From a virus, in the IMG/VR virus record IMGVR_UViG_3300044911_002386, positions 32,001-96,000 of that record: 64,000 nt of DNA; one strand, given 5' to 3'. Both the position numbers and the translations under genes were made by a program. The notes beneath the pieces were generated by a model, which saw only the letters and a program-made list of their open reading frames with translations, did not search any database and was not told the DNA's origin. Of the stretch, positions 1 through 64,000 are shown one piece after another (within the stretch, counting starts at the first letter, position 1; each line of letters opens with the position of its first letter).

Positions 1-271
1 GCTGGCCTTCCTTGGTCTTTCGAGCCGCGGCGTTAATCGCTGCTACGATGGTCGCACCGGGCAGTACGGGACCCAACTCCTCGTGCATATGCAGGCTGCC
101 GAGGAACTCAATATGCCCCATCTCGATGTGGTCGGCGTCGGTCTTGACGCGCTTCGAACTGACGCTCTTGAGCGCCTTAGAGAACTTGTTCAGCGGGTTT
201 GCCATCTGAACGTTTTTCACAACCATCGGGCCGTCCCCGGTGATCTTGTAATCAACATTAACCCAACTCAT
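1..271 (-). CDS. RAMP/Cas7-like RNA-binding protein (putative effector of the GGY-NN array); 5' part only, runs off the window edge
   Basis: Not in the ORF track. ATG at 271-269 overlaps the HNH stop (ATGA) and has an AAGGA RBS. Open for 90 codons to the edge: MSWVNVDYKITGDGPMVVKNVQMANPLNKFSKALKSVSSKRVKTDADHIEMGHIEFLGSLHMHEELGPVLPGATIVAAINAAARKTKEGQ. The 'KITGDGPM' strand and 'PVLPGATIVAAI' resemble the RAMP beta1 and P-x-IPGSS-LKG motifs of Csm3/Cmr4/Cas7-group proteins. Confidence 0.7.
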   Translation of the reverse strand, partial: MSWVNVDYKITGDGPMVVKNVQMANPLNKFSKALKSVSSKRVKTDADHIEMGHIEFLGSLHMHEELGPVLPGATIVAAINAAARKTKEGQ

Positions 272-585
272 TGATCTATGTCCTTCCGTTGATGAATCGT
301 GGGAACAATGTAATTACAGCCCAAGTCTTTGTTTTTGTAGCGACGAGCTCGTATTACATTTGTTATTGCTTCGTGACACTCGCTGCATAGCGTAATTAAA
401 TCTTTTTCGACATCCTCTTCGCCAAACCGTTCATACGTCTTGTGATGCACTTCGAGCTGATATACAGATCCGTCGTGCAAACACGTTTGGCATTCATAGT
501 TGTCAATCACTAGACGTTGCGTGCGCTTTTCACACCAGTCATATCTGGCCATGCGCACGGCATAATTTAACGTCGTTGAATCCAT
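268..585 (-). CDS. HNH endonuclease (Zn-binding)
   Basis: CQTC...LEVHHKTY...DLITLCSECH, the typical CxxC/HH/LCxxCH HNH pattern. Confidence 0.85.
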   Translation of the reverse strand: MDSTTLNYAVRMARYDWCEKRTQRLVIDNYECQTCLHDGSVYQLEVHHKTYERFGEEDVEKDLITLCSECHEAITNVIRARRYKNKDLGCNYIVPTIHQRKDIDQ

Positions 586-596
586 TTGTTACCCCT

Positions 597-629
597 GGTT
601 TATGTGTAGTTTCCGCAGCACATAAAACC
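597..629 (-). other. stem-loop between the array and the HNH gene
   Basis: GGTTTATGTG (597-606) pairs with CACATAAAACC (619-629) with one bulge. Confidence 0.5.
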
Positions 630-643
630 GCAACCTACCCTAA

Positions 644-1457
644 TTGTTTTGAAAGAAAAAACCAAACCCAACGTCACCCTGCGTTACCTTACCGGACGTT
701 ACCCGACCTTACCGGACCATATTTTGTTTGAAAGAAAAAACCAGACCTGACCAAACCCCAGCTTATGCCACCCCACCGAGCCAAACCCTATTTTGTTTGA
801 AAGAGAAAACCAGACCTTACCGTGCCTGACGTTACGCTACCGAACCAGACCGCACCCTAAATTGTTTTGAAAGAAAAAACCGAACCAAACCCAATAGCGC
901 CATGCGTTACCGAACGAAATCAAACGTTGCCAAAACAGACACTACCGAACCGTACCGGACCTAACGCAAATTATTTGAAAAAACCATACCGAAAGCTACC
1001 GGACAAAACGCAACGATACCGGACCTGACCGCAAAATTTTGAGAAGAGAAAACCAAACAAAACCGAGCCTAACGATACCCTGCCGTACGCTTGTTGAGAA
1101 AAAAACCATACCTGACCTGATCCCGCCATACCGTACCATGCCGTACCGGACAAGACCCTACACGACGTTACAACACCTTATATGTTTGAAAGAAAAAACC
1201 AGATCTGACCAAACCCCAACTTACCCTGCCCCACGCTACAGTTTTGAAAAAGAAAAACCCTGCCACACCGTACCAAACCTAACCCGACGGCATTCGACCG
1301 AAGCTAACCACAAAGTTTTGAAAGAAAAAACCATACCCGATCGAACGTTACAACACCTCACGTCACCAGACCCGACCTAACGATAAAGTTTTGAAAGAAA
1401 AAACCTAACCTTACGCCGCCATACCGAGCCGGACCTGACCTTACGCCAGCCGACCAT
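644..1457 (-). repeat. 11-unit array of 5-nt-phased (GGY-NN)n tracts separated by conserved U-rich linkers; putative guide-RNA array
   Basis: Plus-strand linker ~TTTGAAAGAAAAA. RCC-NN pentamer tracts at 661-720, 740-789, 809-858, 879-968, 983-1032, 1052-1091, 1105-1179, 1198-1237, 1257-1311, 1330-1384 and 1403-1457 (12,10,10,18,10,8,15,8,11,11,11 pentamers). By hand count, 83/124 triplets are exactly ACC or GCC and all 124 start with a purine. Confidence 0.95.
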
Positions 1458-1464
1458 AAGTATG

Positions 1465-1935
1465 TTATTTAGCGCTGTCGCCAAGAATGACGTTGCGACA
1501 GCCGCACGATGTTGCGAGAGGAAGCACATCATCTGCATAGCCCGCGACTAGTTTCTCTTTGTCGAGATAACCAGTGCTGATAAGTGCCTGCAAGCCTAAT
1601 CGAGCAAAGCCCCGCCGCCGGAACGCCGGGTCGACAAAGCATTCCACCGTCTGCACAGCGACAAACGTGTCTTTTACATGCTCGCGCCATGGGCGTGTGC
1701 CCACCCAGCCGACTAAAACACCTTTAAGCCACACGAAGGCTATTGCCATGTTGGGGTGCGGGCCTGGCTGCGGGTTGAGGTAACGCTTATCCAGTTCTTT
1801 TTGAATAGAGCTCGCACTGCCTGAGTCTGGCCACGAAAGCCGCGAACAAATAGCAGCGACATCAACCGGCCGCAATTGATTGATGTCTTTGATGTAAATG
1901 TTAATCTCGTCCATATAGGCCTCCATACCTGGCAC
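1465..1935 (-). CDS. GNAT-family acetyltransferase
   Basis: Acetyl-CoA binding motif A, FVDPAFRRRGFARLGL; true start may be a few codons downstream. Confidence 0.75.
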   Translation of the reverse strand: MPGMEAYMDEINIYIKDINQLRPVDVAAICSRLSWPDSGSASSIQKELDKRYLNPQPGPHPNMAIAFVWLKGVLVGWVGTRPWREHVKDTFVAVQTVECFVDPAFRRRGFARLGLQALISTGYLDKEKLVAGYADDVLPLATSCGCRNVILGDSAK

Positions 1936-1949
1936 ACGAGTTTAACTAT

Positions 1950-2022
1950 AGCCGGCGGCGGGAGTCGAACCCGCAACCTACTGATTACAAATCAGTTGCG
2001 CTGCCAATTGTGCCACGCCGGC
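1950..2022 (-). tRNA. tRNA-Thr(UGU)
   Basis: Reverse complement GCCGGCGTGGCACAATTGGCAGCGCAACTGATTTGTAATCAGTAGGTTGCGGGTTCGACTCCCGCCGCCGGCT folds as a cloverleaf; anticodon TGT, T-loop GTTCGAC; CCA not encoded. Confidence 0.95.
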
Positions 2023-2034
2023 GATCCGCACAGT

Positions 2035-2400
2035 TTACCCAAAATCGATGGCGCTAATAGCCGCAAATTGTCGCATGGTCATGAATTTAACGCGTTCGCG
2101 GTAAAAAGCCGCGTCGTGATGAGCACTGATTGATTCGCCCTCGTTATCATTGCCAAGAACTAAACCGTAACCCGCCAGCGGTTGCGGGTAGTCGGGCAGT
2201 GCAAAAAACTTAGTGCTGGGCTCGAGTTTGAGTAAGCCTTCGTCGTCAACAAAGACGTCATCGTCATCAGCCAGACGCACCAACGCAAAACAATCGACCT
2301 TGATGTGCTCATAGATTTGCTTGTAGTCGCCGTTATACGTGACGTCTGTGACTTCTTCTTTGTACGGGTCAATCAGGACAGCCTTGTGTTCAGCAGTCAT
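2035..2400 (-). CDS. DUF3846-like phage protein
   Basis: KAVLIDP...VFVDDEGLLK...QPLAGYGLVLG pattern; start at MTAEH overlaps the upstream stop. Confidence 0.65.
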   Translation of the reverse strand: MTAEHKAVLIDPYKEEVTDVTYNGDYKQIYEHIKVDCFALVRLADDDDVFVDDEGLLKLEPSTKFFALPDYPQPLAGYGLVLGNDNEGESISAHHDAAFYRERVKFMTMRQFAAISAIDFG

Positions 2401-2858
2401 ACGGGCTCCAGTTTTGTAGGCCATACGTACGGCAGGTAGATCTCTTCCATCCAGCCAAATTTGGAATAGTGCGCGTAATCTTTACGCAAGAGATTGCCGC
2501 GGTGAGACGCATGAAAGTCATCGTCGCCAAACCACGGCGGGTAATTATTTGCTTTTATTGTCGGTCTAATAATTGAGTACCGATGTTCAAATTCCCGGCA
2601 TAGATTGTCTGTAAACTTGCGGCGGCGCCACTCACGGCACATGACGATGCTATAAACAAGCAGGGCTGTTTCATAGCCTGCCCACATTTGCACCGCCGGG
2701 TGGTTACGCCAGCGAGAGACGCTTGGCATATGGGCACCAATCGGCACGCCTAGGCACAGCAGTATTTGTTTACACTCTACGCGCTGTTTGCCTAGACGCT
2801 TATTGTCCAGCACCGCCGCCGACCGCCGAAAACTCGGCAGGGGCAGAAATGTTTGCAT
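2397..2858 (-). CDS. pyrimidine-dimer DNA glycosylase / MSMEG_6728 family (endonuclease V-like)
   Basis: MQTFLP...LDNKRLGKQRVECKQIL...NHPAVQMW...PPWFGD..FHASHRGNLLRKD signature. Confidence 0.85.
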   Translation of the reverse strand: MQTFLPLPSFRRSAAVLDNKRLGKQRVECKQILLCLGVPIGAHMPSVSRWRNHPAVQMWAGYETALLVYSIVMCREWRRRKFTDNLCREFEHRYSIIRPTIKANNYPPWFGDDDFHASHRGNLLRKDYAHYSKFGWMEEIYLPYVWPTKLEPV

Positions 2859-2863
2859 GTTAA

Positions 2864-3205
2864 TTAGTCATCGTAATCGTCGGAATCAAAGTCGTGCTCG
2901 TACTCGGGCTCTTCTTCGTCTTCGTCTTCGTCGTCTTCGTCTTCGTCATTCCAGCTAAATGACTCTTCGTCATCTTCTTCTTCGTAATCCTCGTCTTCGT
3001 AATCCTCATCTTCGTCTTCGTCATCTTCGTCGGCGTACCAGTCGACATTTGGCTTGTATAAGACGTCGTCATCGTCGTCATCGTCATCGTCATCGTTGTC
3101 GCTGACGAACTGCCACTCTTCTTCAATGAAATCGTCGTCCAACCCGTCGTCGTGGTCTTTTTTGCTAAAAATGGATTGTTCAGCCCGTCGACGATCATAT
3201 GCCAT
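2864..3205 (-). CDS. highly acidic Asp/Glu-rich small protein
   Basis: 113 aa dominated by D/E runs with interspersed W/Y/F; packed between flanking genes. Confidence 0.7.
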   Translation of the reverse strand: MAYDRRRAEQSIFSKKDHDDGLDDDFIEEEWQFVSDNDDDDDDDDDDVLYKPNVDWYADEDDEDEDEDYEDEDYEEEDDEESFSWNDEDEDDEDEDEEEPEYEHDFDSDDYDD

Positions 3206-3210
3206 AGACG

Positions 3211-5841
3211 TTATCCAATTTCTCTTGCAGGAATCTCGTTGTTTGTCCAGTAGTTATCACACCACGGCGTACTGACTAAAATGCCCGGCATACCTTGGAC
3301 GGTTTCTTCTCCGCCAAACACGCCGTCATTAATTAGCAAGTTTATAACACCGAGCCAGTTTGGCGGAATATTTTTATCGTTTGTGAAATAGTTATCTATG
3401 GCCCGGCGATTTAACCACCAAAACTCTTTGCGGCGGAGCAGGTAATTTTTTGGCTGCATTTTTCGCCGGGGCCTAGGAATTACGTCTAATTTTTCGTGGT
3501 GCACGCCGCGAACTATTTCTTGGATTAAAGCCTCGTGGGCACGTTCCGACACGCCAAATTGCTGGAGCGTTTGGGGTAAATGAAACGTGGCGCCGTAAAC
3601 CTCGTCGAGCCATGTGTGCAAATCTGTTAAAACGCTGATGACCAAATTTGGTGACTTGGCGACCAGATTCATGCGGCTAAGCAGGGTATGGCGGATATAG
3701 GCCGGCAGTACATAACGCAAATCGCTAAAATCGTTTAGCGTGTCGGGCGCTACGCCGGTGCTTATTTTGTTCCAGCCGTAACCTAGTGCGGCAACCGCCC
3801 CGGACTCTGGCATGCGCACGATTACCGGTCTGTTATGAATATGTGTAATGCTAGGTGCTGTGTCGGCGTCGTTGAACTCACTGGCTAGAAACACCGGCCA
3901 GAGTAAATCGGCCGAGTTTTTACGCAAGAAGTCGGCGACGCTGGCGCGGTGCAGTGTGGATGTCACCCGCTGCTGGCAACCAAGTGCTGCCCCGATTCGA
4001 GCGGCGGTATTAAACGCGACTCCAGATATAGCCGTGGCGACGCAATCTTTTCTGACAATTGGTGCAATTAAATTAGCGGCTATGGTGCCAAAGACGCCCC
4101 AGACAAACGCGTTCTTATTTTCTGCTGTTAGAAAGCGCCGCACGCCAATCGGGCCGGCATCGAGCGGCTCTGGGAAACTAACCGCCTGTGATTGTTTAAT
4201 TATCGCCGGCGTGTTTATAGTTTCCCCGGCATTGGTGAACGCATAGTCACGGAAACGAAACATGCTCGCCTGCTCGTCCCAGCCTGTTTTTGTGGAAACA
4301 AGCGTGAGCACGGGGCTGTGCAGTTGTATAGAAATAAGGTGGCTGCGCTTATTCCAGGACCTGTCGTAGGTGATGAGTTTCCCGTGAGGGGCGGCGATGG
4401 CGGCTGCATAAGCAAGAAGCCCCATGTGCTCGATTCGTCGTGCGTTTTCTGTGAACGTTATCTCCCAATCCCGCATGCAGACACGCCCGGCGTAAATTTT
4501 TTCACCGTCGTCTGCCTGCATAATTTGCGTGATTACCACGCGGGCATTGCACACCTGCTGCCCGACATGGTTCCACCACGCATTGTCCTGCTCGACCAAA
4601 ACCCATTTTTTATGCGTTCTTGTCGGCGCTGTCGGGGCCAGATCTATTGTCTGCAGTACGCGTTTCACAAAGTCTTCAGAGAATTGATCGCCGTGGTTTT
4701 TAAAGAACAACTGTAGCCGGCTATGTTCGATAGCCAGTTTTGTCGCAAATGAGTACGACGTCATCTCGTTGTGCCCGGCGAGCGTTTTATTCAATACGCT
4801 TTGCCAAGTATCCGCGGCACTACATATTTTTGCGAGACACTGCAGCGTATACCGGCAACTAGGCCGGGCCGCGACGTCAGGAGCCACGACGCTTACGTAG
4901 CCTTTTCCATTGGCCGCCTGACTCAGTAATTCTGGTGTAGCGGCATTGCCCTGAAAAAATCTGGGCGTGGGTGGCAGGGCGCTCCAATTAGTGCCGTAAC
5001 TAATCGCCTCCGGCCCGGCGTACCCGGCGACGATGGGCAGTGCGGGTAGGCCGTACTTAAATTGCCGGCACTGCTCTTTTAATGCCCACAGCTGGTCCTC
5101 TACGACAAACTGTTTGTTTTTTAGCACGGTCGGTGGCGGCAATAAAAGATTCGGCAAGAAGCAATAACCGGCATCAACGCGTTGGCGGTCATACCCGCTG
5201 ACCGGGATAAATGTTTTACGCATTTCTGCGTCAGCGGAGTAATGGAGCAATAAGAAACCAGACAGGCGGCCCGGAAGCGTGTAATACGGCAGCACAAGAC
5301 TAGAGCCGTCTTTACGGGCTAGACGTGGCTTTGCTCGCCCGAGTTCGCGACACAACTTTAATACTTGATCAGGATGTGCGGCTCCGACAAGGTTTGTTAC
5401 GTCATACTCTGGTTTTAAACCGATGTCGTAGATCCGGCAGGCTAGCAAATCGTCGCTGTGATTCCAGAGTTGACTTGCCGCTGCCGTCCAGAATGTTTCA
5501 GCCGCTTTTTGACGACTAAACGCCCGGTCGTAATCAGCCGCTGCTTTGTCGGCTTCGGACGGCGTTATTACCCCTAGTTCCGCCATTTTTGACAGGGCAT
5601 GCGGTAAACTTGTATTCCAGATTTGAGCCCCAAAGGTTATGATATCTCCATGGGCTAAACACGAATTACAGTGCAGCCAGATACCGTCAGTGACAATATC
5701 GTCAAACAAATGTAGGGTATTTTCCTGACATAATGGACATAGAACCACAGCCGGAAACGCAGGAGTTTCCGGGGCTACCCCAAGAGCCGACAGGGCGCGA
5801 ATGTGGTTATGTCGGCGAATTAAACAGGTAGGTAAACCCAT
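3211..5841 (-). CDS. large protein with an N-terminal primase-type Zn finger (possible primase/helicase-derived replication protein)
   Basis: 876 aa; CPLC...HCNSC Zn-binding domain followed by GDII.F; no intact TOPRIM or Walker motif recognised. Confidence 0.5.
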   Translation of the reverse strand: MGLPTCLIRRHNHIRALSALGVAPETPAFPAVVLCPLCQENTLHLFDDIVTDGIWLHCNSCLAHGDIITFGAQIWNTSLPHALSKMAELGVITPSEADKAAADYDRAFSRQKAAETFWTAAASQLWNHSDDLLACRIYDIGLKPEYDVTNLVGAAHPDQVLKLCRELGRAKPRLARKDGSSLVLPYYTLPGRLSGFLLLHYSADAEMRKTFIPVSGYDRQRVDAGYCFLPNLLLPPPTVLKNKQFVVEDQLWALKEQCRQFKYGLPALPIVAGYAGPEAISYGTNWSALPPTPRFFQGNAATPELLSQAANGKGYVSVVAPDVAARPSCRYTLQCLAKICSAADTWQSVLNKTLAGHNEMTSYSFATKLAIEHSRLQLFFKNHGDQFSEDFVKRVLQTIDLAPTAPTRTHKKWVLVEQDNAWWNHVGQQVCNARVVITQIMQADDGEKIYAGRVCMRDWEITFTENARRIEHMGLLAYAAAIAAPHGKLITYDRSWNKRSHLISIQLHSPVLTLVSTKTGWDEQASMFRFRDYAFTNAGETINTPAIIKQSQAVSFPEPLDAGPIGVRRFLTAENKNAFVWGVFGTIAANLIAPIVRKDCVATAISGVAFNTAARIGAALGCQQRVTSTLHRASVADFLRKNSADLLWPVFLASEFNDADTAPSITHIHNRPVIVRMPESGAVAALGYGWNKISTGVAPDTLNDFSDLRYVLPAYIRHTLLSRMNLVAKSPNLVISVLTDLHTWLDEVYGATFHLPQTLQQFGVSERAHEALIQEIVRGVHHEKLDVIPRPRRKMQPKNYLLRRKEFWWLNRRAIDNYFTNDKNIPPNWLGVINLLINDGVFGGEETVQGMPGILVSTPWCDNYWTNNEIPAREIG

Positions 5842-7009
5842 GACGAATATTCCGCTGGATCACGCACACGACGTCAGTGGTCGCGAAACGCACCGTTTAA
5901 CGTCGCTGTATGCCGCGCCCGACTTTGTTAAAAATGCATCCGAGGATCGACTGGTCGGTACAGACCTTCCGCGTCATTTATACGCTGACCAGCACAATAA
6001 ACTTTACCCGTGTCACACCGGTCCCGCAACATGGATGTCTGCGTTATTCTTCGCGGACAAGCAGGCTGAGTTTAACGAAAAGGTTGCGGGTGAGATCCGG
6101 CAACGTATTAATACCGCCGCAGAATACTTCGGTATTGCCGGGTTGGTACGCGGGCTGGAAGAGAAGGTAGCCGCCTCGAACGCCTCCGATCTGACAACGC
6201 TGCCCGATTCTGATTTCGCTATTGTGTGGGCTAGCGAGGGCGGGGCTGTTCGCCAGTGGCCGCTGCGTAACGCCACTGAAGTTAAATTTGCCGCGGCGCA
6301 TTTTAAAAAGTACCGTGACGAGTTTACGTTTAACGACCGGCACGTTATTGCCACAAAAATCTTAAACAAAGCGGCGCAGTATGACGCCGACGTTAGCGAG
6401 GCCGACGATACGCTGGCACTCGCGGCTGGCCTGGGGGTTTGTGCTTCCAAGGTTGCCAGTGACATGCTCAAAGATCGCGTAAGGCTTACTCAGCGCAAGT
6501 ATCATGACTTGGCGGGTGAGTTGTCCAAGTTAGCCGACGCTATCGACCAAAACCCTGAACGGGCCCGGTCGGTCGAGGTGCGTCTTAAGTTGGCGAGCGC
6601 GGTCGACACTTTTGATAGGAATACGCATCTTAATCGCCTGTACGATTCGGGCGGGCTGTCCAGGCCTGAAGAGGTGCTCTTTGCTATCACGGAAAAGGTC
6701 GCTCGGGCGTTTATGGCCGACAACGTCGAAACCACAACTGGTAATGTTTACTCGTTATCCGATCTTGAGAAACTGGCGGTTGAGGACGTCCGGGAATGGC
6801 TGGGTGATGACTTCGTAGACGCTGTCAGTGCTGGTGGCGTGTACATGGACCGCGACAAGCTCGCGGCGATTATCCCCACACTTGATCGCGGCATGGCCAT
6901 GACTTTAGACCGGCTGCTGCAAGAAAGCGGTGCGACGGCCGTCGTGAAACAAGCCTCTGAAGATTCACTGCTTCCGTTGGCCAAACTGTACGAACTGGCT
7001 AACAGTTAA
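5840..7009 (+). CDS. putative virion (head-associated) protein with many K-x-A motifs
   Basis: MTNIPLDH start after AGGTAGG; contains DKQAE, EKVAG, EKVAAS, SKVAS, KLAD, KLAS, EKVAR, EKLAV, DKLAA and VKQAS. Confidence 0.7.
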   Translation: MTNIPLDHAHDVSGRETHRLTSLYAAPDFVKNASEDRLVGTDLPRHLYADQHNKLYPCHTGPATWMSALFFADKQAEFNEKVAGEIRQRINTAAEYFGIAGLVRGLEEKVAASNASDLTTLPDSDFAIVWASEGGAVRQWPLRNATEVKFAAAHFKKYRDEFTFNDRHVIATKILNKAAQYDADVSEADDTLALAAGLGVCASKVASDMLKDRVRLTQRKYHDLAGELSKLADAIDQNPERARSVEVRLKLASAVDTFDRNTHLNRLYDSGGLSRPEEVLFAITEKVARAFMADNVETTTGNVYSLSDLEKLAVEDVREWLGDDFVDAVSAGGVYMDRDKLAAIIPTLDRGMAMTLDRLLQESGATAVVKQASEDSLLPLAKLYELANS

Positions 7010-7051
7010 CCTTGGTCCCGATAGGGACTAACCTTGACCCGCCGGGTGTGG

Positions 7052-7576
7052 CTACGAGCGTGCCCCGGCGGGTTTCTTTTTTACAGTCTTCGGCCGGCGA
7101 AGTGTCGCCGTATCGCGAAGCAGTTTCTTGAGCCGCTTTAAAACAGTTGCGGCCGGAACGTCATGCCATGCAACCTTATCCCACGCAATACGCTCGTCAA
7201 CGTTGCGCCTGCCGGCTTCGGCGTGCAGCTTGCGAGCGTACTTTGGATTTATCCAGCGATATGCCTGCTGCCGCCGAGACTCACGATTATCTACGGCCGT
7301 TATTTCGCAGACTTGCTGGTCGGTAAGGCTAATGACCGCCTGCGCAGAGCCAAGGCTTAAAGCTATATCAACGTCAAAGAATGACGCCTTTGGGCCGTAG
7401 CACGACCAGCAATACCGACTAACTTCGTTTAGATTAAATTCCGCAGCAGCGAAAAAGTCGGCCGGTGTTGGGGCTGGCGGCACAGCCGGGGCTTTTGCTG
7501 CTTTCTTTTTTACAACTGTCTTTGCGGTTTTCTTTGCGGTCTTCTTTTTGGTGGGTGATCGTCTTGACTTCGTCAT
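7052..7576 (-). CDS. hypothetical protein with a Lys/Ala-rich histone-H1-like N-terminus
   Basis: MTKSRRSPTKKKTAKKTAKTVVKKKAAKAP followed by a globular domain. Confidence 0.6.
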   Translation of the reverse strand: MTKSRRSPTKKKTAKKTAKTVVKKKAAKAPAVPPAPTPADFFAAAEFNLNEVSRYCWSCYGPKASFFDVDIALSLGSAQAVISLTDQQVCEITAVDNRESRRQQAYRWINPKYARKLHAEAGRRNVDERIAWDKVAWHDVPAATVLKRLKKLLRDTATLRRPKTVKKKPAGARS

Positions 7577-7781
7577 GTGTTTCAATCCATACACGAGCGC
7601 CGCAGTCGAGCGGCTCTTTGGGCTGGTATACGACCCTACACGGGCCAGAGATTATGACTTCGTGGCATTTAGTGTTGCTGTTATACGTCTTGACAGTCAG
7701 CGGCGGTTCCAGTTGTCCCGCTGTCGCATTCTTCTTGATGATGTGTTGGTTGACGTGAATTATCGTTCGCTTCTTTCTCAT
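7434..7781 (-). CDS. conserved small phage protein
   Basis: IHVNQH...PLTVKTY..NTKCHEV.I.GPCRVVYQP..PLDCGARVWIET, a pattern I recognise from large phages; C-terminal tail overlaps the next gene. Confidence 0.65.
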   Translation of the reverse strand: MRKKRTIIHVNQHIIKKNATAGQLEPPLTVKTYNSNTKCHEVIISGPCRVVYQPKEPLDCGARVWIETHDEVKTITHQKEDRKENRKDSCKKESSKSPGCAASPNTGRLFRCCGI

Positions 7782-7974
7782 TGCTCTCATCGACTATGTC
7801 GGTCAGTCGTCGAATGTCGTCTTTTGATATATTCTGGGACGAGATGCCCGCATTGGCTTCTGCTTCATCTAACTGGCTTTCAAGGTAGGCGCACCAGTTT
7901 TCGTAAGAGTCGCGATCGTCGTTGTTCTGTTCAGGCCAATACGGATCTTCAAACAGTCGATCGTTCCAACCCAT
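7681..7974 (-). CDS. hypothetical acidic protein
   Basis: 97-aa ORF in operon order. Confidence 0.45.
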   Translation of the reverse strand: MGWNDRLFEDPYWPEQNNDDRDSYENWCAYLESQLDEAEANAGISSQNISKDDIRRLTDIVDESNEKEANDNSRQPTHHQEECDSGTTGTAADCQDV

Positions 7975-7983
7975 AAAGCACCT

Positions 7984-8664
7984 TTAGGCTGAGCGGCCGA
8001 GACTATTTTGCAGTAGTTCTGCAACTTGCTTTGTCTTGCCGTTTTTAAGTTGCAGTGCTGCTAATTGCGCGGCCAGCAGTTTTGTACGCAATACAATCGT
8101 GTGGTTGATGTCTTCTGTCTTGCCCGTCTCCAAATCGTAGACGGCATTGAACATTGTAGGGTCGTCCGAGAAGTCGCCAATTGTCGGCGAGACTCGGGCG
8201 GCTCTGAGGGCAATCCGCAAGACATCAGGCGGATTGATGATGCCCTCGCTATCCAGCACGGCACCGATGTAGGCCCGTATCTCGTCCGTGAACGGCTCTG
8301 GGTCGTCGTCGTCAGGCGGGCTGATGAGGACACTTTCCGTAATCCCCCACGCCACCTCTTCGGCATCCGCCGGATTGAACACGTCCGGGCGGTACTCGTC
8401 GCCGCTCAGGACGTTGCAGAACATGATGAAGTCGGGCAGGTTTTTGTAGAACCTGTCGGTAGTCAGGATCTGAATTGCGGCAATTAACTTGTCGAAAGTT
8501 TCTTGCGGCAAGTCGACGTTAAACTCCTCTTCGACCTCAAGCGCGATGGTCGCGGGGTCCCAGGTGAGTGCCTCGGTCCCGAAGGCGTCAAGAAACAGCG
8601 TTAGCAGAACGGCTGCAAACGTCTCCTGACTTGTCCACGCTTCCTGCATTATATTTTTGACCAT
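7984..8664 (-). CDS. hypothetical protein (conserved-looking, helical)
   Basis: 226 aa, strong coding bias. Confidence 0.7.
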   Translation of the reverse strand: MVKNIMQEAWTSQETFAAVLLTLFLDAFGTEALTWDPATIALEVEEEFNVDLPQETFDKLIAAIQILTTDRFYKNLPDFIMFCNVLSGDEYRPDVFNPADAEEVAWGITESVLISPPDDDDPEPFTDEIRAYIGAVLDSEGIINPPDVLRIALRAARVSPTIGDFSDDPTMFNAVYDLETGKTEDINHTIVLRTKLLAAQLAALQLKNGKTKQVAELLQNSLGRSA

Positions 8665-9115
8665 GGAATCCGTTCCTGTTTTCGAGCATTAGAACACCCT
8701 GCCTATACAGCTCGCTTAAATTGTACCCGATTGAGATGACGGGCACGGCGGGCATACAGGTAACGTTTTCGCCGCTCTGCAGGTCAAGAAAGCCCGTATA
8801 GCCGGTCCACGTGCTGTACCGGTTGTCGGCAAACAGCAGGTGTATTAAATCCGTAGCCGGGTCAGCATTAAACACCGTACGCAATTCTGTTAAAAGCAGC
8901 GTGCGCTGTTCCGGCTGCAGAGCGGATATCCGTTCTAAGGCGTCAGCCACGAGCAGGCAAAACAAGTCTTCTTGGGCTATTTCGCTGGTATCGGCAGGCA
9001 TTGACTTTTGTAGTATTGTCGTGAAAATAGTCCTCACCTGTAACTTGCTGAAATTCAAACCAGCTGTTACCATACCCAGAGTTAACTTGTTTCTTTCTTT
9101 GGAGGTTTCTTCCAT
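8588..9115 (-). CDS. hypothetical protein
   Basis: Downstream part of ORF 8588-9334 from MEETSK; start uncertain. Confidence 0.5.
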   Translation of the reverse strand: MEETSKERNKLTLGMVTAGLNFSKLQVRTIFTTILQKSMPADTSEIAQEDLFCLLVADALERISALQPEQRTLLLTELRTVFNADPATDLIHLLFADNRYSTWTGYTGFLDLQSGENVTCMPAVPVISIGYNLSELYRQGVLMLENRNGFHGQKYNAGSVDKSGDVCSRSANAVS

Positions 9116-9389
9116 GGTCTCAATTCTCGAGGATATTTCGGTCGTCACGAACGGGCGAGCAGAATTTGTTGTGTCGGGCGCCAGCATCAAGGAACTGATG
9201 GCCGGCGACACGTCACACATCGTACTGCAGAAAGCGGCTGAGCTTGGATTAAATCGTCCCGGCGTTTCTAGCGCAAGTGGCCCGTACCCGGTAGACGCCG
9301 CCGGCAAGACCGACGATGACCTGTTAATGGGCAAGCGTGGTCCGATCAGTGGTTATCGCCGGGACTTTGTGGTGCTCGCGTCGATCTGA
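9114..9389 (+). CDS. small hypothetical protein
   Basis: GGAGG RBS at 9101-9105, then MVSILEDISVV...RRDFVVLASI (91 aa). Confidence 0.65.
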   Translation: MVSILEDISVVTNGRAEFVVSGASIKELMAGDTSHIVLQKAAELGLNRPGVSSASGPYPVDAAGKTDDDLLMGKRGPISGYRRDFVVLASI

Positions 9390-9394
9390 CCGCC

Positions 9395-9736
9395 TCACTT
9401 TTGTGCCCGCTGTTTTTCAAGTTGCGCCCGAATGTGGGGATGCTTGAGGGCGTGCGGCAGAAGTGCGGGCGGCTGCATTTCTTTTTTGCCCGTCTCGATG
9501 TTCTCTGTGTAGATATGCATCTTGTAGCCAAGAGCGTGAAACATCTTGGCGATGTCGAAGAGCGTGGGACTACCGCCCATGATATCTTCGATGTGCTTGG
9601 TTGTAAGGCGCATCTTTCTAGCCACGATGCTGTTTGACATCTTTGTGTTTAACTGCAACGTGGCAAGCCAATCAGTCGCAGTGATTTCGACGCCTACGGC
9701 ATACGTATCGCCGTCTGTAGTCGGATTACGCTTCAT
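9395..9736 (-). CDS. XRE/HipB-like helix-turn-helix protein
   Basis: MSNSIVARKMRLTTKHIEDIMGG-SPTLFDIAKMFHALGYKMHI; GAGGAGG RBS before MKRNPT. Confidence 0.6.
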   Translation of the reverse strand: MKRNPTTDGDTYAVGVEITATDWLATLQLNTKMSNSIVARKMRLTTKHIEDIMGGSPTLFDIAKMFHALGYKMHIYTENIETGKKEMQPPALLPHALKHPHIRAQLEKQRAQK

Positions 9737-9920
9737 CGTCTTCCTCCTCAAGCGGATCGCTATCAACCACTGTGTAGCGTGCCTCTCCGCCGCATTCCTC
9801 ACAGAAGGTGTTGTCGTACGGGCCGCCGGCAACAGCACCGCCGAGATCAACCCATGCATCGAACCACACCTCGCCGCCGCATTCGTCGCACCTGGCCCAC
9901 TGTCGTTTGCTGTCACTCAT
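9726..9920 (-). CDS. small Zn-ribbon protein
   Basis: CDECGG...FCEECGG. Confidence 0.65.
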   Translation of the reverse strand: MSDSKRQWARCDECGGEVWFDAWVDLGGAVAGGPYDNTFCEECGGEARYTVVDSDPLEEEDDEA

Positions 9921-10395
9921 TTTCTTCTGCGCCAAACTTTTCAATGTGAGCTAGCCGGGCAGCATAAAATTCCGCTACCATTCCGCTTACGGCACGGAAC
10001 CGCTCTAAAATATCAGTCATAACCCGCTGCTCGAATACGGCCATAACGGTCTTGTTGAACTTTTTAATAGCTTCGGTCGAGTAACCAGCACTCTTTACTT
10101 TTTCCGCGCCTGCTCGAATTGCCGGCTCTGCGTCGAGCAGCATCTGCACGTAACCAGTGCATATGAAGTCTATATTGTGCCCGTAGATATTTCGCGTCTC
10201 TAAACTTGTCGGGACGGTAAACACATACGGCCCTGGCCACGGGTCGGTATCTTTTGGATCTGCGTTCGGGTCTTTGTGCCGCAGTTTACCCAGTGACCAG
10301 CCGAACGCCTCTGCATCATCGTTGGGTGGCGGCATAACGTATGCGGCTGCCGGCTTTTTTTCTGCGTCTTTCTTTTTGAGCGTATGCTTTTTCAT
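9913..10395 (-). CDS. hypothetical protein
   Basis: 160-aa ORF in operon order. Confidence 0.6.
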   Translation of the reverse strand: MKKHTLKKKDAEKKPAAAYVMPPPNDDAEAFGWSLGKLRHKDPNADPKDTDPWPGPYVFTVPTSLETRNIYGHNIDFICTGYVQMLLDAEPAIRAGAEKVKSAGYSTEAIKKFNKTVMAVFEQRVMTDILERFRAVSGMVAEFYAARLAHIEKFGAEENE

Positions 10396-10437
10396 TTGCT
10401 GATATCTAAGGAAAAGGCCCGATAGTTAAACACACAT

Positions 10438-10516
10438 ACCCTACCTAGTGGCGGACGACCAGAGCACTGCACCTTTTTGGGGTGGAGTGTCCGGGCGTCA
10501 TCGCCACTAGACAGGG
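10438..10516. other. long imperfect intergenic hairpin
   Basis: CCCT/AGGG, CTAGTGGCG/CGCCACTAG, GACG/CGTC, CACT/AGTG and CACC/GGTG nested pairings. Confidence 0.6.
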
Positions 10517-10522
10517 ATTGTT

Positions 10523-10930
10523 CTACGTCAAAGACGCAACTGACGCCACGTAGGCGTCGTAGGCTGCTCGCGCGTGGCCGCCGTACAACGGAATCGTGGG
10601 GCTGTCGTCGTCATCGGACATCGCCATCTCGCCTCGGATAGAGGCTGCCACGTACTCGTGAAAGTACACGGCGAAGAGACCGCGTTTGTTGTTCTCGACC
10701 GATTCGAGAACTTGCTCTTTCCAGAAGTGCACGCGGCACTTCTTATCGGCGAGAGAGTTCGTCGACCAGCGATCGAACGCTTCGTCGTGATTGAGCATAA
10801 TGACGCTTTCGATGGTATGGATGGCATCTTCCGCCACCACCTGAAAGGTCGGATGTCGGCCGATTCGTCCTTGAATCGCCGCCCAGGTCTGTTCAACTTC
10901 CCTGTTATCCAAAACGAGATGAGACATCAC
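10523..10930 (-). CDS. hypothetical protein
   Basis: 135 aa, GGGAGAG RBS, downstream of the promoter motif. Confidence 0.65.
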   Translation of the reverse strand: MMSHLVLDNREVEQTWAAIQGRIGRHPTFQVVAEDAIHTIESVIMLNHDEAFDRWSTNSLADKKCRVHFWKEQVLESVENNKRGLFAVYFHEYVAASIRGEMAMSDDDDSPTIPLYGGHARAAYDAYVASVASLT

Positions 10931-10990
10931 ACTCTCCCAGTGAGATGAGAACCGAACAATGCCCGTTGATACCGAACAACGGGAACAATT

Positions 10991-11019
10991 AATATGCCGC
11001 GATTCTGGGAGAAATTTAG
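10991..11019 (-). promoter_or_regulatory. promoter motif CTAAAT-N15-GGCATATT (copy 1)
   Basis: Identical boxes and spacing recur at 50543-50571 and 51359-51387, all intergenic and upstream of minus-strand genes. Confidence 0.8.
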
Positions 11020-11026
11020 CGGCGTA

Positions 11027-11329
11027 CTAGAAGGTCAACTGCACGGTTTGCCCGGCACCGTTGACGTAAAGAATGCGCACTTGCTGTGCGTCTAACTTTT
11101 GCCGGATAAGTGCTTTCTTATCCGGGCTTAAACCTGAAAGGCACGTTTTTATCGTTGCCATTTCTCGGCGGTATTTTTCTTGTCTTTTACGAGCACACGA
11201 ACTGCACCCGCCGGCTCCGGGCCTGAACACTTCTCTCTTGTTGTATAAGCACGGAATCTGCGTAGAAAACTCTACGTCATTAACTAATGACATAATCAGA
11301 CTGTCGTCGAGTACAACGAGCGGGCGCAT
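11027..11329 (-). CDS. small CxxC protein
   Basis: GGCSSCARK; last gene of the tail-fibre operon. Confidence 0.6.
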   Translation of the reverse strand: MRPLVVLDDSLIMSLVNDVEFSTQIPCLYNKREVFRPGAGGCSSCARKRQEKYRREMATIKTCLSGLSPDKKALIRQKLDAQQVRILYVNGAGQTVQLTF

Positions 11330-11339
11330 GTGTTGAATC

Positions 11340-11759
11340 CTACGGTGGCGGGTTTCCGATCCACGTCATTCCGCCCGGTAACAAATTATCCGAGACGTCC
11401 AGTGTATCCTTCAACGCGTTTACGTCGGCCGTGACGTCGCGAATAAAGGCGTCTACTTCTTCCCTAGACCGCAACAACACATCTACGTACGGCAGCCGAA
11501 ACCAGGCTGGCCGCACGTTGGGGATCGGGTCATCCTCGGGGTACTCTTCCAGATCCACAGCCGAGCACACATGATCGAACGCCCCGACGCGAAAATCGTC
11601 GCCCGGCCGAACTGGCATCAGCATGTAAGCGAATATCTTTGTTGGCATAAGGTTCGCATTGCTGGCAGTAATGCGTACGCGAATACCGTTGCCGTCCGTA
11701 GAACTGGCGTAATATCGGCTCACCTGCCACGTTAATTTAATTCTGCGTGCTGTAGGCAT
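11340..11759 (-). CDS. hypothetical protein (fibre operon)
   Basis: 139 aa, tightly packed. Confidence 0.65.
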   Translation of the reverse strand: MPTARRIKLTWQVSRYYASSTDGNGIRVRITASNANLMPTKIFAYMLMPVRPGDDFRVGAFDHVCSAVDLEEYPEDDPIPNVRPAWFRLPYVDVLLRSREEVDAFIRDVTADVNALKDTLDVSDNLLPGGMTWIGNPPP

Positions 11760-11761
11760 CG

Positions 11762-12145
11762 TTAGGCTATGAACTCGTATTTTTGCGGATTAGTTTCGCC
11801 GGCTTTGGCAAAATAGATGCTGACGCATGTTTGTTGACCGGGCAGCACCGGCCGACCGTTAACATATTCTACAAATGTTTGCACCACGCCGACGTCTGTG
11901 GTTTTTGCCTGCTCTAAAAGCATTATAAACTGTTCAATGCACGGCAGCATGTGTTGAATGTTTCCGCCACAGCCACAACTACTTTTTTGTTTTGACTGCG
12001 CGTATTGCTCGCGACAAGTTGCCACATCTGGCAACAATGGCTGGAAGCCTGGATTTTTTTCGTAGAACGAGTCATCCAGTAAATACCGTAAAATGTTGTC
12101 GCGGGAGATAGAAATGCTTGTGGTTATGTGTGACATTTTTGGCAC
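11762..12145 (-). CDS. small Cys-containing protein, probable paralog of 11027-11329
   Basis: SSCGCGG; similar N- and C-terminal layout. Confidence 0.6.
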   Translation of the reverse strand: MPKMSHITTSISISRDNILRYLLDDSFYEKNPGFQPLLPDVATCREQYAQSKQKSSCGCGGNIQHMLPCIEQFIMLLEQAKTTDVGVVQTFVEYVNGRPVLPGQQTCVSIYFAKAGETNPQKYEFIA

Positions 12146-12198
12146 CTAGTGGGGATCAAATTTTGTCGGCAATTTGCCTGCCTGTCAACGCAGCCGCA

Positions 12199-15100
12199 TC
12201 AAACGTTGCGGATAGCAGTCCGTAATGCCGCATTCGTATTAATTGCGACAATTAACTGCGCCAAGAAATCCGCTGTTAACATTGCTCCGCCGGTGGGACC
12301 TGTAGACCCGGTAATACCCTGCTCGCCTGGGGCACCGGGAGGCCCGCATAAACCTGTCGGCCCAGTCACGCCAGTTAAGCCTGTGACGCCTGTTGTGCCT
12401 TTGTCGCCCTTTGGACCCGTCAGCCCTGTTACGCCCGTTACGCCTAATCCTGCAGGCCCTGTGGCTCCTGTAACGCCCGTCAGCCCAGGCACACCCTGCA
12501 GGCCTAATCCTGACGGTCCGGTAGCCCCGGGCGAGCCAGACGGGCCTGTAGACCCTGGCGGGCCAGATGGGCCTGTAGCCCCTGTACGACCAGTTGGGCC
12601 GGTGCTGCCAGTAACACCCTTTTCGCCCCTGTCGCCCTTTGTACCCCTATCGCCTTTGGAGCCGCTTGGGCCTGTACCGCCGCTGGCGCCGCTCGGGCCA
12701 CGCCCGCCGCTTGGGCCTGTGCCGCCGGTGGCGCCGCTTGGGCCGTCTGGCCCCGTAGGTCCAGTTGGACCTGTGACGCCTGTAATACCTGTAACACCCG
12801 TGACTCCTGACGGGCCTTCGGCGCCGGTTGGGCCTGTAACCCCCGTCATCCCCATAAGGCCCGGAGAGCCGTCGAAACCGCGTGGGCCGCCCAGACCAAT
12901 AGGGCCGCTGGGGCCGCTAAGACCTGTAGCGCCCGTTACACCTGTCATGCCGCTCGGGCCGGTCATGCCCGTCATACCGTCTAAGCCGTTATTACCCGGC
13001 TGCCCGGGTGGCCCCTGAAAACCTGTTACGCCGGTTACACCGGTAATACCAGTCGGACCTGTAACGCCGGTAATACCTTTGTCGCCCTGCTCACCTTTTT
13101 CTCCCTTCGGCCCCGTCGGTCCCGTAATCGGCTCCGGACAATCGCCGCCACTAGAACCACCACCGCTACCACCACCGCTACCGCCACCGGTGTCGCTGTC
13201 AGGTTCCGGGCAAGTCGTAGTTTGAAAATTTAAATCTAAGTCAATGAAAGTCATGCCGCTTTCTTCGACAAATTTTATTTCACCAGTACCGATACCCTCT
13301 GGAGTTATTGTGACTTTCCCGCCACGTAATGCCTTTGGTTTAATTTTTAACTTTGGCTTATACGTTAACGAATTGCCGCCGCCACTGCCGCAGCCGCCGC
13401 CATCAGTCGTGGCCTCTAGTTTGATGTACTCGACTGGGTTGTAAACGCCGCCGACAAGCCCCGTCCCGCCGCCGATCTGGTAACCCACATATTCAGTTTC
13501 TTGCGGCTCAAAAACTGGAAGTTCAATATTTAATCTGATGTACGGCGCAATCCAGTATTTGCACTTGTCATACTGGTCACGCACGACGGCGATTGCCGCT
13601 TTATGCTGCCCGCCGGGAGACGCCGAGCCTTTTTTGTGATAGCAAATAACGACGCGCTGGTTCTCTGGCCCGACGCCGGTTTTCTGCCCTGTGAAGTCGT
13701 ACTCAATTGTCGTTTTGCAAAACGGCAGATTAAGTTGCAGACCAATGTTGTAGTTGCAGTAATATCCTGGATTGGTGGCTGACGTTACTGTCAACTGGCC
13801 TGTCGGATTTTGGTCCGGATCAATTTTTCTGATTATGACCGGCCCCGGCGAGATAGTCGGGCACGGCGGCTTCGGAATGCGAATGTCTATCGACAAGTAG
13901 AAATCAAAGTTGCATTCGTCTACTTCGCAGTCTTTGACGATAGGTCGTTTGACAATTCGAAAGTCTAGGTTTGTGTTATTTTCATACGACGCGTTAAGCC
14001 GACTTGAAATAACGTTTAACGTCGGGCACGGTGGTTTTGGCAAGGCAATGGATACACCTAGACCAAATTCAAATACGCAGATCGGCGGTGTTTTGCACGT
14101 GGCGGGAATGTTGCGGGATACGATGTAAAACGCTGAAGCATTACCGTTGCCAAAACTTCTGGCATTCGGTAATGACATAACCGCTGATTGGTTTGCCGCC
14201 GCGCATGTTGAGCCTGCATATGCACCGGCGGCAAAGTTTGACGACACTACAAACGCGGGGCACACCGGCCCGATCAGCGGAATGTATATCTCTAATTCAA
14301 TATCAAAAATACACTGCCCAGGATCATTACAGGTGGGCTCAGTGTGGTTTGGCGTAATCGCGAATTTGTTTTGTTTAGTAATGCAGCCGCCGTAATTTAC
14401 GTAGCCGCTGTCCACGCTAAATTTTTTGACGTTTAACTGCGGGCATCGTGGCACCGGAATAGGTATGTCAATAATAAGTTCGACGTCAAACGTACACTGA
14501 CCCGGCCCATCACACGTGGGCTCAGTGTGTCTTGGTGTAATTGAAAATTTAGTGTTCTCTTTTTTGCAACCCGGTTTATTGAAATACGAATTTACCTTGG
14601 CGGGCAAGACATTAAATTGCGGGCATGGCGGCAGCGGTATCGGAATGTCGATGACCAGCTCGACCTCGAAATCGCAACGGCCCGGGTCGTCGCATGTTGC
14701 CGGACTTTGCCGGACCGGATAAATGCGAAACTTGTTTTCTCTTACCGGGCACTCTGGCCGGTCTATATGCGGATTTACAGTAAACTCTGTAACGGTTATT
14801 TCGGGGCACGGGATGCGTGGAATTGGTACGTTGATGTAGACTTCGACATCAAAGATGCACGCGTTTGGATCTTTACAACTTGAGGCAGTTGCTGGACTAA
14901 ACGTGGCGGCATCTGTCCCGAGCGTAAAGTTTTCAACAACGTTTAACTCGAACAATTTTGATTTGTTCGTCAGTCCGTCAGCGACTAAAAACTGGCGATA
15001 GTTGTTCGTTAGAAAATCTGCTGAACTATTTAAATACTCTACACGTGTTATGACGTTAAACGGATCACCGCCAGTTGCTTTTGTATAATCGACAACGTAT

Positions 15101-16311
15101 ACGCCGGCTCTGTGGTTGTCGCTAACGACTGTGCCCGCGCCGCCCGGGTTTGTGTTTTTTGGCGTCCAGATAAACACTTCGTCTTGATTTAAAACAACGC
15201 CATCGGCCGTTATTTTATTGGTGACATTATTAAGCAGGTAGACGCTATCTTTTGCTTTAACTGGTGTCGCGGTGGCGGCTGAGCCGCTATTGCGGCGTGC
15301 AATGCTAAATTTGTTTTCTTTAATCGTGCAACCAGTAACCGAGTCATCACCGACAAAATATGTGCTGACGCCGAAATCAAGAAGATTGAACTCAGGGCAC
15401 GGTATCCGCGGAATCGGTACCTCGATGACCAGTTCGACATCAAATATGCACTGGCCGGGGTCGTTGCAATTTTGCGGTTCAATGTGCCGAGGAATGATTC
15501 GAAATTTGTTGTTGTTAGCGCCGCTACCACAAATATCGTCTGGGTCGTTCGGGTCATAAAAATATGTGTCAACGTTGAACTCTGTGACCGAGATTATCGG
15601 GCACTTAATTCTCGGAACCGGGATATTGATAGCGAGCTCAACGTCAAAAATACATCGACCCGGGTCGTTACAGTTTTGCGGCTCTTCATGCCGCGGCGTA
15701 ATAAAGAAGACGTTATTAATTTTGCAGGCGTCAGAATTTTCGTCTTCAAAATACGTATTGACCCTGAACCGATTTAAACTGAACTCAGGGCATTTGAGAC
15801 GCGGAATAGGTATGTTGATGTCCAACACAATGTCGAACGTGCATTGCCCGGGGTCGCTACAGGTAGGAGGCGTGTGCCGTCGGTTAATTGTTAGCGTGCT
15901 TGTCTTAGCCGGGCAATTTGAGTTGTCAACGAAGTAAACCGACTGCGACGTGGGAGCGATATTAATCTGCGGGCACGGAATGTTTGGTACCGGAACATTG
16001 ATGTCTAAGTTAATTTCATATTCGCACGGATTTGTTTCTTTGCTCGGTCGCGTAATTGTGAGCAAAGCTCGCGGAGTATTGTCGCACCCAGCTGCGGCGG
16101 TCGCGACGCGAATCGTAGATTCGGCTGTAAATTCTGGGCATTGGAAATCAGGCGTACGCGGCACGATTGGCAACACGCACTCAAAGATCGGCGGCGGTGT
16201 CGGCGCGATACGACAATCTTGAATAAAGTCAAAATTGACTTTTGGTACCGGCGCCACTTGGCAGTCGGGATCAGACTCTACAAAAAGATTGTCGGATGTG
16301 TTGTCAGCCAT
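12199..16311 (-). CDS. collagen-like fibre protein with ~10 Cys-rich repeats
   Basis: G-X-Y tract at ~12288-13123; repeats of CxDPGxCxFDVELxIxIPIPxxxCP. Confidence 0.85.
12288..13123 (-). repeat. collagen (Gly-X-Y)n coding repeat, Thr-rich
   Basis: [25 protein letters not shown]...GSTGPTG with few interruptions. Confidence 0.9.
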
Positions 16312-16314
16312 GAT

Positions 16315-17229
16315 TTAACAGTTGCCGGCGTTATTGATATTTCTTGTGATCGTAATTTTTGGTGGATCAGTTTGCGTGGCAATATTTATACCTTGCCCAC
16401 CAAGAAGTGTCACGTTGGGACCACTTAGGCCGTTTAAAGTAAAAATCAAATCGTCACACGCCGGGCCATTAGTAAAAAACTTACCTGTGGCTATCTCGCC
16501 CGCGAAAAGCGGCAACTCACTGCCGTTAGCGCATAACTCTGCGTCTGTCGGCATTCCGGCGCCTATGGCGGCACCAATTCTTAACTCGTTAGTCCAGCTC
16601 GGCTGACGAATGCTGCAATTGTAACCCTCTTTAAATTTTACATCTCCGGTGAGGCAGAGTTTATTTAGTACCACGTCCGGGACAGGCGCGGTATCGTCGT
16701 CGCCGCACGCCGGGATAAATGTCCGCTCGTAGTTCCCGACGTTTATTGTGCGGACATAACCTTTGTTTAAGTTCTGTATTCGCGCGGGCTCTATTTGCTG
16801 TTCGTTTTGTGCAAATGTTTTAACGCTATCGACGGGCACATCGGCCGCGAGTGCTTGCAACGGCCCCGTAACGATAAAGCCTTCCCAGACTGGGTCATAA
16901 TTTTCTTCACACGATACGGCGTTGTCCGCCGTGCGGGCCAAGCTCGCACTTTCTCCGTACACAATAGCCCACTCGTTGCTGCTGCTCGGGCATGTGAACG
17001 TTAGTGGGGTGGCATGCGCGTTCGTCCGGAACGTAAACGTAAACTGCATTGCGGTGCGGGCCACTTGGGCGAGCCACACAGTATGCAAAGATTCTTCGAA
17101 CTGGCTATCAATTCTCATGATAAAACCAGCATCAACGACTGCACTTTCCGGCAGCCTGGGTTCGCCGGGCCTAAAAATAAATGGGTAAGCCCGATGCTCG
17201 TTGTCGTTGTAAAAACCTGGTTGCGGCAT
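16315..17229 (-). CDS. putative baseplate/fibre structural protein (YP(F/L) paralog family)
   Basis: N-terminal NEHRAYPF; C-terminal FTLNGLSG. Confidence 0.6.
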   Translation of the reverse strand: MPQPGFYNDNEHRAYPFIFRPGEPRLPESAVVDAGFIMRIDSQFEESLHTVWLAQVARTAMQFTFTFRTNAHATPLTFTCPSSSNEWAIVYGESASLARTADNAVSCEENYDPVWEGFIVTGPLQALAADVPVDSVKTFAQNEQQIEPARIQNLNKGYVRTINVGNYERTFIPACGDDDTAPVPDVVLNKLCLTGDVKFKEGYNCSIRQPSWTNELRIGAAIGAGMPTDAELCANGSELPLFAGEIATGKFFTNGPACDDLIFTLNGLSGPNVTLLGGQGINIATQTDPPKITITRNINNAGNC

Positions 17230-18059
17230 TAGCTCACCTGCGGACCAACGGTGTCAAAATTAATGGCGTCGCCCGTGGGGTATATCCGAACAACTGTATG
17301 CGGGTTTTTCTCGCTCGCCACATGCGAGATATTACCCGTGGCTGTAAACGTAAAATTACCGTACTCGTCAGCGCCGCAACCGTTGATAGTGCGTAAAAAC
17401 TTTTTTGGCGGAAAAGACGTCAGCGGGGCACACACAAAACGTTTAAATAACGGCACGCCTACGACATCAACACGAATTGTGTTAGCACCCTCAACACGCA
17501 GTACAACGCCAGCGTTACCAATCAGCCATACGTCGCCAGTGCTTATCTCGGGTGATGACGACGCTGTGATAGCCCGTACGCCGGGTTCTTGTGCCGGCAC
17601 TGATACGCTGGCAACAAACTCTGCTGTTGCGGCATTAAACCTGTGCTCGCCAGCCGGCCACGCCGCGAGGTCTACAAGTGGCGTCACTTCTTTTATGGTG
17701 CCGGCCGCGTCACGAACCGTTGGTGCCGCCACGAGCAAGCCCGCAGGCCGCCCGTACGTGTCGACAAAATTTAATACCCCGCTGTCCGGTGGCGAGGCAG
17801 AGGCATAGGTCGCAGTAAATTTTCTATCAGCACCGCTGTCGCCTATTGTGACGGTGACTGTTTGCGTCGTAACGATTACTGCAGATAAATACAGCCCGAC
17901 GTTCGTGCCAATACCAAAAAAAGACGCGTCTAAAAACAAATCGGTCGGCAGTCTAATGCCGGTGTTTATTGCAAGCAGTGTGACGTGATCGGCAAACGGA
18001 TACTTTGAATCCGCCTGCTCGTCCCGAAACTGTGGGAATAGAATACGTGCGCTAGACAT
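17229..18059 (-). CDS. putative baseplate/fibre structural protein (YP(F/L) paralog family)
   Basis: DSKYPFAD; LRTINGCGADEYGNF. Confidence 0.6.
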   Translation of the reverse strand: MSSARILFPQFRDEQADSKYPFADHVTLLAINTGIRLPTDLFLDASFFGIGTNVGLYLSAVIVTTQTVTVTIGDSGADRKFTATYASASPPDSGVLNFVDTYGRPAGLLVAAPTVRDAAGTIKEVTPLVDLAAWPAGEHRFNAATAEFVASVSVPAQEPGVRAITASSSPEISTGDVWLIGNAGVVLRVEGANTIRVDVVGVPLFKRFVCAPLTSFPPKKFLRTINGCGADEYGNFTFTATGNISHVASEKNPHTVVRIYPTGDAINFDTVGPQVS

Positions 18060-18064
18060 TGGTT

Positions 18065-19876
18065 TTACGTAATGGTGAATTTATTGAAGTAGGTGTACGC
18101 TCGGCTTGTAAATAAGCCCGCCGCCCCGGTAAATGCACCGTAATTTGCGGCGCTAATATTCACAACAATGTTCGCGGTTGCCGGACTGTTCAGCGTCATC
18201 TCCTCGACAATAGCGTTGATAATGACGTTATTACCGTTGATGTTGGGCGTGGCGGATAACCGGTACCACGTATTTGTTTTTATGCGGACATTTACGGTGC
18301 TTTCTACCGTAACTGAATTATTAGTGTACCGCAGTACGCGCAACTGGCTTTTAGATGCATCTATGACGATGGCAATGTATGTCGTATAGACGAGTTGCAG
18401 AGCGCTTAAATCACGACGAAAGTTTAAGATTAATCCGCCGTTACGCTCTATGCCCGCTGAACTTATTCGTAGTTCAGTTGTGACCGTCTGCCCGATGTTC
18501 CAGTTAGTCGCACAATTTTTTAGCGTGGCTATATTTACATTGCCGCTGTCAGTCGCGGCATAGGTATTGTGCGCAGACAGTGTGTAGTTGTCTGATAAAA
18601 AGTTAGCGGGGTTTGGGGGAAGCGGGTTGCCGCTTGCGTCGCAGTAGGCACACGGCGGAGGTGCCGCAATACTGGCAGCAAAAAATGTACCGGACTGCGT
18701 GTTAAAAGCAGGTGCGGCGCCGTTACACGTGTTGAAGTCGACGCAAAATGGTACGGTAAGGCATGGATAGTTCGCGATGGGCGGAAGTTCCTCTGCGATA
18801 ATGTCTGGTATTTTATCGGTGGGATCGGGCCACCCGCAGTACTCTTCCGACTCGGCGGCTGTCCATGTGATCAAATCTGCATTAAGCGTAAATCGATTGT
18901 TTGTGTCTTTAGTTTTTACAAGCATTCCGGCGGTGCGATTGGAAGACGGTATTGTGTAAATGTCGGCTTCCCGCTCCACCTCAAGATCTGGACTGCAGCA
19001 ATTGTCTTTGAAGTTGCGCGGCGGATTAACTGTGCCGCACACTGACGGCAAGTCAACGTCGGTAAGCACGTCGACGCCGCCGCACGCGTCAAATAATTTC
19101 CCAGTAAGCCCGCCAAAGTCGATGGCTATATTGCCGTTGCAATCAGGCAATATGCCGTTAATACTTTCAATGGGTGTTTTGTCGCAGGTGCCGCTTTCTG
19201 GTCGCTGCCCGCACGGCCCAAGAAACTGTTTTAACGGATTGTATTCTGTCGTGATCTGAGTAGTGTCGAGTTCTATGACAATTCCGCTTGCCGCGTTTTT
19301 AACAACTGTTTTTGTGCCAGACGTCATGTCGACGATTCGACCGACGTTGGCAACGCGGCTAACTTTTATGGGCACGTCGCCTACAATGTTAATAACGCCC
19401 TCAAGCCCTGCACTGACACCATCCTTCCGCAAAGATGTGACGCCGATTGGTCGATAACCGCGGCCATTCCTCGGTGCGACCAGTGTTTGGCGCGGGCTGC
19501 CGTAACGCCCCGTAAAATTTGTCAAAATACCAGGACCAAAAACGACCCAGCCGCTTACACCTGGCAACATAGCCGTGACAGGGTAATTAACATACGGCAC
19601 TACGGGCTTCGGTAGCGACAGCACGGCGACCGTTGGGCCAGTTGCCGCGGCTAGTTCGCTCACCGCTCCGAAGAGCACTGTTACAATGCCAGTCGAAACA
19701 GTAATGCCTTGCACATATAAATAACGCCCGACTGCGGCTGGAAACTTTATATGGCAGTCGACGAGAATGTCGTCTCGAATAAGTTGCCCGTCGTCAGAGA
19801 TACCCGTGCTATTTTCATCTAGCGGATATCGCCGAGTCGACTGCAGGTTATACCAATTGTGATTTCTAACGCTCAT
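18065..19876 (-). CDS. putative receptor-binding structural protein with a C-terminal beta-sandwich (lectin/LamG-like) domain
   Basis: STRRYPLD; IESINGILPDCNGNI; beta-rich C-terminus with NTWYRLSA and GAAGLFT. Confidence 0.55.
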   Translation of the reverse strand: MSVRNHNWYNLQSTRRYPLDENSTGISDDGQLIRDDILVDCHIKFPAAVGRYLYVQGITVSTGIVTVLFGAVSELAAATGPTVAVLSLPKPVVPYVNYPVTAMLPGVSGWVVFGPGILTNFTGRYGSPRQTLVAPRNGRGYRPIGVTSLRKDGVSAGLEGVINIVGDVPIKVSRVANVGRIVDMTSGTKTVVKNAASGIVIELDTTQITTEYNPLKQFLGPCGQRPESGTCDKTPIESINGILPDCNGNIAIDFGGLTGKLFDACGGVDVLTDVDLPSVCGTVNPPRNFKDNCCSPDLEVEREADIYTIPSSNRTAGMLVKTKDTNNRFTLNADLITWTAAESEEYCGWPDPTDKIPDIIAEELPPIANYPCLTVPFCVDFNTCNGAAPAFNTQSGTFFAASIAAPPPCAYCDASGNPLPPNPANFLSDNYTLSAHNTYAATDSGNVNIATLKNCATNWNIGQTVTTELRISSAGIERNGGLILNFRRDLSALQLVYTTYIAIVIDASKSQLRVLRYTNNSVTVESTVNVRIKTNTWYRLSATPNINGNNVIINAIVEEMTLNSPATANIVVNISAANYGAFTGAAGLFTSRAYTYFNKFTIT

Positions 19877-19877
19877 G

Positions 19878-21437
19878 TTAACACGGCATATCTGTATCGC
19901 CGTTATCGTCGCAGTACAGTGCCTGTGTCGTTTCGGCTACTGCTACGATACGGTCAGCTTCTGGTGTTTCGGCAGCACAGCCTGTTTTTAGCGGTGCCCC
20001 GACCGGCGAATCTAGTGTACCCGTGAGTACGCCCTTTATGGCGAAATTCAATCTCGGTGAAAACTTGAGCCTAAATTTTAAATAAGCAGACGAGCCTGAA
20101 TTAATTGACGGCATTTTAAAAGTTGCTGCCGTAACATTGCCGTTTGCGGTCACAGTTATACCGACTGACTGGCCGTTGATCCCTGGTGCGAACAACGCCG
20201 TGTAACCGCAAACAAGTTCGGCTGATACCGTGCCCGGCTGATTCACTGGGGTTAAAGTTAACTGTAACGTGCTTCCGCTAAGGCAGCTATCGCATGGGTT
20301 GCAAATCATGGCAACCACGTCCATAAACGGACAACCTTGCGGAACCAAAATAAGTTTTAATGGGTTACCCAGCGAACAATCACGCTTGTCGAGCCATCGG
20401 TCAATGTTAGATTCGTGAATGCCCTTTATGTTTTCTACACGAGTGCCGACAAGTTGATAGCGGCTACCAACGCTATTCATGTACAGTGCGGCTGCCACAT
20501 AATCGTCGCACTCGCAGCACGGCGGACAGTCGGCGCCCATTTGCTGTTTATGCACTGGATCTGGATAAAGACTGTTCGCTGTAGGCCGCACAGTCGGTCT
20601 GCGGAGATACAAACAATCGCCAGCCGACAGCAGGAAGTCGCCGGATGCGTTGGGCGCCGCGCCGTTAATTGTCCTGATTGGTTGCGGCGGGCGCGGGCCG
20701 ATGCCCTGATCAAAACCGTCACCGCAAACCGGGTAATAGCCAGCGCCGGAACCTGCGACAGCAGACAATCTAACTTCTGTATTTTTTAGGTAATTTGAAA
20801 CGCTGCTCGTCGCAGTTATTTCTGTGTTGTAGCCGTTTTTAAAAACTACGTTACCGGTGTACGGGCCTAGCACGGTTGTGCCGCTGCGTTGCTTTACGCG
20901 CAGGGAAAGCAATCTTTTTGGCAGCTTATACACAACTCGGGCGTCAAGCGTGCCGTTTGCCGGCGCGATATACCGGTCATAATGCCTAGGGGCTGGTTCA
21001 CCAGTCTTCCAGTTTGTGTGAGCGACGAGATGACACGTGCCAGCGGCAGTTGTCCATTTATAGATCGTGTAGTCTGTGTTCCACGGTGTTGCGGTGTAAG
21101 TTACCGTCGCCGCACCAGTGGTGTCGAATACCACGTTGTTATTTATGTCAACAATGACAATGTCAGCCTCGTTGCCGCGCGGGGCGGGCGCCCCAGCAGG
21201 CAAGGCATTCGGATTGCAACCGACGTTGTATAAATACTTCACACGATATGGCGGCTGCCGCTCGGCTGTGCCTGGCACGGCCACTGCCGGGTCGTCAAAC
21301 GCTACATGCAGGTCAGCAACAAGAAAACGGATATCCTCCGACGGCGCCACGAATGGGTAGTCAAGACCGCTCTGCGGCTGGCAGATCCCGATACCTTCAC
21401 GGCCATGCGGTGTAAATGTGAAACCGGGGCAACTCAT
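19878..21437 (-). CDS. putative baseplate/fibre structural protein (YP(F/L) paralog family), Cys-rich
   Basis: GLDYPFV; IRTINGAAPNASGDF; DCPPCCECDD. Confidence 0.6.
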   Translation of the reverse strand: MSCPGFTFTPHGREGIGICQPQSGLDYPFVAPSEDIRFLVADLHVAFDDPAVAVPGTAERQPPYRVKYLYNVGCNPNALPAGAPAPRGNEADIVIVDINNNVVFDTTGAATVTYTATPWNTDYTIYKWTTAAGTCHLVAHTNWKTGEPAPRHYDRYIAPANGTLDARVVYKLPKRLLSLRVKQRSGTTVLGPYTGNVVFKNGYNTEITATSSVSNYLKNTEVRLSAVAGSGAGYYPVCGDGFDQGIGPRPPQPIRTINGAAPNASGDFLLSAGDCLYLRRPTVRPTANSLYPDPVHKQQMGADCPPCCECDDYVAAALYMNSVGSRYQLVGTRVENIKGIHESNIDRWLDKRDCSLGNPLKLILVPQGCPFMDVVAMICNPCDSCLSGSTLQLTLTPVNQPGTVSAELVCGYTALFAPGINGQSVGITVTANGNVTAATFKMPSINSGSSAYLKFRLKFSPRLNFAIKGVLTGTLDSPVGAPLKTGCAAETPEADRIVAVAETTQALYCDDNGDTDMPC

Positions 21438-21440
21438 GGG

Positions 21441-22385
21441 TTACTCCGGTGTGCAGGCTGCGTAATCGGAAAAGCGGCTACCCAGTACGACCAGGCTCAT
21501 TTGCGTGACCTCAGAGCCCAGGCGCGTTACAAAGTTTTGGAGCGTGGTCACGCCATCGCCAAAGCGGTCAATCTGCGTGTTGATTGCGTCTAACTCATTG
21601 CAACCACAGCACGGCGACGCGCACGTGTCAGTAAATGATAAGCCGTTTGTGATCTGTGAAATTTCTACGCATGCGTCTTGTGCAAACGTGAACGTCCCGT
21701 CGTCCGAGCAGACACCGTTAATGCAACGAATACATTCTCCGCTTGGCGGTACGTTGCAAAGACAGTCTTGATTTAGATTTGCACCAGAGATGGCATTGAA
21801 CACGATCTCTGTTTGATTGCCGCTCGTCTGCACGTCTATACGTACATTGGTGCCGGCTACTAACGTGACATGGCCGTAAATCGGGTCACTGTATTCATTG
21901 TTGTTTAAAATTTGCAGACGCTGCACGGCACGCAGCATCGGGCGTATGGCGTCGGGCTCTACGGCGCCGCCTGCTGGTGTAAAGGTATAAAATCCGGGGG
22001 CCAAGCGGTCGATATCGTCAAGCACGCCGAGCACAATAGTTCCAATAGAATCATCAAACTCGTCTATGCCGCCAAGGGCGTACGAACGGTTTGGCACGTG
22101 TGTGCCACGCACGACGTTAGCACTGGCTACGTCAATATTGCTTATACCGTCGCTGTAGCCGAGCGTGATTGCAAAGCCAGTTGGTGCAATCATCAAACTC
22201 TTAATAAAAAAGTTTGTTGGCAGAAAATTGCCGCCGGCGTGCGTAGGAAAATAAAGACCTACAATAAAGTTATCTGGAATTATGACGGTGTTCGTAATGT
22301 CCGTCTTGGTAGCGGCCTCTGTCAGCGGATAAGATCGCTGCGAGTTGTGGTTAAGCCACTGTAGATTCCAGTTACCGATTGGCAT
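21441..22385 (-). CDS. putative baseplate/fibre structural protein (YP(F/L) paralog family)
   Basis: NSQRSYPL; IRCINGV; TCASPCCGC then a coiled coil. Confidence 0.6.
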   Translation of the reverse strand: MPIGNWNLQWLNHNSQRSYPLTEAATKTDITNTVIIPDNFIVGLYFPTHAGGNFLPTNFFIKSLMIAPTGFAITLGYSDGISNIDVASANVVRGTHVPNRSYALGGIDEFDDSIGTIVLGVLDDIDRLAPGFYTFTPAGGAVEPDAIRPMLRAVQRLQILNNNEYSDPIYGHVTLVAGTNVRIDVQTSGNQTEIVFNAISGANLNQDCLCNVPPSGECIRCINGVCSDDGTFTFAQDACVEISQITNGLSFTDTCASPCCGCNELDAINTQIDRFGDGVTTLQNFVTRLGSEVTQMSLVVLGSRFSDYAACTPE

Positions 22386-22394
22386 GATAATTCG

Positions 22395-24299
22395 TTATGT
22401 AAGCGATAAGATTCCGGCTACACGTAAAACGCCAACCTCCGGATATGTGTCACCTGCTGTGCGGCCGATAGTGACAAGCACTGTGTCGCCAGCGGTTACG
22501 CTAAACGCCTCGCTATCACGAACAATGGCGGCGTTCGCACTGACTGCTAATGCTGTATCAATGTTAAGCGGCGTGTCAGTATTCAGCAGAGATATCGCCG
22601 TCGTCGGTGTAGTGCCGGGTTTCTGCAGTTTGCGGTACGACATATAAAGCGCTGGCATGGTCTGCGTGCCCTTGCCAAACAATTGCAGCCGCACACGCAT
22701 TAAAACACCCGTGCCGATGTTTGCGTCCGGTACATTAAATCGCAAACGCATAGACGACGCCTGCCCGGCAGGAAAGCCCAGATACGGAATGTCATTGTAA
22801 AGGCGTTCAACTGTGTCGTTCAGGCGGATAATTTGAGGCGTCAGTTCTTTATCTGCTAACACGTCAAAATTCAATTTCACGAGGCCGCGATGTAGTTGCA
22901 CAGTGGCCCCGGTAGGCAGGGCGAGTGCTGTTTTTTCAGCCGTCGTCAAGTTGCGCTGATTCGTACTTGATACTGACACTTGCGGTAAATTGTGGGCGAC
23001 AATTCCGCCGGCCACCCAGCCGCGCTGCAACCGCCGACCAGATGGCGTCTTACCGGTAACAATTAAACCTTGTTCTGCCGGCGTGTTAGCGTCATCGCGT
23101 GCGTCGTTATCCACGGCGTACTGAAGGCTAAGATTTAATTCAAGGTCGCCTGTGCCTGGGTTTGCCGCGGTTGCCGGCAGGCCTGTGGCGCACGTAATGA
23201 TTTGCACGGGGCTGTCTGTGCCAGGAATTAAACTAGTCACCAAACTGCGATCGTTGCCGACGAGCATTCGGATGAATACCACGACGACGCGCATGCTCTC
23301 GGCACGCGGACATTCTGTTTCCGTAATAACAGTGTCTTCTTCCGGTGTGCCGCTGTAGTTTTCAGGCCAGGGCACATCGCCGCGACAATCGCTCATCCAC
23401 CAGATGCCGTGCAGATCGCAAATAACGAGGCCGTCGGGACCTGTTGGGACCTCAGTAGCCCCGGCGTAACTCGTTGCCTTATCGACTAGCACGGCCACTG
23501 ATTGCACTGGCAGTGGCGGCCACACGCTGTTCAGTGCCGGGTGCCGAGACAAGTTGTAACCAAAAACAGCGCCAGCCGGAGCCTTACCGTTAAACACGGC
23601 ATCATCAAATGGAAGCCAGCCGGGCAGATCGCTGTCGGCGTTGCCGATTTCGTGGCGCTCATTGCTGTCACCATCTACGACGATTTGATTGTTACCGGCC
23701 GGGCGGGCAACTAATTCAAAACGATAATGTGTGTGCTCGTCAATTAACTCGCGCGTGTTCGGCATAACAACGACGCGCGGTGCTGGGTTACACGTGTCTG
23801 TAGCACCCTGCACATAGCACACGCTGACAGTAACGCCCGGTTTTTGTTTTACGAGTTTTCCGGGCTCAGCGGCCGACAAGTAATAGCGGCCCGGCGTGAG
23901 TGTGCCGACCACGCTATTAGCAATTTCCGGCAAAGTGACGATACCGTTTAACACAATATCGCCGAGCGTCTCGTTGATTTTGCGGCAACACAGCCCGACG
24001 CAATCAGACGATGGCAGTACGGTATACGTCTGGCTTTCTTCGTTTAACTCTACGGCGGCCAGTGCCTTCTCATATTGTTTTGTTGTGTAGTTCCAGTACA
24101 CGGCGTGGCCGGGCTGCACGTCGGGCGCAACGGTGGCACCCGTGTCGAAAATGGCTTTGCCAAGTTCGGCGGCGTCTAAGCGCTGCCGCAAATATTCAGT
24201 TCTGTCTTGCAGGGCCTGGTCAGGTCGACTTACGACGCCTGCCTGTACCGGCTCGCCCGGCGTCACATGTTTAATGTTGTACAGCCAATTTTCGGACAT
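22395..24299 (-). CDS. putative baseplate/tail-fibre attachment protein
   Basis: GEPVQAGVVSRPDQALQDRTEYLR N-terminus and LTPGRYYLS..PGKL motif typical of fibre-proximal proteins. Confidence 0.6.
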   Translation of the reverse strand: MSENWLYNIKHVTPGEPVQAGVVSRPDQALQDRTEYLRQRLDAAELGKAIFDTGATVAPDVQPGHAVYWNYTTKQYEKALAAVELNEESQTYTVLPSSDCVGLCCRKINETLGDIVLNGIVTLPEIANSVVGTLTPGRYYLSAAEPGKLVKQKPGVTVSVCYVQGATDTCNPAPRVVVMPNTRELIDEHTHYRFELVARPAGNNQIVVDGDSNERHEIGNADSDLPGWLPFDDAVFNGKAPAGAVFGYNLSRHPALNSVWPPLPVQSVAVLVDKATSYAGATEVPTGPDGLVICDLHGIWWMSDCRGDVPWPENYSGTPEEDTVITETECPRAESMRVVVVFIRMLVGNDRSLVTSLIPGTDSPVQIITCATGLPATAANPGTGDLELNLSLQYAVDNDARDDANTPAEQGLIVTGKTPSGRRLQRGWVAGGIVAHNLPQVSVSSTNQRNLTTAEKTALALPTGATVQLHRGLVKLNFDVLADKELTPQIIRLNDTVERLYNDIPYLGFPAGQASSMRLRFNVPDANIGTGVLMRVRLQLFGKGTQTMPALYMSYRKLQKPGTTPTTAISLLNTDTPLNIDTALAVSANAAIVRDSEAFSVTAGDTVLVTIGRTAGDTYPEVGVLRVAGILSLT

Positions 24300-24324
24300 C
24301 CTTGTCCTCCAGTCAGACGGGCGA

Positions 24325-24957
24325 TTATTCGAACGAGATGTCCCACGTGATGCCGATTTGCGACGACGCCTCTTTTGTTACTTGGTTGGCCGACGAAAAA
24401 ACTGTTCTGGCAAAAATTACGTCTTTGGTGCGGTCACTAAACACAGGTGCGGCTACCAGTGCCGCGGCAAACACTTTGCTGTTTACCGTGTCATTAAACG
24501 CACGTCCGTGTGCGCCCACGGCCCCAGACGTCTGCACGAAAAACGTTAGTTTGTTGCCTTGTTGATTAACATCCAGATATGACTCAAAACCGGTCGAGAC
24601 ACCGATGGCCGGTTCAACAATGATTGGTACACGTAAGAAGTCACGATTTGTAGAACTACCTAAAGAGTTATAGTAATTGACACTAAGTGTGCGGGGGAAA
24701 TTTGACGCCTCAGATACCGCAAGTTCAGGATCTGACTGATTCTCATATTCAATGTACATTGCGGAGATACTGTAGTCAGGCCTATCTGGCTGAGCACGAC
24801 GACCAAGCTGCTTGGCGGCAACAAACCCCCATGAATACTGAATCTGGTTTAGCTGCGAGCAGACAGGCAGTTTTAAACCAGTCGCCTCATCGACAGCCCA
24901 CAGCGTCACATGGCCACGCACGCCGAACTGCTCTGGGCTAATGTTGTCAGCAAGCAT
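24325..24957 (-). CDS. putative baseplate protein
   Basis: Position after the wedge genes; C-terminal IFART...K...IGITWDISF. Confidence 0.55.
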   Translation of the reverse strand: MLADNISPEQFGVRGHVTLWAVDEATGLKLPVCSQLNQIQYSWGFVAAKQLGRRAQPDRPDYSISAMYIEYENQSDPELAVSEASNFPRTLSVNYYNSLGSSTNRDFLRVPIIVEPAIGVSTGFESYLDVNQQGNKLTFFVQTSGAVGAHGRAFNDTVNSKVFAAALVAAPVFSDRTKDVIFARTVFSSANQVTKEASSQIGITWDISFE

Positions 24958-24966
24958 AAGTAATCC

Positions 24967-26679
24967 TTATTGGCACGTGCCGGATATCAGACGGACGGTT
25001 ACGCCGCGATCGTTAATTTGATTGCTGATTGTATCGCTTACGGGTGCCATACCTGTAAAAAAACTAGTACCCTCGGTCAACTGCCGATCGCCGCGAATCC
25101 TGTCTTCTGGTGCGTTTAATTCAAATACCAACAACATTGCGGTGCCAGGCGGCAGCAACTGACGCAGGTGTCTAATATTGTACAAACCCAGCCTATTTTG
25201 CCCTAGGGCGCTTATGTTGATTCTGACAACAAAAACATTGTTACGGAGCACGTTTTCAACAACAAATTTCAGGGGGTTTATAGTTTTCGGCAGATGTGTC
25301 GCATCGGGCTCGCTTAGCGGGTTTTTACGCCGGTCGAGCCACTGGGCAAGCGTGTGTCTTTTATATCCTGGCGGACACGGTGCCGCTGCCTGTGCCGCGA
25401 GAACACCCCGGTAGTGAATCTCGTCAAAAAACCGCTCTACGTCCGCCGGCAAACCGACGACTGGAAAACTAACATACGTGTAATCTGTTACATGATTTGT
25501 GTTGACATGTACCGGCACTTCTTTGTTCTCAAATACTAGGTCGCCGTAAAAGCAGGCAGACAAAAAGCCACGATCAAGACTCAAAGCCGCTAACGCCTTT
25601 CGGCCGTAGCAGCTCTGCAGATTTGGGTCTAGTAAAAGATCTTCGTCTGTTTCAGTGAGCAAGTCGTGGTAAGCATTGGTAGCCAGTAAAAGATTTGGTG
25701 CCGGGCAGCAGATCAGTTCATCGTCTGGCGGCGGACCATACGTGCTACCTACAAAAAACTCGTCAATCTCAAAGCCGCGCACCAACTGTGAGCCGGCCTT
25801 AAGTTTTTGGCCGACGATTACAACAGGTACTGCTGTTGCGGCAAAGCGGTATAGGTTTTTATCCGTGCTTATGAATACGCCGTGCGTATCACTGTCAACG
25901 ACTTCTACTGTCTCGTGGTTATCGAGCGTTACCGGAATTCCGCAGATAGCAGATAGTGCCAGATCCAAATCTGCGGCAGACGCACCGCCATTAATTAAGC
26001 CGTTGAAAACGGCATTCATTAAATCTTTGTAACCTTGACTGCTCTTTAGCCGGATACCCAGTGCGTACGCAAACTGCTCAAAAACGTAGTTATAATCAAA
26101 CTGCCCGCAGAAACCCCACAGTACAATTTCTTCATCCGGCTGTCCGCTGGTGACTGCAGCACGTTTCAAAATAGCCGGGTTATCGAACGGGTTTTCAGAG
26201 AAGACGATAGCACTAGATTTTGTATCAATGATGTAGTCGATGTGTTCGAGCAGGGCGACAGTCGGAAAAATAATCTTGTTGAAGATTTGCCCGACACCGA
26301 CTAAGTTTTTTGGCGCCGGGGCGTAAAACAACTCAGTCTGTGCCGATCCGTCAAAGACCGCAGTTGTCTGATTAAACTTATCTGCAGTACCATCAAAAAA
26401 ATTATTAACTAAGCGCTGGCCGTTGATGTCAGATTTTTTAATGACAATCGGCACCCAGTATTCGCTGTGGAACACTGGCACGTCAAAACGGCTAACCGCG
26501 GCGACAGCCTCTAGAATATTTCGATACGTCTGTGCTACGAGCGTCGCAGTCGCGTCCGCATAAGATGTCAGTTGATCTTTGGCGGAATAAATGCGGGACC
26601 AAAAACTACCCAGCATCGCCAGCATGTTTCTGCTGCGATCAATATCTGATCCCGGGTAAATAAAAGTGCGCTTGTACAT
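24967..26679 (-). CDS. baseplate wedge subunit
   Basis: Directly downstream of the baseplate-J-like gene; LRQLLPPGT motif. Confidence 0.6.
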   Translation of the reverse strand: MYKRTFIYPGSDIDRSRNMLAMLGSFWSRIYSAKDQLTSYADATATLVAQTYRNILEAVAAVSRFDVPVFHSEYWVPIVIKKSDINGQRLVNNFFDGTADKFNQTTAVFDGSAQTELFYAPAPKNLVGVGQIFNKIIFPTVALLEHIDYIIDTKSSAIVFSENPFDNPAILKRAAVTSGQPDEEIVLWGFCGQFDYNYVFEQFAYALGIRLKSSQGYKDLMNAVFNGLINGGASAADLDLALSAICGIPVTLDNHETVEVVDSDTHGVFISTDKNLYRFAATAVPVVIVGQKLKAGSQLVRGFEIDEFFVGSTYGPPPDDELICCPAPNLLLATNAYHDLLTETDEDLLLDPNLQSCYGRKALAALSLDRGFLSACFYGDLVFENKEVPVHVNTNHVTDYTYVSFPVVGLPADVERFFDEIHYRGVLAAQAAAPCPPGYKRHTLAQWLDRRKNPLSEPDATHLPKTINPLKFVVENVLRNNVFVVRINISALGQNRLGLYNIRHLRQLLPPGTAMLLVFELNAPEDRIRGDRQLTEGTSFFTGMAPVSDTISNQINDRGVTVRLISGTCQ

Positions 26680-28322
26680 TAGTAAGCAAAGCCCGCAACA
26701 ACAGTAGATACGGTGACGTCTTCGGGTCGCGTCATGAATGCGGTTGTGCGGCCTGTTATTAAATGCCCGGGGTCATTGGGGATCTGCAGGATCGCCGAAT
26801 CACGCACGTAGATGTTTTTACCGTCAGGCCGTCTAATCCGGCCAAACATGTCGATGGGGCCTAGACCCTGTTTGCCAGACAATAACTGCTGTGCAACAGA
26901 TGAAATGTGGGATGCGTGCAGTTGCCCGGAAAACCCAATTGTGCTGATTTTATTACTGACCGCCTGCTGAATGGCCGCGATATCTGGATCTAAGTCGTTC
27001 GCATCTTTGCGAATTTGAAACGAGATCTTTGTAAAGCACGGCAGTGCGGCACGCACAAGCACGTCAGTTGTACGTGAACGATTTTCGCGGGCACTGAACA
27101 TGTCTTGCACATCTGAGATCAGGGGCATGCACACGGCTTCTACGTCGTACTTTGCTTTGCTCTGATTAGCCACAAGATTAATAATCGATGTATCGGTGTC
27201 CTCAAACTGAATCATGACGGTCTGATACCGCGTGTATGCGCTTTCATGCATGTATTTGATTGACGGCACAAATGCTAATTCTGAAAAATTGACGCCGCGG
27301 TACTCGTTAACAATTTTGTAGCCTGTCGTTGTTAACGCGTTCGGCTTCGCTACGCGTGAAATCTCGTACAGCGCGGGAAACGTATCGCGATCTAGTATGA
27401 TCTGCCACCGACCACCTGTAACACCGGGACCGATGTACGTCGCCTCCAGCAGTTGTGTTTGTGTCTGCGGGTACGGGTAACTCTGCAAATAAATGTCAAC
27501 TTTGCCGCCGCCCGATATTGGAAACAAACCGTGCTGATCACGTTGCTGCTCAACGTCGCCAGCACCGATAATTGAAATGTGCTGGATATCTGCGAACGCT
27601 GCATTGGCCCTGATTGCGGCGACGTAACTCTGCCGCCCGCCGATTGTTTTCGCTGCTAGGGCCGGAGCAAGTTTTGAAATGTAATTTTCGTTTGTCGCTA
27701 CATCGCGCCCGTTTACGAAATCTACAGTGGCGTAAATTTTGCTAACGTTAACAGGTTGAAAATCTGGTACTAACTCTGTGCCCTTATTTATGTTGCCGCT
27801 GGTGCCAACTTCTTCAGCCTGCACCGTTATTGTCGCTACATATGTGCCGTCACCGACGGGCTGCATTACGCGCTCTGTGGCAAGCGACGCTGTGCTGCCC
27901 GGGGCTAAAATAATGAATGTGGCTGTTGGCCGGAATATGGCGACGCCGGCAGTCATGCGCGTCTCAACGGCAACAGTGGTCTGGGCAGCGAGAGGCAGGA
28001 CGAGCGTTATGGTTCCAGACGCTGCACGCCCCTGATCCCGCGAGAGCCCGTAGTTAGACAGCACCTGGTCGACAAGTTCCGGCTCGGCTAAGGCCGGGTT
28101 GGCCGATATGCTGAGTAAACTATTGCTTTGTCGGACGCGGTCTACGTTTTCCTGGATGGCCGCGTTAAGTACGCCATTAAAATACAGCACTAAGTCGTGA
28201 AATACACCCCGAGTTAATTCTACCTCCGGGTGGCGCTCCTGCATTAACTGGCTCAAAGTGTTAAACATGGCCTCGATTTTTTCGGGAGCCAGTTCTTTTA
28301 GACTTGTAATTTCAATAGCCAT
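26679..28322 (-). CDS. baseplate J-like (gp6) wedge protein
   Basis: GVFHDLVL...SRDQGRAASGTITL...VQAEEVGTSGNI...FVNGRD. Confidence 0.85.
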   Translation of the reverse strand: MAIEITSLKELAPEKIEAMFNTLSQLMQERHPEVELTRGVFHDLVLYFNGVLNAAIQENVDRVRQSNSLLSISANPALAEPELVDQVLSNYGLSRDQGRAASGTITLVLPLAAQTTVAVETRMTAGVAIFRPTATFIILAPGSTASLATERVMQPVGDGTYVATITVQAEEVGTSGNINKGTELVPDFQPVNVSKIYATVDFVNGRDVATNENYISKLAPALAAKTIGGRQSYVAAIRANAAFADIQHISIIGAGDVEQQRDQHGLFPISGGGKVDIYLQSYPYPQTQTQLLEATYIGPGVTGGRWQIILDRDTFPALYEISRVAKPNALTTTGYKIVNEYRGVNFSELAFVPSIKYMHESAYTRYQTVMIQFEDTDTSIINLVANQSKAKYDVEAVCMPLISDVQDMFSARENRSRTTDVLVRAALPCFTKISFQIRKDANDLDPDIAAIQQAVSNKISTIGFSGQLHASHISSVAQQLLSGKQGLGPIDMFGRIRRPDGKNIYVRDSAILQIPNDPGHLITGRTTAFMTRPEDVTVSTVVAGFAY

Positions 28323-28330
28323 GGCGGCAC

Positions 28331-28795
28331 CTACGGCAGGGTATTGATCGGCATAATTGCGGCCCGCGACGTGCCTGCAACGCTCTCAATCATAACATGT
28401 AACGATAAATATCCCGGATAAAATGTAACAGACGTGAGCGTCGCCGATTTAAACTTTTCGTCGTCGGGCATGTCGGCGTATTCTTCGTTTTTCAAATTGC
28501 GTGTAATGTCGATATCAGCCGATAAAAACGCCCATATTATTTCTTGCTCTGTACGAGCCGTCTGCGTTCGGACGGCTGCCATGAACTCGCAGCCGCGCTC
28601 GGGCAGGCCGGGCATTGACCCCACCTCTGTAAGAAACTCGAGTGCCCAGCGCTGCGCCAGTTTTTGTACGCCAACGCAAATCTGACCGGAACTATCTTCG
28701 CTGTACAACGCCAGCCCCAGTTGCCGCTCGCCTCGCGGGGCGACGTTTCTAAAACCTAGAAAGTCGTATTTTCGTCCTTCATATGCTGTTGCCAT
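28331..28795 (-). CDS. gp25-like baseplate/sheath initiator
   Basis: GVQKLAQRWALEFLTEVGS..PERGC motif, upstream of baseplate J. Confidence 0.75.
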   Translation of the reverse strand: MATAYEGRKYDFLGFRNVAPRGERQLGLALYSEDSSGQICVGVQKLAQRWALEFLTEVGSMPGLPERGCEFMAAVRTQTARTEQEIIWAFLSADIDITRNLKNEEYADMPDDEKFKSATLTSVTFYPGYLSLHVMIESVAGTSRAAIMPINTLP

Positions 28796-28803
28796 AGCTC
28801 ACC

Positions 28804-29265
28804 TTAACTGCTTACACGACCGGCATTGATAATGCTGTCAATTGAGTTTAAAACAAACGAAAACACGCCGCGGTCTTTTTTGCCGTACCCGTCCAAGCGG
28901 CCATGTGCCATAGCAGCACATCGGGAGTAAGTTGCGTGGCGTAATCTAAACGCACGCTCCTCGACGGCCATGAAATCGATTTGCGATTTGACACCGATGC
29001 AGTCAGCTACGGTACCGCCAGCATCACCCGGACCCGCGAGCACCTGCGAGCAATACATCTCGTTTAATTTGTTGCGGTCCCAAGCAGGGTTATGCAGCGA
29101 TGGCACGTCTAGAAGATCTTTCACTTCTTTTGGCGTGCACCACTTTAAATACGTAGAGTAGCCATCGCGAAAAGCGTCCGCTGACGCCTGCGCCGCTTCT
29201 TCTAAATGCCGAATGCGCTTTTCAAATGTGCTGTCTATGCTCGCACGGGAAACGCCGTTTGCCAT
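28804..29265 (-). CDS. hypothetical protein
   Basis: 153 aa, start overlaps the sigma stop. Confidence 0.6.
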   Translation of the reverse strand: MANGVSRASIDSTFEKRIRHLEEAAQASADAFRDGYSTYLKWCTPKEVKDLLDVPSLHNPAWDRNKLNEMYCSQVLAGPGDAGGTVADCIGVKSQIDFMAVEERAFRLRHATYSRCAAMAHGRLDGYGKKDRGVFSFVLNSIDSIINAGRVSS

Positions 29266-30089
29266 TAAAAGCCTCCGTAGTCAAAACGTTTATCGAGCAT
29301 TTGCTGTATCTTTGCCGCACGCTGACTGACCGCCCCGGGCGTTATTTTTAATCGCGCTGCGATATCTTGCGTCGACGCACGTCGTCTACCGTTCCTGCCC
29401 AGCGTCATGTCCATGATCATTTTATCGGTCGGTCCGAGATCGTCGTATACGAAGTTCATCCACGCATCTGTTCCACGGTTGCTGCCTGGGATGTGACTTG
29501 CAACATCGCCACCGGCTGACTCTTCTGTGACACGAGAAACAGAACCTTCTGCAAGCGGCTGATTAAACGCACGAATCTTACGAATTCGCCGTGTAGACAA
29601 ATTGGTGTGATCGGCTAGTTCGTCGTCTGTCGGATCGCGGCCAAGTGCATCAGTAAGCTCACTTTCAGCTAGCGTCAATTTTTGAAAATCTAGCCCTACT
29701 TGTTCTGGCAGGCTAATGATGTGTTGCTCTTTTGCTGACAGCCGCCGCAGGCTTTGCAACTGAGACAACAAATGCGTGCGCACATTGCCTCGTTTGGGGT
29801 CATATGTGTCAAGCGCTTTAAGAGCCATGAGTTTGGCACGAGACTTAAGATTTGGAGTAGCGTTGGCGCCACCGTATGACGAAACAGCGGTGTCAATAAC
29901 CGGCTGTAATGCGGCTAGCACCTTGGTGTTGTTTTCTGGCGTCTTTGTCGTTTGCCAGGTCGTGTACAGGTCATCAAATTCCGGCGCGACGCCGGTAATA
30001 GATCTTGGTGCCGAATATGGCGGCGTGACGTCGCCCAGAATGGACGGCATACCTTTTGGGCTATTCGTTTGCGGCATGTTTGGTTTCAT
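29265..30089 (-). CDS. sigma70-family (group 3, FliA/SigF-like) sigma factor
   Basis: Region 2 KALDTYDPKRG; region 3 LGRDPTDDELADHTNLS; region 4 HTH STQDIAARLKITPGAVSQR. Confidence 0.9.
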   Translation of the reverse strand: MKPNMPQTNSPKGMPSILGDVTPPYSAPRSITGVAPEFDDLYTTWQTTKTPENNTKVLAALQPVIDTAVSSYGGANATPNLKSRAKLMALKALDTYDPKRGNVRTHLLSQLQSLRRLSAKEQHIISLPEQVGLDFQKLTLAESELTDALGRDPTDDELADHTNLSTRRIRKIRAFNQPLAEGSVSRVTEESAGGDVASHIPGSNRGTDAWMNFVYDDLGPTDKMIMDMTLGRNGRRRASTQDIAARLKITPGAVSQRAAKIQQMLDKRFDYGGF

Positions 30090-31753
30090 GTGTATTTAAT
30101 TTTTGAGGAGAGCGGGCCGCCGGCCCAGCGTTCATTGTATAACGGCGGCGTGTCGGACCCAGCGATTAAACGATCGTCGTTTTCAGCAGGTGAACGAATA
30201 TGTGATACGGAAAACGCCGTACCTGCGTTTGCGTTTTCAGCGTTAATGGAGAACGAAACTTGCACGACAGTTGCTATCATGTCCGTGTTATCTGACAACT
30301 GCGGCATGTTTTCTGTGGGTGCTTTAATTTTAATGACGCTGCCCGGAGCTATATCAAAGCGTAACTTGCCGGAAAACTCGCCGTAACGCTGCTGCAGTAA
30401 TTCTGTTTTAAACCACTGTTCGGCAAACCTGTCTAACACCGGACTGTCTTTTATATTTTGCTGCAGTTCAGATTCTTTTTTTGCTTTTTCTGTAGCGTCG
30501 GCACCTTTGCTGGCGTCGTTATTAGCGCCTAGCACGCTACCGCTTAACCCGGCCGTCCGAGATGTATTCGATATTTTGCTCATGATGTTGCCGAACCAAC
30601 TCGGTGGTTCTTTTACAAGCACAGTGCCCGGCCGCGTTTTGCGGGCTTCATGTGACGGAAAAAGACCTGGCGGGTCGCAAAACGACGGCGGGCGATAATC
30701 GTTCTGTACCGGCGTGCCGGCGACTAAACCAGAGCCAAAACTTGCAGGCCAGATAATGTCTATGCCGCCAAGTGTTTGACGGGTGTTGCCCATAAAATTA
30801 GCGTAGCCGTACTCGTCAGCGTAAACGACTTTGTCGCCGTCGCGCCACTTTAACCCGCCGAAGACAGGCACGACTTGTGCAAAGTCAACTCCGGGCGACA
30901 GTGCGAACAAAAATTGCGGTGCGTATTCGCCGGTAAGTTTGCTCCAAAAAGTTGAGTAACTAAACGCTTGCACGCCAACTTTTGTTAAAGCATCGTTGAC
31001 GGAATCTCTAATGAGATCTCCCGTAAGCCCGCCGGGGCCGTCAAGGTTTAAGCCAAGTTTTACTTTGTTCGGTGCGGAGCCAGGCATCTTCTCTAAGGCC
31101 GCTTTGATCTTTTTTTCATGCTCGGTGTCTACGCCTGTGGCGCACTTATTCGTGCCCCAACCAGCAATAACTGTTAGAACAGGCTTCAGCACATCGCCCC
31201 ACAGGTCGTTCGTGATATTTGAATACGTTATGATTTGATTGTCAGGATCAATTGCCGGGGCCATTACAAAGCCAGAGCCCTGTGCCTGGTTCGTCGCCGT
31301 GTAGTAGCCCGCGTTATCGGCTACGTTAAACGGCGCCCCGGGGAACCACTGCCCGTTTAACATCGAGCCTATGTTTAAGTCATCGAGCCAGTGCACTAGG
31401 TGCAGCGTGTAATTTGCATTATTGTTCGAACGCTGAAAACCAAACCCCGCATAGTATCCGTCAAACACCATGAACGTTTTTTCGCTCGGCATTTTTTCCT
31501 TGTAGCCATCGGTCGTGTCTACTTCTAAGTACACGGACACGCGAGCACGTGACTTTATTTTGCCCATAATTTTTGAGTGGGCACTGGCCTGCGCGTTCGT
31601 TGTAGCGTTAATACCGCAAGCCAAAATGAGTGCAGCTGTTGGAATCGTGTTTAACGCAAAGTTGCCGGATATGGCGACAATATCGTCTACACGCCCGATG
31701 TCTTCTATCATGGCGTAAAGTTTAAACTGCGAGAATACGTAATTGTCAGGCAT
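30086..31753 (-). CDS. baseplate hub (gp27-like) protein
   Basis: Gene order after the tape measure; C-terminal GKLRFDIAPGSVIKI...VVQVSFSI. Confidence 0.65.
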   Translation of the reverse strand: MPDNYVFSQFKLYAMIEDIGRVDDIVAISGNFALNTIPTAALILACGINATTNAQASAHSKIMGKIKSRARVSVYLEVDTTDGYKEKMPSEKTFMVFDGYYAGFGFQRSNNNANYTLHLVHWLDDLNIGSMLNGQWFPGAPFNVADNAGYYTATNQAQGSGFVMAPAIDPDNQIITYSNITNDLWGDVLKPVLTVIAGWGTNKCATGVDTEHEKKIKAALEKMPGSAPNKVKLGLNLDGPGGLTGDLIRDSVNDALTKVGVQAFSYSTFWSKLTGEYAPQFLFALSPGVDFAQVVPVFGGLKWRDGDKVVYADEYGYANFMGNTRQTLGGIDIIWPASFGSGLVAGTPVQNDYRPPSFCDPPGLFPSHEARKTRPGTVLVKEPPSWFGNIMSKISNTSRTAGLSGSVLGANNDASKGADATEKAKKESELQQNIKDSPVLDRFAEQWFKTELLQQRYGEFSGKLRFDIAPGSVIKIKAPTENMPQLSDNTDMIATVVQVSFSINAENANAGTAFSVSHIRSPAENDDRLIAGSDTPPLYNERWAGGPLSSKIKYT

Positions 31754-32735
31754 GTTTATTCTTCCGCAATTCTTCCGTACGATAGATCAGGGCCATGGTC
31801 AGGCCGGCGAGGCGATACACCGGCGAATTATGGTCGCGCCATAAATTTCTAAACGTGGCGTAGGGTTCTTCATCCCCCAGCCCAAATAAGCCCAACATAA
31901 TTGGCTCGCCGAGCAGTTCGATCGTCGGAATGCCGGTTGTAATAATTGGCGATGGGACAGCACGTACAGTGACAAACCACTGGGCGATAACTTCCGCGAT
32001 GGGCGGAGCCGTCAACGCAATAGTTGTCGACATCTGATCGGATATAAGGTTGCCGGCACTATCACCGTAGATTTCGTGCATTAAAAAGTTGCCGGCTTCG
32101 GTTACGATGCTTGCGTACAAATCGTTTTCAGACTGATTAGCGAAATCGAGCAATACTTTTAAACCTGTGTTTTCAAGCCGCATAACTTCGGACTCTGCGG
32201 CTGTACCAACGTCTGCCGTAATTGGGGCAGCAGTTGTGCTCAGTTCTTGGGCTGTTGCAATGAGCGGGAGGTCGGTAGAGAACGCCAGGGCTTGCATGGG
32301 CAACGTTGGCGTTTCTGTGCCCGCACTAATCATGTACTGAAACAGTGACCGACCTACGCTGTTGTCTGCCTGATAGTCGCCGATAATCGTAAGGCGCTGC
32401 GGCGGGCCGTTTAGTTGCGTAACGGTTACTGTTTTTTTTGACGTGTCATAAAAATCAACGACGCTTAACGGCCAGTACGTCATCCGGTTATCGAGTGCAT
32501 GTACGTAATCCGCTAACTCTGTCTGATGGACGTAACTCATCAACTCGCGCACGCGCAGATTGATAAAACGCGCGTCCGGATTACTGCCAAAGAGCACCCG
32601 GCGTAACAATTTTAGTTCGTTAGATAACCGTACCGGCACAAACTCCAGTGGCACATATTCTGCCCCTGTGTCGCGTGTAATGTGATTGTCTTTGTAGGCT
32701 TTGTTAAGTAAAAGCGTTCTTGCGTGATTAATCAT
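31746..32735 (-). CDS. hypothetical tail/baseplate protein
   Basis: Start probably MINHART, overlapping the upstream stop. Confidence 0.55.
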   Translation of the reverse strand: MINHARTLLLNKAYKDNHITRDTGAEYVPLEFVPVRLSNELKLLRRVLFGSNPDARFINLRVRELMSYVHQTELADYVHALDNRMTYWPLSVVDFYDTSKKTVTVTQLNGPPQRLTIIGDYQADNSVGRSLFQYMISAGTETPTLPMQALAFSTDLPLIATAQELSTTAAPITADVGTAAESEVMRLENTGLKVLLDFANQSENDLYASIVTEAGNFLMHEIYGDSAGNLISDQMSTTIALTAPPIAEVIAQWFVTVRAVPSPIITTGIPTIELLGEPIMLGLFGLGDEEPYATFRNLWRDHNSPVYRLAGLTMALIYRTEELRKNKHA

Positions 32736-33232
32736 TTTGTTGTGTCTTGTGGCGGGATGACATGAAACCGCAGCGACCACTGCCCAATCGGCACACCGCT
32801 ATTGGCCGCGGTAACCTCTAAGCGCATTCCGGTAAGAAACGCCTGAAACGAGCCGCAATTGCTCGCGCCAATTTTAACTGCTTTTTTTAATTTGGACTGT
32901 TTCTTTTCAGCGTATAACTCGTACAGGTTGCAAATTGTCGGCGGCTTTGTACCCGCCGCAGCCGGACCGCATGGTGCTGCGGCAAAAGAAATACCAGACA
33001 CGGTAATCTCGCCGATGCGGTCACCAAACGAATAAAAATACACAAAGCGATCAAGGGCGTGAAGGAACTGATAGTTGCCCTGCATTTCATGCACAAAGCC
33101 GGTCACAGGTAAGGATATAGCGGCGCCGTCAATTGTTACGTTAAAAGTTCCGCCGCCGGTGCCGCCAGAACCTTCGCACAGGTTGACGCGCACAACTGCG
33201 CCTTCGCATGGTGTAAATACAGAGGTTGCCAT
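32732..33232 (-). CDS. tube-like baseplate/tube initiator protein
   Basis: Immediately after the tape measure; YFYSFGDRIGEITVSG tube-fold motif. Confidence 0.6.
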   Translation of the reverse strand: MATSVFTPCEGAVVRVNLCEGSGGTGGGTFNVTIDGAAISLPVTGFVHEMQGNYQFLHALDRFVYFYSFGDRIGEITVSGISFAAAPCGPAAAGTKPPTICNLYELYAEKKQSKLKKAVKIGASNCGSFQAFLTGMRLEVTAANSGVPIGQWSLRFHVIPPQDTTK

Positions 33233-33242
33233 TTTCGACTCG

Positions 33243-36200
33243 TCAGGTTTTTGCGATTGTTATACCGCCAGGGTTGGTTTGCATTTGAGGCATGGTGGCT
33301 GTCAGGATTGCCCAGTCGAGCCCTACGATATTTAAGCGCCCTGTAATTTGGGTTGTGCCGCCGTCTTTACCTGCCGGTGTCGGGGCTGGTGGTGGCGTAG
33401 CCGCAACATTTGTTCCCGCAGTTTTTGCCTGGGCCACTTGTGCCGCGGAGTCTTGCACTCCTGGCTGCTCACCCGCTGTGGGTTTTTGTGCTTTAATGAC
33501 AGCAATTAGCTCGGTGAACGATTTGTTAAGTTCGCCGGCGGTCGTGGCCAGCAACTTGAACGACTCGTCAGTTGCCGCCGCAGTGTCTGCGGTTTTTTTC
33601 GTGCCGGCCTTATCGTCGACTTGTTCGCCCGTCGGCTGCCCGCTCGCCTCGCGGGCCTCTTTAACTTCCCGCTGCCGCGCGGTGTAATCTAGTACTTCTT
33701 TTTTCTTGTCGTCGCTTAAACCTAACGTGTCTAACTGCTTCAAGAACGCGTCAGAGTGTTTGCCGTCTGCACCTTTCTCTAAACTAGCGGTTACTAACTG
33801 TTCTAGTTTTTCGCCTTTTAGCGTGCCACCGGTAGCGTCTTCTAATACAGCTGCCGTGCCGCGTCGCTGATCTTCGACGGTCGCACCGATAATGCCCGCG
33901 GCCTTACGATCTTCGCGATCTGCTTTTCGGCGATTCTCCGCGATCTCGGCCTCTGTTTTACCGCGGCCTTTGCCCACCTCTGTCTCGGCGGCACTGCGCA
34001 TCTGCCCGACGGTATACTGCCCCTTATCGAGCAGATCTTGTTCACGTAAGCCGACTTCTTTAGACAGGTCAACGCCGGACGCCGACAACTCTTGTATCAT
34101 CTCGTCGTTTGTACGGCCGGTACGATCGCTGAATTTTCTTGAATAGACGGCTTTTAATTTAGCGTCGTCCATGCCTTTTAATGCTTCGGCACGTTTTGCT
34201 GATAGTTCCTGTTCGGTCACCAGCCCGTCGGCTTTCTCAAACCGCTTATCGCGGCGAGCGGCGATTGCACGGAGTTCTTCAGCCGCCGCGGCGCTTTCTT
34301 TTTTGTCGCCTGACCGGGTCTTCTGTTCGAGATCGTCTAGGTGCCGAGTGGTGACAAGGTGTTGATTTCCCGCGTCCCGCGAGGCGTTTAACTGCGGCAT
34401 CAGTTGGTCGGCCAGCGTCTCCCTAAACTTTTGATCGGGGATTATGCCAGCCAACTCTTTAATCAGGTTTTCTTTCGTAACGGCTTCGCCAGTCATACCG
34501 GTCTCAGCCAGATAATCCGACAGTCGGCCGAGCGGTGAACTATCTAATCCAAAGCCAAGCTTATATCGGCGATCGGCTTCTTCTTTTCGGGCTGTCTGTG
34601 CGTTGGCAAATTGTGCTTGCTGATCCTTGCTAAAAAGTTGATATGTGGCCACAGTGCCGCGGCCAGTTAACTGCTCAGACGAGGTGTTGAAACCCGCCAG
34701 CCGTGACTGCAGTGTTTGGTCGCGGCGATTTGGGTCATCGCCCAAGATTCCACGCACCGCGAACTCTGCTTGTTTGTTGGCTTCTGCACGGGCAGCGTCA
34801 TCGATCGTAATGCCTTGGCGCTCGGCGTCTGCGATTAATGCTGCCGCAAACTCATCTTTGATTGTCTTATTGATGTGATCGACGCGCTCTTTTTCGTCCA
34901 TGTGTGCGGTGTCAAGTGCTATCTCCGCAAACTTAGTGGCGATAACATTACGACCACGCACTGCCGCAGCGTCGCGACCATCGAGTTTATTGTCCGGGTC
35001 TTTGATATTGTCGAGGCCCTGTGCCAAGAATCCGCCAAACGCGTTACCACCCACACGCTCTAAATATTCTTGCCGCATGGTTCGCATGGCAGCACCCGAC
35101 TGGCTGTACTCCATGGTGGCCGAGTCAGCATGTAACGTCATGAACTCTTGATGCGTCATGCCGCCGGTTGCCGCAATACGCGACGCCTCTCGGAAGCCGC
35201 CGGTGCCAAGTTGCTCGTAAATATTGCCGGTTTTTACAACGTTACCGCTAGCGTCTTTAACTTCGTAGTTACCGTCGCCGCCTTCCTTGAGCGAATTAAC
35301 AGCTGCTTCCAATTCTGTGCCGGCATACTTGCTCGGATCTAACTCGTACGCACGGACCAATGCGGCGACAGACTTGGCGTTTGACGAGCCTTCGCCGCGG
35401 GCGGCCAACATGCCCGCCTGCTGTAACGCCTCTTCTTGGCTCATTGCGCCGTAGCGTTCAATAGATAATGCACCGCTCTGTCGCATTGACTGCACCATAG
35501 TTAGTGCTTCATTGACGGCATTCATTTTTGACGGGCCGGACAATCCAAGTGTGTCGCCGTACGCGCCCACAGATGCGGAGAAGCCTGCCAACTGGTCAAA
35601 GCCCATGCCGATCTCTTTAGCTGTCCCGCGCATCTCACGCATAATGCCAGCAACTCTTCCCGCGCCGACTTGGTGCATCGAGCCATGGCTTAAGTGATCG
35701 AGAGCCGCAAGCAGGGCGGGCACGGGAGCGTTTGGATTACCGCTGTCTCCGAAAATCTCTCTAATCGCGGCTAATGCTTCTGTGTGCTTTTTGACCGCAT
35801 TACCCGCTTTACTTGCGTCGACCTGGTTAGCGACGACGTCCATGCCTTCAAGTTGCAGTAAATCTTCAGGGTTCGCCGTGCCGACAGCGCCCTTTAACTG
35901 CGACATATTAAATCGCAGTTGACCTTTGAAGTCTTCCGTGTTGTCATCAAGCACTTTATTTTGTTTAACGATATCTGTGCCTGCGGCTCTGAACGCGGCA
36001 CCGGCGTCTGAATTACGGCCACCGCCTTCTGTTAAATAGTGTCGCCCATATTCTTTGGCGAGCCTGGTAAGCGTCTCGTCATCCATATTTTGATCGGCCA
36101 GCACTTTGACGCGCTCAGCCGGCGACAAGGCGCCGATGCTTTGCGGTAACAAACCTTTTTGAAATAAGTTCTCAGTGACTGTTGCCGCCTGTGACGCGGA

Positions 36201-37115
36201 GAAGCCGTGCATGCTATCAAGCCCGGCACGCTTTGCTTTTCGCTCCATACCGCCGAACGTCACCTCGTCTGCCGAAAGAACGTTGGCGTCATTTACAGCA
36301 CGATCAAATTTTGTAAGGGCTGCCGCTTTATCGGTTACTGTTGTCGCGGTGCCGCTTGGCTGATATCGCTTATACAGATCATTTACGCGGTCTTCTCCCT
36401 GATCGATAAGACGCTGGCTTACTTCGTCGTCGCGTACAATTCTTGAACTCTCAGCACGAGCGGCTTTTTGTAACGCTGCAGTCTGAGTTGGATCACCTGC
36501 CCGAGCATCGGCCACCATTTTTTCTACGTCCCCGGCAGGTTCGTACATAGTCGCGTACATACCGCGGGAAAAAGACTCTAGCGACCGGGCACTCATTTTT
36601 TTCGCGCCAGTAAGTGCGTCAGGCCGGTAATACCCAATACGGTTCGCGGCAGCGGCCATAGCCATGGGGTCGCCGGCACTGCCGAACATAATTTGCTCAA
36701 GATTCTCAGGGCCGACCATCATGCCCACCAGACCTTTAACTGTGGGGTCGTTTAACATTTGGGCCATGTTTAAAGCCTGGCCTCGATTTAAATCAGAGGC
36801 CGGCTTGTCAGTAACCATGCCGCGGGTGCCTAATAGCACATTGGCAAACCGCTGGTCACCTGCGGCGTTTGTTCTGTATAAATTTTGCTGGCTGCGGTTA
36901 AAGTACTCCCGCATTATGAACTGGTCGGCTTTGGCCTGCCCGGGGAACTGATGCGGCAAAAAATTGGTGGGGCCAGCAAATTGCTGCAAATAACTCGTCA
37001 TTAACGGGCCCGCAATAGCACCAAAGCCAGACGGGTTAAAACCCATGCTCATAGCCGGGTTGTAGGGTGCGGCGTATGTCCACGGCACGGGGCCGGGTGC
37101 TTGGAACCCATTCAT
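33243..37115 (-). CDS. tape measure protein
   Basis: 1290 aa, Ala/Gly-rich and helical, directly after the chaperone pair. Confidence 0.75.
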   Translation of the reverse strand: MNGFQAPGPVPWTYAAPYNPAMSMGFNPSGFGAIAGPLMTSYLQQFAGPTNFLPHQFPGQAKADQFIMREYFNRSQQNLYRTNAAGDQRFANVLLGTRGMVTDKPASDLNRGQALNMAQMLNDPTVKGLVGMMVGPENLEQIMFGSAGDPMAMAAAANRIGYYRPDALTGAKKMSARSLESFSRGMYATMYEPAGDVEKMVADARAGDPTQTAALQKAARAESSRIVRDDEVSQRLIDQGEDRVNDLYKRYQPSGTATTVTDKAAALTKFDRAVNDANVLSADEVTFGGMERKAKRAGLDSMHGFSASQAATVTENLFQKGLLPQSIGALSPAERVKVLADQNMDDETLTRLAKEYGRHYLTEGGGRNSDAGAAFRAAGTDIVKQNKVLDDNTEDFKGQLRFNMSQLKGAVGTANPEDLLQLEGMDVVANQVDASKAGNAVKKHTEALAAIREIFGDSGNPNAPVPALLAALDHLSHGSMHQVGAGRVAGIMREMRGTAKEIGMGFDQLAGFSASVGAYGDTLGLSGPSKMNAVNEALTMVQSMRQSGALSIERYGAMSQEEALQQAGMLAARGEGSSNAKSVAALVRAYELDPSKYAGTELEAAVNSLKEGGDGNYEVKDASGNVVKTGNIYEQLGTGGFREASRIAATGGMTHQEFMTLHADSATMEYSQSGAAMRTMRQEYLERVGGNAFGGFLAQGLDNIKDPDNKLDGRDAAAVRGRNVIATKFAEIALDTAHMDEKERVDHINKTIKDEFAAALIADAERQGITIDDAARAEANKQAEFAVRGILGDDPNRRDQTLQSRLAGFNTSSEQLTGRGTVATYQLFSKDQQAQFANAQTARKEEADRRYKLGFGLDSSPLGRLSDYLAETGMTGEAVTKENLIKELAGIIPDQKFRETLADQLMPQLNASRDAGNQHLVTTRHLDDLEQKTRSGDKKESAAAAEELRAIAARRDKRFEKADGLVTEQELSAKRAEALKGMDDAKLKAVYSRKFSDRTGRTNDEMIQELSASGVDLSKEVGLREQDLLDKGQYTVGQMRSAAETEVGKGRGKTEAEIAENRRKADREDRKAAGIIGATVEDQRRGTAAVLEDATGGTLKGEKLEQLVTASLEKGADGKHSDAFLKQLDTLGLSDDKKKEVLDYTARQREVKEAREASGQPTGEQVDDKAGTKKTADTAAATDESFKLLATTAGELNKSFTELIAVIKAQKPTAGEQPGVQDSAAQVAQAKTAGTNVAATPPPAPTPAGKDGGTTQITGRLNIVGLDWAILTATMPQMQTNPGGITIAKT

Positions 37116-37507
37116 TTTTGTTCGTCTCCGCCGCCAAATTCGCGCTTATATTGCTCTACAAGTTTCTGCGTTTCTGCATCTAACATTGTATCGTTTTGAA
37201 GCAGTTGTTTAGGCTCAGTCTTTTCGACCCACGGCAAAATTAACTCCTGCAGGCGGTCGAGGGCCTCGTTCGCCTGGCTTTTTACGGAGTCAAAGCTTTC
37301 TGGCGTGAGCCGGCCGTGCGATATGTACGCCAGCCACTGCTGGTGTATCGCCGTGTGGATCTGCAGATCCTCTTGGCGCTGTATTTCACGCAGCACCAGG
37401 TTTTGCTTTAACCGCCAGTTTCTGTCCGTGGGATCGGCTCGGGAGTAGTCAATTGCCCCCGATACTGCAGCCCGCACCATGTAGGCTGCTATTCGATCCC
37501 GGTCCAA
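37112..37507 (-). CDS. tail assembly chaperone, second ORF (possible frameshift extension)
   Basis: Lies in the -1 frame, overlapping the end of the preceding gene; precedes the tape measure. Confidence 0.55.
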   Translation of the reverse strand: MDRDRIAAYMVRAAVSGAIDYSRADPTDRNWRLKQNLVLREIQRQEDLQIHTAIHQQWLAYISHGRLTPESFDSVKSQANEALDRLQELILPWVEKTEPKQLLQNDTMLDAETQKLVEQYKREFGGGDEQK

Positions 37508-38496
37508 AAACTTGGTTCTAACGCCATGGCTTCAAGTGCCTCAACAAGCCGCTGAAATTGTCGGAGGTGCGTTCCGACAAGCCGCTTGGTGACTTCTTGT
37601 GCCAATACTTTTGTATTTACGTAATCCAGCGTTGCTACTAATGGTGTCGCCAGCGGGTTGTCCTTGTCAGGCGTAAACGGCATTTCAGCCATCTCCGGCA
37701 CGACCGAGATTAATTTGCCGTCTTTATCGGCAAGGCTCTCTACGGAACAAGCCAGCCGGTAGTCCATCATCTGCGCGAACCACTCCGCCTCAGAGTTAAC
37801 AACCCCCTGCTGCTGGTCGATAATTAACTGCTTATAAATGGCTTTGGTTTCTTCTGTCAGAAGTGCCCGTAGCGTCACCCTGAGTTTCCCGCCAAAGAGC
37901 TCAAAAGTTCGTTTAAATCGCGTGTTGCCCAGCAGGCAAGCCACAAAATCTTCTTTGTCCCTGTCGGTAGCGTTTACGTCATACTTCTGTCGCATGTCCC
38001 AGCCACAGCGCGGGCAAAACGGCATAAAGGCCATTGCCGGCATCAGGGCCTCGTCCACTGAATCGGGCACTACAGGTGCCTCTGGCTGCGGTGCGGGCTT
38101 TGGTGCCGGGGCTGCCTCTGCTGCTGGAGTGGAAGCCATCGTCGCCCGGTCATCTACGATTTGCGGGCCTAAAATTTGTTCAACGGCCGCGGCGACATTC
38201 GGCGCCATACCCTCGGTTACGCTTTGTAGTTCTTTCTGTCGCGCCTGCCGTGCCTTTTCTTTGTCGCCAATGACGCGGGCTTCGGCGAGCATCGCGTTCA
38301 CCTGTGCGACGGCCTCGGCAGGCATTTTTTCAGCGTCTATCAACACGTCAGTGCGCGAGGACGCTGGAATCGTTTCTTTAGTTTTCAACAGAAAATCGCC
38401 AAGCGTCGCCGGGATTGGATCGCCGTCTTTCCAATTAAACTGCAGCAGCGTTTTTTTTGTGAAATCCGACAGGTACGGGTTTTCAACCAGTTCCAT
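37489..38496 (-). CDS. tail assembly chaperone
   Basis: CPRC motif; F.RTFELFGGKLRVTLRAL; position upstream of the tape measure. Confidence 0.6.
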   Translation of the reverse strand: MELVENPYLSDFTKKTLLQFNWKDGDPIPATLGDFLLKTKETIPASSRTDVLIDAEKMPAEAVAQVNAMLAEARVIGDKEKARQARQKELQSVTEGMAPNVAAAVEQILGPQIVDDRATMASTPAAEAAPAPKPAPQPEAPVVPDSVDEALMPAMAFMPFCPRCGWDMRQKYDVNATDRDKEDFVACLLGNTRFKRTFELFGGKLRVTLRALLTEETKAIYKQLIIDQQQGVVNSEAEWFAQMMDYRLACSVESLADKDGKLISVVPEMAEMPFTPDKDNPLATPLVATLDYVNTKVLAQEVTKRLVGTHLRQFQRLVEALEAMALEPSFWTGIE

Positions 38497-38511
38497 GTTT
38501 GCTCCTCGTTA

Positions 38512-41409
38512 TTAGTCGCGACCAATGATTGGGTACATGCCGTTGATTTTCTGTTTTTTAATCTCTTTGAATTCGGGATTACGGTACTCTTCCGCCAGCG
38601 TTCCTTGGTTCCCGCGATCTTTATCGCGCATGCTTCCGCCGGCGGACGTAACGATATTAAAGTCAACCATAGCGAAGCCCTCAGACTCCAGCCATTTCTT
38701 TCCCGGAAACGGATACGTCGGTCCGCAAGAAACATTCGTAACCGGTTTCTCGGTCCAACGTTTTGGAATGTCGCCCGTGAGGCGGGCCATCTGCTGCCAG
38801 CGATCTTCGAACAATAAGAAGTCTGGAATTTTGTATTGTTCGTCGGTACGGAACGAGAACTCCATGATGTCCATCGTTCCGGCATTGCCCGGCCGGCCAG
38901 TTTTGTACCAAAGTTGTTCCAGCATTTGATCGTCGATTTGATCAGCAATCTTTGGCAGTTCTTTTTCAATAAGTTGTTTCACCGTATCAAGTGCTGGCAA
39001 TGCTTGATCAGCACAGTCGCCGTCACATGGGGCAACGAAGATCATTCCCTTCGCGGCTTGGCCCGTAAAAATATGGCCATTTTGACTGGCACACAATATG
39101 CTGCCGTCCAAGATCATATTGCCGCCAGCAATAATGTCTCGGTCTGTCATGACTGGGCCGCAAAGCAGCGTGGCACTGCTTCTGAAGGCATTTGCTTTTT
39201 TCGTTTCGTCGTCGGCACCAGCACGGAAGAAGTGGAGGATCTGCCCGTTTTGCCCAACGTAGTTAAACAGGTTATTGGACTTTGTGACGATGTCTGCTTC
39301 GCCGCGGCCGGCGTCAATTGTGATATTGCCCGGTTTAATTTTGCTCCCGCCGCCGCCAGTGCGAAGGTAGATCTTTTCGCCCAGTGCGACGACTTCAGAC
39401 TTCGGCGCCCTAAGCACTATGCCGCCGAAGATAACGTCGTCGCCGCATTCTTCAAATTTGTATACGGGACTTTTTGCACGGCTTTCAATAAGCACGCCGC
39501 CCTCTTTTTGAGACGAGTCGTTGCCGGCGAGCAGCATGAGGTTTTGCTCGCTTTTAATACGCACGTTTTTCTCTGTCGTTGAGATGTCGACATCGTCTAC
39601 TGCTCGCACAATGCAGTCGGCTCCGGACCACAGTTGCGTAGAGCGACCAGACTTGAGCCACACGTCGCCGGGCGCGGACATCGTAAGACAGCCGGCAGAC
39701 ATCTTTATTTCTGCGCCGTAACCATCTGTAATTACAACACTGCCGTCTTCAAGCAACGAGATCGAACTTTCCGACTCGTAAAACTTTTGTGTTTTATAGC
39801 GGTGGTCTACGCGTATTTGCTTGGGTTGCGGCTCCGGCAAATACATTTTTGATTTAAGCGTTGAAAAACTTGGAATCTTGTGGTTATATTGTGCGTGCTT
39901 TAGCTCGCTTTGCTGCCACAGTTTGAAATCTTTCGTGTGCCAGTGGAACGGATGTATTCCAGCGTAATTAAACAAATACCCATGCAAGTCAAGAACAGCA
40001 CTAGCTCGTTGAAGATGGGGGTGATCACCGCTAGTCTTTATGTCGCCTGTTATCTCATGCTCTGGGCCTGCGCCTGTTTTGCCGCATGCCTTATAATTTG
40101 TCTCGGCATCGTCCCCTTTACTATCCTCCGGGCGGCGAAGACGTGTTGGCATAGGAAGCAACATTCGCTTCGCTAACACAATACCTTTTGCCGACGCAAT
40201 GAACCTGCGGCCGTCCATTGCGATATTGTCTTCGTGCAGACCAACACATGGCTTAAGTTCCATCGTGTTCGTGTCTGGATTGCTTCCGCCGCCGCCGGTA
40301 CACGGATTTTCGTAATCTTGGCTTCTTACCGTGGCCTCATATACCTTGCCCGCATCTCCGCCGCCTGTTTTTTCGTACGTCCATACGTTTACGCCTTCAG
40401 GTGGGGCGTGTAAAACATAGCGACCGCCTTGGCCGAGATAGCCGTAAAAATGTTGCGTCCGATGGTATGGCTGCTGGTAAAGATTTTTACTTTCCCAGTG
40501 CGCGAAGTATGGCTTAGCGTTCGGGCAGTGGATGTCTTCGAATTGAAACTCTTTAATGGTCGGCTGCCCTGGCGTAAGTATGCCGACAGCCTCCCACGGA
40601 AAAGCCGTGTAACCTTGAATGTCGTTGTACTCGGCTTGGTCCATGAACGCATCACGCTCATGGCCGGCAGTCCAAAGTTGGAATTGCGTGCCAGCAACAC
40701 GTAGCAAACTGTCATGATAAAAACTGAACACGCCGCAAAACTCATTCACCGATAACTGTGCCATAAAGTCATCGACAGTAACTGCAACACCTGTTGTGCT
40801 CACCGCACCCCACTCGCCTCCAAGCGTGGCGTCAAAAGGTTTCAGTGCACTGTAGTTAGCTAAGTTGCTGCTATTCGGCTGCTTGATGTGGACTTTGTGG
40901 GCTTCGTCTACGCGCTTTCTGGACGCTTGCGTAATGTAAGGATTAACAGCGCGTTTGCCGGTATCGTACGGGTCGGGAATAGCGCCGATGATGTAATACT
41001 TGTTTATCTTGTCGTGCCACATCACCATGACACATGTGCCAAGGCAATAGTGCTGCAGTTCTGTTGGGCCAAAGAAGCCCTGCGTTGTACCGCAAACGGC
41101 GGTCGCTAGAATCGGGCATATTGCTTTTTCAAGATGCACGCGATACGAATTTACAATTGGCGTGCCGTCAAGAATCCAGCCAATTAAAATACGCCCGCCT
41201 TCTTGCAGGCCGTTTTCGTAACTGCTAAGTTTTTGAAACGGGTCGGCTACGGAGTCAGTCTGCGCTCCGTACGCGGCGTTAGCGCCCTTAGCGGCGTACT
41301 GCGTATTGTTCTGAAGAATACGCGTGTGAATCGTGTTGTCGGTAAACTGGGCTGCCGGCGAAATGGGTCTAATACCCACTGGCGTAGGCTGATCACTCAT
41401 GTTGTCCAC
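38512..41409 (-). CDS. baseplate central spike (gp5/VgrG-like)
   Basis: N-terminal OB-like region (VMVMW...YYIIGAI) and beta-helix repeats SISLLEDGSVVITDGYGAEIKMSAGCLTMSAPGDVWLKSG. Confidence 0.7.
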   Translation of the reverse strand: MDNMSDQPTPVGIRPISPAAQFTDNTIHTRILQNNTQYAAKGANAAYGAQTDSVADPFQKLSSYENGLQEGGRILIGWILDGTPIVNSYRVHLEKAICPILATAVCGTTQGFFGPTELQHYCLGTCVMVMWHDKINKYYIIGAIPDPYDTGKRAVNPYITQASRKRVDEAHKVHIKQPNSSNLANYSALKPFDATLGGEWGAVSTTGVAVTVDDFMAQLSVNEFCGVFSFYHDSLLRVAGTQFQLWTAGHERDAFMDQAEYNDIQGYTAFPWEAVGILTPGQPTIKEFQFEDIHCPNAKPYFAHWESKNLYQQPYHRTQHFYGYLGQGGRYVLHAPPEGVNVWTYEKTGGGDAGKVYEATVRSQDYENPCTGGGGSNPDTNTMELKPCVGLHEDNIAMDGRRFIASAKGIVLAKRMLLPMPTRLRRPEDSKGDDAETNYKACGKTGAGPEHEITGDIKTSGDHPHLQRASAVLDLHGYLFNYAGIHPFHWHTKDFKLWQQSELKHAQYNHKIPSFSTLKSKMYLPEPQPKQIRVDHRYKTQKFYESESSISLLEDGSVVITDGYGAEIKMSAGCLTMSAPGDVWLKSGRSTQLWSGADCIVRAVDDVDISTTEKNVRIKSEQNLMLLAGNDSSQKEGGVLIESRAKSPVYKFEECGDDVIFGGIVLRAPKSEVVALGEKIYLRTGGGGSKIKPGNITIDAGRGEADIVTKSNNLFNYVGQNGQILHFFRAGADDETKKANAFRSSATLLCGPVMTDRDIIAGGNMILDGSILCASQNGHIFTGQAAKGMIFVAPCDGDCADQALPALDTVKQLIEKELPKIADQIDDQMLEQLWYKTGRPGNAGTMDIMEFSFRTDEQYKIPDFLLFEDRWQQMARLTGDIPKRWTEKPVTNVSCGPTYPFPGKKWLESEGFAMVDFNIVTSAGGSMRDKDRGNQGTLAEEYRNPEFKEIKKQKINGMYPIIGRD

Positions 41410-41459
41410 CTTTCGGTGTGGTTACGGGCCTAAGCCCCAGGCGTTGCCGCCTATACCAT

Positions 41460-41492
41460 AAACGGCGGCTGCGTAAAACGCAACCGCCGTTT
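41460..41492 (-). terminator. probable intrinsic terminator after the tail tube gene
   Basis: Inverted repeat AAACGGCGG.TGCGT / ACGCA.CCGCCGTTT. Confidence 0.65.
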
Positions 41493-41520
41493 TCTGGTTA
41501 TACGCTGTCTAATCTACTGC

Positions 41521-42027
41521 TTACGCCTTCTCGTAACCGAGATCCGTAAACATGAAACCGAGCGATTCGTTAATTACAACATCGTTCGCCGAAACCGACG
41601 CACCGACAGAGTTCAAAGTCGCACTAATGAGCGTGTACTTCACGCCACCAGCCTCGCCGCAGCTCTCGCCTTTGCAAGAAGCCTGCGCCGCGTTTAAATA
41701 AAGGTTCTTCGGATTGCAGATGTTGCCAAACTTTGTAGCCAAGTCGCGGAATGTGTCAGAGCCGGAAACGACGCGGTTAAACGTCGCGTTACCCTGCCGA
41801 CGACCGCCAACGTAGTACACAAGCGACGAGCCAATCTCGTACAGCATGTTTACATTACGTTGAATTTGAAACTGCACTTGTTGCACTAAAGCTCCGCCGT
41901 TTGCACCGCCGTTGCCCGCGCCGCCAGAATCCTGCGACCACGTGAGCTTAACGTTATCGGCTAAAAACGAACCGCCGTGCGTCTGGTCTTCACCGCATGT
42001 GTTTGCGAAAACACTTGTTTTTGCCAT
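41521..42027 (-). CDS. tail tube protein
   Basis: Follows the sheath; QRNVNMLYEIGS..VYYVGGRRQG motif. Confidence 0.85.
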   Translation of the reverse strand: MAKTSVFANTCGEDQTHGGSFLADNVKLTWSQDSGGAGNGGANGGALVQQVQFQIQRNVNMLYEIGSSLVYYVGGRRQGNATFNRVVSGSDTFRDLATKFGNICNPKNLYLNAAQASCKGESCGEAGGVKYTLISATLNSVGASVSANDVVINESLGFMFTDLGYEKA

Positions 42028-42046
42028 ACCTTAACTCCTTGTGTAA

Positions 42047-45000
42047 TTAGACCACTAAGTGTAACTCGATGTTATTGAGCGGCGCCGGAACCGTGAGGTC
42101 GAGGATCACCTCGATCCGATCCTTTAACAGCGGATGGATACGCAGCACGCGGATGCTTCCATCAATGAGCTGCGAACCGACCTCCGCCGTTGTGCCGTTC
42201 GTAGCCAACGCAGAAATTGTCTCTGTCATCCGGTTACGCAACAGCGTTACCATCGACGGAGTCGCGTTAGTGCGGCCGATGTACGGACGCAGCCGACGCA
42301 GGAACAGATAAGACATCGAGTCAACATTGCGCCGAATCATTTCTTCACGACGGTTCAAGTCGAGATTGTCCGTGGTCAGAGCGTGCCGCGAGTGCGGCGT
42401 ACCGTCACGGTCTTCGGTCACAATCCACACGCCAGCTTCCGCAAGCCTGTTTAACTGTGTTTCGTTGAAGTACTTGTACGACCGAGTGAAATCGTCGAAC
42501 CCAGCTACTTCAACATTTGTTAAACCTTGCTGCGGCACTACGCCACTCGCGAGGCCAGCGATGGCCGCAGCGAGATAGTAGCCCGGCTGCAGGACGCCAG
42601 CCTCGCCGACCTGATCGGGCCATACGGCCACGACACGTCGGCTGCTGAGGGCACCGGCCTGCTGTGCAATGTCGTCAGCGATCTCATTCCGGTTGTTGTT
42701 GTGGTAGATCTCAACACGCTGCGCTGCGTTAACGGGAGCGTCAGCGCCCGAGTAAAGCCGCAGTGTGTTTTCAGAGAGAACCTCGTCAACAACAAATTCT
42801 TCGTACTGCTCTTCAGAAAATCCGTCTACGGTAAACAGGTAGCGAACAACGTCGCCGGGGCGAACATTGTTAGTGATAAAGTAACCAGAACCTGTCGGAA
42901 CACGCAGTCGTGTGTACTGCATATTTGTCGCGTTCGGATCATCTTCAAGCACCGCAAGCACGGGGTCAGCAATTACATTGCCAGAGACACCGGCGATAGC
43001 AGCGCCTTCACCGACAACCAGTACGGTCGGGCGAGACTTGAGGGCTACGACCGCGGCCTTCCAGTTATTAGCAAATTCATTGGACTCCGAAACGGTTTGA
43101 GCCGCCCAGAGGTTGTGCACGAGTGTGTTAAACGTCAGCGGAACAAGGTTGTAGAGATCATCGCGACCCTTGAGTCGTTCTAACACCTCAACCCAGCTAT
43201 CCAGATTTTCAGGGTTACGTACAGCGGTGTACTTCACAGCCGTGCCGTTCGAGTTCGACAGCGCTTTGTACACGCCCCACTTGAGCGGATTGTCCGGATC
43301 AAGTTGTCCCTTGATTTGATCAAGGTCGCCAGGGTTGTTGATAGCGTTAACTTCGTCGGCAAGATCAGCAAGCCATTCGCGGTACTGAACGTACATTGTG
43401 CCAGAGTACACAGGCAGCGGCTGTTCGGCGCCGGCAGCCGTCCACTCGGGGTGGTACGCTGTTACGCCTTCTTTGACGCAGATCTGTGTGGCTTCGGTTT
43501 CGTAATTTACGTCCGGAGCCGCCTCTACCCTGTTTTCGGCAACCTGGATGTTGTCTTTGATGAACAACTTCAGGTCGAGTTCCGTGGCTGAAGCCATCAG
43601 TGCCGGCAGGTCGTCGCGCAGGATTAAACGACGGACCGGACCAGCCTGGGACGATGTAACCGGAATGTACCACTTGTCGCCCTTACGAAGGCCGATGATG
43701 GTATCTGCGCCGGTTAATGTCGCTGTGGCTGTGGCTGTCGCATTTCCAGCACCAGCCGGAGGCGCAGAAATTGTGATCGTCGGGGCTGATGTATAACCAG
43801 CTCCGCGATTTGTCACAGTAATACTGACTACATTATCGCTGTCAGCACCGGTTCCCAGCACCGCTGTGCCGGTCGCGGTAACGCCGCCAGCCGGAGCCGC
43901 AGAGAATGTAACGGTAGGTGCGGAGGTGTAACCAACACCGGGCGAAGTAACGGTTATGATGGGATTAACAGACGTGGCTAAAGCACCGCCGGTATCGCCA
44001 ACGAATTTGACCCGCACACCGCTAGAACCCACCGACACGCCAGTCGCATAAGTGCTAGAAGTTACAGACGTCGGGCCAGAATAATCTAAGCCCTTCGCTG
44101 TCCGCACAGAGATCTCAGGCTGCGTGGCCCACGTGCCGCCCTTCGTGCACTCAATGATATAAGTGTCATTTTTGGCGCCAGTATACTGTCCATAAATCTT
44201 TCCAGCCGAAACAGTGTTCGGCGACGTGGCAACGATTGCAGCCTCTACGTTATCGTAAGCCTGCCCGACAAGCACACGCCACTTTTGGCCGACCACAAAA
44301 CTTGTTGCCGGGATGCCGTTCGTTGTAGCAGTGGCGGCACAGGGGCCGGCACTGGCGTTGCTGAACACCAATTTTAAGCCACGCGTGCCGACTGCAACCT
44401 CATCACCAAAATCGCCCGGGTCGAGTTCCGCTACGTTGTCGCGACCGCTGGCACTTGTGACGCGCAGCCGAGCAGCCTGACATGTCGCAACAGAACTTTT
44501 AATAACTTCGACTAAATACTCTTCTACAACGTCACCGCTGGCTAAACCGTTATAACCGTTATAGCCCACAGCAGCCGACTCGGCGACAGTAACACAGTTA
44601 ACGAGCGTGCTACCGTGTACGACGCTGATGTTAGCGGCAGCCGCGGCACCGGAAACAGGATCTTGGTTATCGTCATCGGCATAAGCCGCTTCAATTACAG
44701 AGTTCGTGGCTTCACTTGCAAAACCGGCGACCGTTGTCGTCAGTTCAGTCTCGACGCATGAATCTGCTGTGTCCGTGACCGATCGCAGATAAACAACGTC
44801 GCCGAGTTGCACGTCGCGGTCATTAAATACGTCGCTGCGTGTCTCGCCGCCGTTGGTCTTGAACTTGAGAACGTTCGACTGAATCCAGTTAGTCTTGCCG
44901 GCAACTGGCGTAACGTTGTGGTTCGCAGGATCGCCGACATTATGCGAGTAATAAAGTAACAGAGCGTCGTCGATGTAGAGTTTTGTGTAACTCGGATCGA

Positions 45001-45217
45001 CAAGGCTGCCGGGCTCGCGGCCAGGCCACGAATAGCAAGTGTCGTCTAACCGATTATAAAGTCCAAGGCGAGTATCGTTTTTCTCAGCCAGAACGTTATA
45101 TCGGTGGAGCATCGCATGCGGACCAGCAATGTGGGCACGCAGCGGCTCAGTGATCTCCGTGGGGACGATCGAGAACTCTTGGAAAACAAGAACTTGTGGT
45201 TTTACGTAGCTCGACAT
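42047..45217 (-). CDS. tail sheath protein
   Basis: 1056 aa; conserved C-terminus QLNRLAEAGVWIV...RHALTT...E..IRRNVD...IEVILDLTVPAPLNNIELHLVV. Confidence 0.9.
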   Translation of the reverse strand: MSSYVKPQVLVFQEFSIVPTEITEPLRAHIAGPHAMLHRYNVLAEKNDTRLGLYNRLDDTCYSWPGREPGSLVDPSYTKLYIDDALLLYYSHNVGDPANHNVTPVAGKTNWIQSNVLKFKTNGGETRSDVFNDRDVQLGDVVYLRSVTDTADSCVETELTTTVAGFASEATNSVIEAAYADDDNQDPVSGAAAAANISVVHGSTLVNCVTVAESAAVGYNGYNGLASGDVVEEYLVEVIKSSVATCQAARLRVTSASGRDNVAELDPGDFGDEVAVGTRGLKLVFSNASAGPCAATATTNGIPATSFVVGQKWRVLVGQAYDNVEAAIVATSPNTVSAGKIYGQYTGAKNDTYIIECTKGGTWATQPEISVRTAKGLDYSGPTSVTSSTYATGVSVGSSGVRVKFVGDTGGALATSVNPIITVTSPGVGYTSAPTVTFSAAPAGGVTATGTAVLGTGADSDNVVSITVTNRGAGYTSAPTITISAPPAGAGNATATATATLTGADTIIGLRKGDKWYIPVTSSQAGPVRRLILRDDLPALMASATELDLKLFIKDNIQVAENRVEAAPDVNYETEATQICVKEGVTAYHPEWTAAGAEQPLPVYSGTMYVQYREWLADLADEVNAINNPGDLDQIKGQLDPDNPLKWGVYKALSNSNGTAVKYTAVRNPENLDSWVEVLERLKGRDDLYNLVPLTFNTLVHNLWAAQTVSESNEFANNWKAAVVALKSRPTVLVVGEGAAIAGVSGNVIADPVLAVLEDDPNATNMQYTRLRVPTGSGYFITNNVRPGDVVRYLFTVDGFSEEQYEEFVVDEVLSENTLRLYSGADAPVNAAQRVEIYHNNNRNEIADDIAQQAGALSSRRVVAVWPDQVGEAGVLQPGYYLAAAIAGLASGVVPQQGLTNVEVAGFDDFTRSYKYFNETQLNRLAEAGVWIVTEDRDGTPHSRHALTTDNLDLNRREEMIRRNVDSMSYLFLRRLRPYIGRTNATPSMVTLLRNRMTETISALATNGTTAEVGSQLIDGSIRVLRIHPLLKDRIEVILDLTVPAPLNNIELHLVV

Positions 45218-45312
45218 GCTTCAGGCCTCCATGCCTAAAATTTGTGTGCGGTTCAGCGCGTAACGAGTAGTATACACAACCACTCTAGCAACAAAAAACA
45301 CTTCTCCGCGAT

Positions 45313-46053
45313 TTAATAGGTCAGTAAATCCGATGCCTTGAAGACAATCCGCTTTAGGCGCGGCGCATACGGCTGGAGCGTCCAAGCCTCCTCGGCCATG
45401 TATGCTACGTTAACAGGTACGGCATAACCCTGTATAACTTCTTGGATTTCTCCTATACCGCCGACATCGCTTACAAAGAATCGGTGAAGATCCATTTGCT
45501 CGCGGATCATCGGCGAAAACTTGATTAAAAACTTAACTACTTCAGTGGCTAAAAATTCTGTTTCGGCGCCGTTCTGGGACAGGCAGAACAATGTGTGGCT
45601 GCCGTCCCATAAACCCGCATACGACGTGCTTCCAGTATAAGCATTGGTACTTGTAATGTCACCAATACCTTGTTTTTGCCACTTCCACCCGTTTCGTTTA
45701 ATAAGTATTGCGGGTCGTTTGTCTATTTGATTCGGCACCCAGCGTGTAATGCTCTCAATAAGGATAGGGCCGTATACCTTTTCGTACGTATCGTTTTCGG
45801 CCGGTTTCCAATCATTTAATTCTTGCAGTTGCTGCCGGAGTTTCGGGTCGTCGATATTGTCGGTGTCTGCGAAATGCCCGATAAGCAGTTGTCGAAGAAA
45901 ACCGGTCATAACGTGGGGGCGCATGCCGTACGAGCACAAGGCACTCACTTTCGGCAGGCGGTTTTCGGTCTCGCTGCCTTCCGGAAACAGGTCTTCAACT
46001 TCCGGCGGGTTTTGGTTTTGCGGGCAGTCGCTCACGGGCTTCTCTCTTTTCAA
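45313..46053 (-). CDS. tail completion/terminator-like protein
   Basis: Between the neck gene and the sheath; DKRPAILIKR motif. Confidence 0.6.
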   Translation of the reverse strand: MKREKPVSDCPQNQNPPEVEDLFPEGSETENRLPKVSALCSYGMRPHVMTGFLRQLLIGHFADTDNIDDPKLRQQLQELNDWKPAENDTYEKVYGPILIESITRWVPNQIDKRPAILIKRNGWKWQKQGIGDITSTNAYTGSTSYAGLWDGSHTLFCLSQNGAETEFLATEVVKFLIKFSPMIREQMDLHRFFVSDVGGIGEIQEVIQGYAVPVNVAYMAEEAWTLQPYAPRLKRIVFKASDLLTY

Positions 46054-46134
46054 TAAGTTGTAACCGCGGCCAGAGTTGCAGTTTTTTATCGTTAAACACT
46101 ATCGGCGACGTGAGTTTAATCTTATCAAGAAACA

Positions 46135-47376
46135 TTAGATATCCCAGAATCCGTTCGTACGGTCTTTGCTGTTATTTAATGGTTTAATGTTAGGGCGTGG
46201 TGACGGTGCGGCTGCGGGCGCCATTTGCGGTAACGCTGGCACGGTCACTTCTATGTACGCTACATCCGGCCCATACTCGCCTAACTTCTCAAATAAGATA
46301 GCGTACTCGCCTGGGTCTAGTTTTAAAGACTCAGTCCATCGGCCATTTGCTCGAGTAGTTGTGCCCGCTACTGCCAAGTTTCGCGGAGTGTCTGTTTCTG
46401 CATCGTCAAACACGGCACGCGTAAACACGTACACAGAGGCACCAATTATCGGGCACCCGTCGATGCTTGCGGTGTATATTAAATTTTCTTGTCCGCCGTA
46501 ATTGTGGTCGATAGCGATGGCACCACAACCTTTCACAGGTAGCGTCGGGCCGGGTCGTGATTCAGGCTCGCCGCCGACCTCTAAACTGTACACCGAGTTA
46601 TTAAAAGGCACTAAACCCATTTTGACAGAATAAACAATTGGAACTCCGCGAATGCTCGCCGCCACCTGTATTGTCTCTACCCGCCAGCGCTCGTCACTAG
46701 CACCGTTTACCCATATATCGTTTTTATTGAGTGCCGGAAAACCAATTACACGGGCAGTGACATACGCGTTCTCTCGCGTCGAGCCCTTTACTTCATTGTT
46801 TACGTCTTCTTGAATAATTTCGGGTGATAGATCCCAGCACTGTAGGCCAAGCGGTGGATGGAACCCAATTTCAAACCCTGTGCCGCTACAGATGTCACAG
46901 TTGGCGTCTGTAATTTCTTGGGTCAACTGATCACGGCAACGTTTGCACGGCTTTCCGTAGCGATAAGGTTTAATTAGGTAGCCCGGAACAGATACAAGCC
47001 TGTTACGCAGTTGCTCTTTACGCATGATCTCACGTGCAAGGAGCCAGTCTTTTTCTGTCAGGTCGCCGTAGCAGTTGGCCGCCTGCGAAACGTATACGCC
47101 GACAGAAGTTGTTAATTTAACTCGGTAATGCGACAGAATATCGTACCCGCCCTCGCGCCACGCGGCATCTGCTGCCGTGTATGTATTGACGACAGGATTG
47201 CCGATATCTTTCCAATCAGGTGTGTCGCGAAGACCGGTGTGGCCGAACTGAAGTTGAAACGTATACGGGCCGGGGTCATTAAATAACGGCTCTAATTGCC
47301 ACCACACACGCGTTACGCCGCGAACCATGTGGTCGACTGAGATTCGGCGGAACGGGAAGACGCGCTGTTGGGTCAT
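46135..47376 (-). CDS. head closure/neck protein with Zn finger
   Basis: GKPCKRC...NCDICSGTGF; start probably MTQQR. Confidence 0.6.
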   Translation of the reverse strand: MTQQRVFPFRRISVDHMVRGVTRVWWQLEPLFNDPGPYTFQLQFGHTGLRDTPDWKDIGNPVVNTYTAADAAWREGGYDILSHYRVKLTTSVGVYVSQAANCYGDLTEKDWLLAREIMRKEQLRNRLVSVPGYLIKPYRYGKPCKRCRDQLTQEITDANCDICSGTGFEIGFHPPLGLQCWDLSPEIIQEDVNNEVKGSTRENAYVTARVIGFPALNKNDIWVNGASDERWRVETIQVAASIRGVPIVYSVKMGLVPFNNSVYSLEVGGEPESRPGPTLPVKGCGAIAIDHNYGGQENLIYTASIDGCPIIGASVYVFTRAVFDDAETDTPRNLAVAGTTTRANGRWTESLKLDPGEYAILFEKLGEYGPDVAYIEVTVPALPQMAPAAAPSPRPNIKPLNNSKDRTNGFWDI

Positions 47377-47467
47377 TTGATAACCTGTGCGGAATGACAT
47401 AACTTTTTTGATGCGTTCCGCACCAAACGTCCAGCCATTCTACATTTTACACATACCGCTGATATCT

Positions 47468-47513
47468 AAAAAAATGGGGCTAGGCGGTACTATGATCCGT
47501 CCAGCCCCATTTT
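47468..47513 (-). terminator. intrinsic terminator
   Basis: AAAATGGGGCT / AGCCCCATTTT stem with an A-run on plus (U-tract on minus). Confidence 0.75.
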
Positions 47514-48167
47514 CCCTACGCTTTTCACTTGGGACGCATCCCAAGGCTACCGATTACTCGGCAGCGGCGGCCCACCGACTTTCGTCTTCCCGGTCGTGAC
47601 GGTAACACTTATATGACGCTGAGTGCCAGACGCGTGTGGCAGCCGACGTTATTATTTTAAAACAGCGTCTAAGTGGCTTGGTGGGAGGAGCATGTTATGT
47701 GGCCGTCAAGGGCCACACAACGTGACGCAATTGAGTGTGCACGCGGCACGCGGGTATACAGCATTTGCAATTGTCTTGACCTGCATGCAATGCCTAGTCC
47801 CCGCCACAAATGTGATGTGAGCGTTGAGAGCGGGCGGCGTTTCGAATTAATTACAACGGTAGTACTCCCGTTCTTTTTTCGACGTCCCGACCGACTCAAG
47901 CCGACATCTAAGGGTTTATTTGTGATTTACCCCCGAAATTGTTAACCCGACAAGGCGTTAACTTTTTTCTCCGGGCTGTATTCGGACAGCCTGTTTTTTC
48001 CGTTCGCAACCGCACGAATGCGGTCACTTACCGCGTGTTGCGAATACCCGCAGCTGCCGACGGAAAAAGCAGCAGCCCGGGTTTTTAAAAAGGAACTGTA
48101 TCAGGGCCAGGTCATGAGGCACCTCCTTTCAGTACCGCGTGCCGGGAATGGTGCCCGTGCATCACGT

Positions 48168-49607
48168 TTACCGAAGACTTAAAGCAAGCCCTTTAAGCAT
48201 GCGCCGCTGACTGTGACAGCCCCAGATCAGCGACAACTTCTTAAGGGAGTCCGGTACCCACCCCGGACAGTCTTCGGGCGTCGATGTGACCACACGATTG
48301 CGCAGGCCGCCGTGGCGACCACTGGCGTTGTGCAGCCAAATCAACCTTGTTACCTGCCGCAATCCCGCCAGTTGTTCGTACATGTCTACCGCGTCATGGT
48401 CGCCGACGGCGATCACTACGCGGAGCTTGTACGAAGACTTGCCCGTAATAATGGTCCGGAACAGCGTCCTTAACGCCGTACCGCGAACATCAACGGGCCT
48501 GCCATTAAACCACGGCATGTACGCATCGACGTGTTCTTCGATGCAGCCGTTGCTATGTGGCAGAACGAGTACGTCGGAGCCGCTAACTCCTGCGTACCCG
48601 GCGGCATTGGCGATGTCACACGCGGCCTGTGCCTGCTTGGCACAAGACGGCGAAACATCAGGAAGGATTAACGTCACCGGTCGCCCGGAAATGACGTCCT
48701 CCTTCAGCGCGTTGGGTAGCGGTCGTTTGACGAGCAACCGCTTAACCAACCTACGACTGTCGTACACAGGAATCGGTCCGACGTTGCCGCCGGTATTTCC
48801 TGTGTTGCCCACGAGCCTGTTAAGCAACTCTGCCATCTGGCTTCGCAGCGCCGCGGGTACAGCCCGCAAGCGACCGTTAGCACTCGACAGGGCGTGCCGA
48901 GACGCCAGCGACGGCCCAGACGCCTCTGCGGCCTGACTAAACGACACAGCCTGGCGTGCCTTTTTAAGGGCTTGTTTGGCTCCGCAACGGCGGTAACCGC
49001 TCGGCTGTCGTTTGGCGTTCTGGGCGGCTTTCTTCGCTTCTGCCAAAGCCTTCGCCTTAGCAGCAGCAAGATTGTCTGCTAACTTCTTTCTTGCCGCCGC
49101 GGCCTGTGCCTCGGCTTCGGCTTGCCGCTGCCGTGCCGCTTCGTCTGCACGCCAGTCTTCGGCTGCTTCGCGGGCCTTAGCCATGTCCTTGGCTGAGGTG
49201 CTGGGCTCGGCCTGAGTCTCAGCATCTGCGTCCTCGTGGCCGTCCGCATCGGCGTCGCTGCCCTCGCCGCTTTCCGGCTTAGGCGGCTGCGGCGGTTGCT
49301 TGGCTGGCTGCTCCTGTTTAATTATGTCTTTAACAGAAGCATTGGGCCCGTACTTGCGGCACAAGCGGTCTACGGCGTGATGCGGGTCCAGGTAGGCATA
49401 CATCGCCCGCGTGCCGCGCGGTGCGAAGTTACTTGCTACGGACATCCAGAGATGCCCGTTGTGTACAGCCCCGACAGCCACAATATTCAAACCAACTAAG
49501 TGGTTTGCCAATTGGGCAATGTCTCGAACACCCTCTGCCACCAAGGTGTTCGGATTCGTCCTCGACTTATGCAGCAAACGCTGCACCTGCCGGATTGTTA
49601 AATCCAT
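48168..49607 (-). CDS. VWA/MIDAS-like partner of the MoxR ATPase
   Basis: AAGGAG RBS before MDLTIR; LILPDVSPSC (DxSxS) and VVIAVGDHD; acidic/Ala-rich linker. Confidence 0.7.
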   Translation of the reverse strand: MDLTIRQVQRLLHKSRTNPNTLVAEGVRDIAQLANHLVGLNIVAVGAVHNGHLWMSVASNFAPRGTRAMYAYLDPHHAVDRLCRKYGPNASVKDIIKQEQPAKQPPQPPKPESGEGSDADADGHEDADAETQAEPSTSAKDMAKAREAAEDWRADEAARQRQAEAEAQAAAARKKLADNLAAAKAKALAEAKKAAQNAKRQPSGYRRCGAKQALKKARQAVSFSQAAEASGPSLASRHALSSANGRLRAVPAALRSQMAELLNRLVGNTGNTGGNVGPIPVYDSRRLVKRLLVKRPLPNALKEDVISGRPVTLILPDVSPSCAKQAQAACDIANAAGYAGVSGSDVLVLPHSNGCIEEHVDAYMPWFNGRPVDVRGTALRTLFRTIITGKSSYKLRVVIAVGDHDAVDMYEQLAGLRQVTRLIWLHNASGRHGGLRNRVVTSTPEDCPGWVPDSLKKLSLIWGCHSQRRMLKGLALSLR

Positions 49608-49631
49608 GCAAACTCCTTGGCGGTAAGGGTA

Positions 49632-49667
49632 AGGGGGCACGATTCCCGCCACAGAATCGTGCCCCCT
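49632..49667. other. perfect 14-bp hairpin between the MoxR and VWA genes
   Basis: AGGGGGCACGATTC-N8-GAATCGTGCCCCCT. Confidence 0.8.
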
Positions 49668-49676
49668 GAACAACCG

Positions 49677-50498
49677 TCACACCCGCTTGATTTCTCCAAG
49701 CAGGGCCGCACCCGGCGTGCGGATTTCCTTAACGATCGCCTCTCGGTCGCGCTTGGCCTTCACCAAGAACGCGTCGATCAGCATCTCAGCCTCGTCAATC
49801 GACGAGACGAGATCTCTGGCCCGCAGAAGTTCACGCAACTCCTGCAGCGAGGGCTTAGACTCGCCTCGCGTGCGGATAGTGTTAGCCATTCGCACGACGA
49901 GCCGGCACGCACCTCCCGGAGCACCCGTTGTCTTGCGGAGAACATCGATCTCGACGTTCTCCGGCAAGAACTCCATCGTCACCCGGAAGCAGCGGCGCTT
50001 AACCGCTTCCGGAATCTCCGCTTCTTCGTTCGCGGTTAGAACTACGAACAAATTGCGAAGAGTCGCCTGATGCATTTTGTGTCGTGCATCGGGCACCCGA
50101 CCGTGCTGAAGAAAGTCCAGCACAAGCGGGTAGAAACGACTGCCAGCCTTTTCCACCTCGTCAAGCACCAGCACGACCTTCTGTTCGTGGCTGGCACGAA
50201 CTGCACGCAGCAGTTGCCCGTCCAAGTAGGCGTCGTCAGCCTGTTGAACGCCGACCGCCACTTGGCCGATGTCGACACCCTGCTGCATCTCCTCAGCCGT
50301 CAACCATGGATGGCACGGCACAAACAGATGCATTGCGTTCATGCTTTTTGCAAAGCACTCGGCAAAGAACGTCTTGCCCGTGCCGGGGTCTCCGACGAGG
50401 AGAACCGCACGGAGCAGGTCCGTGATCGTCGCCAGCCATCGCGCGGCCAGCAGTTCACCCTTGCGGGCGTGGTATCCGGGCAACAGGTTTCCAACCAT
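49677..50498 (-). CDS. MoxR-family AAA+ ATPase
   Basis: Walker A GDPGTGKT, Walker B LVLDEVEKA, sensor TAN, IPEAVKRRC; AAGGAG RBS before MVGNLL. Confidence 0.9.
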   Translation of the reverse strand: MVGNLLPGYHARKGELLAARWLATITDLLRAVLLVGDPGTGKTFFAECFAKSMNAMHLFVPCHPWLTAEEMQQGVDIGQVAVGVQQADDAYLDGQLLRAVRASHEQKVVLVLDEVEKAGSRFYPLVLDFLQHGRVPDARHKMHQATLRNLFVVLTANEEAEIPEAVKRRCFRVTMEFLPENVEIDVLRKTTGAPGGACRLVVRMANTIRTRGESKPSLQELRELLRARDLVSSIDEAEMLIDAFLVKAKRDREAIVKEIRTPGAALLGEIKRV

Positions 50499-50542
50499 GC
50501 ACATCTCCTTCTTAGGGAATGAATAGAACCGGGGATACAAAA

Positions 50543-50571
50543 AATATGCCATTAAATTGCGAATTATTTAG
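50543..50571 (-). promoter_or_regulatory. promoter motif CTAAAT-N15-GGCATATT (copy 2)
   Basis: Exact boxes and spacing; ~45 nt upstream of the MoxR start. Confidence 0.8.
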
Positions 50572-50587
50572 GTGCTCGCCAATAGCT

Positions 50588-50627
50588 AAAAAAAACACTC
50601 CGCGCGGCCGTAGCCAGGCGGAGTGTT
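50588..50627 (-). terminator. intrinsic terminator
   Basis: AACACTCCGC / GCGGAGTGTT stem followed by a long U-tract on minus. Confidence 0.8.
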
Positions 50628-50714
50628 AAACTCGAAAGTTTTAAACAACACACCCTAGGGATGATCGCCCACGGCACCGCAAATGCGGCAGCAGCGCTAA
50701 CTGCCGCATAGGCG

Positions 50715-51263
50715 TCAGTTTGCCGACGGGTTCCATTTCTGGTTCAGCGGCGTTGCAGTGCCGCTGATGGGCTTTGCCTGCGGCGGCGTGGCAGCCCCGG
50801 CTTCTTCCGCCAGCAGTCTCGGAAGATGCGCGTCGTAGAGCGTCTCCACGATGTGCTCCATATCGGTGTGTTCCAGTGCGCACATCGACATAGCCTCAAG
50901 CACGCTCATCACCGCGGCCAACTTGTGGGCCGCCTCCATCGCTTTCTCCGCAAGTTCCTCCGGCGCGATCCGGCTCTCCGGCGGAACGTTATCCGGGTCC
51001 CCAATGCGGACGAGCACCCGGCCCGCCTGATTGAGAGCCTGCTGCACGCTGTGGATGGTCATCGTGACCAGCAGCGTGGTGCTCACCCCCAAGGCCGCCT
51101 TCATGGCGTCTTTGACATCTTTGTCGTGCAACGAGTCGCCGACATTTTTCCGTATCTCGTTGATATCGTCGAGCGGCGTCTTCTTGCCACTCTCTTGTTG
51201 CTCGGCGAACATCTTCTTCATCCCCCGCAGAAAAAACTGCGTGATGTCATTCACTGCCTTCAC
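50715..51263 (-). CDS. hypothetical helical protein
   Basis: GGAG RBS and GTG start; flanked by its own promoter motif and terminator. Confidence 0.65.
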   Translation of the reverse strand: MKAVNDITQFFLRGMKKMFAEQQESGKKTPLDDINEIRKNVGDSLHDKDVKDAMKAALGVSTTLLVTMTIHSVQQALNQAGRVLVRIGDPDNVPPESRIAPEELAEKAMEAAHKLAAVMSVLEAMSMCALEHTDMEHIVETLYDAHLPRLLAEEAGAATPPQAKPISGTATPLNQKWNPSAN

Positions 51264-51358
51264 AGGTAGTCTCCACTTCTGTGAGCACACAAAAACCCAA
51301 AAACGCAAATGTGCGTGCCAACACAATTGCGTCTGACATGTAGCCCTGGGCTACAAAG

Positions 51359-51387
51359 AATATGCCAGAAATTGGGCACGTATTTAG
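51359..51387 (-). promoter_or_regulatory. promoter motif CTAAAT-N15-GGCATATT (copy 3)
   Basis: Exact boxes and spacing; shares upstream CAC with copy 2. Confidence 0.8.
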
Positions 51388-51549
51388 GTGTTACAGAACC
51401 TATGCCAAAAAGATTTTGGACCGCGATTCTGTAACATGTCCACGGTTCGCGAACTGCGGACAAGCGACATATTCCAAATTCGCGAATTGCGAAAGTGCTA
51501 GGAAACAAAGCACTTACGTCAAATTTTCCAGTTTCCAGAATGAGATAGT

Positions 51550-52557
51550 TTAATAACGAATACGGATGGCGTCGGTGTAGGCGCTGTACTTATACGACGA
51601 CGTTACTTCACCGTAGCAACTCTCTAAGTTAATGCTGGCTTTCGTAGCTCGCACCCATTCTCGATACGCCTGCCACCTGGCCTGGCCGGCACGTTCGTAG
51701 GCTGCTTCTTTATTCTGGTCGTCTACCTGCAGCCCGCCAGCAGAATACGACAACTGATTACGCCTATACTGCTCCGCCACCATAAAAAACAGATTCGCAC
51801 AAATACCTTCAAGCCAGTGATAGCGGAACGGGAAATTTTGTGTGTTGTATGTCGTGTCGAGCGGCGGCGGGATTTCGTTCCAGTATTGCACAGGGCGCAC
51901 AATTGCCAATGCGATTTCTGCGTCGTCAAACATCAGATTATCCAGCAAGAAACTTTCGCCGGGGCTTGAGTCGCGAAGGTGCAGTCGAATCTCTGCAACG
52001 CTCGGGGGCCCGCCCACACGACCGGCTTCTTCGAATGTGCTGCGATTAATAACGACATAAAACAAGTTTGAAAACACAACGCACGGCTGGGCTGCATTCT
52101 CTGCTGCTACGTCAAGCAAAGCCATCTCGGCGTAGTAGATGCCGGGCAAACCAACCATTTGCTTTGTCAACGCTGCCCGGACAATGCCGTGCTCTGCGTC
52201 GTGCACTGTTGCTGTCACCTGCGTGACCGGATTCGTATTACCGAGGGCTAGCTGTTCTTTTAAACGCAACACAACTGTAAAAGATAACGGCGCTGTCACG
52301 CCGCCAAAGCCACACGGCCGTAAATCTACCGGCACGCCATCCTTGTTAATCATCTGCCATTCGACAGTTGAGCACTGGCCTTGTGTAACCGATATAGCCC
52401 GCATCTTTGACAACAATTGCTGCCCGTTCTGCGAAGTTACCGGGGCCTGCAACTTGTTCTGTATTGCACAAGATACGGGATTTAAAACTTGCGGCGTATT
52501 GGCGTTGTCGCAGCACTGAACTAACGGATGCGACGTCGGCGTTGCAATTACTACCAT
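51550..52557 (-). CDS. head-tail adaptor/neck protein with an N-terminal Ig/BppU-like domain
   Basis: IRLHLRD...FDDAEIALA....WNEIPP...RNQLSYSAGG motif; downstream of the capsid genes. Confidence 0.7.
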   Translation of the reverse strand: MVVIATPTSHPLVQCCDNANTPQVLNPVSCAIQNKLQAPVTSQNGQQLLSKMRAISVTQGQCSTVEWQMINKDGVPVDLRPCGFGGVTAPLSFTVVLRLKEQLALGNTNPVTQVTATVHDAEHGIVRAALTKQMVGLPGIYYAEMALLDVAAENAAQPCVVFSNLFYVVINRSTFEEAGRVGGPPSVAEIRLHLRDSSPGESFLLDNLMFDDAEIALAIVRPVQYWNEIPPPLDTTYNTQNFPFRYHWLEGICANLFFMVAEQYRRNQLSYSAGGLQVDDQNKEAAYERAGQARWQAYREWVRATKASINLESCYGEVTSSYKYSAYTDAIRIRY

Positions 52558-52592
52558 AAATCACTCCGTGTATAGTTCTAGTGTACAAACAG

Positions 52593-52624
52593 CAAGGGCT
52601 GGCCGCTTAAGCAGCCAGCCCTTG
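52593..52624 (-). terminator. probable terminator after the capsid cluster
   Basis: CAAGGGCTGGC / GCCAGCCCTTG inverted repeat. Confidence 0.6.
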
Positions 52625-52650
52625 TAAAAATTCAAACCGATTTTTTTTAA

Positions 52651-52971
52651 TCAAGTCCACCCCGTCGGCGTCACTGTGCCGAGCGTGTTGTTATTGATCC
52701 GCAACTGATCAACGCTATTGTCGGTCGCGTCGAGCATGTAAACAGCGGGCGAACTTAAAATATCGATCTTGTTTGTCTCAAGGGCCTTTTCAAGAGCCTT
52801 GAATTGTCGCTGACTGCCCCTGCCGCCGTTACCAAGCTTAGCTACGAGGTCGCCCGCAACCGTGTAGGTTGCGTCCGCTTCAAGCCGCTTGCCGTGGGCG
52901 CCAAGGAAACCGAACACGCGGGCGGCGCCCGATGTGTTCTTAACTGTCGTGTATAAACCGGGTACTGGCAT
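52651..52971 (-). CDS. small virion-associated protein
   Basis: GGAG RBS; in the capsid operon. Confidence 0.6.
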   Translation of the reverse strand: MPVPGLYTTVKNTSGAARVFGFLGAHGKRLEADATYTVAGDLVAKLGNGGRGSQRQFKALEKALETNKIDILSSPAVYMLDATDNSVDQLRINNNTLGTVTPTGWT

Positions 52972-52989
52972 TGTTAATTACTCCATTCT

Positions 52990-53376
52990 TCAGGATGCGT
53001 TCTGCATAGCAGCGGAAGCCGCGGCTTGCAGCGTCAGAACAGCATTGGCAATCGCCGGCTGCTCTGCCGCCACGTCAGCGGCCCCCTTGAAAGCGGCCAC
53101 TTTCTCAACCGGGCCAGAAAGGCCCGCCGCGGCGAGGACGGCGTCGAGTCGCTGGTTAGCAGCCGACAGTCCCGAAACCTGCGCCGCAGCGGCCTTTTCT
53201 TGTTCCGCCGTGTAGAGCACATGTAACTTGTTCGCAATCGACCACATTTCAGAGGCCTCCTGCTCCGACCGCGGGGCAACCCCGTGGGCGGCAAGTTTCT
53301 CGAAGAAATACGGCGCAGCAAGTTCAGCCACAATCGTGGCATAAGCCTGCTCAGCCGCTTGTTTAATCTGATCCAT
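52990..53376 (-). CDS. head-associated protein with K-x-A motifs
   Basis: AAGGAG RBS before MDQIKQAA; FEKLAA, EKAAA, EKVAA. Confidence 0.65.
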   Translation of the reverse strand: MDQIKQAAEQAYATIVAELAAPYFFEKLAAHGVAPRSEQEASEMWSIANKLHVLYTAEQEKAAAAQVSGLSAANQRLDAVLAAAGLSGPVEKVAAFKGAADVAAEQPAIANAVLTLQAAASAAMQNAS

Positions 53377-53408
53377 CTCTGTGCTCCTTTGGTTAGTTTT
53401 TACACGAC

Positions 53409-54335
53409 TCACTTGAAGTCAACACGGGCCAGACCGTTCGTATGACCGAACGAACCACCCTGCGTGTTGTAGGCAAAGTACTCAAGCATGTAAGCCTCAC
53501 GACGGATGTACATCGTGGTGGGTTCCAGCTCGTAGTTCTTGCCGATAAACTTCGGCGAAGCGAACATGAACAGCGAATCGTCCGGAACGAGGTCGCGCTT
53601 GATCGTGACGATCCAGCGGCAGTTCAGGAAGTTGGTTTCAGCCCAGCCATTCTTGATGATGTCCTGGCTGAAATCGCCACCCATTTCGTCGCGGCCGAAC
53701 TTGAGAAGTTCCTTGATCGTGATGTTATTCACGAGGCAGGTCTCAACTTCAAAGTGCGACGGCGTACGGGGCATAACCTTGAGGGCGTCAACCAGCGTTT
53801 CGCGGGTGATGCCACCAGAGATTTCCTCGTACTGAACCGTTTCCGACATCGTGACTTCGGTGCCAGGCGTCGGGAGTACGGCCTTGAAAGCGGCAATAAA
53901 CTTCGAGTCTTCCTCGGCGAGCATGTCCTTGATCATGTTGTCGCTGAGCACCTGACGGATGTCGATGACATACGTACGGAGTTCGTCGACGTCCTTCACA
54001 GCACGGGGCGACACGATCCGGTCAAACATGACGCGGTAGCGCGGGCCACGGATGTAAAAGTTGATCGGGAGTGTCGCAAACGGAAGCGACACAGCCGCCG
54101 GGGAATCGGGCTCCTTGTCCACAACCTTGACGGGCTTGTCAGTGTCAACCTGACGGTCGAGCTCGTCGTTGGTGATGGTCAGCGGCGGCATAATCCGCCG
54201 GTAGAACCCGTCTTCACGCATCTTGGTGCGCGTGAAGTCGTTAACAGCATCAATGGCCTGCTTCTGCATGCCGGGGGTATCAAGCTGTTCAAACAGCGTC
54301 TCGTTGAGCAGTTGAACTTCTTGCTGAGTGGGCAT
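53409..54335 (-). CDS. major capsid protein (HK97 fold)
   Basis: 308 aa, GGAGG RBS, strong codon bias; follows protease, scaffold and decoration genes; FASPKFIGK...GLARVDF terminus. Confidence 0.85.
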   Translation of the reverse strand: MPTQQEVQLLNETLFEQLDTPGMQKQAIDAVNDFTRTKMREDGFYRRIMPPLTITNDELDRQVDTDKPVKVVDKEPDSPAAVSLPFATLPINFYIRGPRYRVMFDRIVSPRAVKDVDELRTYVIDIRQVLSDNMIKDMLAEEDSKFIAAFKAVLPTPGTEVTMSETVQYEEISGGITRETLVDALKVMPRTPSHFEVETCLVNNITIKELLKFGRDEMGGDFSQDIIKNGWAETNFLNCRWIVTIKRDLVPDDSLFMFASPKFIGKNYELEPTTMYIRREAYMLEYFAYNTQGGSFGHTNGLARVDFK

Positions 54336-54356
54336 CGTTTGGAACCTCCATGTTCC

Positions 54357-54391
54357 TTAGTTAGTTAGTTAATTAGTTAGTTAAGGGTTAG
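54357..54391. repeat. TTAG/CTAA tetranucleotide run in the capsid gene leader
   Basis: TTAGTTAGTTAGTTAATTAGTTAGTTAAGGGTTAG. Confidence 0.8.
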
Positions 54392-54392
54392 A

Positions 54393-54959
54393 TCACGGAT
54401 CGATCGTCGCCGCGGTACCAGCCGGCAGCCAGACGCACCAGAACGAGAGCGACTGCACGTTGTTATGGTTCTTCTTCTTACCGCTCGACACTACGCCGCA
54501 AACCGGGTTCACGTACTGAACCACGGACGCATTTGTAAGCACACCGCCTGTGGCGGCATTGGAGTTGCTGGCAGTCGCCGTGAGGAGATCGCCAGGAACG
54601 TAAGTTCGCGACGAATCAAACTCAGTCGACGAGATCTCGTAGCCACCAGTAGCCACCAGGCCCGACAACTTGCCCGTCGGCGAAATCGCCTTGTGCATGA
54701 AGTTGTTCGCAGCCGTCTGGCCGGGGTTGCTTACGTCAGCGTCTTCCGAACCGTTTAACAGGAAAATAGAAACACCAGTAGCGTGGCAGCCGGGACGGAA
54801 GTTACCGTCGGCATCGACGTGCACAACGCGACCACGCGGTACGGCAAACGTAACCACGTTAGAAGCAGCGAGCTTGGCGTCGTAATCGAGCGACGCCATA
54901 TCGAACCAGCCCTTCTTTACGTCAAGGCCGTGTTCAAACATCAGATCGGGAGCAGGCAT
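54393..54959 (-). CDS. capsid decoration/cement protein
   Basis: Directly upstream of the capsid gene; beta-rich; EISSTEFD...YVPGDLLT motif. Confidence 0.65.
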   Translation of the reverse strand: MPAPDLMFEHGLDVKKGWFDMASLDYDAKLAASNVVTFAVPRGRVVHVDADGNFRPGCHATGVSIFLLNGSEDADVSNPGQTAANNFMHKAISPTGKLSGLVATGGYEISSTEFDSSRTYVPGDLLTATASNSNAATGGVLTNASVVQYVNPVCGVVSSGKKKNHNNVQSLSFWCVWLPAGTAATIDP

Positions 54960-55020
54960 TGTTAGACCTCCATGTCTTTGTCAATTTGGGACGTTGTATC
55001 CCGGGGTTTCGTTATCGAGC

Positions 55021-55446
55021 TCAGGCTGTGGGCGGATTCAAACCAAGGCCCGTGAACAACTTCACGTCAGAAGCCTTGAGGCGACCATCGCGGGCACCCA
55101 CATACCCGCTCGTCAGGCTGCCCGCAGGGTCATAACCGGCAGTCTTTGTAGCGACCGGCGTGCCGAGACGGGCCAACTCAGCGGCGTTTTTATGCGTCGC
55201 TAACTTGATGACCAGTTCCATTGTGCGAGCCGGGTCACTTAAGGCGGCGGCAAGCGCTTCCTTCTGGTGCGGCTCGATGCGCTCGTTGTCCACGCAAGCC
55301 TGAACGGCTTCGGGAATAAGACGGGCGACCTTTTCAGTTTGCTCGTCCCGCTCCTGCAGTACCGCAGCAGCCTTCGTCATCGCCGCATCGGAGTAACCGA
55401 TGTAGTCGATGATGTTTTGAACAAGCGCGTTATTGTTTTTCGACAT
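55021..55446 (-). CDS. head assembly protein (scaffold-associated)
   Basis: GGAGG RBS; TKAAA, EKVAR, IKLAT, TKTAG. Confidence 0.6.
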   Translation of the reverse strand: MSKNNNALVQNIIDYIGYSDAAMTKAAAVLQERDEQTEKVARLIPEAVQACVDNERIEPHQKEALAAALSDPARTMELVIKLATHKNAAELARLGTPVATKTAGYDPAGSLTSGYVGARDGRLKASDVKLFTGLGLNPPTA

Positions 55447-55465
55447 TAGAAAACCTCCGTGTATA

Positions 55466-56854
55466 TCAACGGTTTACGAGTTCGATGACGTGCTGCTTCA
55501 TGATGTCCCGAAGTTGCCGAGACCGCTTGGTGCGGGCCTCTTTGACCTGGAACTTACCAGCACGTTTAAAATTCATTACAGCAGCACCAATGGACCGCAG
55601 TTCGCTGGCTCGCTTGGCAGCGGCCATCTTGGGTGCCATGCCAGCGGCTTCCGGCGGCATACCAGCGGCTTCCGGCGGCATACCAGCGGCTTCCGGCGGC
55701 ATTCCGCCTGCAGCACCACCGCCCTCGCCGCCAGCAATGGCCTCAAGCAGCGCTTCCGGCGGAATGCCGAGTTCTTCCAGCGCCATAGCCAGTTCTTGTA
55801 CAGCCTCGTCTTCCGAAGGGCCAGCACCTTCCATGCCGGCGCCTTCCATGCCAGCACCACCAGCCGCAGCCGGATCGCCACCCTCAGCACCGAGCATTTC
55901 TTCCAGGCCGGCCGGAGCCGCACCGGAACCAACGTCAGCCGGGGCACTGTGATCCTCACCTTCCGACGCTTCCTCTGTCGGGTCCGCGGCGGCCTGCTTT
56001 GAACTTAAAAAACCCATGAACAGGTCGGCCATTTCGTCAGCCTCGCGGAGAGTGTTCGCGCACACCTCGCGCACCGAAGCCTCGGCCGCGGCTTTGTCCA
56101 TCCCAAAGTGTGCGGCTAACTCATAGCCCGCCTTAAACGCAGCCGCTTTCTCGTCGCCAGCGTCGGACTTTTCTTCCTTCTCATCACCGGCGTCGGACTT
56201 CTCGTCGCTGTCTTCGCTGCCGGCTTCGGAACCGGCTTCGGCCTTGCCGCTGCGGAGCGCAGCGAGATCCGAGCCGTCGATCTTGCCGTTGTCATTAACG
56301 TCTAACTTTTTTTGGCCGCCTATTAGGTGGTCGTCAGACTTCTTTGTTAACTTGTCCGTGCCAAAGTTGATAAGGTTCGCGAGGATGTCGTTGCCGAGGT
56401 TACCGCAGTGATTGCGTGCTTCCTTGAACGAGGCCGACGAGTACTTCTCGCCGTCGTTGGTCTTGGCGGGATGCGATGTGCCCGGGTCATCCTTCGTGCC
56501 CTTGAAATCCTTTTCGGCAGCGGGATCTTCGCCGGTCGACTTGGCATTTGTATTGATGTTTAACTGCACTTCGTTCTGCCGACCCTCTTGCGACATTTCC
56601 GGAGTGTTGTCTACAGCTAACGCACCCTGCTGCTTCTTGATGTCGGTCTCGTACTCGGAAGCACGCGCACCGGTGTCAGCATTCTGCACACTGTTATCAA
56701 CGCTGGTCGTCGGGTGCGAAGAGGCGCCCTGATAGCCGCCCGGATCAGAAGGCGTGGGGCCAGCTACTTTTTCAGCAGCGGCTTTTGTGCTCTGCGAAAT
56801 TTCGTCAGCAAGAGCATTGAGTTGAGCGAAAAGGGAACGTTGCATCCGTGCCAT
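55466..56854 (-). CDS. scaffold/internal head protein, low complexity
   Basis: Acidic Ala/Gly-rich; many K-x-A motifs; EF-hand/dockerin-like DVNDNGKIDGSDL; AGGAG RBS. Confidence 0.65.
   Translation of the reverse strand: MARMQRSLFAQLNALADEISQSTKAAAEKVAGPTPSDPGGYQGASSHPTTSVDNSVQNADTGARASEYETDIKKQQGALAVDNTPEMSQEGRQNEVQLNINTNAKSTGEDPAAEKDFKGTKDDPGTSHPAKTNDGEKYSSASFKEARNHCGNLGNDILANLINFGTDKLTKKSDDHLIGGQKKLDVNDNGKIDGSDLAALRSGKAEAGSEAGSEDSDEKSDAGDEKEEKSDAGDEKAAAFKAGYELAAHFGMDKAAAEASVREVCANTLREADEMADLFMGFLSSKQAAADPTEEASEGEDHSAPADVGSGAAPAGLEEMLGAEGGDPAAAGGAGMEGAGMEGAGPSEDEAVQELAMALEELGIPPEALLEAIAGGEGGGAAGGMPPEAAGMPPEAAGMPPEAAGMAPKMAAAKRASELRSIGAAVMNFKRAGKFQVKEARTKRSRQLRDIMKQHVIELVNR
55640..55702 (-). 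repeat. 21-bp tandem repeat x3 (MPPEAAG)
   Basis: CCAGCGGCTTCCGGCGGCAT units at 21-nt period. Confidence 0.85.
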
Positions 56855-56897
56855 TGTTATCTCCTTTGGGGCCTAATCGTTGTGCGATTAGTTTCCG

Positions 56898-58352
56898 TTA
56901 CATGATGTAATTTTGCAGTACACAGTGGTTTGCTGTCAACAAGTTATTTCCGTATTTATCACAAATGGCGGCGAAAGCGGCAATCTTATACAACGCGTAA
57001 TGTTGCGCAAGTGCTGTTTCTGCGTTCCCAGTTGCTTGTTTCTCACACGGAATGTTATCTAACCGAGCGTTACGAATCGCGGCTAAGTATGCACGCTTTT
57101 CGATGTTACTCGGTAATACGCTGTGGGTTTGCGCTACTTTCTCTGCCCACACCCTAACAGCAGCCGGAGCCACACTCGAAGGGTAGTAAACATTATTCTC
57201 CAAAAGCGTCGCCATGTCTAGATCATTTGCAACTTTTGTAAAAATATTGGGCAGGGCTTTCGCAACAGCCCCGACGAGGTCCTCACTTGCTGTCTTTAAA
57301 GTCAGTGCTAAAAAGTCGCGCAGCGGCAGGATAACACCGGCGTCAGCCAGCCCACGCAACACGTCTGACATTTTAACAAATGAGCACGCACTTACATCAA
57401 TAGGCGGCTGTACTTCCGGCGATGAAGCCAGGGCAAGTTTGGTCCACTCAGCACTGTTCTGGGTGGCTTCGGCTTGGACAAGTAAGTTTAAAGCCTCTAA
57501 CTGTGCGTGAGCCCGCTTGCTTGAGTTACCATCTAAGTTAAATCCAATCGGTGCGGTGACGCCAAGGTGCTCAGCCAATTCAGCGCCAGAAAGAATGGCT
57601 GTACCAGCGGCTTTTTCAAGCCGGCCAGATACATACGCAATTCGGTCAGCCGGGCGAAACACGTGAGAAATGTCAAAAAACGCACACTTCGTATTGTCGG
57701 CGTGTAGCACGTGACCGTCCGCCAGCACCCGACCGATGTTGTGCTTTAAACCGCCCGCCTTGCAGTGCCCGCCGTTCTCTGGTGAGTCGCAATACTCAGC
57801 CCGGGTACGAGCCGTGTTGCCGCAAGAAGAGCATTTGTCGAAAGGAATTTTGCAGGCCATCGATACCGGGATCTCTTTCCCGTTGGCCAGTTTCTCAAGT
57901 TCTTTGTCAGCAATTAAACCGCCATTGCGATCGGCCGCTTCTTTTGTGCCATTTAACGCGCAGACAAGTTCAATTCGGTGCATGGGCTCGTGGTAGGCAC
58001 TGGCCTTCACGATGCCGAATGACTTGGCCGGATTCTTGTTGGCGTGGTCCCGATAGAACCTGGCTAACTTTTCAAACGTGTTGTGATCTTTACGGCATGT
58101 GTCTCGTGTAAAGCCGTCGCCGTTGCGGTTCGGGCCGTAGTCCTCTGTGGCACCAATCGCGATCATGTGCACAGGAACTTCATCTTTTGCAAACTTAATG
58201 TTTTCAAGTTTATGGGCAAACTCCGCACCGGCTCGTTTAACGAATGCCTGCTTGTCGGCACCGATGAGGCCGCGGCTTGAGATCTTAATAATCTCCGCGA
58301 CTGGCTCACTAAAGTCTTGAGCGTGCGGCTGAATAACTTTGATCATGCTCAT
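56898..58352 (-). CDS. prohead maturation protease (HK97/assemblin-like serine protease) with Zn-ribbon insertion
   Basis: PNRNGDGF, RDH.NK....G.V (candidate His), PVSMAC (candidate Ser), CSSCGN; upstream of scaffold and capsid genes. Confidence 0.75.
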   Translation of the reverse strand: MSMIKVIQPHAQDFSEPVAEIIKISSRGLIGADKQAFVKRAGAEFAHKLENIKFAKDEVPVHMIAIGATEDYGPNRNGDGFTRDTCRKDHNTFEKLARFYRDHANKNPAKSFGIVKASAYHEPMHRIELVCALNGTKEAADRNGGLIADKELEKLANGKEIPVSMACKIPFDKCSSCGNTARTRAEYCDSPENGGHCKAGGLKHNIGRVLADGHVLHADNTKCAFFDISHVFRPADRIAYVSGRLEKAAGTAILSGAELAEHLGVTAPIGFNLDGNSSKRAHAQLEALNLLVQAEATQNSAEWTKLALASSPEVQPPIDVSACSFVKMSDVLRGLADAGVILPLRDFLALTLKTASEDLVGAVAKALPNIFTKVANDLDMATLLENNVYYPSSVAPAAVRVWAEKVAQTHSVLPSNIEKRAYLAAIRNARLDNIPCEKQATGNAETALAQHYALYKIAAFAAICDKYGNNLLTANHCVLQNYIM

Positions 58353-58376
58353 TTGCTAGTTCCTTATCCGTTAATT

Positions 58377-59366
58377 TTATCGTGCATTTACGGCGCCACG
58401 GCTGCCGGCGTAACCAAAACGACTAGCCTGTTGGCGCGCTTGTTCTGCCGCAGTGTTTTGTATCCACGCTATCGTTTTTGCCATATCGCGGTCGTTGTTC
58501 AAATAAAACTCTTCCCCGCCCGGAAACTCACGAATCCTATTAATCATTTGTAGCAAGTTAGTTTTGTCTTGCGGGTTTGTCATCGCAATCGGCTGGCCGC
58601 TAGGTGTTTTCGTGTAGATATCTAAATCGTCTTTTGGCAATAAACCAGTCTCCCGCAGTTCAGCCATGCTCGTTGCCGGTTTTCCAGTTTTACGTTCATA
58701 CGACTCTAATAAACCACGAAAACGGTCTTGATACTGCGTCGTTCGCCCGGTTAATTTCTTATACCACGGCATTTTGCCGGTTTGCACCCAATTTAAAAAA
58801 TCACTCCCGCCGGCGTTTGGCGACACGCCGTCAGCTAACGGATGCCGAGACGGGCCCTGTTTGTATAAATCAGTTTCCATGTGGGGTTTAATAGCGTCTG
58901 GCCTGTAGCCCTTATACGGCACAACGCTTACTGTGCCGTCAGCGTTTGTTGTCAGCGCAACTTGCTCGGTCGGCTTATCGGCTACGCGCATTGGCGTCGT
59001 TTCTACTCGCTGTACGTCTTTTGGTTTGACAGCGGCAGGCGCAGCCGACGGTGTAATTTTAGCCGTCGGGGTAGTTGACGGCGTCGGGGCAGCGCTGTTA
59101 CCGCCGTTCATAAAGTGGGCGAGGCCAAGGCCGCCAAGGCCGCCGAGCGTGCCGTAATAAAGGGCGTTGCGTTTCTTATTGCGGCCCTGCGTCGCACCAA
59201 TGAGTGCGCCGATACCCGCCCCGCCAAGGCCGCCAAGTAAATAACGCCCGGCGTCACCACCGACGAACGCGGTTTTAATTTGCATTAAGTTTGATGGCAG
59301 TGTTTCGCCAGTAACGGCGCTGCGGGCTAACTGACCTGCCAATTTTTCAAAGTCGTTGTTGTTCAT
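58377..59366 (-). CDS. putative internal head/ejection protein with glycine zipper
   Basis: GGLGGAGIGALIGA...GTLGGLGGLGLA; FEKLAG, IKTAF. Confidence 0.55.
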   Translation of the reverse strand: MNNNDFEKLAGQLARSAVTGETLPSNLMQIKTAFVGGDAGRYLLGGLGGAGIGALIGATQGRNKKRNALYYGTLGGLGGLGLAHFMNGGNSAAPTPSTTPTAKITPSAAPAAVKPKDVQRVETTPMRVADKPTEQVALTTNADGTVSVVPYKGYRPDAIKPHMETDLYKQGPSRHPLADGVSPNAGGSDFLNWVQTGKMPWYKKLTGRTTQYQDRFRGLLESYERKTGKPATSMAELRETGLLPKDDLDIYTKTPSGQPIAMTNPQDKTNLLQMINRIREFPGGEEFYLNNDRDMAKTIAWIQNTAAEQARQQASRFGYAGSRGAVNAR

Positions 59367-59369
59367 GTC

Positions 59370-60980
59370 TTACGCAAGTTCTTCTTGGAGTTTGCGGGCC
59401 GAAAGCATTGTTTGATCCCGCTCGGCTTTGAGTTTATCCATTTCAAGTAATTGTTTCGCGTCAAAATCGGCAAGTTGTCCGGCCTCTAAACGTTTCCGAA
59501 GCATGGCACGTAAGACAGCCGGGGACTGCACGACGTTTGGCGCCGCGTCGGCTACTTCATTAAACGCCAATGCTACTTCTTGAGGGCTATAACCAGAGAT
59601 GACGTCGTCATTAAGCATCAAGTCGTGAAGCGTGGCTTGAGCGCGAATATTTTTAAGCGTCAGTTCGTGGTCGGGCGAGGAGATCTCTTTCAACATCTTT
59701 AAACCAATGTCGCGCGGCTCTTTGTCTAAGCCAAGAATGCTTTTAGCCATCCCGGCTGGCGAGGCAGCACCAGCAAGACCAATTTGTTCACCAACAGTGT
59801 TGACTGGCCGGTTAGCACTCTCAAAAAACGTTTGTAAGTTTTTTTCGTAATTGCTGGCACCACCCTTGCCGCCACCGCCACCACCACGATTACCGCCGCC
59901 ACCGCCGCCACGGTTGCCCTGCGGCTTCTTCTCTTCCGGCTTTTCGGGCTTAGGAGATGGCTTTGCCGGCGGTGCAGGCGGTGCAGGCGGAGCAGGCGGG
60001 TTAATGCCGAATAATGTCGCCGCAAGACTCGGCGGTAATCCTGGCCCGGCAGATACAGGAAAATGCCCGCCACGCGGGCCTGCTGCTTGCTTTAAAGTTA
60101 CGCCGTTAGAGAAGTCTACCGGCGCCTGCAGCACCGAACCTGTAAGAAAAGTGGCTACTTTCTTATTACTAATTACTGGCGTCTTTTTTTTTAAGTCCGC
60201 GCTCGCTTTGACATATTCTTCCGTCAGGATAACAACATTTTGTACGCGGGCGTACAGGGGGTTATCGCCAAAGTGGTTGTTGTTCGTTGCCGCTTGCTTT
60301 TTAAACTGAGGATAAACTTCGGCCACCTTGTGCAGCACCGAAACACCCTCGTCGCCGAAACGTAAGCCAACCTGACGAACAGCGTCGGCGAACGACATGT
60401 TTCCCGGAGTGCGGAAATACTCAACTACGCCGTCAAGCGCCGCGGCGGCTTTAGAGTACGCAGCCGTAGCGATGCGGCGCCGCTCCTCGTCAGCCAACTG
60501 CTCGGCACGTTTGACGCTATAGGCCCGCTCAGCGGCGAATTGCTCGTCACGCGGATACGGCACATATGTCTTTGCCGGTAATGCCACTTGAGCCGCTGCG
60601 GCCTTCTCCTGCTCAGCCACGCGGCGAGCGAGCATGCCGGCAGGCGAAACGGCGTAGTCCGTAGATACAATTTCTTGCCGCACGATTTCTGCCGACGTTT
60701 TAACAGCCTTGGGGTACAGAGCATCTAAAACCGTGGGGGCGTCAGCCAGTTGGAAATCAGCCGACTTTTCAGTCGTGTTTTCGCCTTGTTCGCGTTGCTT
60801 GGTGGTGCGGCCTGTGTTGTACGCATGCACCATAAGGTTAATATGCCCCGCGGGAATATCGGCGGCGGCGGCACTCTTAATGATTGCAGCGTTTGGCGAT
60901 AGCCCTTCGTTGACTAATGCTGCAGCTTTTTCAATCGCAGCAATTAACTTTTGTTCGGCTTCTTTGCTCAATGTCTGCAT
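59370..60980 (-). CDS. head-associated protein with K-x-A motifs
   Basis: EKAAA, IKSAA, EKSAD, VKTSA, SKAAA, HKVAE, KKQAA, KKVAT, LKQAA. Confidence 0.6.
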   Translation of the reverse strand: MQTLSKEAEQKLIAAIEKAAALVNEGLSPNAAIIKSAAAADIPAGHINLMVHAYNTGRTTKQREQGENTTEKSADFQLADAPTVLDALYPKAVKTSAEIVRQEIVSTDYAVSPAGMLARRVAEQEKAAAAQVALPAKTYVPYPRDEQFAAERAYSVKRAEQLADEERRRIATAAYSKAAAALDGVVEYFRTPGNMSFADAVRQVGLRFGDEGVSVLHKVAEVYPQFKKQAATNNNHFGDNPLYARVQNVVILTEEYVKASADLKKKTPVISNKKVATFLTGSVLQAPVDFSNGVTLKQAAGPRGGHFPVSAGPGLPPSLAATLFGINPPAPPAPPAPPAKPSPKPEKPEEKKPQGNRGGGGGGNRGGGGGGKGGASNYEKNLQTFFESANRPVNTVGEQIGLAGAASPAGMAKSILGLDKEPRDIGLKMLKEISSPDHELTLKNIRAQATLHDLMLNDDVISGYSPQEVALAFNEVADAAPNVVQSPAVLRAMLRKRLEAGQLADFDAKQLLEMDKLKAERDQTMLSARKLQEELA

Positions 60981-60982
60981 TG

Positions 60983-61912
60983 TTATTCTCCCGGGAATCG
61001 CAGATTTTCGATCAGGGGCTGATTTTCTAGTTTACCACCAGTCGCCACAATGATCATTTCGCTGTTGTTTAATTCTGCCGCGCCACTATCAAAGGGTACC
61101 ATTTTTATAGCTTCAGAATCCAGTTTCGTCCCAACGCGGAATGGCAGGGCCGTCAACATAGCCCCGATATTCTCCACAATGGATACCTGCGCTTTAGTAG
61201 CGTTTTCTGTCGTTCTTTCAATTTCAACATATTTGGCGAACGAGTCGATAAGCGGTAATTGTGTATGCGTGTTGGCCTGCACGGTAAGCGTCGCCAGTGC
61301 CGCCTTGTACTTCATGGCACTAATTGCAAAATCCTGGAAAAAGCCAGAGACGTTCTCAGGGTTTTGCGGGCGGCTGACCGGGCAAAATCTGTTAATGACG
61401 GCATCTAGCACCATCGGGCCGCCGTGATAACCCATTAACTTCCAGAGCAAGTCGTAGTGTCGTTCCTGCAATCCGCGAGTAACGGCATCACCCATCACGA
61501 CATTCACAACATAATCGGTGTGGGCCATCTTTTCGCGAACATCAAAAAATACGTTGATATACGCGTTAATAATCTCTGGCGTCGTGCCGACCTTAGCAGC
61601 AATCTCGGCGTCCGTTTCTCCTGCTAATACACGGGCTTCCACGGCCCACTTTGACGGTGCTTTATCCTCCACCCACAGTGAGTGGGCCCAGAACAATTCC
61701 GGGTCGCGGAGATGCAGGGCGTACAATGCTTGCGGCCTGCTGCCAGCTAACTCAAAATGCCGTTTCAGCCGGCTAGCACGGCGTACCCACTTAAAGCCTT
61801 CCGCACCGTCTAATTTGCGAGACGCCTTGGGCCCGCCGGCATCAATATTTACCGCCCGCAGCCACCGCCAACTAGGCGACCGTCGAGGGTTATCGCGAAG
61901 GGCGTTTAGCAT
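60983..61912 (-). CDS. hypothetical protein (possible HTH)
   Basis: 309 aa; TDAEIAAKVGTTPEIINAY. Confidence 0.6.
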   Translation of the reverse strand: MLNALRDNPRRSPSWRWLRAVNIDAGGPKASRKLDGAEGFKWVRRASRLKRHFELAGSRPQALYALHLRDPELFWAHSLWVEDKAPSKWAVEARVLAGETDAEIAAKVGTTPEIINAYINVFFDVREKMAHTDYVVNVVMGDAVTRGLQERHYDLLWKLMGYHGGPMVLDAVINRFCPVSRPQNPENVSGFFQDFAISAMKYKAALATLTVQANTHTQLPLIDSFAKYVEIERTTENATKAQVSIVENIGAMLTALPFRVGTKLDSEAIKMVPFDSGAAELNNSEMIIVATGGKLENQPLIENLRFPGE

Positions 61913-62295
61913 TAGCGCAGCGTCGGCGTGTCTACGGTGACAGAGAACACAAAGTTTTTAACTGCCGCCGTCGTAATTTTAAGATACAGGTAGCGCTGCG
62001 GATTAGTCGGCGAGCCGTCACGATTGAGATACGACACGTTTAAGTCGTTTTTAAAAGCCGCAGCCTGGTCAAACGTCAGCACTTTGAATGTGTCTGCCGG
62101 TAACGCGTTGTTCGGCGCCTTATCCTGCTTGCTCGAATACAGCGTGGCAGTGAAGTTACCTGTTGCACCACCAGCCGCCTCGACGAGGTTGTAGCCTTTT
62201 AAAACGCCACGATGCGGCATTGGAATGGCCACCGTCGTTGCCGACCCGGCATTCGTCGTAAACTCTTTACTGCCTGACCAAACTGTGCTGGGCAT
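61912..62295 (-). CDS. small beta-rich putative structural protein
   Basis: 127 aa, operon-packed. Confidence 0.55.
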   Translation of the reverse strand: MPSTVWSGSKEFTTNAGSATTVAIPMPHRGVLKGYNLVEAAGGATGNFTATLYSSKQDKAPNNALPADTFKVLTFDQAAAFKNDLNVSYLNRDGSPTNPQRYLYLKITTAAVKNFVFSVTVDTPTLR

Positions 62296-62305
62296 AGTTC
62301 ACCTA

Positions 62306-64000
62306 TTAAGAGTTGGCAACGGGACCTAAGTCGACGTCGCTGTTGGCTTCTTCTGGATACGGCTCGATTGTCTTTTGCTTCAGGAACAAGATGACGTCGC
62401 CAAGCATCTCAAATGCGTTACGCAGCGAATCTTCCAGTTCCGGCATGTCGGCCTTGCCATAACGATCGGCAAACCGGTCGCCATGCCAATAAAACATAAA
62501 CAAGATGCGCCCCAGTTTGTCGAGGCCCTTTGTCAGTTCACCCATGTAGCGATCTACCATGCCGTCGTCGCGTACAGTTCGCAACATGGAGCCAATCATC
62601 GCTGTGTCAAATACTTCGCGTTGACCGCTTTGAGCGGCGTCGATTACCGAGCGTAAATCTTTTTGATCTAACTCAGTGTTCGGGTTGTAAACGCTGCGAT
62701 CCGTCTGACTAGCAGCCATGCCCGACACAGGCATACCGACGTCAATACCGAGTTGTGTTGGAACGCTCGTGCCCATGATGCTTTCGCCGCCCATGACCGC
62801 GCCGGGATCACTCGGAGCGTTCGGGGCACTGTTGATCATCATCGGGCTGCCGTACGGCTCGGCATATTTTACGCGGCACTCAAACTTTCGTTTATCAGCC
62901 GCTTGTTTCAGAATGTCGCGGGCGGCTTCTTCTCGTAAACCGTGCTGCCGTACTAACGACACCAGTGCCTGCTTTTCAGACAGTTCTTTTTCAACGAGTT
63001 GTTTTTGCCCGCTGTGAATCTCTACAGCGTGACCGTTATTTGTCACAGTTAAAGACGATGTTTTTTGCATCAACTCCATCTGGGCGTCAAGCAGGTTGCC
63101 CGGCATCAGCGGCGGATCTTTGCTTTCGCCGCAACCGCATGCACCCTGCCCTTCAGCCGAATCGACGTCGTCTTCGCCCGGCTCGCACTTCAGCATCTTG
63201 AACCCTTCCGGCACAAAGATGTCGCCCATGCTGGCACGCAGCGACGAACCCTTTTTACCGTTTAAATGCAGCCGCACGCCGTCGCGGTACTTGTCGTAAT
63301 TAAGCGGGTCAGAGTAGCAACACGGAGAAATGCTGCCCTTGGGCGGAAACTTTGTGTAATCCTCGAGATGCACTTCGTACACCGTCGAGCCATTTGTTTC
63401 GCCATATTCGCGAAGGCTCCGAACCGGGGCGGTAGTGTCGCCGCGCTTGTTAAGCAGCATTACGCGCGAGCGACCGGACGGAAGGCTTTTGGCTTCCGGA
63501 AGACCGTCATACCATTTGTCAAACTCTTCGCCCTCTACGCGGGAAAGTGCAAAAACATGGTCAGCCCGTGTGTTAATCCAGTCGGCTTTACCGTCAATGC
63601 GAACGACCGTGACGAAGTTAGACCGCTTGGCGGCACCCATCGGGAATACGGCCACGTAGCAGCGTTCAATATTGCCCGGCTTGACGAGGATTTCGTACAG
63701 ACCGCTCTCGGTCGGATTAAACAGCCGCTTCTCGACTTGGATATGGTAGGGAATCGAAACGTTGTCGCGATCCCGCTTGTCGAGAATCAGCACGCCGTCC
63801 CGCAAAAGTTTTTCCTGGTCTTCTTCTGTGTGACCCGGCGGTAACTTAGTCTGCACCGTCGTATCGAGCGTAATGACTTCAAGCGACTTTTCAGCCGCTG
63901 GCGTTTTGGGAGCCTCAGACAACACGCTCGCCACTTTTGTGCGGCTTACGCGAGCCGACGCCTGTGCTACGGCCTCTTTGACGATATTTAAACCGTGGAA
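62306..64000 (-). CDS. large head-associated protein, 5'-truncated by the window edge
   Basis: Frame stays open from 63934 to 64000 (FHGLNIVKEAVAQASARVSRTKVAS); K-x-A motifs TKVAS, LKQAA, VKYAE. Confidence 0.65.
   Translation of the reverse strand, partial: FHGLNIVKEAVAQASARVSRTKVASVLSEAPKTPAAEKSLEVITLDTTVQTKLPPGHTEEDQEKLLRDGVLILDKRDRDNVSIPYHIQVEKRLFNPTESGLYEILVKPGNIERCYVAVFPMGAAKRSNFVTVVRIDGKADWINTRADHVFALSRVEGEEFDKWYDGLPEAKSLPSGRSRVMLLNKRGDTTAPVRSLREYGETNGSTVYEVHLEDYTKFPPKGSISPCCYSDPLNYDKYRDGVRLHLNGKKGSSLRASMGDIFVPEGFKMLKCEPGEDDVDSAEGQGACGCGESKDPPLMPGNLLDAQMELMQKTSSLTVTNNGHAVEIHSGQKQLVEKELSEKQALVSLVRQHGLREEAARDILKQAADKRKFECRVKYAEPYGSPMMINSAPNAPSDPGAVMGGESIMGTSVPTQLGIDVGMPVSGMAASQTDRSVYNPNTELDQKDLRSVIDAAQSGQREVFDTAMIGSMLRTVRDDGMVDRYMGELTKGLDKLGRILFMFYWHGDRFADRYGKADMPELEDSLRNAFEMLGDVILFLKQKTIEPYPEEANSDVDLGPVANS

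What the first reader, a model, noticed from the sequence alone, without database searches (positions are those of the whole stretch)
1..1457. Candidate phage RNA-guided system: GGY-NN pentamer array + HNH nuclease + RAMP/Cas7-like protein
Seen: three co-oriented minus-strand elements in a row, namely an 11-unit non-coding array of phased pentamers, an HNH gene, and an unannotated gene (ATG 271, overlapping the HNH stop) with KITGDGPM and PVLPGATIVAAI motifs. Established: RAMP-fold Cas7-group proteins polymerise along a guide RNA with a fixed nucleotide period per subunit. Inference: each unit is processed into an RNA in which every GGY is gripped by one RAMP subunit while the variable NN pairs read a target non-contiguously, perhaps against competing phages or host genes. 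There are no cas1/cas2 genes or CRISPR-type repeats in the window, so this is not a canonical CRISPR locus. From memory it resembles a recently reported phage system of GGY/NN RNAs with a RAMP protein (VIPR). I cannot verify that here, so its novelty needs a literature check.
Basis: partly seen in the sequence, partly recalled or inferred. Interest (0 to 1): 0.95.

Follow-up and report, generated by a model that had tools for sequence, protein, structure and literature searches.

The report
Phage VIPR system with HNH nuclease
A large lake virus carries a recently described type of RNA-guided system (VIPR) together with a predicted DNA-cutting enzyme, and decoding its guide RNAs points to the replication genes of small mobile DNA elements in freshwater Planctomycetota bacteria, probably the virus's parasites or competitors.

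Summary
In detail: this is a VIPR system (bioRxiv 10.64898/2026.04.26.720920), so the kind is known.

The gene cut by the window edge is a 230-aa Vipr (E 2.6e-26 to SUSP1 Vipr, PDB 36PP; Cas7/Csm3 fold). Upstream lie a 105-aa HNH gene and 11 guide units (114 pentamers, third base always a pyrimidine). The array-HNH-vipr order is kept in six related lake-phage loci, which gain and lose whole units.

Decoded with the published 1-nt-skip rule, five guides have convincing targets (U2 19/20, U4 14/14, U8 29/34, U10 17/18, U11 22/22) and U1 a probable one (16/20). All skip the codon wobble base. They hit helicase, primase and two unannotated genes of mobile elements, two families tRNA-integrated, in one freshwater Planctomycetota family. 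Relatives' guides hit the same genes independently.

Not in the three VIPR preprints I read: a nuclease-bearing VIPR on a large phage aimed at host-resident elements, and a clade-specific His17-to-Lys change that goes with CGY pentamers. Expression, cutting and helper-satellite dependence are untested. The scan had not noted this on other DNA.

The parts
1..271 (-). 5' part of vipr (RAMP-fold guide-binding protein). Full gene is 230 aa, G000 C1 31579-32271 (L001 11579-12271), and continues beyond the window's left edge.
   Evidence: SUSP1 K33, R138, W178, R179 kept as K35, R149, W189, R190; H17 and D177 replaced by K19 and E188.
268..585 (-). HNH-family accessory nuclease gene, 105 aa; its stop overlaps the vipr ATG by 4 nt
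   Evidence: PF01844. H47, H48, C67, C70 and H71 invariant in 35 vipr-adjacent homologs.
647..1455 (-). vrRNA array: 11 units, each a phased pentamer tract plus a short U-rich linker
1389..1455 (-). Unit 1 (10 pentamers); probable target is the Walker A codons of the family-A element helicase, sense strand
   Evidence: 16/20 on DNA (two of the four misses are one Ser codon-family switch); 18/20 at protein level against a shuffle maximum of 16. On DNA alone it ties the shuffle maximum.
1316..1382 (-). Unit 2 (10 pentamers); target is a small gene of family-B elements (excisionase/HTH-like by position and size only; no profile hit), sense strand
   Evidence: 19/20; same gene in 4 genomes, control pattern 0
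1242..1309 (-). Unit 3 (10 pentamers); no target found
1185..1235 (-). Unit 4 (7-8 pentamers), paralogue of unit 10; target is the primase catalytic motif, sense strand
   Evidence: 14/14 for 7 pentamers, 14/16 for 8
1094..1177 (-). Unit 5 (14 pentamers); no target found
1037..1089 (-). Unit 6 (7 pentamers); matches the 3' part of a longer guide in relative L005 (13/14); too short to assign
974..1035 (-). Unit 7 (10 pentamers); no convincing target
865..966 (-). Unit 8 (17 pentamers); target is the ~630-aa helicase gene of family-A elements, antisense
   Evidence: 29/34; orthologous guide of relative L002 matches 29/30; 15 of 16 metagenome hits are this gene family
796..856 (-). Unit 9 (9 pentamers); no target found
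727..787 (-). Unit 10 (9 pentamers); same primase motif as unit 4
   Evidence: 17/18 in two genomes
647..718 (-). Unit 11 (11 pentamers); target is a ~270-aa unannotated gene upstream of the element PolA in family-B elements, sense strand
   Evidence: 22/22 in G076; 8 genomes match, in one gene family

Best explanation
This is a functional, nuclease-associated VIPR system of a large lake phage that probably infects freshwater Planctomycetota. Shown from sequence: the Vipr protein, the HNH gene, the guide array, and 1-nt-skip, wobble-aligned matches of at least five guides to conserved codons in genes of mobile elements in Planctomycetota genomes. Inferred from SUSP1 VIPR: the array is transcribed during infection and separated at the U-rich linkers; one Vipr subunit binds each pentamer; the NN pairs read double-stranded DNA, skipping every third base. 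The likely outcome is that induced elements cannot excise or replicate, so they cannot compete with or parasitise the phage. Least certain: the co-translated HNH cuts the bound DNA, so elements are destroyed and not only silenced (about 0.55 on its own).
For: HOMOLOGY AND FOLD: SUSP1 Vipr E 2.6e-26; model pLDDT 91 with Csm3/Cas7 as top folds. SYNTENY: array-HNH-vipr in L002, L005, L006, L008/L009, L010 and L013. TARGETS: a pattern from positions shared by unit 8 and its orthologue gave 16 metagenome hits, 15 in one helicase family, antisense with skip at the wobble. Unit 11 is 22/22 and unit 2 is 19/20, and their sites lie 1.7-1.8 kb apart in two genomes. Units 4 and 10 hit a primase motif. 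CONTROLS: for these guides skips of 0, 2 and 3 and shuffled guides score clearly lower. INDEPENDENT HITS by other phages' guides on the same genes: L002_3 22/24, L005_3 21/22 and L010_4 19/20 (unit-11 gene); L013_3 20/22 (unit-2 gene); L005_8 22/26 (primase motif). SITE CONSERVATION at the unit-8 site: 0.93, 0.93 and 0.75 at codon positions 1, 2 and 3. ELEMENTS: families A and B have a tyrosine integrase next to a tRNA, and PolA; one is bounded by a 40-bp tRNA repeat, about 7.9 kb. No self-target in the phage's own genome.
Against: Units 3, 5, 6, 7 and 9 have no assigned target, and unit 1 is only 16/20 on DNA. No capsid or small-terminase gene was recognised in the elements examined, so they are not shown to be satellites of this phage. 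The family-C primase contigs showed no tRNA, and I recognised no integrase in their ORF lists. The host is inferred mainly from the targets themselves. An HNH gene beside vipr does not show that it cuts the guided target.
Confidence: 0.8

Rival explanations
1. Same VIPR and same targets, but the outcome is only transcriptional silencing as in SUSP1. The HNH is a DNA-binding helper like Vap1, or a maturase that cuts the array transcript at the U-rich linkers.
For: SUSP1 VIPR blocks its satellite by repression alone. The targets lie in coding regions of replication genes, where a roadblock would suffice. The linkers have no strong structure, so something must separate the units.
Against: The metal-binding and catalytic His/Cys residues are invariant in the vipr-linked HNH family. 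The paper reads nuclease-bearing types as target-destroying.
Confidence: 0.35
2. The targeted elements are not parasites of this phage. They are defence or cargo islands (some carry BREX), and VIPR works as a counter-defence against islands induced on infection.
For: Family-B elements in G076 and G176 sit next to brxB/brxC. Two relatives' guides match a PglX-like motif there at 19/22 and 20/24. No packaging genes were recognised.
Against: The PglX-like match is borderline (about 0.09 after correcting for 40 guides, my estimate) and was absent at 3 or fewer mismatches in 176 genomes. All strong hits are in replication or element core genes, not in cargo.
Confidence: 0.25
3. The array is a decaying or neutral repeat, and the matches are chance or relics of past targets.
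For: Only 63% of pentamers are strict GGY. NN conservation between orthologous guides is only suggestive: 27 scaffold against 10 NN changes, P=0.07.
Against: Perfect or near-perfect, in-frame, convergent matches from several phages; intact genes; unit turnover in a strain whose Vipr is 98% identical.
Confidence: 0.03

Closest known systems
VIPR systems (bioRxiv 10.64898/2026.04.26.720920); type II of phage SUSP1 (PDB 36PP; structures in 10.64898/2026.04.26.720927)
   Same: Homologous Vipr (32% identity to SUSP1), pentamer guides, 1-nt skip, wobble alignment, targets on both strands, no self-target, phage-borne, aimed at integrated mobile elements.
   Different: Eleven guides upstream instead of 1+3 flanking. 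Short U-rich linker instead of a ~40-nt pseudoknot tail. HNH gene upstream of vipr instead of DNA-binding vap1 downstream. His17 and Asp177 replaced by Lys and Glu. Nine-residue insertion before the thumb and a ~25-residue C-terminal extension.
Nuclease-encoding VIPR types III and V of the same paper; an HNH-domain Vap is shown in its Fig. S21 among types II, III and VII, most plausibly type III (my inference)
   Same: HNH gene directly upstream of vipr. I find this arrangement in 49 of 70 cellular and 41 of 76 IMG/VR Vipr loci, and this clade nests among them.
   Different: The paper describes those types as enriched in defence islands and targeting viruses. Here the system is on a 168-196 kb phage, next to the large terminase gene, and its guides point at elements resident in bacterial genomes.
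SUSP1 versus F5 satellite conflict (bioRxiv 10.64898/2026.10.15.759431)
   Same: Phage VIPR aimed at conserved, codon-determining positions of an essential gene of an integrated element.
   Different: Targets here are helicase, primase and PolA-linked genes of at least two (probably three) element families in Planctomycetota. No structural genes shared with the phage were found, and no solo vrRNA array was seen in the family-A loci scanned.
Tycheposons and PICI-like elements (bioRxiv 10.1101/2020.12.28.424599), for the targeted elements
   Same: tRNA-integrated, tyrosine recombinase, excisionase, primase/helicase/polymerase module, variable cargo, similar size range.
   Different: Different phylum; homology to tycheposon hallmark genes not tested; no terS or capsid gene recognised.
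Class 1 CRISPR-Cas (Cas7/Csm3 filaments)
   Same: RAMP fold (VIA Z 10.3, rmsd 3.8 over 146 residues to Csm3).
   Different: No cas1 found, no repeat-spacer array, non-contiguous pairing.

Membership tests
VIPR | Vipr protein: RAMP homolog with RRM core, thumb and G-loop, outside a CRISPR context | tested here: met
   phmmer to 36PP E 2.6e-26; fold; thumb Arg and G-loop Trp-Arg kept; no Cas1 found
VIPR | Adjacent non-coding tandem YNNGG (or relaxed YNNNG) repeats of about 9-16 units | tested here: met
   11 tracts of 7-17 pentamers; Y 114/114; second G 100/114; lag-5 score 48 against 4.2. Relaxed consensus is allowed in the paper's methods.
VIPR | Minimal locus of vipr plus one vap gene | tested here: met
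   HNH-vipr pair conserved in the clade while flanking genes vary
VIPR | NN positions specify non-self DNA targets by the 1-nt skip rule, skip at the wobble position | tested here: met
   Computational only; other skip lengths and shuffles score lower; no self-target
VIPR | vrRNAs are expressed and co-purify with Vipr | not testable with these tools
   Needs small-RNA sequencing and pull-down
VIPR type II (SUSP1 / P. fulva) | Conserved structured 3' tail and downstream DNA-binding vap1 | tested here: not met
   Tail is a short U-rich linker with at most a weak 5-7 bp hairpin; accessory gene is an upstream HNH; SUSP1 branches far from this clade
VIPR type III (nuclease vap) | HNH-domain vap | tested here: met
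   that HNH marks type III is my reading of the Fig. S21 legend
VIPR type III (nuclease vap) | Placement in the type III clade of the published Vipr tree | not testable with these tools
   Reference sets are not available (no supplements held). My tree only shows nesting among HNH-linked Viprs, with weak deep support.
VIPR type III (nuclease vap) | Located in cellular defence islands, guides target viruses | tested here: not met
   Locus is in a virus record beside the large terminase; assigned targets are in bacterial genomes
CRISPR-Cas class 1 | cas1 and a repeat-spacer array | tested here: not met
   No Cas1 in the record, which is 82% complete; the array is pentamer-phased, not repeat-spacer
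Phage satellites / PICI (targeted elements) | tRNA-linked integrase, excisionase and replication module | tested here: met
   Families A and B; family C not shown
Phage satellites / PICI (targeted elements) | Packaging or interference genes, and mobilisation by a helper phage | tested here: inconclusive
   None recognised among the ORFs scanned; many ORFs are unannotated; mobilisation cannot be tested

The most novel reading that the evidence does not exclude
A phage lineage uses a nuclease-armed VIPR with an altered guide pocket (His17 to Lys, tolerating or preferring CGY) to cut several families of resident mobile elements in its Planctomycetota host, and refreshes its guides by whole-unit gain and loss without Cas1. 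This would be a phage-borne, DNA-cleaving VIPR, against the published split of phage VIPR as silencer and host VIPR as nuclease. The changed pocket might also make it resistant to hijack by GGY decoy guides.
Probability: 0.4. Interest if true: 0.75.

Novelty: new variant of a known kind. Interest (0 to 1): 0.55.

Why it matters
VIPR is a very recent discovery, and natural targets have been mapped to specific elements mainly in E. coli and Pseudomonas.

This locus gives independent natural support for the 1-nt-skip, wobble-aligned code in a third phylum. It names a likely host group for an uncultured clade of large lake phages, and it exposes two or three element families that these phages treat as rivals.

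It makes three open questions testable with two small genes and short RNAs: whether the HNH accessory turns VIPR into an RNA-guided nuclease; whether residue 17 sets specificity for the first G; and how guides are gained and lost without Cas1.

If cutting is real, it is a compact (230 + 105 aa) programmable nuclease; SUSP1 VIPR needed no PAM.

Tried and rejected
Self-targeting: none above background in the own genome or relatives' loci.

IMG/VR scans with exact sub-patterns of units 5, 8 and 11 gave only chance-level extensions, best 22/28, 25/34 and 20/22. The targeted helicase had no IMG/VR relative in my scan.

Units 3, 7 and 9 in the 176-genome family: hits at control level or scattered over unrelated genes. 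Unit 5: the repeated 17/20 hit is a CheB-like chemotaxis gene (my recognition) and falls to 19-20/28 at full length, so it was rejected. One exact 18-base GTDB hit in an alphaproteobacterium was not followed up.

BREX PglX-like target for unit 6 and its longer orthologues: borderline, not accepted.

Vipr-HNH complex prediction: no verdict (median 0.30, mark 0.32). Search for longer or fused Vipr forms: none found, weak evidence.

Sequencing runs: no RNA holder listed. Laid DNA contigs showed no joints, only one variant unit fragment.

No sigma-70 promoter consensus in 1-2100. No significant fold of the units.

No paper held all four terms Planctomycet, phage satellite, integrase and freshwater. 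The VIPR paper's supplements are not held.

Full report
OBSERVATION. The window is bases 32001-96000 of a 167,811-bp virus record. On the minus strand, 647-1455 splits at ten U-rich linkers into 11 units of 57-109 nt, each with 7-17 pentamers in exact phase with the linker. Of 114 pentamers, position 3 is always C or T, position 2 is G in 100, position 1 is G in 81 and C in 23, and positions 4-5 use all 16 dinucleotides. GGY pairs at lag 5 number 48 against 4.2 +/- 2.0 in 2000 shuffles, and strict tracts occur nowhere else in the genome. Downstream are a 105-aa HNH ORF (268-585, PF01844) and, overlapping its stop by 4 nt, an ORF that runs past the window edge to 230 aa.

IDENTITY. The 230-aa protein has one PDB sequence match, SUSP1 Vipr (36PP), E 2.6e-26 over residues 7-204. 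An AlphaFold model (pLDDT 91) has Csm3/Cas7-group RAMPs as its top folds by Foldseek and VIA-align. No Cas1 was found in the record. The VIPR papers define the system as such a protein, one accessory gene and pentamer RNAs whose NN pairs read DNA with a one-base skip, usually at the codon wobble. Residues that are essential in SUSP1 (K33, R138) and the G-loop W178 and R179 are kept. The two residues that read the first G are not: H17 is Lys and D177 is Glu.

RELATIVES. Homologs at 61-98% identity lie on freshwater contigs of up to 196 kb, in the order array-HNH-vipr and near a large terminase. In a tree of 80 Viprs these nine sequences form a 100/100 clade among HNH-linked Viprs, far from SUSP1, with weak deep support. 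HNH directly upstream of vipr is common: 49 of 70 GTDB loci and 41 of 76 IMG/VR loci. The pairing is therefore an established branch, most plausibly the paper's nuclease-bearing type III; I could not test this against the published tree. The vipr-linked HNH family keeps H47, H48, C67, C70 and H71 invariant. Lys at position 17 occurs in all nine clade members, in none of the other 71 tree sequences and in 1 of 69 GTDB sequences. C at pentamer position 1 is 17/84 in the window and 33/290 in the clade, against 31/1778 in His17 loci. This is a single clade, so it is a correlation only.

ARRAY TURNOVER. A strain whose Vipr is 98% identical (L006) shares units 1, 6, 7, 8 and 11, lacks units 2-5 through a join between linkers, and has two different units in place of 9 and 10. 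Five of its six substitutions in shared units fall in the scaffold. Over all orthologous pairs the count is 27 scaffold against 10 NN changes (P=0.07, suggestive). Unit 8 has an orthologue in L002, whose Vipr is 75% identical (23/30 NN). Units 4 and 10 are paralogues.

TARGETS, FAMILY A. No guide matches the phage's own genome above background, and IMG/VR scans gave nothing. A 19-base pattern of the positions shared by unit 8 and its orthologue returned 16 metagenome contigs; 15 encode the same stretch of one ~630-aa protein family, antisense, with the skip at the wobble. Beyond the seeded bases, the L002 guide reaches 29/30 and unit 8 reaches 27-29/34. The protein is a P-loop helicase related to primase/polymerase fusions (PHROG 10537, 19930). 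It lies in a module of tyrosine integrase, HTH excisionase, a 290-aa unannotated ORF, helicase and PolA beside a tRNA gene. Records named Planctomycetota or Pirellulales carry it, and the four genomes fall in one GTDB family of 176, although one record is labelled Kuenenia. Unit 1 matches the Walker A codons of the same gene: 16/20 on DNA and 18/20 at protein level against a shuffle maximum of 16. I call that probable.

TARGETS, FAMILIES B AND C. Searching that family with mismatches, unit 11 matched 22/22 in one genome and hit the same gene in eight; the reversed control gave seven hits in other genomes, which I did not examine. Unit 2 matched 19/20, in the same gene in four genomes, with control 0. 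The two sites lie 1.7-1.8 kb apart in two genomes. These genes belong to a second tRNA-integrated element with integrase and PolA; one copy is delimited by a 40-bp tRNA repeat at about 7.9 kb, and two copies sit beside BREX genes. Units 4 and 10 match a primase gene (PHROG 16345) next to a DnaB-like helicase, 14/14 and 17/18, at what I recognise as the catalytic histidine motif of archaeo-eukaryotic primases. The total hit count in that search was at control level, so the evidence is the two exact hits and the convergence on one gene family. No integrase was seen on those contigs. Guides from other clade members independently hit the same genes at other sites or on the other strand: 22/24, 21/22 and 19/20 on the unit-11 gene, 20/22 on the unit-2 gene and 22/26 on the primase motif. 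In each case the 1-nt skip beats the shuffles and the 0, 2 and 3 skips. At the unit-8 site, codon positions 1, 2 and 3 are 0.93, 0.93 and 0.75 conserved across 14 variants, as the wobble logic predicts. Units 3, 5, 6, 7 and 9 remain unassigned.

HOST. Weak side evidence agrees with a Planctomycetota host. A phage DUF6915 gene is 62% identical to a gene downstream of an element in a Planctomycetota genome, and a SprT-like gene is shared with family-A elements. The phage tRNA-Thr (1950-2022) is 91% identical over 64 nt to tRNAs of that family, but no other taxa were compared.

MECHANISM. Shown: the parts, their conservation and the code-level matches. Inferred from SUSP1: unit RNAs load Vipr filaments, one subunit per pentamer; these bind the target duplex and block expression of element genes, which keeps induced elements from competing for replication or packaging. 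Inferred more weakly: the HNH cuts the bound DNA. The rivals are silencing only (HNH as helper or maturase) and counter-defence against cargo islands. Neutral decay is unlikely.

VERDICT. It works like VIPR and is a member of VIPR. It is not type II. It has the HNH of the nuclease-bearing types but not their described cellular, antiviral setting. The kind is known; the phage-borne nuclease form, the altered pocket and the decoded Planctomycetota targets are not in the three preprints I read. The scan's earlier notes cover only this same stretch. Interest 0.55.

Noticed in passing
L006:1337-1420: A strain-specific unit made mostly of two alternating NN values. Decoded, it fits poly-Asp codon runs when the first codon base is skipped; a 10-pentamer part scores 17/20 on the acidic ORF at window 2864-3205. 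Low complexity, so it may be chance, or a guide newly made by slippage.
   Followed up: partly
L029, L031, L034-L040 and other HNH-linked loci: In most non-clade loci the HNH reading frame overlaps the vipr start by 118-290 nt in another frame; in this clade the overlap is only 4 nt.
   Followed up: no
L512:13821-17891 and L514:1600-6400: BREX genes (brxB, brxC, PglX-like) beside family-B elements; two relatives' guides match the PglX-like motif at 19/22 and 20/24, which is borderline.
   Followed up: partly
L486:16700-20072: Downstream of a family-A element: an AAA ATPase matched 19/22 by guide L009_3, an ORF matched 16/18 by L008_4, and a DUF6915 gene 62% identical to a phage gene (G000 15920-16255).
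   Followed up: partly
window 1465-2858 (-): Upstream of the array: a GNAT acetyltransferase, tRNA-Thr(tgt) at 1950-2022, DUF3846 and a pyrimidine-dimer glycosylase; part of this block is kept in relatives, with other genes inserted before the array.
   Followed up: partly
window 625-641 (-): A short remnant of two to three pentamers after unit 11, ahead of the HNH ribosome-binding site; possibly a degenerate twelfth unit.
   Followed up: no
window 1240-1288: A contig from run X15 matches the 3' half of unit 3 and its linker but has different pentamers on both sides, suggesting a related or chimeric guide in another strain.
   Followed up: no
L001:8272-10242 (+): Large terminase whose best cultured matches are about 30% identical, to ~180-kb Salmonella phage Arash and Vibrio phages; the phage clade appears to have no close cultured relative.
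   Followed up: partly
L105 (Bradyrhizobium plasmid CP126019): HNH plus vipr near DUF3320, a metallophosphoesterase and an AAA ATPase, a defence-island-like setting; the vipr frame translated from the match start contains one stop.
   Followed up: no

What the first reader, a model, noticed from the sequence alone, without database searches (positions are those of the whole stretch)
644..1457. Array architecture: exact 5-nt phase, invariant Y, free NN, U-rich linker
Each of the 11 tracts parses into 8-18 pentamers (124 total) with no phase slip. On the minus strand the third base of the triplet is a pyrimidine in 124/124 cases and the triplet is exactly GGY in 83/124 (hand count), while the NN positions vary freely. 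Each tract ends 3' in ~GGUUUUUUCUUUCAAA. Slippage-generated microsatellites homogenise the whole unit. Position-specific conservation with hypervariable dinucleotides instead suggests a scaffold-plus-information code. The linker is a candidate processing site or 3' handle.
Basis: seen in the sequence. Interest (0 to 1): 0.85.

Follow-up and report, generated by a model that had tools for sequence, protein, structure and literature searches.

The report
Phage VIPR guide array targeting satellites
This repeat is the guide-RNA array of a VIPR system, a recently described CRISPR-like weapon of phages; read with the published code, at least six of its eleven guides point at small parasitic DNA islands in lake planctomycete bacteria, which tells us this large phage's probable host and rivals.

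Summary
In detail: 11 in-phase GGY/NN tracts on the minus strand, pyrimidine at position 3 in every pentamer, NN at about 0 bits, each tract closed by a U-rich tail. It is a VIPR guide array (system described in bioRxiv 2026). Downstream lie an HNH gene and a 230-aa protein matching the solved SUSP1 Vipr (E=2.6e-26; RAMP fold). With the published 1-nt-skip rule, guides 1, 2, 4, 8, 10 and 11 (probably 5) match replication or regulatory genes of three families of integrase islands in Pirellulales genomes, mostly beside tRNA genes. The skipped base is always the codon wobble. Guide 11 has 12 exact metagenome hits in one gene; guide 2 independently hits the same contigs 20/20 (expected 2e-8). Related phages gain and lose whole guides, and one guide allele follows a serine AGY-to-TCN switch in its target. 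Differences from characterised VIPR: 11 guides, a short unstructured tail, a relaxed first G, and a conserved HNH gene on a virus. RNA ends, silencing versus cutting, and host are inferred. Other first readers flagged this same stretch; a word search of the scan's index found no earlier VIPR report.

The parts
644..1455 (-). VIPR array: 11 vrRNA units, each 7-17 coding GGY/NN pentamers plus an 18-25 nt U-rich tail/spacer; unit period 59-110 nt
1406..1455 (-). guide 1 (10 NN): 18/20 to the Walker-A-like stretch of a DUF5906/primase-helicase-like gene, island family B, sense strand, wobble-aligned
   Evidence: only 2-mismatch hits, supported by guide 8 hitting the same gene family
1333..1382 (-). 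guide 2 (10 NN): 20/20 to a small gene (YRLDEVKSRI; excisionase-like by position, no profile hit), island family A
1260..1309 (-). guide 3 (10 NN): no target found
1201..1240 (-). guide 4 (8 NN): paralogue of guide 10; 14/16 to the AEP primase motif, island family C
1108..1177 (-). guide 5 (14 NN): probable target is a distant homologue of the guide-11 target gene upstream of PolA (19/22 over the first 11 units, 20/28 overall; relative's allele 20/22)
1055..1089 (-). guide 6 (7 NN): NN unchanged in 7 relatives, too short to assign a target
986..1030 (-). guide 7 (9 NN): conserved down to a 79%-identity relative; no target found
882..966 (-). guide 8 (17 NN): 27/34 (relative's allele 29/30) to the family-B primase-helicase-like gene, antisense, wobble-aligned
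812..856 (-). guide 9 (9 NN): no target above chance
743..787 (-). guide 10 (9 NN): 17/18 to AEP primase motif FSGSKGFHL next to a DnaB-like helicase, island family C
664..718 (-). guide 11 (11 NN): 22/22 in 12 metagenome contigs, all in one gene (PNRKPNKSEW) upstream of PolA in island family A
590..640 (-). degenerate sixth-base-poor 12th tract (five pentamers, no tail) overlapping a possible hairpin just before the HNH ribosome-binding site
   Evidence: read from sequence; fold not significant (z=0.07)
268..585 (-). HNH endonuclease gene (105 aa), stop overlaps the vipr start (ATGA); candidate VIPR accessory protein
   Evidence: Pfam HNH E=2.6e-8; directly 5' of vipr in 47 of 86 loci; H47, H48, C67, C70, H71 invariant in 27 homologues
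1..271 (-). 5' part of vipr (230 aa; whole gene G000:31579-32271, runs off the window)
   Evidence: PDB 36pp SUSP1 Vipr E=2.6e-26; model pLDDT 91 matches Csm3/Cas7 RAMPs, Z 10.3, rmsd 3.8, 146 aligned

Best explanation
A VIPR system of a large (about 200 kb) phage, used against phage-satellite-like islands resident in its planctomycete host. Steps: (1) The array is transcribed with its neighbours on the minus strand and cut or trimmed at the U-rich tails into 11 guides of about 60-110 nt (inferred). (2) Vipr polymerises one subunit per pentamer, buries GGY and displays NN (shown for SUSP1; inferred here from homology and conserved K33, R39, R138, C173, W178, R179 equivalents). (3) The NN string pairs with dsDNA, skipping every third base, on either strand, without a PAM (code shown here computationally by target matches). 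(4) Binding inside primase, helicase, PolA-module and regulatory genes of the islands blocks their expression, so the islands cannot replicate during infection (inferred from SUSP1). Cutting by the HNH protein is the main alternative for step 4. Because the skip sits on the wobble base, synonymous escape is limited mainly to serine AGY/TCN (and Leu, Arg first-base) switches, and guide alleles follow one such switch.
For: Vipr homology and RAMP fold. Array statistics. Guide 11: 12 exact 22-base hits, all one gene, wobble-aligned. Independent hits on the same 58 kb: guide 2 20/20 (expected 2.5e-8), relatives' guides 20/20 (1.5e-7) and 23/24; skips 0, 2 and 3 give only 13-17 and shuffled guides at most 16-18. 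Guide 8 consensus hits 6 of 176 family genomes, reversed control 0; guide 5 consensus has 3 zero-mismatch hits, control 0; guide 10 has 2 hits, control 0. Targets lie in integrase islands at tRNA-Met/Pro/Ser/Leu/Glu/Arg in Pirellulales/Planctomycetota MAGs. Read positions are 93-94% conserved among target alleles versus 76% for skipped positions (partly circular because 12 loci were selected by the pattern). No self-target in the phage genome above chance. The same biology is shown experimentally for SUSP1 (10.64898/2026.10.15.759431).
Against: No expression, processing, binding or silencing data for this locus. Four guides (3, 6, 7, 9) have no target, and guides 1, 4, 5 and 8 match at only 71-90%. 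That the islands depend on or hijack this phage is not shown (no capsid or packaging link tested). The host is inferred only from guide targets. The two Vipr residues that read G1 in SUSP1 are changed (H17 to K19, D177 to E188).
Confidence: 0.85

Rival explanations
1. Same guides and targets, but the outcome is DNA cleavage: the HNH protein is recruited to the Vipr R-loop and cuts the island (compatible with steps 1-3 of the best explanation; differs in step 4).
For: The HNH gene overlaps the vipr start and lies directly 5' of vipr in 47 of 86 loci, down to 33% Vipr identity, and in all 15 members of the supported clade holding this protein; its HH and CxxCH residues are invariant. The discovery paper lists HNH accessory proteins and suggests destruction for nuclease-bearing types.
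Against: Cutting an integrated island would also break the host chromosome (tolerable for a lytic phage, inference). Targets cluster in replication and regulatory genes, as expected for silencing. Vipr alone represses in SUSP1. Nuclease activity is untested.
Confidence: 0.35
2. The main purpose is disabling host-side anti-phage defence carried on the islands (or rival prophages), not stopping parasitism.
For: Family-A islands carry BREX (brxA, brxB, brxC, pglX), and one relative's guide matches pglX at 21/24, above shuffles.
Against: All seven assigned guides of this genome hit the islands' replication or regulatory genes, none a defence gene.
Confidence: 0.15
3. Degenerate microsatellite or replication-origin repeat with no guide function.
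For: Two units share a 14-nt stretch, so local recombination occurs (parse of units 2 and 5).
Against: Position-specific conservation, adjacent Vipr gene, decoded targets far beyond chance, same architecture with different guides in relatives.
Confidence: 0.01
4. A CRISPR mini-array with the U-rich linker as direct repeat and contiguous spacers.
For: Repeat-spacer look; the partner protein has a RAMP fold.
Against: The 'spacers' are 5-nt periodic and vary from 35 to 85 nt; matches appear only with the 1-nt skip, not with skip 3, which mimics contiguous pairing; no Rfam match; no PADLOC hit for the protein.
Confidence: 0.01

Closest known systems
VIPR system, type II prototype of Escherichia phage SUSP1 (bioRxiv 10.64898/2026.04.26.720920, .720927; PDB 36pp)
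   Same: Vipr homologue (32% identity), GGY/NN guides of similar length, 1-nt skip on the wobble base, both strands targeted, no self-targets, satellite-like targets.
   Different: 11 tightly packed guides upstream of the genes instead of 4; 18-25 nt unstructured U-rich tail instead of a 40-nt pseudoknot; HNH gene 5' of vipr instead of a DNA-binding vap1 3' of it; first G relaxed, H17K and D177E; three target island families in Planctomycetota.
VIPR nuclease-bearing types (III and V in the discovery paper)
   Same: A predicted nuclease accessory gene; HNH domains are listed among Vap proteins.
   Different: Those types are described as enriched in host defence islands and antiviral; this one is on a virus record and aims at host-resident islands. 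The type definitions (Fig. 5A, data S4) were not available, so the type could not be assigned.
SUSP1 versus F5 satellites (bioRxiv 10.64898/2026.10.15.759431)
   Same: Phage guides aimed wobble-aligned at conserved genes of integrated satellites.
   Different: Targets here are primase, helicase-like, PolA-module and small regulatory genes rather than the recombinase; no solo vrRNAs were seen in the target loci.
Class 1 CRISPR-Cas (Cas7/Csm3 filaments)
   Same: RAMP fold, one subunit per RNA step.
   Different: Non-contiguous code, single effector gene, no repeat-spacer array.

Membership tests
VIPR | vipr gene: single-RRM RAMP with thumb and G-loop, homologous to Vipr | tested here: met
   phmmer to PDB 36pp SUSP1 Vipr E=2.6e-26 over residues 7-204; fold matches Csm3/Cas7; R138, W178, R179, C173, K33, R39 equivalents kept
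VIPR | adjacent non-coding tracts of about 9-16 pentamers, conserved GGY (or related consensus) alternating with hypervariable NN | tested here: met
   11 tracts, 7-17 coding pentamers, information 0.83/1.32/1.46 versus 0.05/0.00 bits
VIPR | constant 3' tail after each tract | tested here: met
   same U-rich tail after all 11 units and in relatives
VIPR | NN string specifies a DNA target with a 1-nt skip, usually at the wobble position, on either strand | tested here: met
   skips 0, 2 and 3 at background
VIPR | minimal locus: vipr plus an accessory (vap) gene, no CRISPR array | tested here: met
   array-HNH-vipr conserved in all relatives at 61-100% Vipr identity
VIPR | no self-targeting | tested here: met
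   best 1-nt-skip matches in own genome 15/20, 16/22, 13/16, similar to the other skip rules; the record may be incomplete (168 of about 204 kb)
VIPR | discrete vrRNAs expressed and bound by Vipr; target repression | not testable with these tools
   needs small-RNA sequencing, pull-down and reporter assay
VIPR type II (SUSP1 clade) | about 40-nt structured pseudoknot tail and DNA-binding vap1 downstream of vipr | tested here: not met
   tail 18-25 nt, folding 0 to -1.9 kcal/mol, not better than shuffles; accessory gene is an upstream HNH; SUSP1 falls outside this clade on a long branch (quick tree)
VIPR type III (HNH accessory) | type-defining phylogeny, array architecture and vap association | tested here: inconclusive
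   HNH present, but reference sequences and figure for the types were not available
Phage satellite (PICI-like), for the target islands | integrase at a tRNA site, small regulators, own replication module, short length | tested here: met
   families A and B; for family C the contigs end before an integrase or tRNA could be seen
Phage satellite (PICI-like), for the target islands | dependence on and hijacking of a helper phage | not testable with these tools
   needs infection experiments or virome evidence of packaged circles
CRISPR array | constant-length contiguous spacers between direct repeats | tested here: not met
   periodic variable-length tracts; no Rfam match; matches only with 1-nt skip

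The most novel reading that the evidence does not exclude
A virus-encoded VIPR subtype in which Vipr, loaded with short-tailed guides cut from a compact 11-guide array, directs an HNH nuclease to cut satellite DNA: a two-small-protein (230 + 105 aa), PAM-free, gapped-code RNA-guided nuclease, with natural guide-target coevolution visible as serine codon-family escape and counter-adaptation.
Probability: 0.3. Interest if true: 0.85.

Novelty: new variant of a known kind. Interest (0 to 1): 0.62.

Why it matters
The architecture itself is no longer new; VIPR was described in 2026. What this locus adds: (1) an independent check of the 1-nt-skip, wobble-aligned code in a phylum far from E. coli and Pseudomonas; (2) guides used as a host-prediction tool for an uncultured large phage, pointing to Pirellulales and exposing three families of satellite-like islands; (3) a natural case of the escape route that wobble-skipping leaves open (Ser AGY/TCN) being followed by guide alleles; (4) many orthologous arrays from near-identical phages, which make the open question of how new vrRNAs are acquired directly studyable; (5) a widespread viral HNH-vipr pairing that makes 'does VIPR cut DNA?' testable with two small proteins, with possible use as a compact programmable nuclease.

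Tried and rejected
Self-targets in the phage genome and in L002/L003 under skips 0-3: none above chance. Viral-contig scans: guide 7 and guide 1 gave one hit each, neither wobble-aligned and at the chance rate; guides 8 and 3 gave none; guide 9 gave four contigs (three independent) against roughly three expected by my estimate, so rejected. Host-family scans for guide 7 and guide 9 gave nothing convincing; two of the four guide-1 hits look like chance. Sequencing runs: no RNA holder listed, so RNA ends could not be mapped. Vipr-HNH complex prediction: no verdict. Sigma-70 promoter scan: none; terminator-like sites at chance level. Tail hairpin (GUUU/AAAC) is marginal and not better than shuffles. 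Solo vrRNAs in target islands: none seen. vipr in five host genomes: not found with this query. The idea that H17K/D177E explains the relaxed first G: G1 is 0.65-0.74 in this subclade versus a mean of 0.91 in 59 H/D loci, but two K/E relatives have 0.84 and 0.91 and all K/E loci are one clade, so not established. The careful tree did not finish; the quick tree was used only for clade membership. A likeness of the plus-strand linker to CRISPR handles was dismissed because it lies on the strand opposite to the guides and genes.

Full report
Observation. The region is as described. On the minus strand, 11 tracts of pentamers run from 1455 to 659 without phase slip. Position 3 is a pyrimidine in all 125 pentamers of my parse, 83 are GGY, and the two variable positions carry about 0.05 bits or less. 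Shuffling gives at most 30 best-phase GGY against 72 observed in the coding part. Autocorrelation peaks at multiples of 5. No second array exists in the 167,811-base virus record. Each tract ends in GGUUUUUUCUUUCAAA or a close variant; tail plus spacer is 18-25 nt and has no significant fold.

Context. On the same strand the order is tRNA-Thr, GNAT gene, array, HNH gene (268-585), and a gene that starts at 271 and leaves the window. The full 230-aa product matches one solved structure, the SUSP1 Vipr protein (E=2.6e-26). Its model (pLDDT 91) aligns with Csm3/Cas7 RAMPs (Z 10.3, rmsd 3.8, 146 residues). Most residues shown to matter in SUSP1 are kept (K33, R39, R138, C173, W178, R179; K82 to R), but the two that read G1 are changed, H17 to K and D177 to E. 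The published VIPR system has this anatomy: GGY/NN guides, a 3' tail, a 1-nt skip in the target, usually at the wobble base (10.64898/2026.04.26.720920).

Decoding the guides. I converted each guide to an NN-x pattern. The phage's own genome has no match above background. Guide 11 (22 specified bases) gave 12 exact hits in metagenomes; all 12 lie in the same gene, in frame, with the skipped base at codon position 3. These contigs were chosen by guide 11 only, so other guides are an independent test. Guide 2 matches them at up to 20/20 (expected 2.5e-8 perfect hits), and guides of related phages at 20/20 and 23/24, while skips 0, 2 and 3 and shuffled guides stay at background. The element (family A) is integrase - PolA - two unknown genes - small genes, with a BREX cassette in at least two copies. 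It sits beside tRNA genes in MAGs labelled Pirellulales or Planctomycetota, 11 of 13 records; several record names point to lakes.

Searching the 176 genomes of that family: the guide 8 consensus hits six genomes with 0-3 mismatches and the reversed control none. The gene is a DUF5906/primase-helicase-like protein in a second kind of tRNA-linked integrase island (family B), also hit by guide 1 (18/20) and by relatives' guides at 29/30, 15/16 and, in a neighbouring gene, 20/22. Guides 10 and 4 match an AEP primase motif beside a DnaB-like helicase (family C; 17/18 and 14/16). The guide 5 consensus has three zero-mismatch hits in a distant homologue of the guide-11 target; the window's own allele matches 20/28, so this one is probable only. 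Guides 3, 6, 7 and 9 remain unassigned. All accepted targets are wobble-aligned; both strands are used. The UU of the terminal GGUUU matches none of the targets, so it belongs to the tail.

Comparison with related phages. Three other assemblies carry the identical array; phages at 62-98% Vipr identity keep GNAT-array-HNH-vipr (some with inserted genes) but differ in guide number and content (the parser missed some units in the more distant arrays). Whole guides are gained and lost at internal positions; guides 1, 6, 7 and 11 persist, so there is no CRISPR-like leader polarity. Across 75 distinct guides NN is free, but between orthologous guides the first G changes most (18 alleles) and NN changes little (5 and 10). 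Two relatives carry TC instead of AG at one step of guide 11; target genes use AG-type serine in 2 and TC-type serine in 7 of the protein-selected MAG loci. This is a synonymous change that a wobble skip cannot absorb, and the guide alleles match both forms; the direction of change is not shown. One relative's guide matches the island's BREX pglX at 21/24.

The HNH gene. It lies directly 5' of vipr in 47 of 86 loci examined, including viral loci at 33-50% Vipr identity, and in all 15 members of the supported clade that holds this protein. Its HH and CxxCH residues are invariant. It is therefore best read as a true accessory protein, not a passing homing endonuclease. The discovery paper ties nucleases to types enriched in host defence islands; here the nuclease gene is on a virus whose guides aim at host-resident islands. 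I could not assign a type.

Mechanism and status. Shown here by computation: the architecture, the Vipr partner, the code and the targets of six to seven guides. Taken from SUSP1 work: filament assembly, gapped R-loop, silencing, and suppression of satellites. Inferred only: processing at the U-rich tail (only 10 nt separate the GNAT stop from the first pentamer and no sigma-70 promoter was found, so processing from a longer transcript is likelier than separate promoters), the Pirellulales host, the islands being satellites of this phage, and silencing rather than cutting.

Verdict. A real VIPR array, already known as a kind of system. It is a variant in tail, array size, scaffold stringency and HNH partner, with unusually complete natural-target evidence. 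Interest 0.62.

Noticed in passing
window 1950-2022 (-): tRNA-Thr(TGT) just upstream of the GNAT gene on the array strand; its processing could supply a 5' end for the array transcript.
   Followed up: partly
window 1465-1935 (-): GNAT acetyltransferase gene kept immediately 5' of the array in all close relatives, even at 61% Vipr identity; role unknown.
   Followed up: partly
L006:1478-3022: A 514-aa gene with a faint GmrSD_N hit is inserted between the GNAT gene and the array in one relative; the site appears to take insertions.
   Followed up: no
L041:1-15100 and L038:7360-8765: Family-A islands carry a BREX cassette (brxA, brxB, brxC, pglX): defence cargo on a satellite-like island in Pirellulales. 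L041's record is labelled Chitinophagaceae although the island is 75% identical to Pirellulales copies, possibly mis-binned.
   Followed up: partly
L174:1400-1830: A relative at 61% Vipr identity has a different, longer tail with complementary CCC/GGG stretches, so the tail has changed within this clade.
   Followed up: no
L101-L103: Viral VIPR loci with up to 13 tracts downstream of vipr and another short tail, in the same HNH-bearing clade.
   Followed up: no
L023 array, last unit: The guide decodes antisense to a Walker A motif (SPPGxGKS), suggesting an ATPase target; not found in the loci held.
   Followed up: partly
window 2397-2858 (-): Pyrimidine-dimer DNA glycosylase gene (Pfam Pyr_excise, E=4.5e-18).
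   Followed up: no
window 12200-13400 and 59850-60000: 9-nt-period repeats typical of collagen-like (Gly-X-Y) coding sequence.
   Followed up: no
one search hits: Vipr homologues in 130 cultured-phage records, including Gordonia and Mycobacterium phages, all annotated as hypothetical proteins.
   Followed up: no
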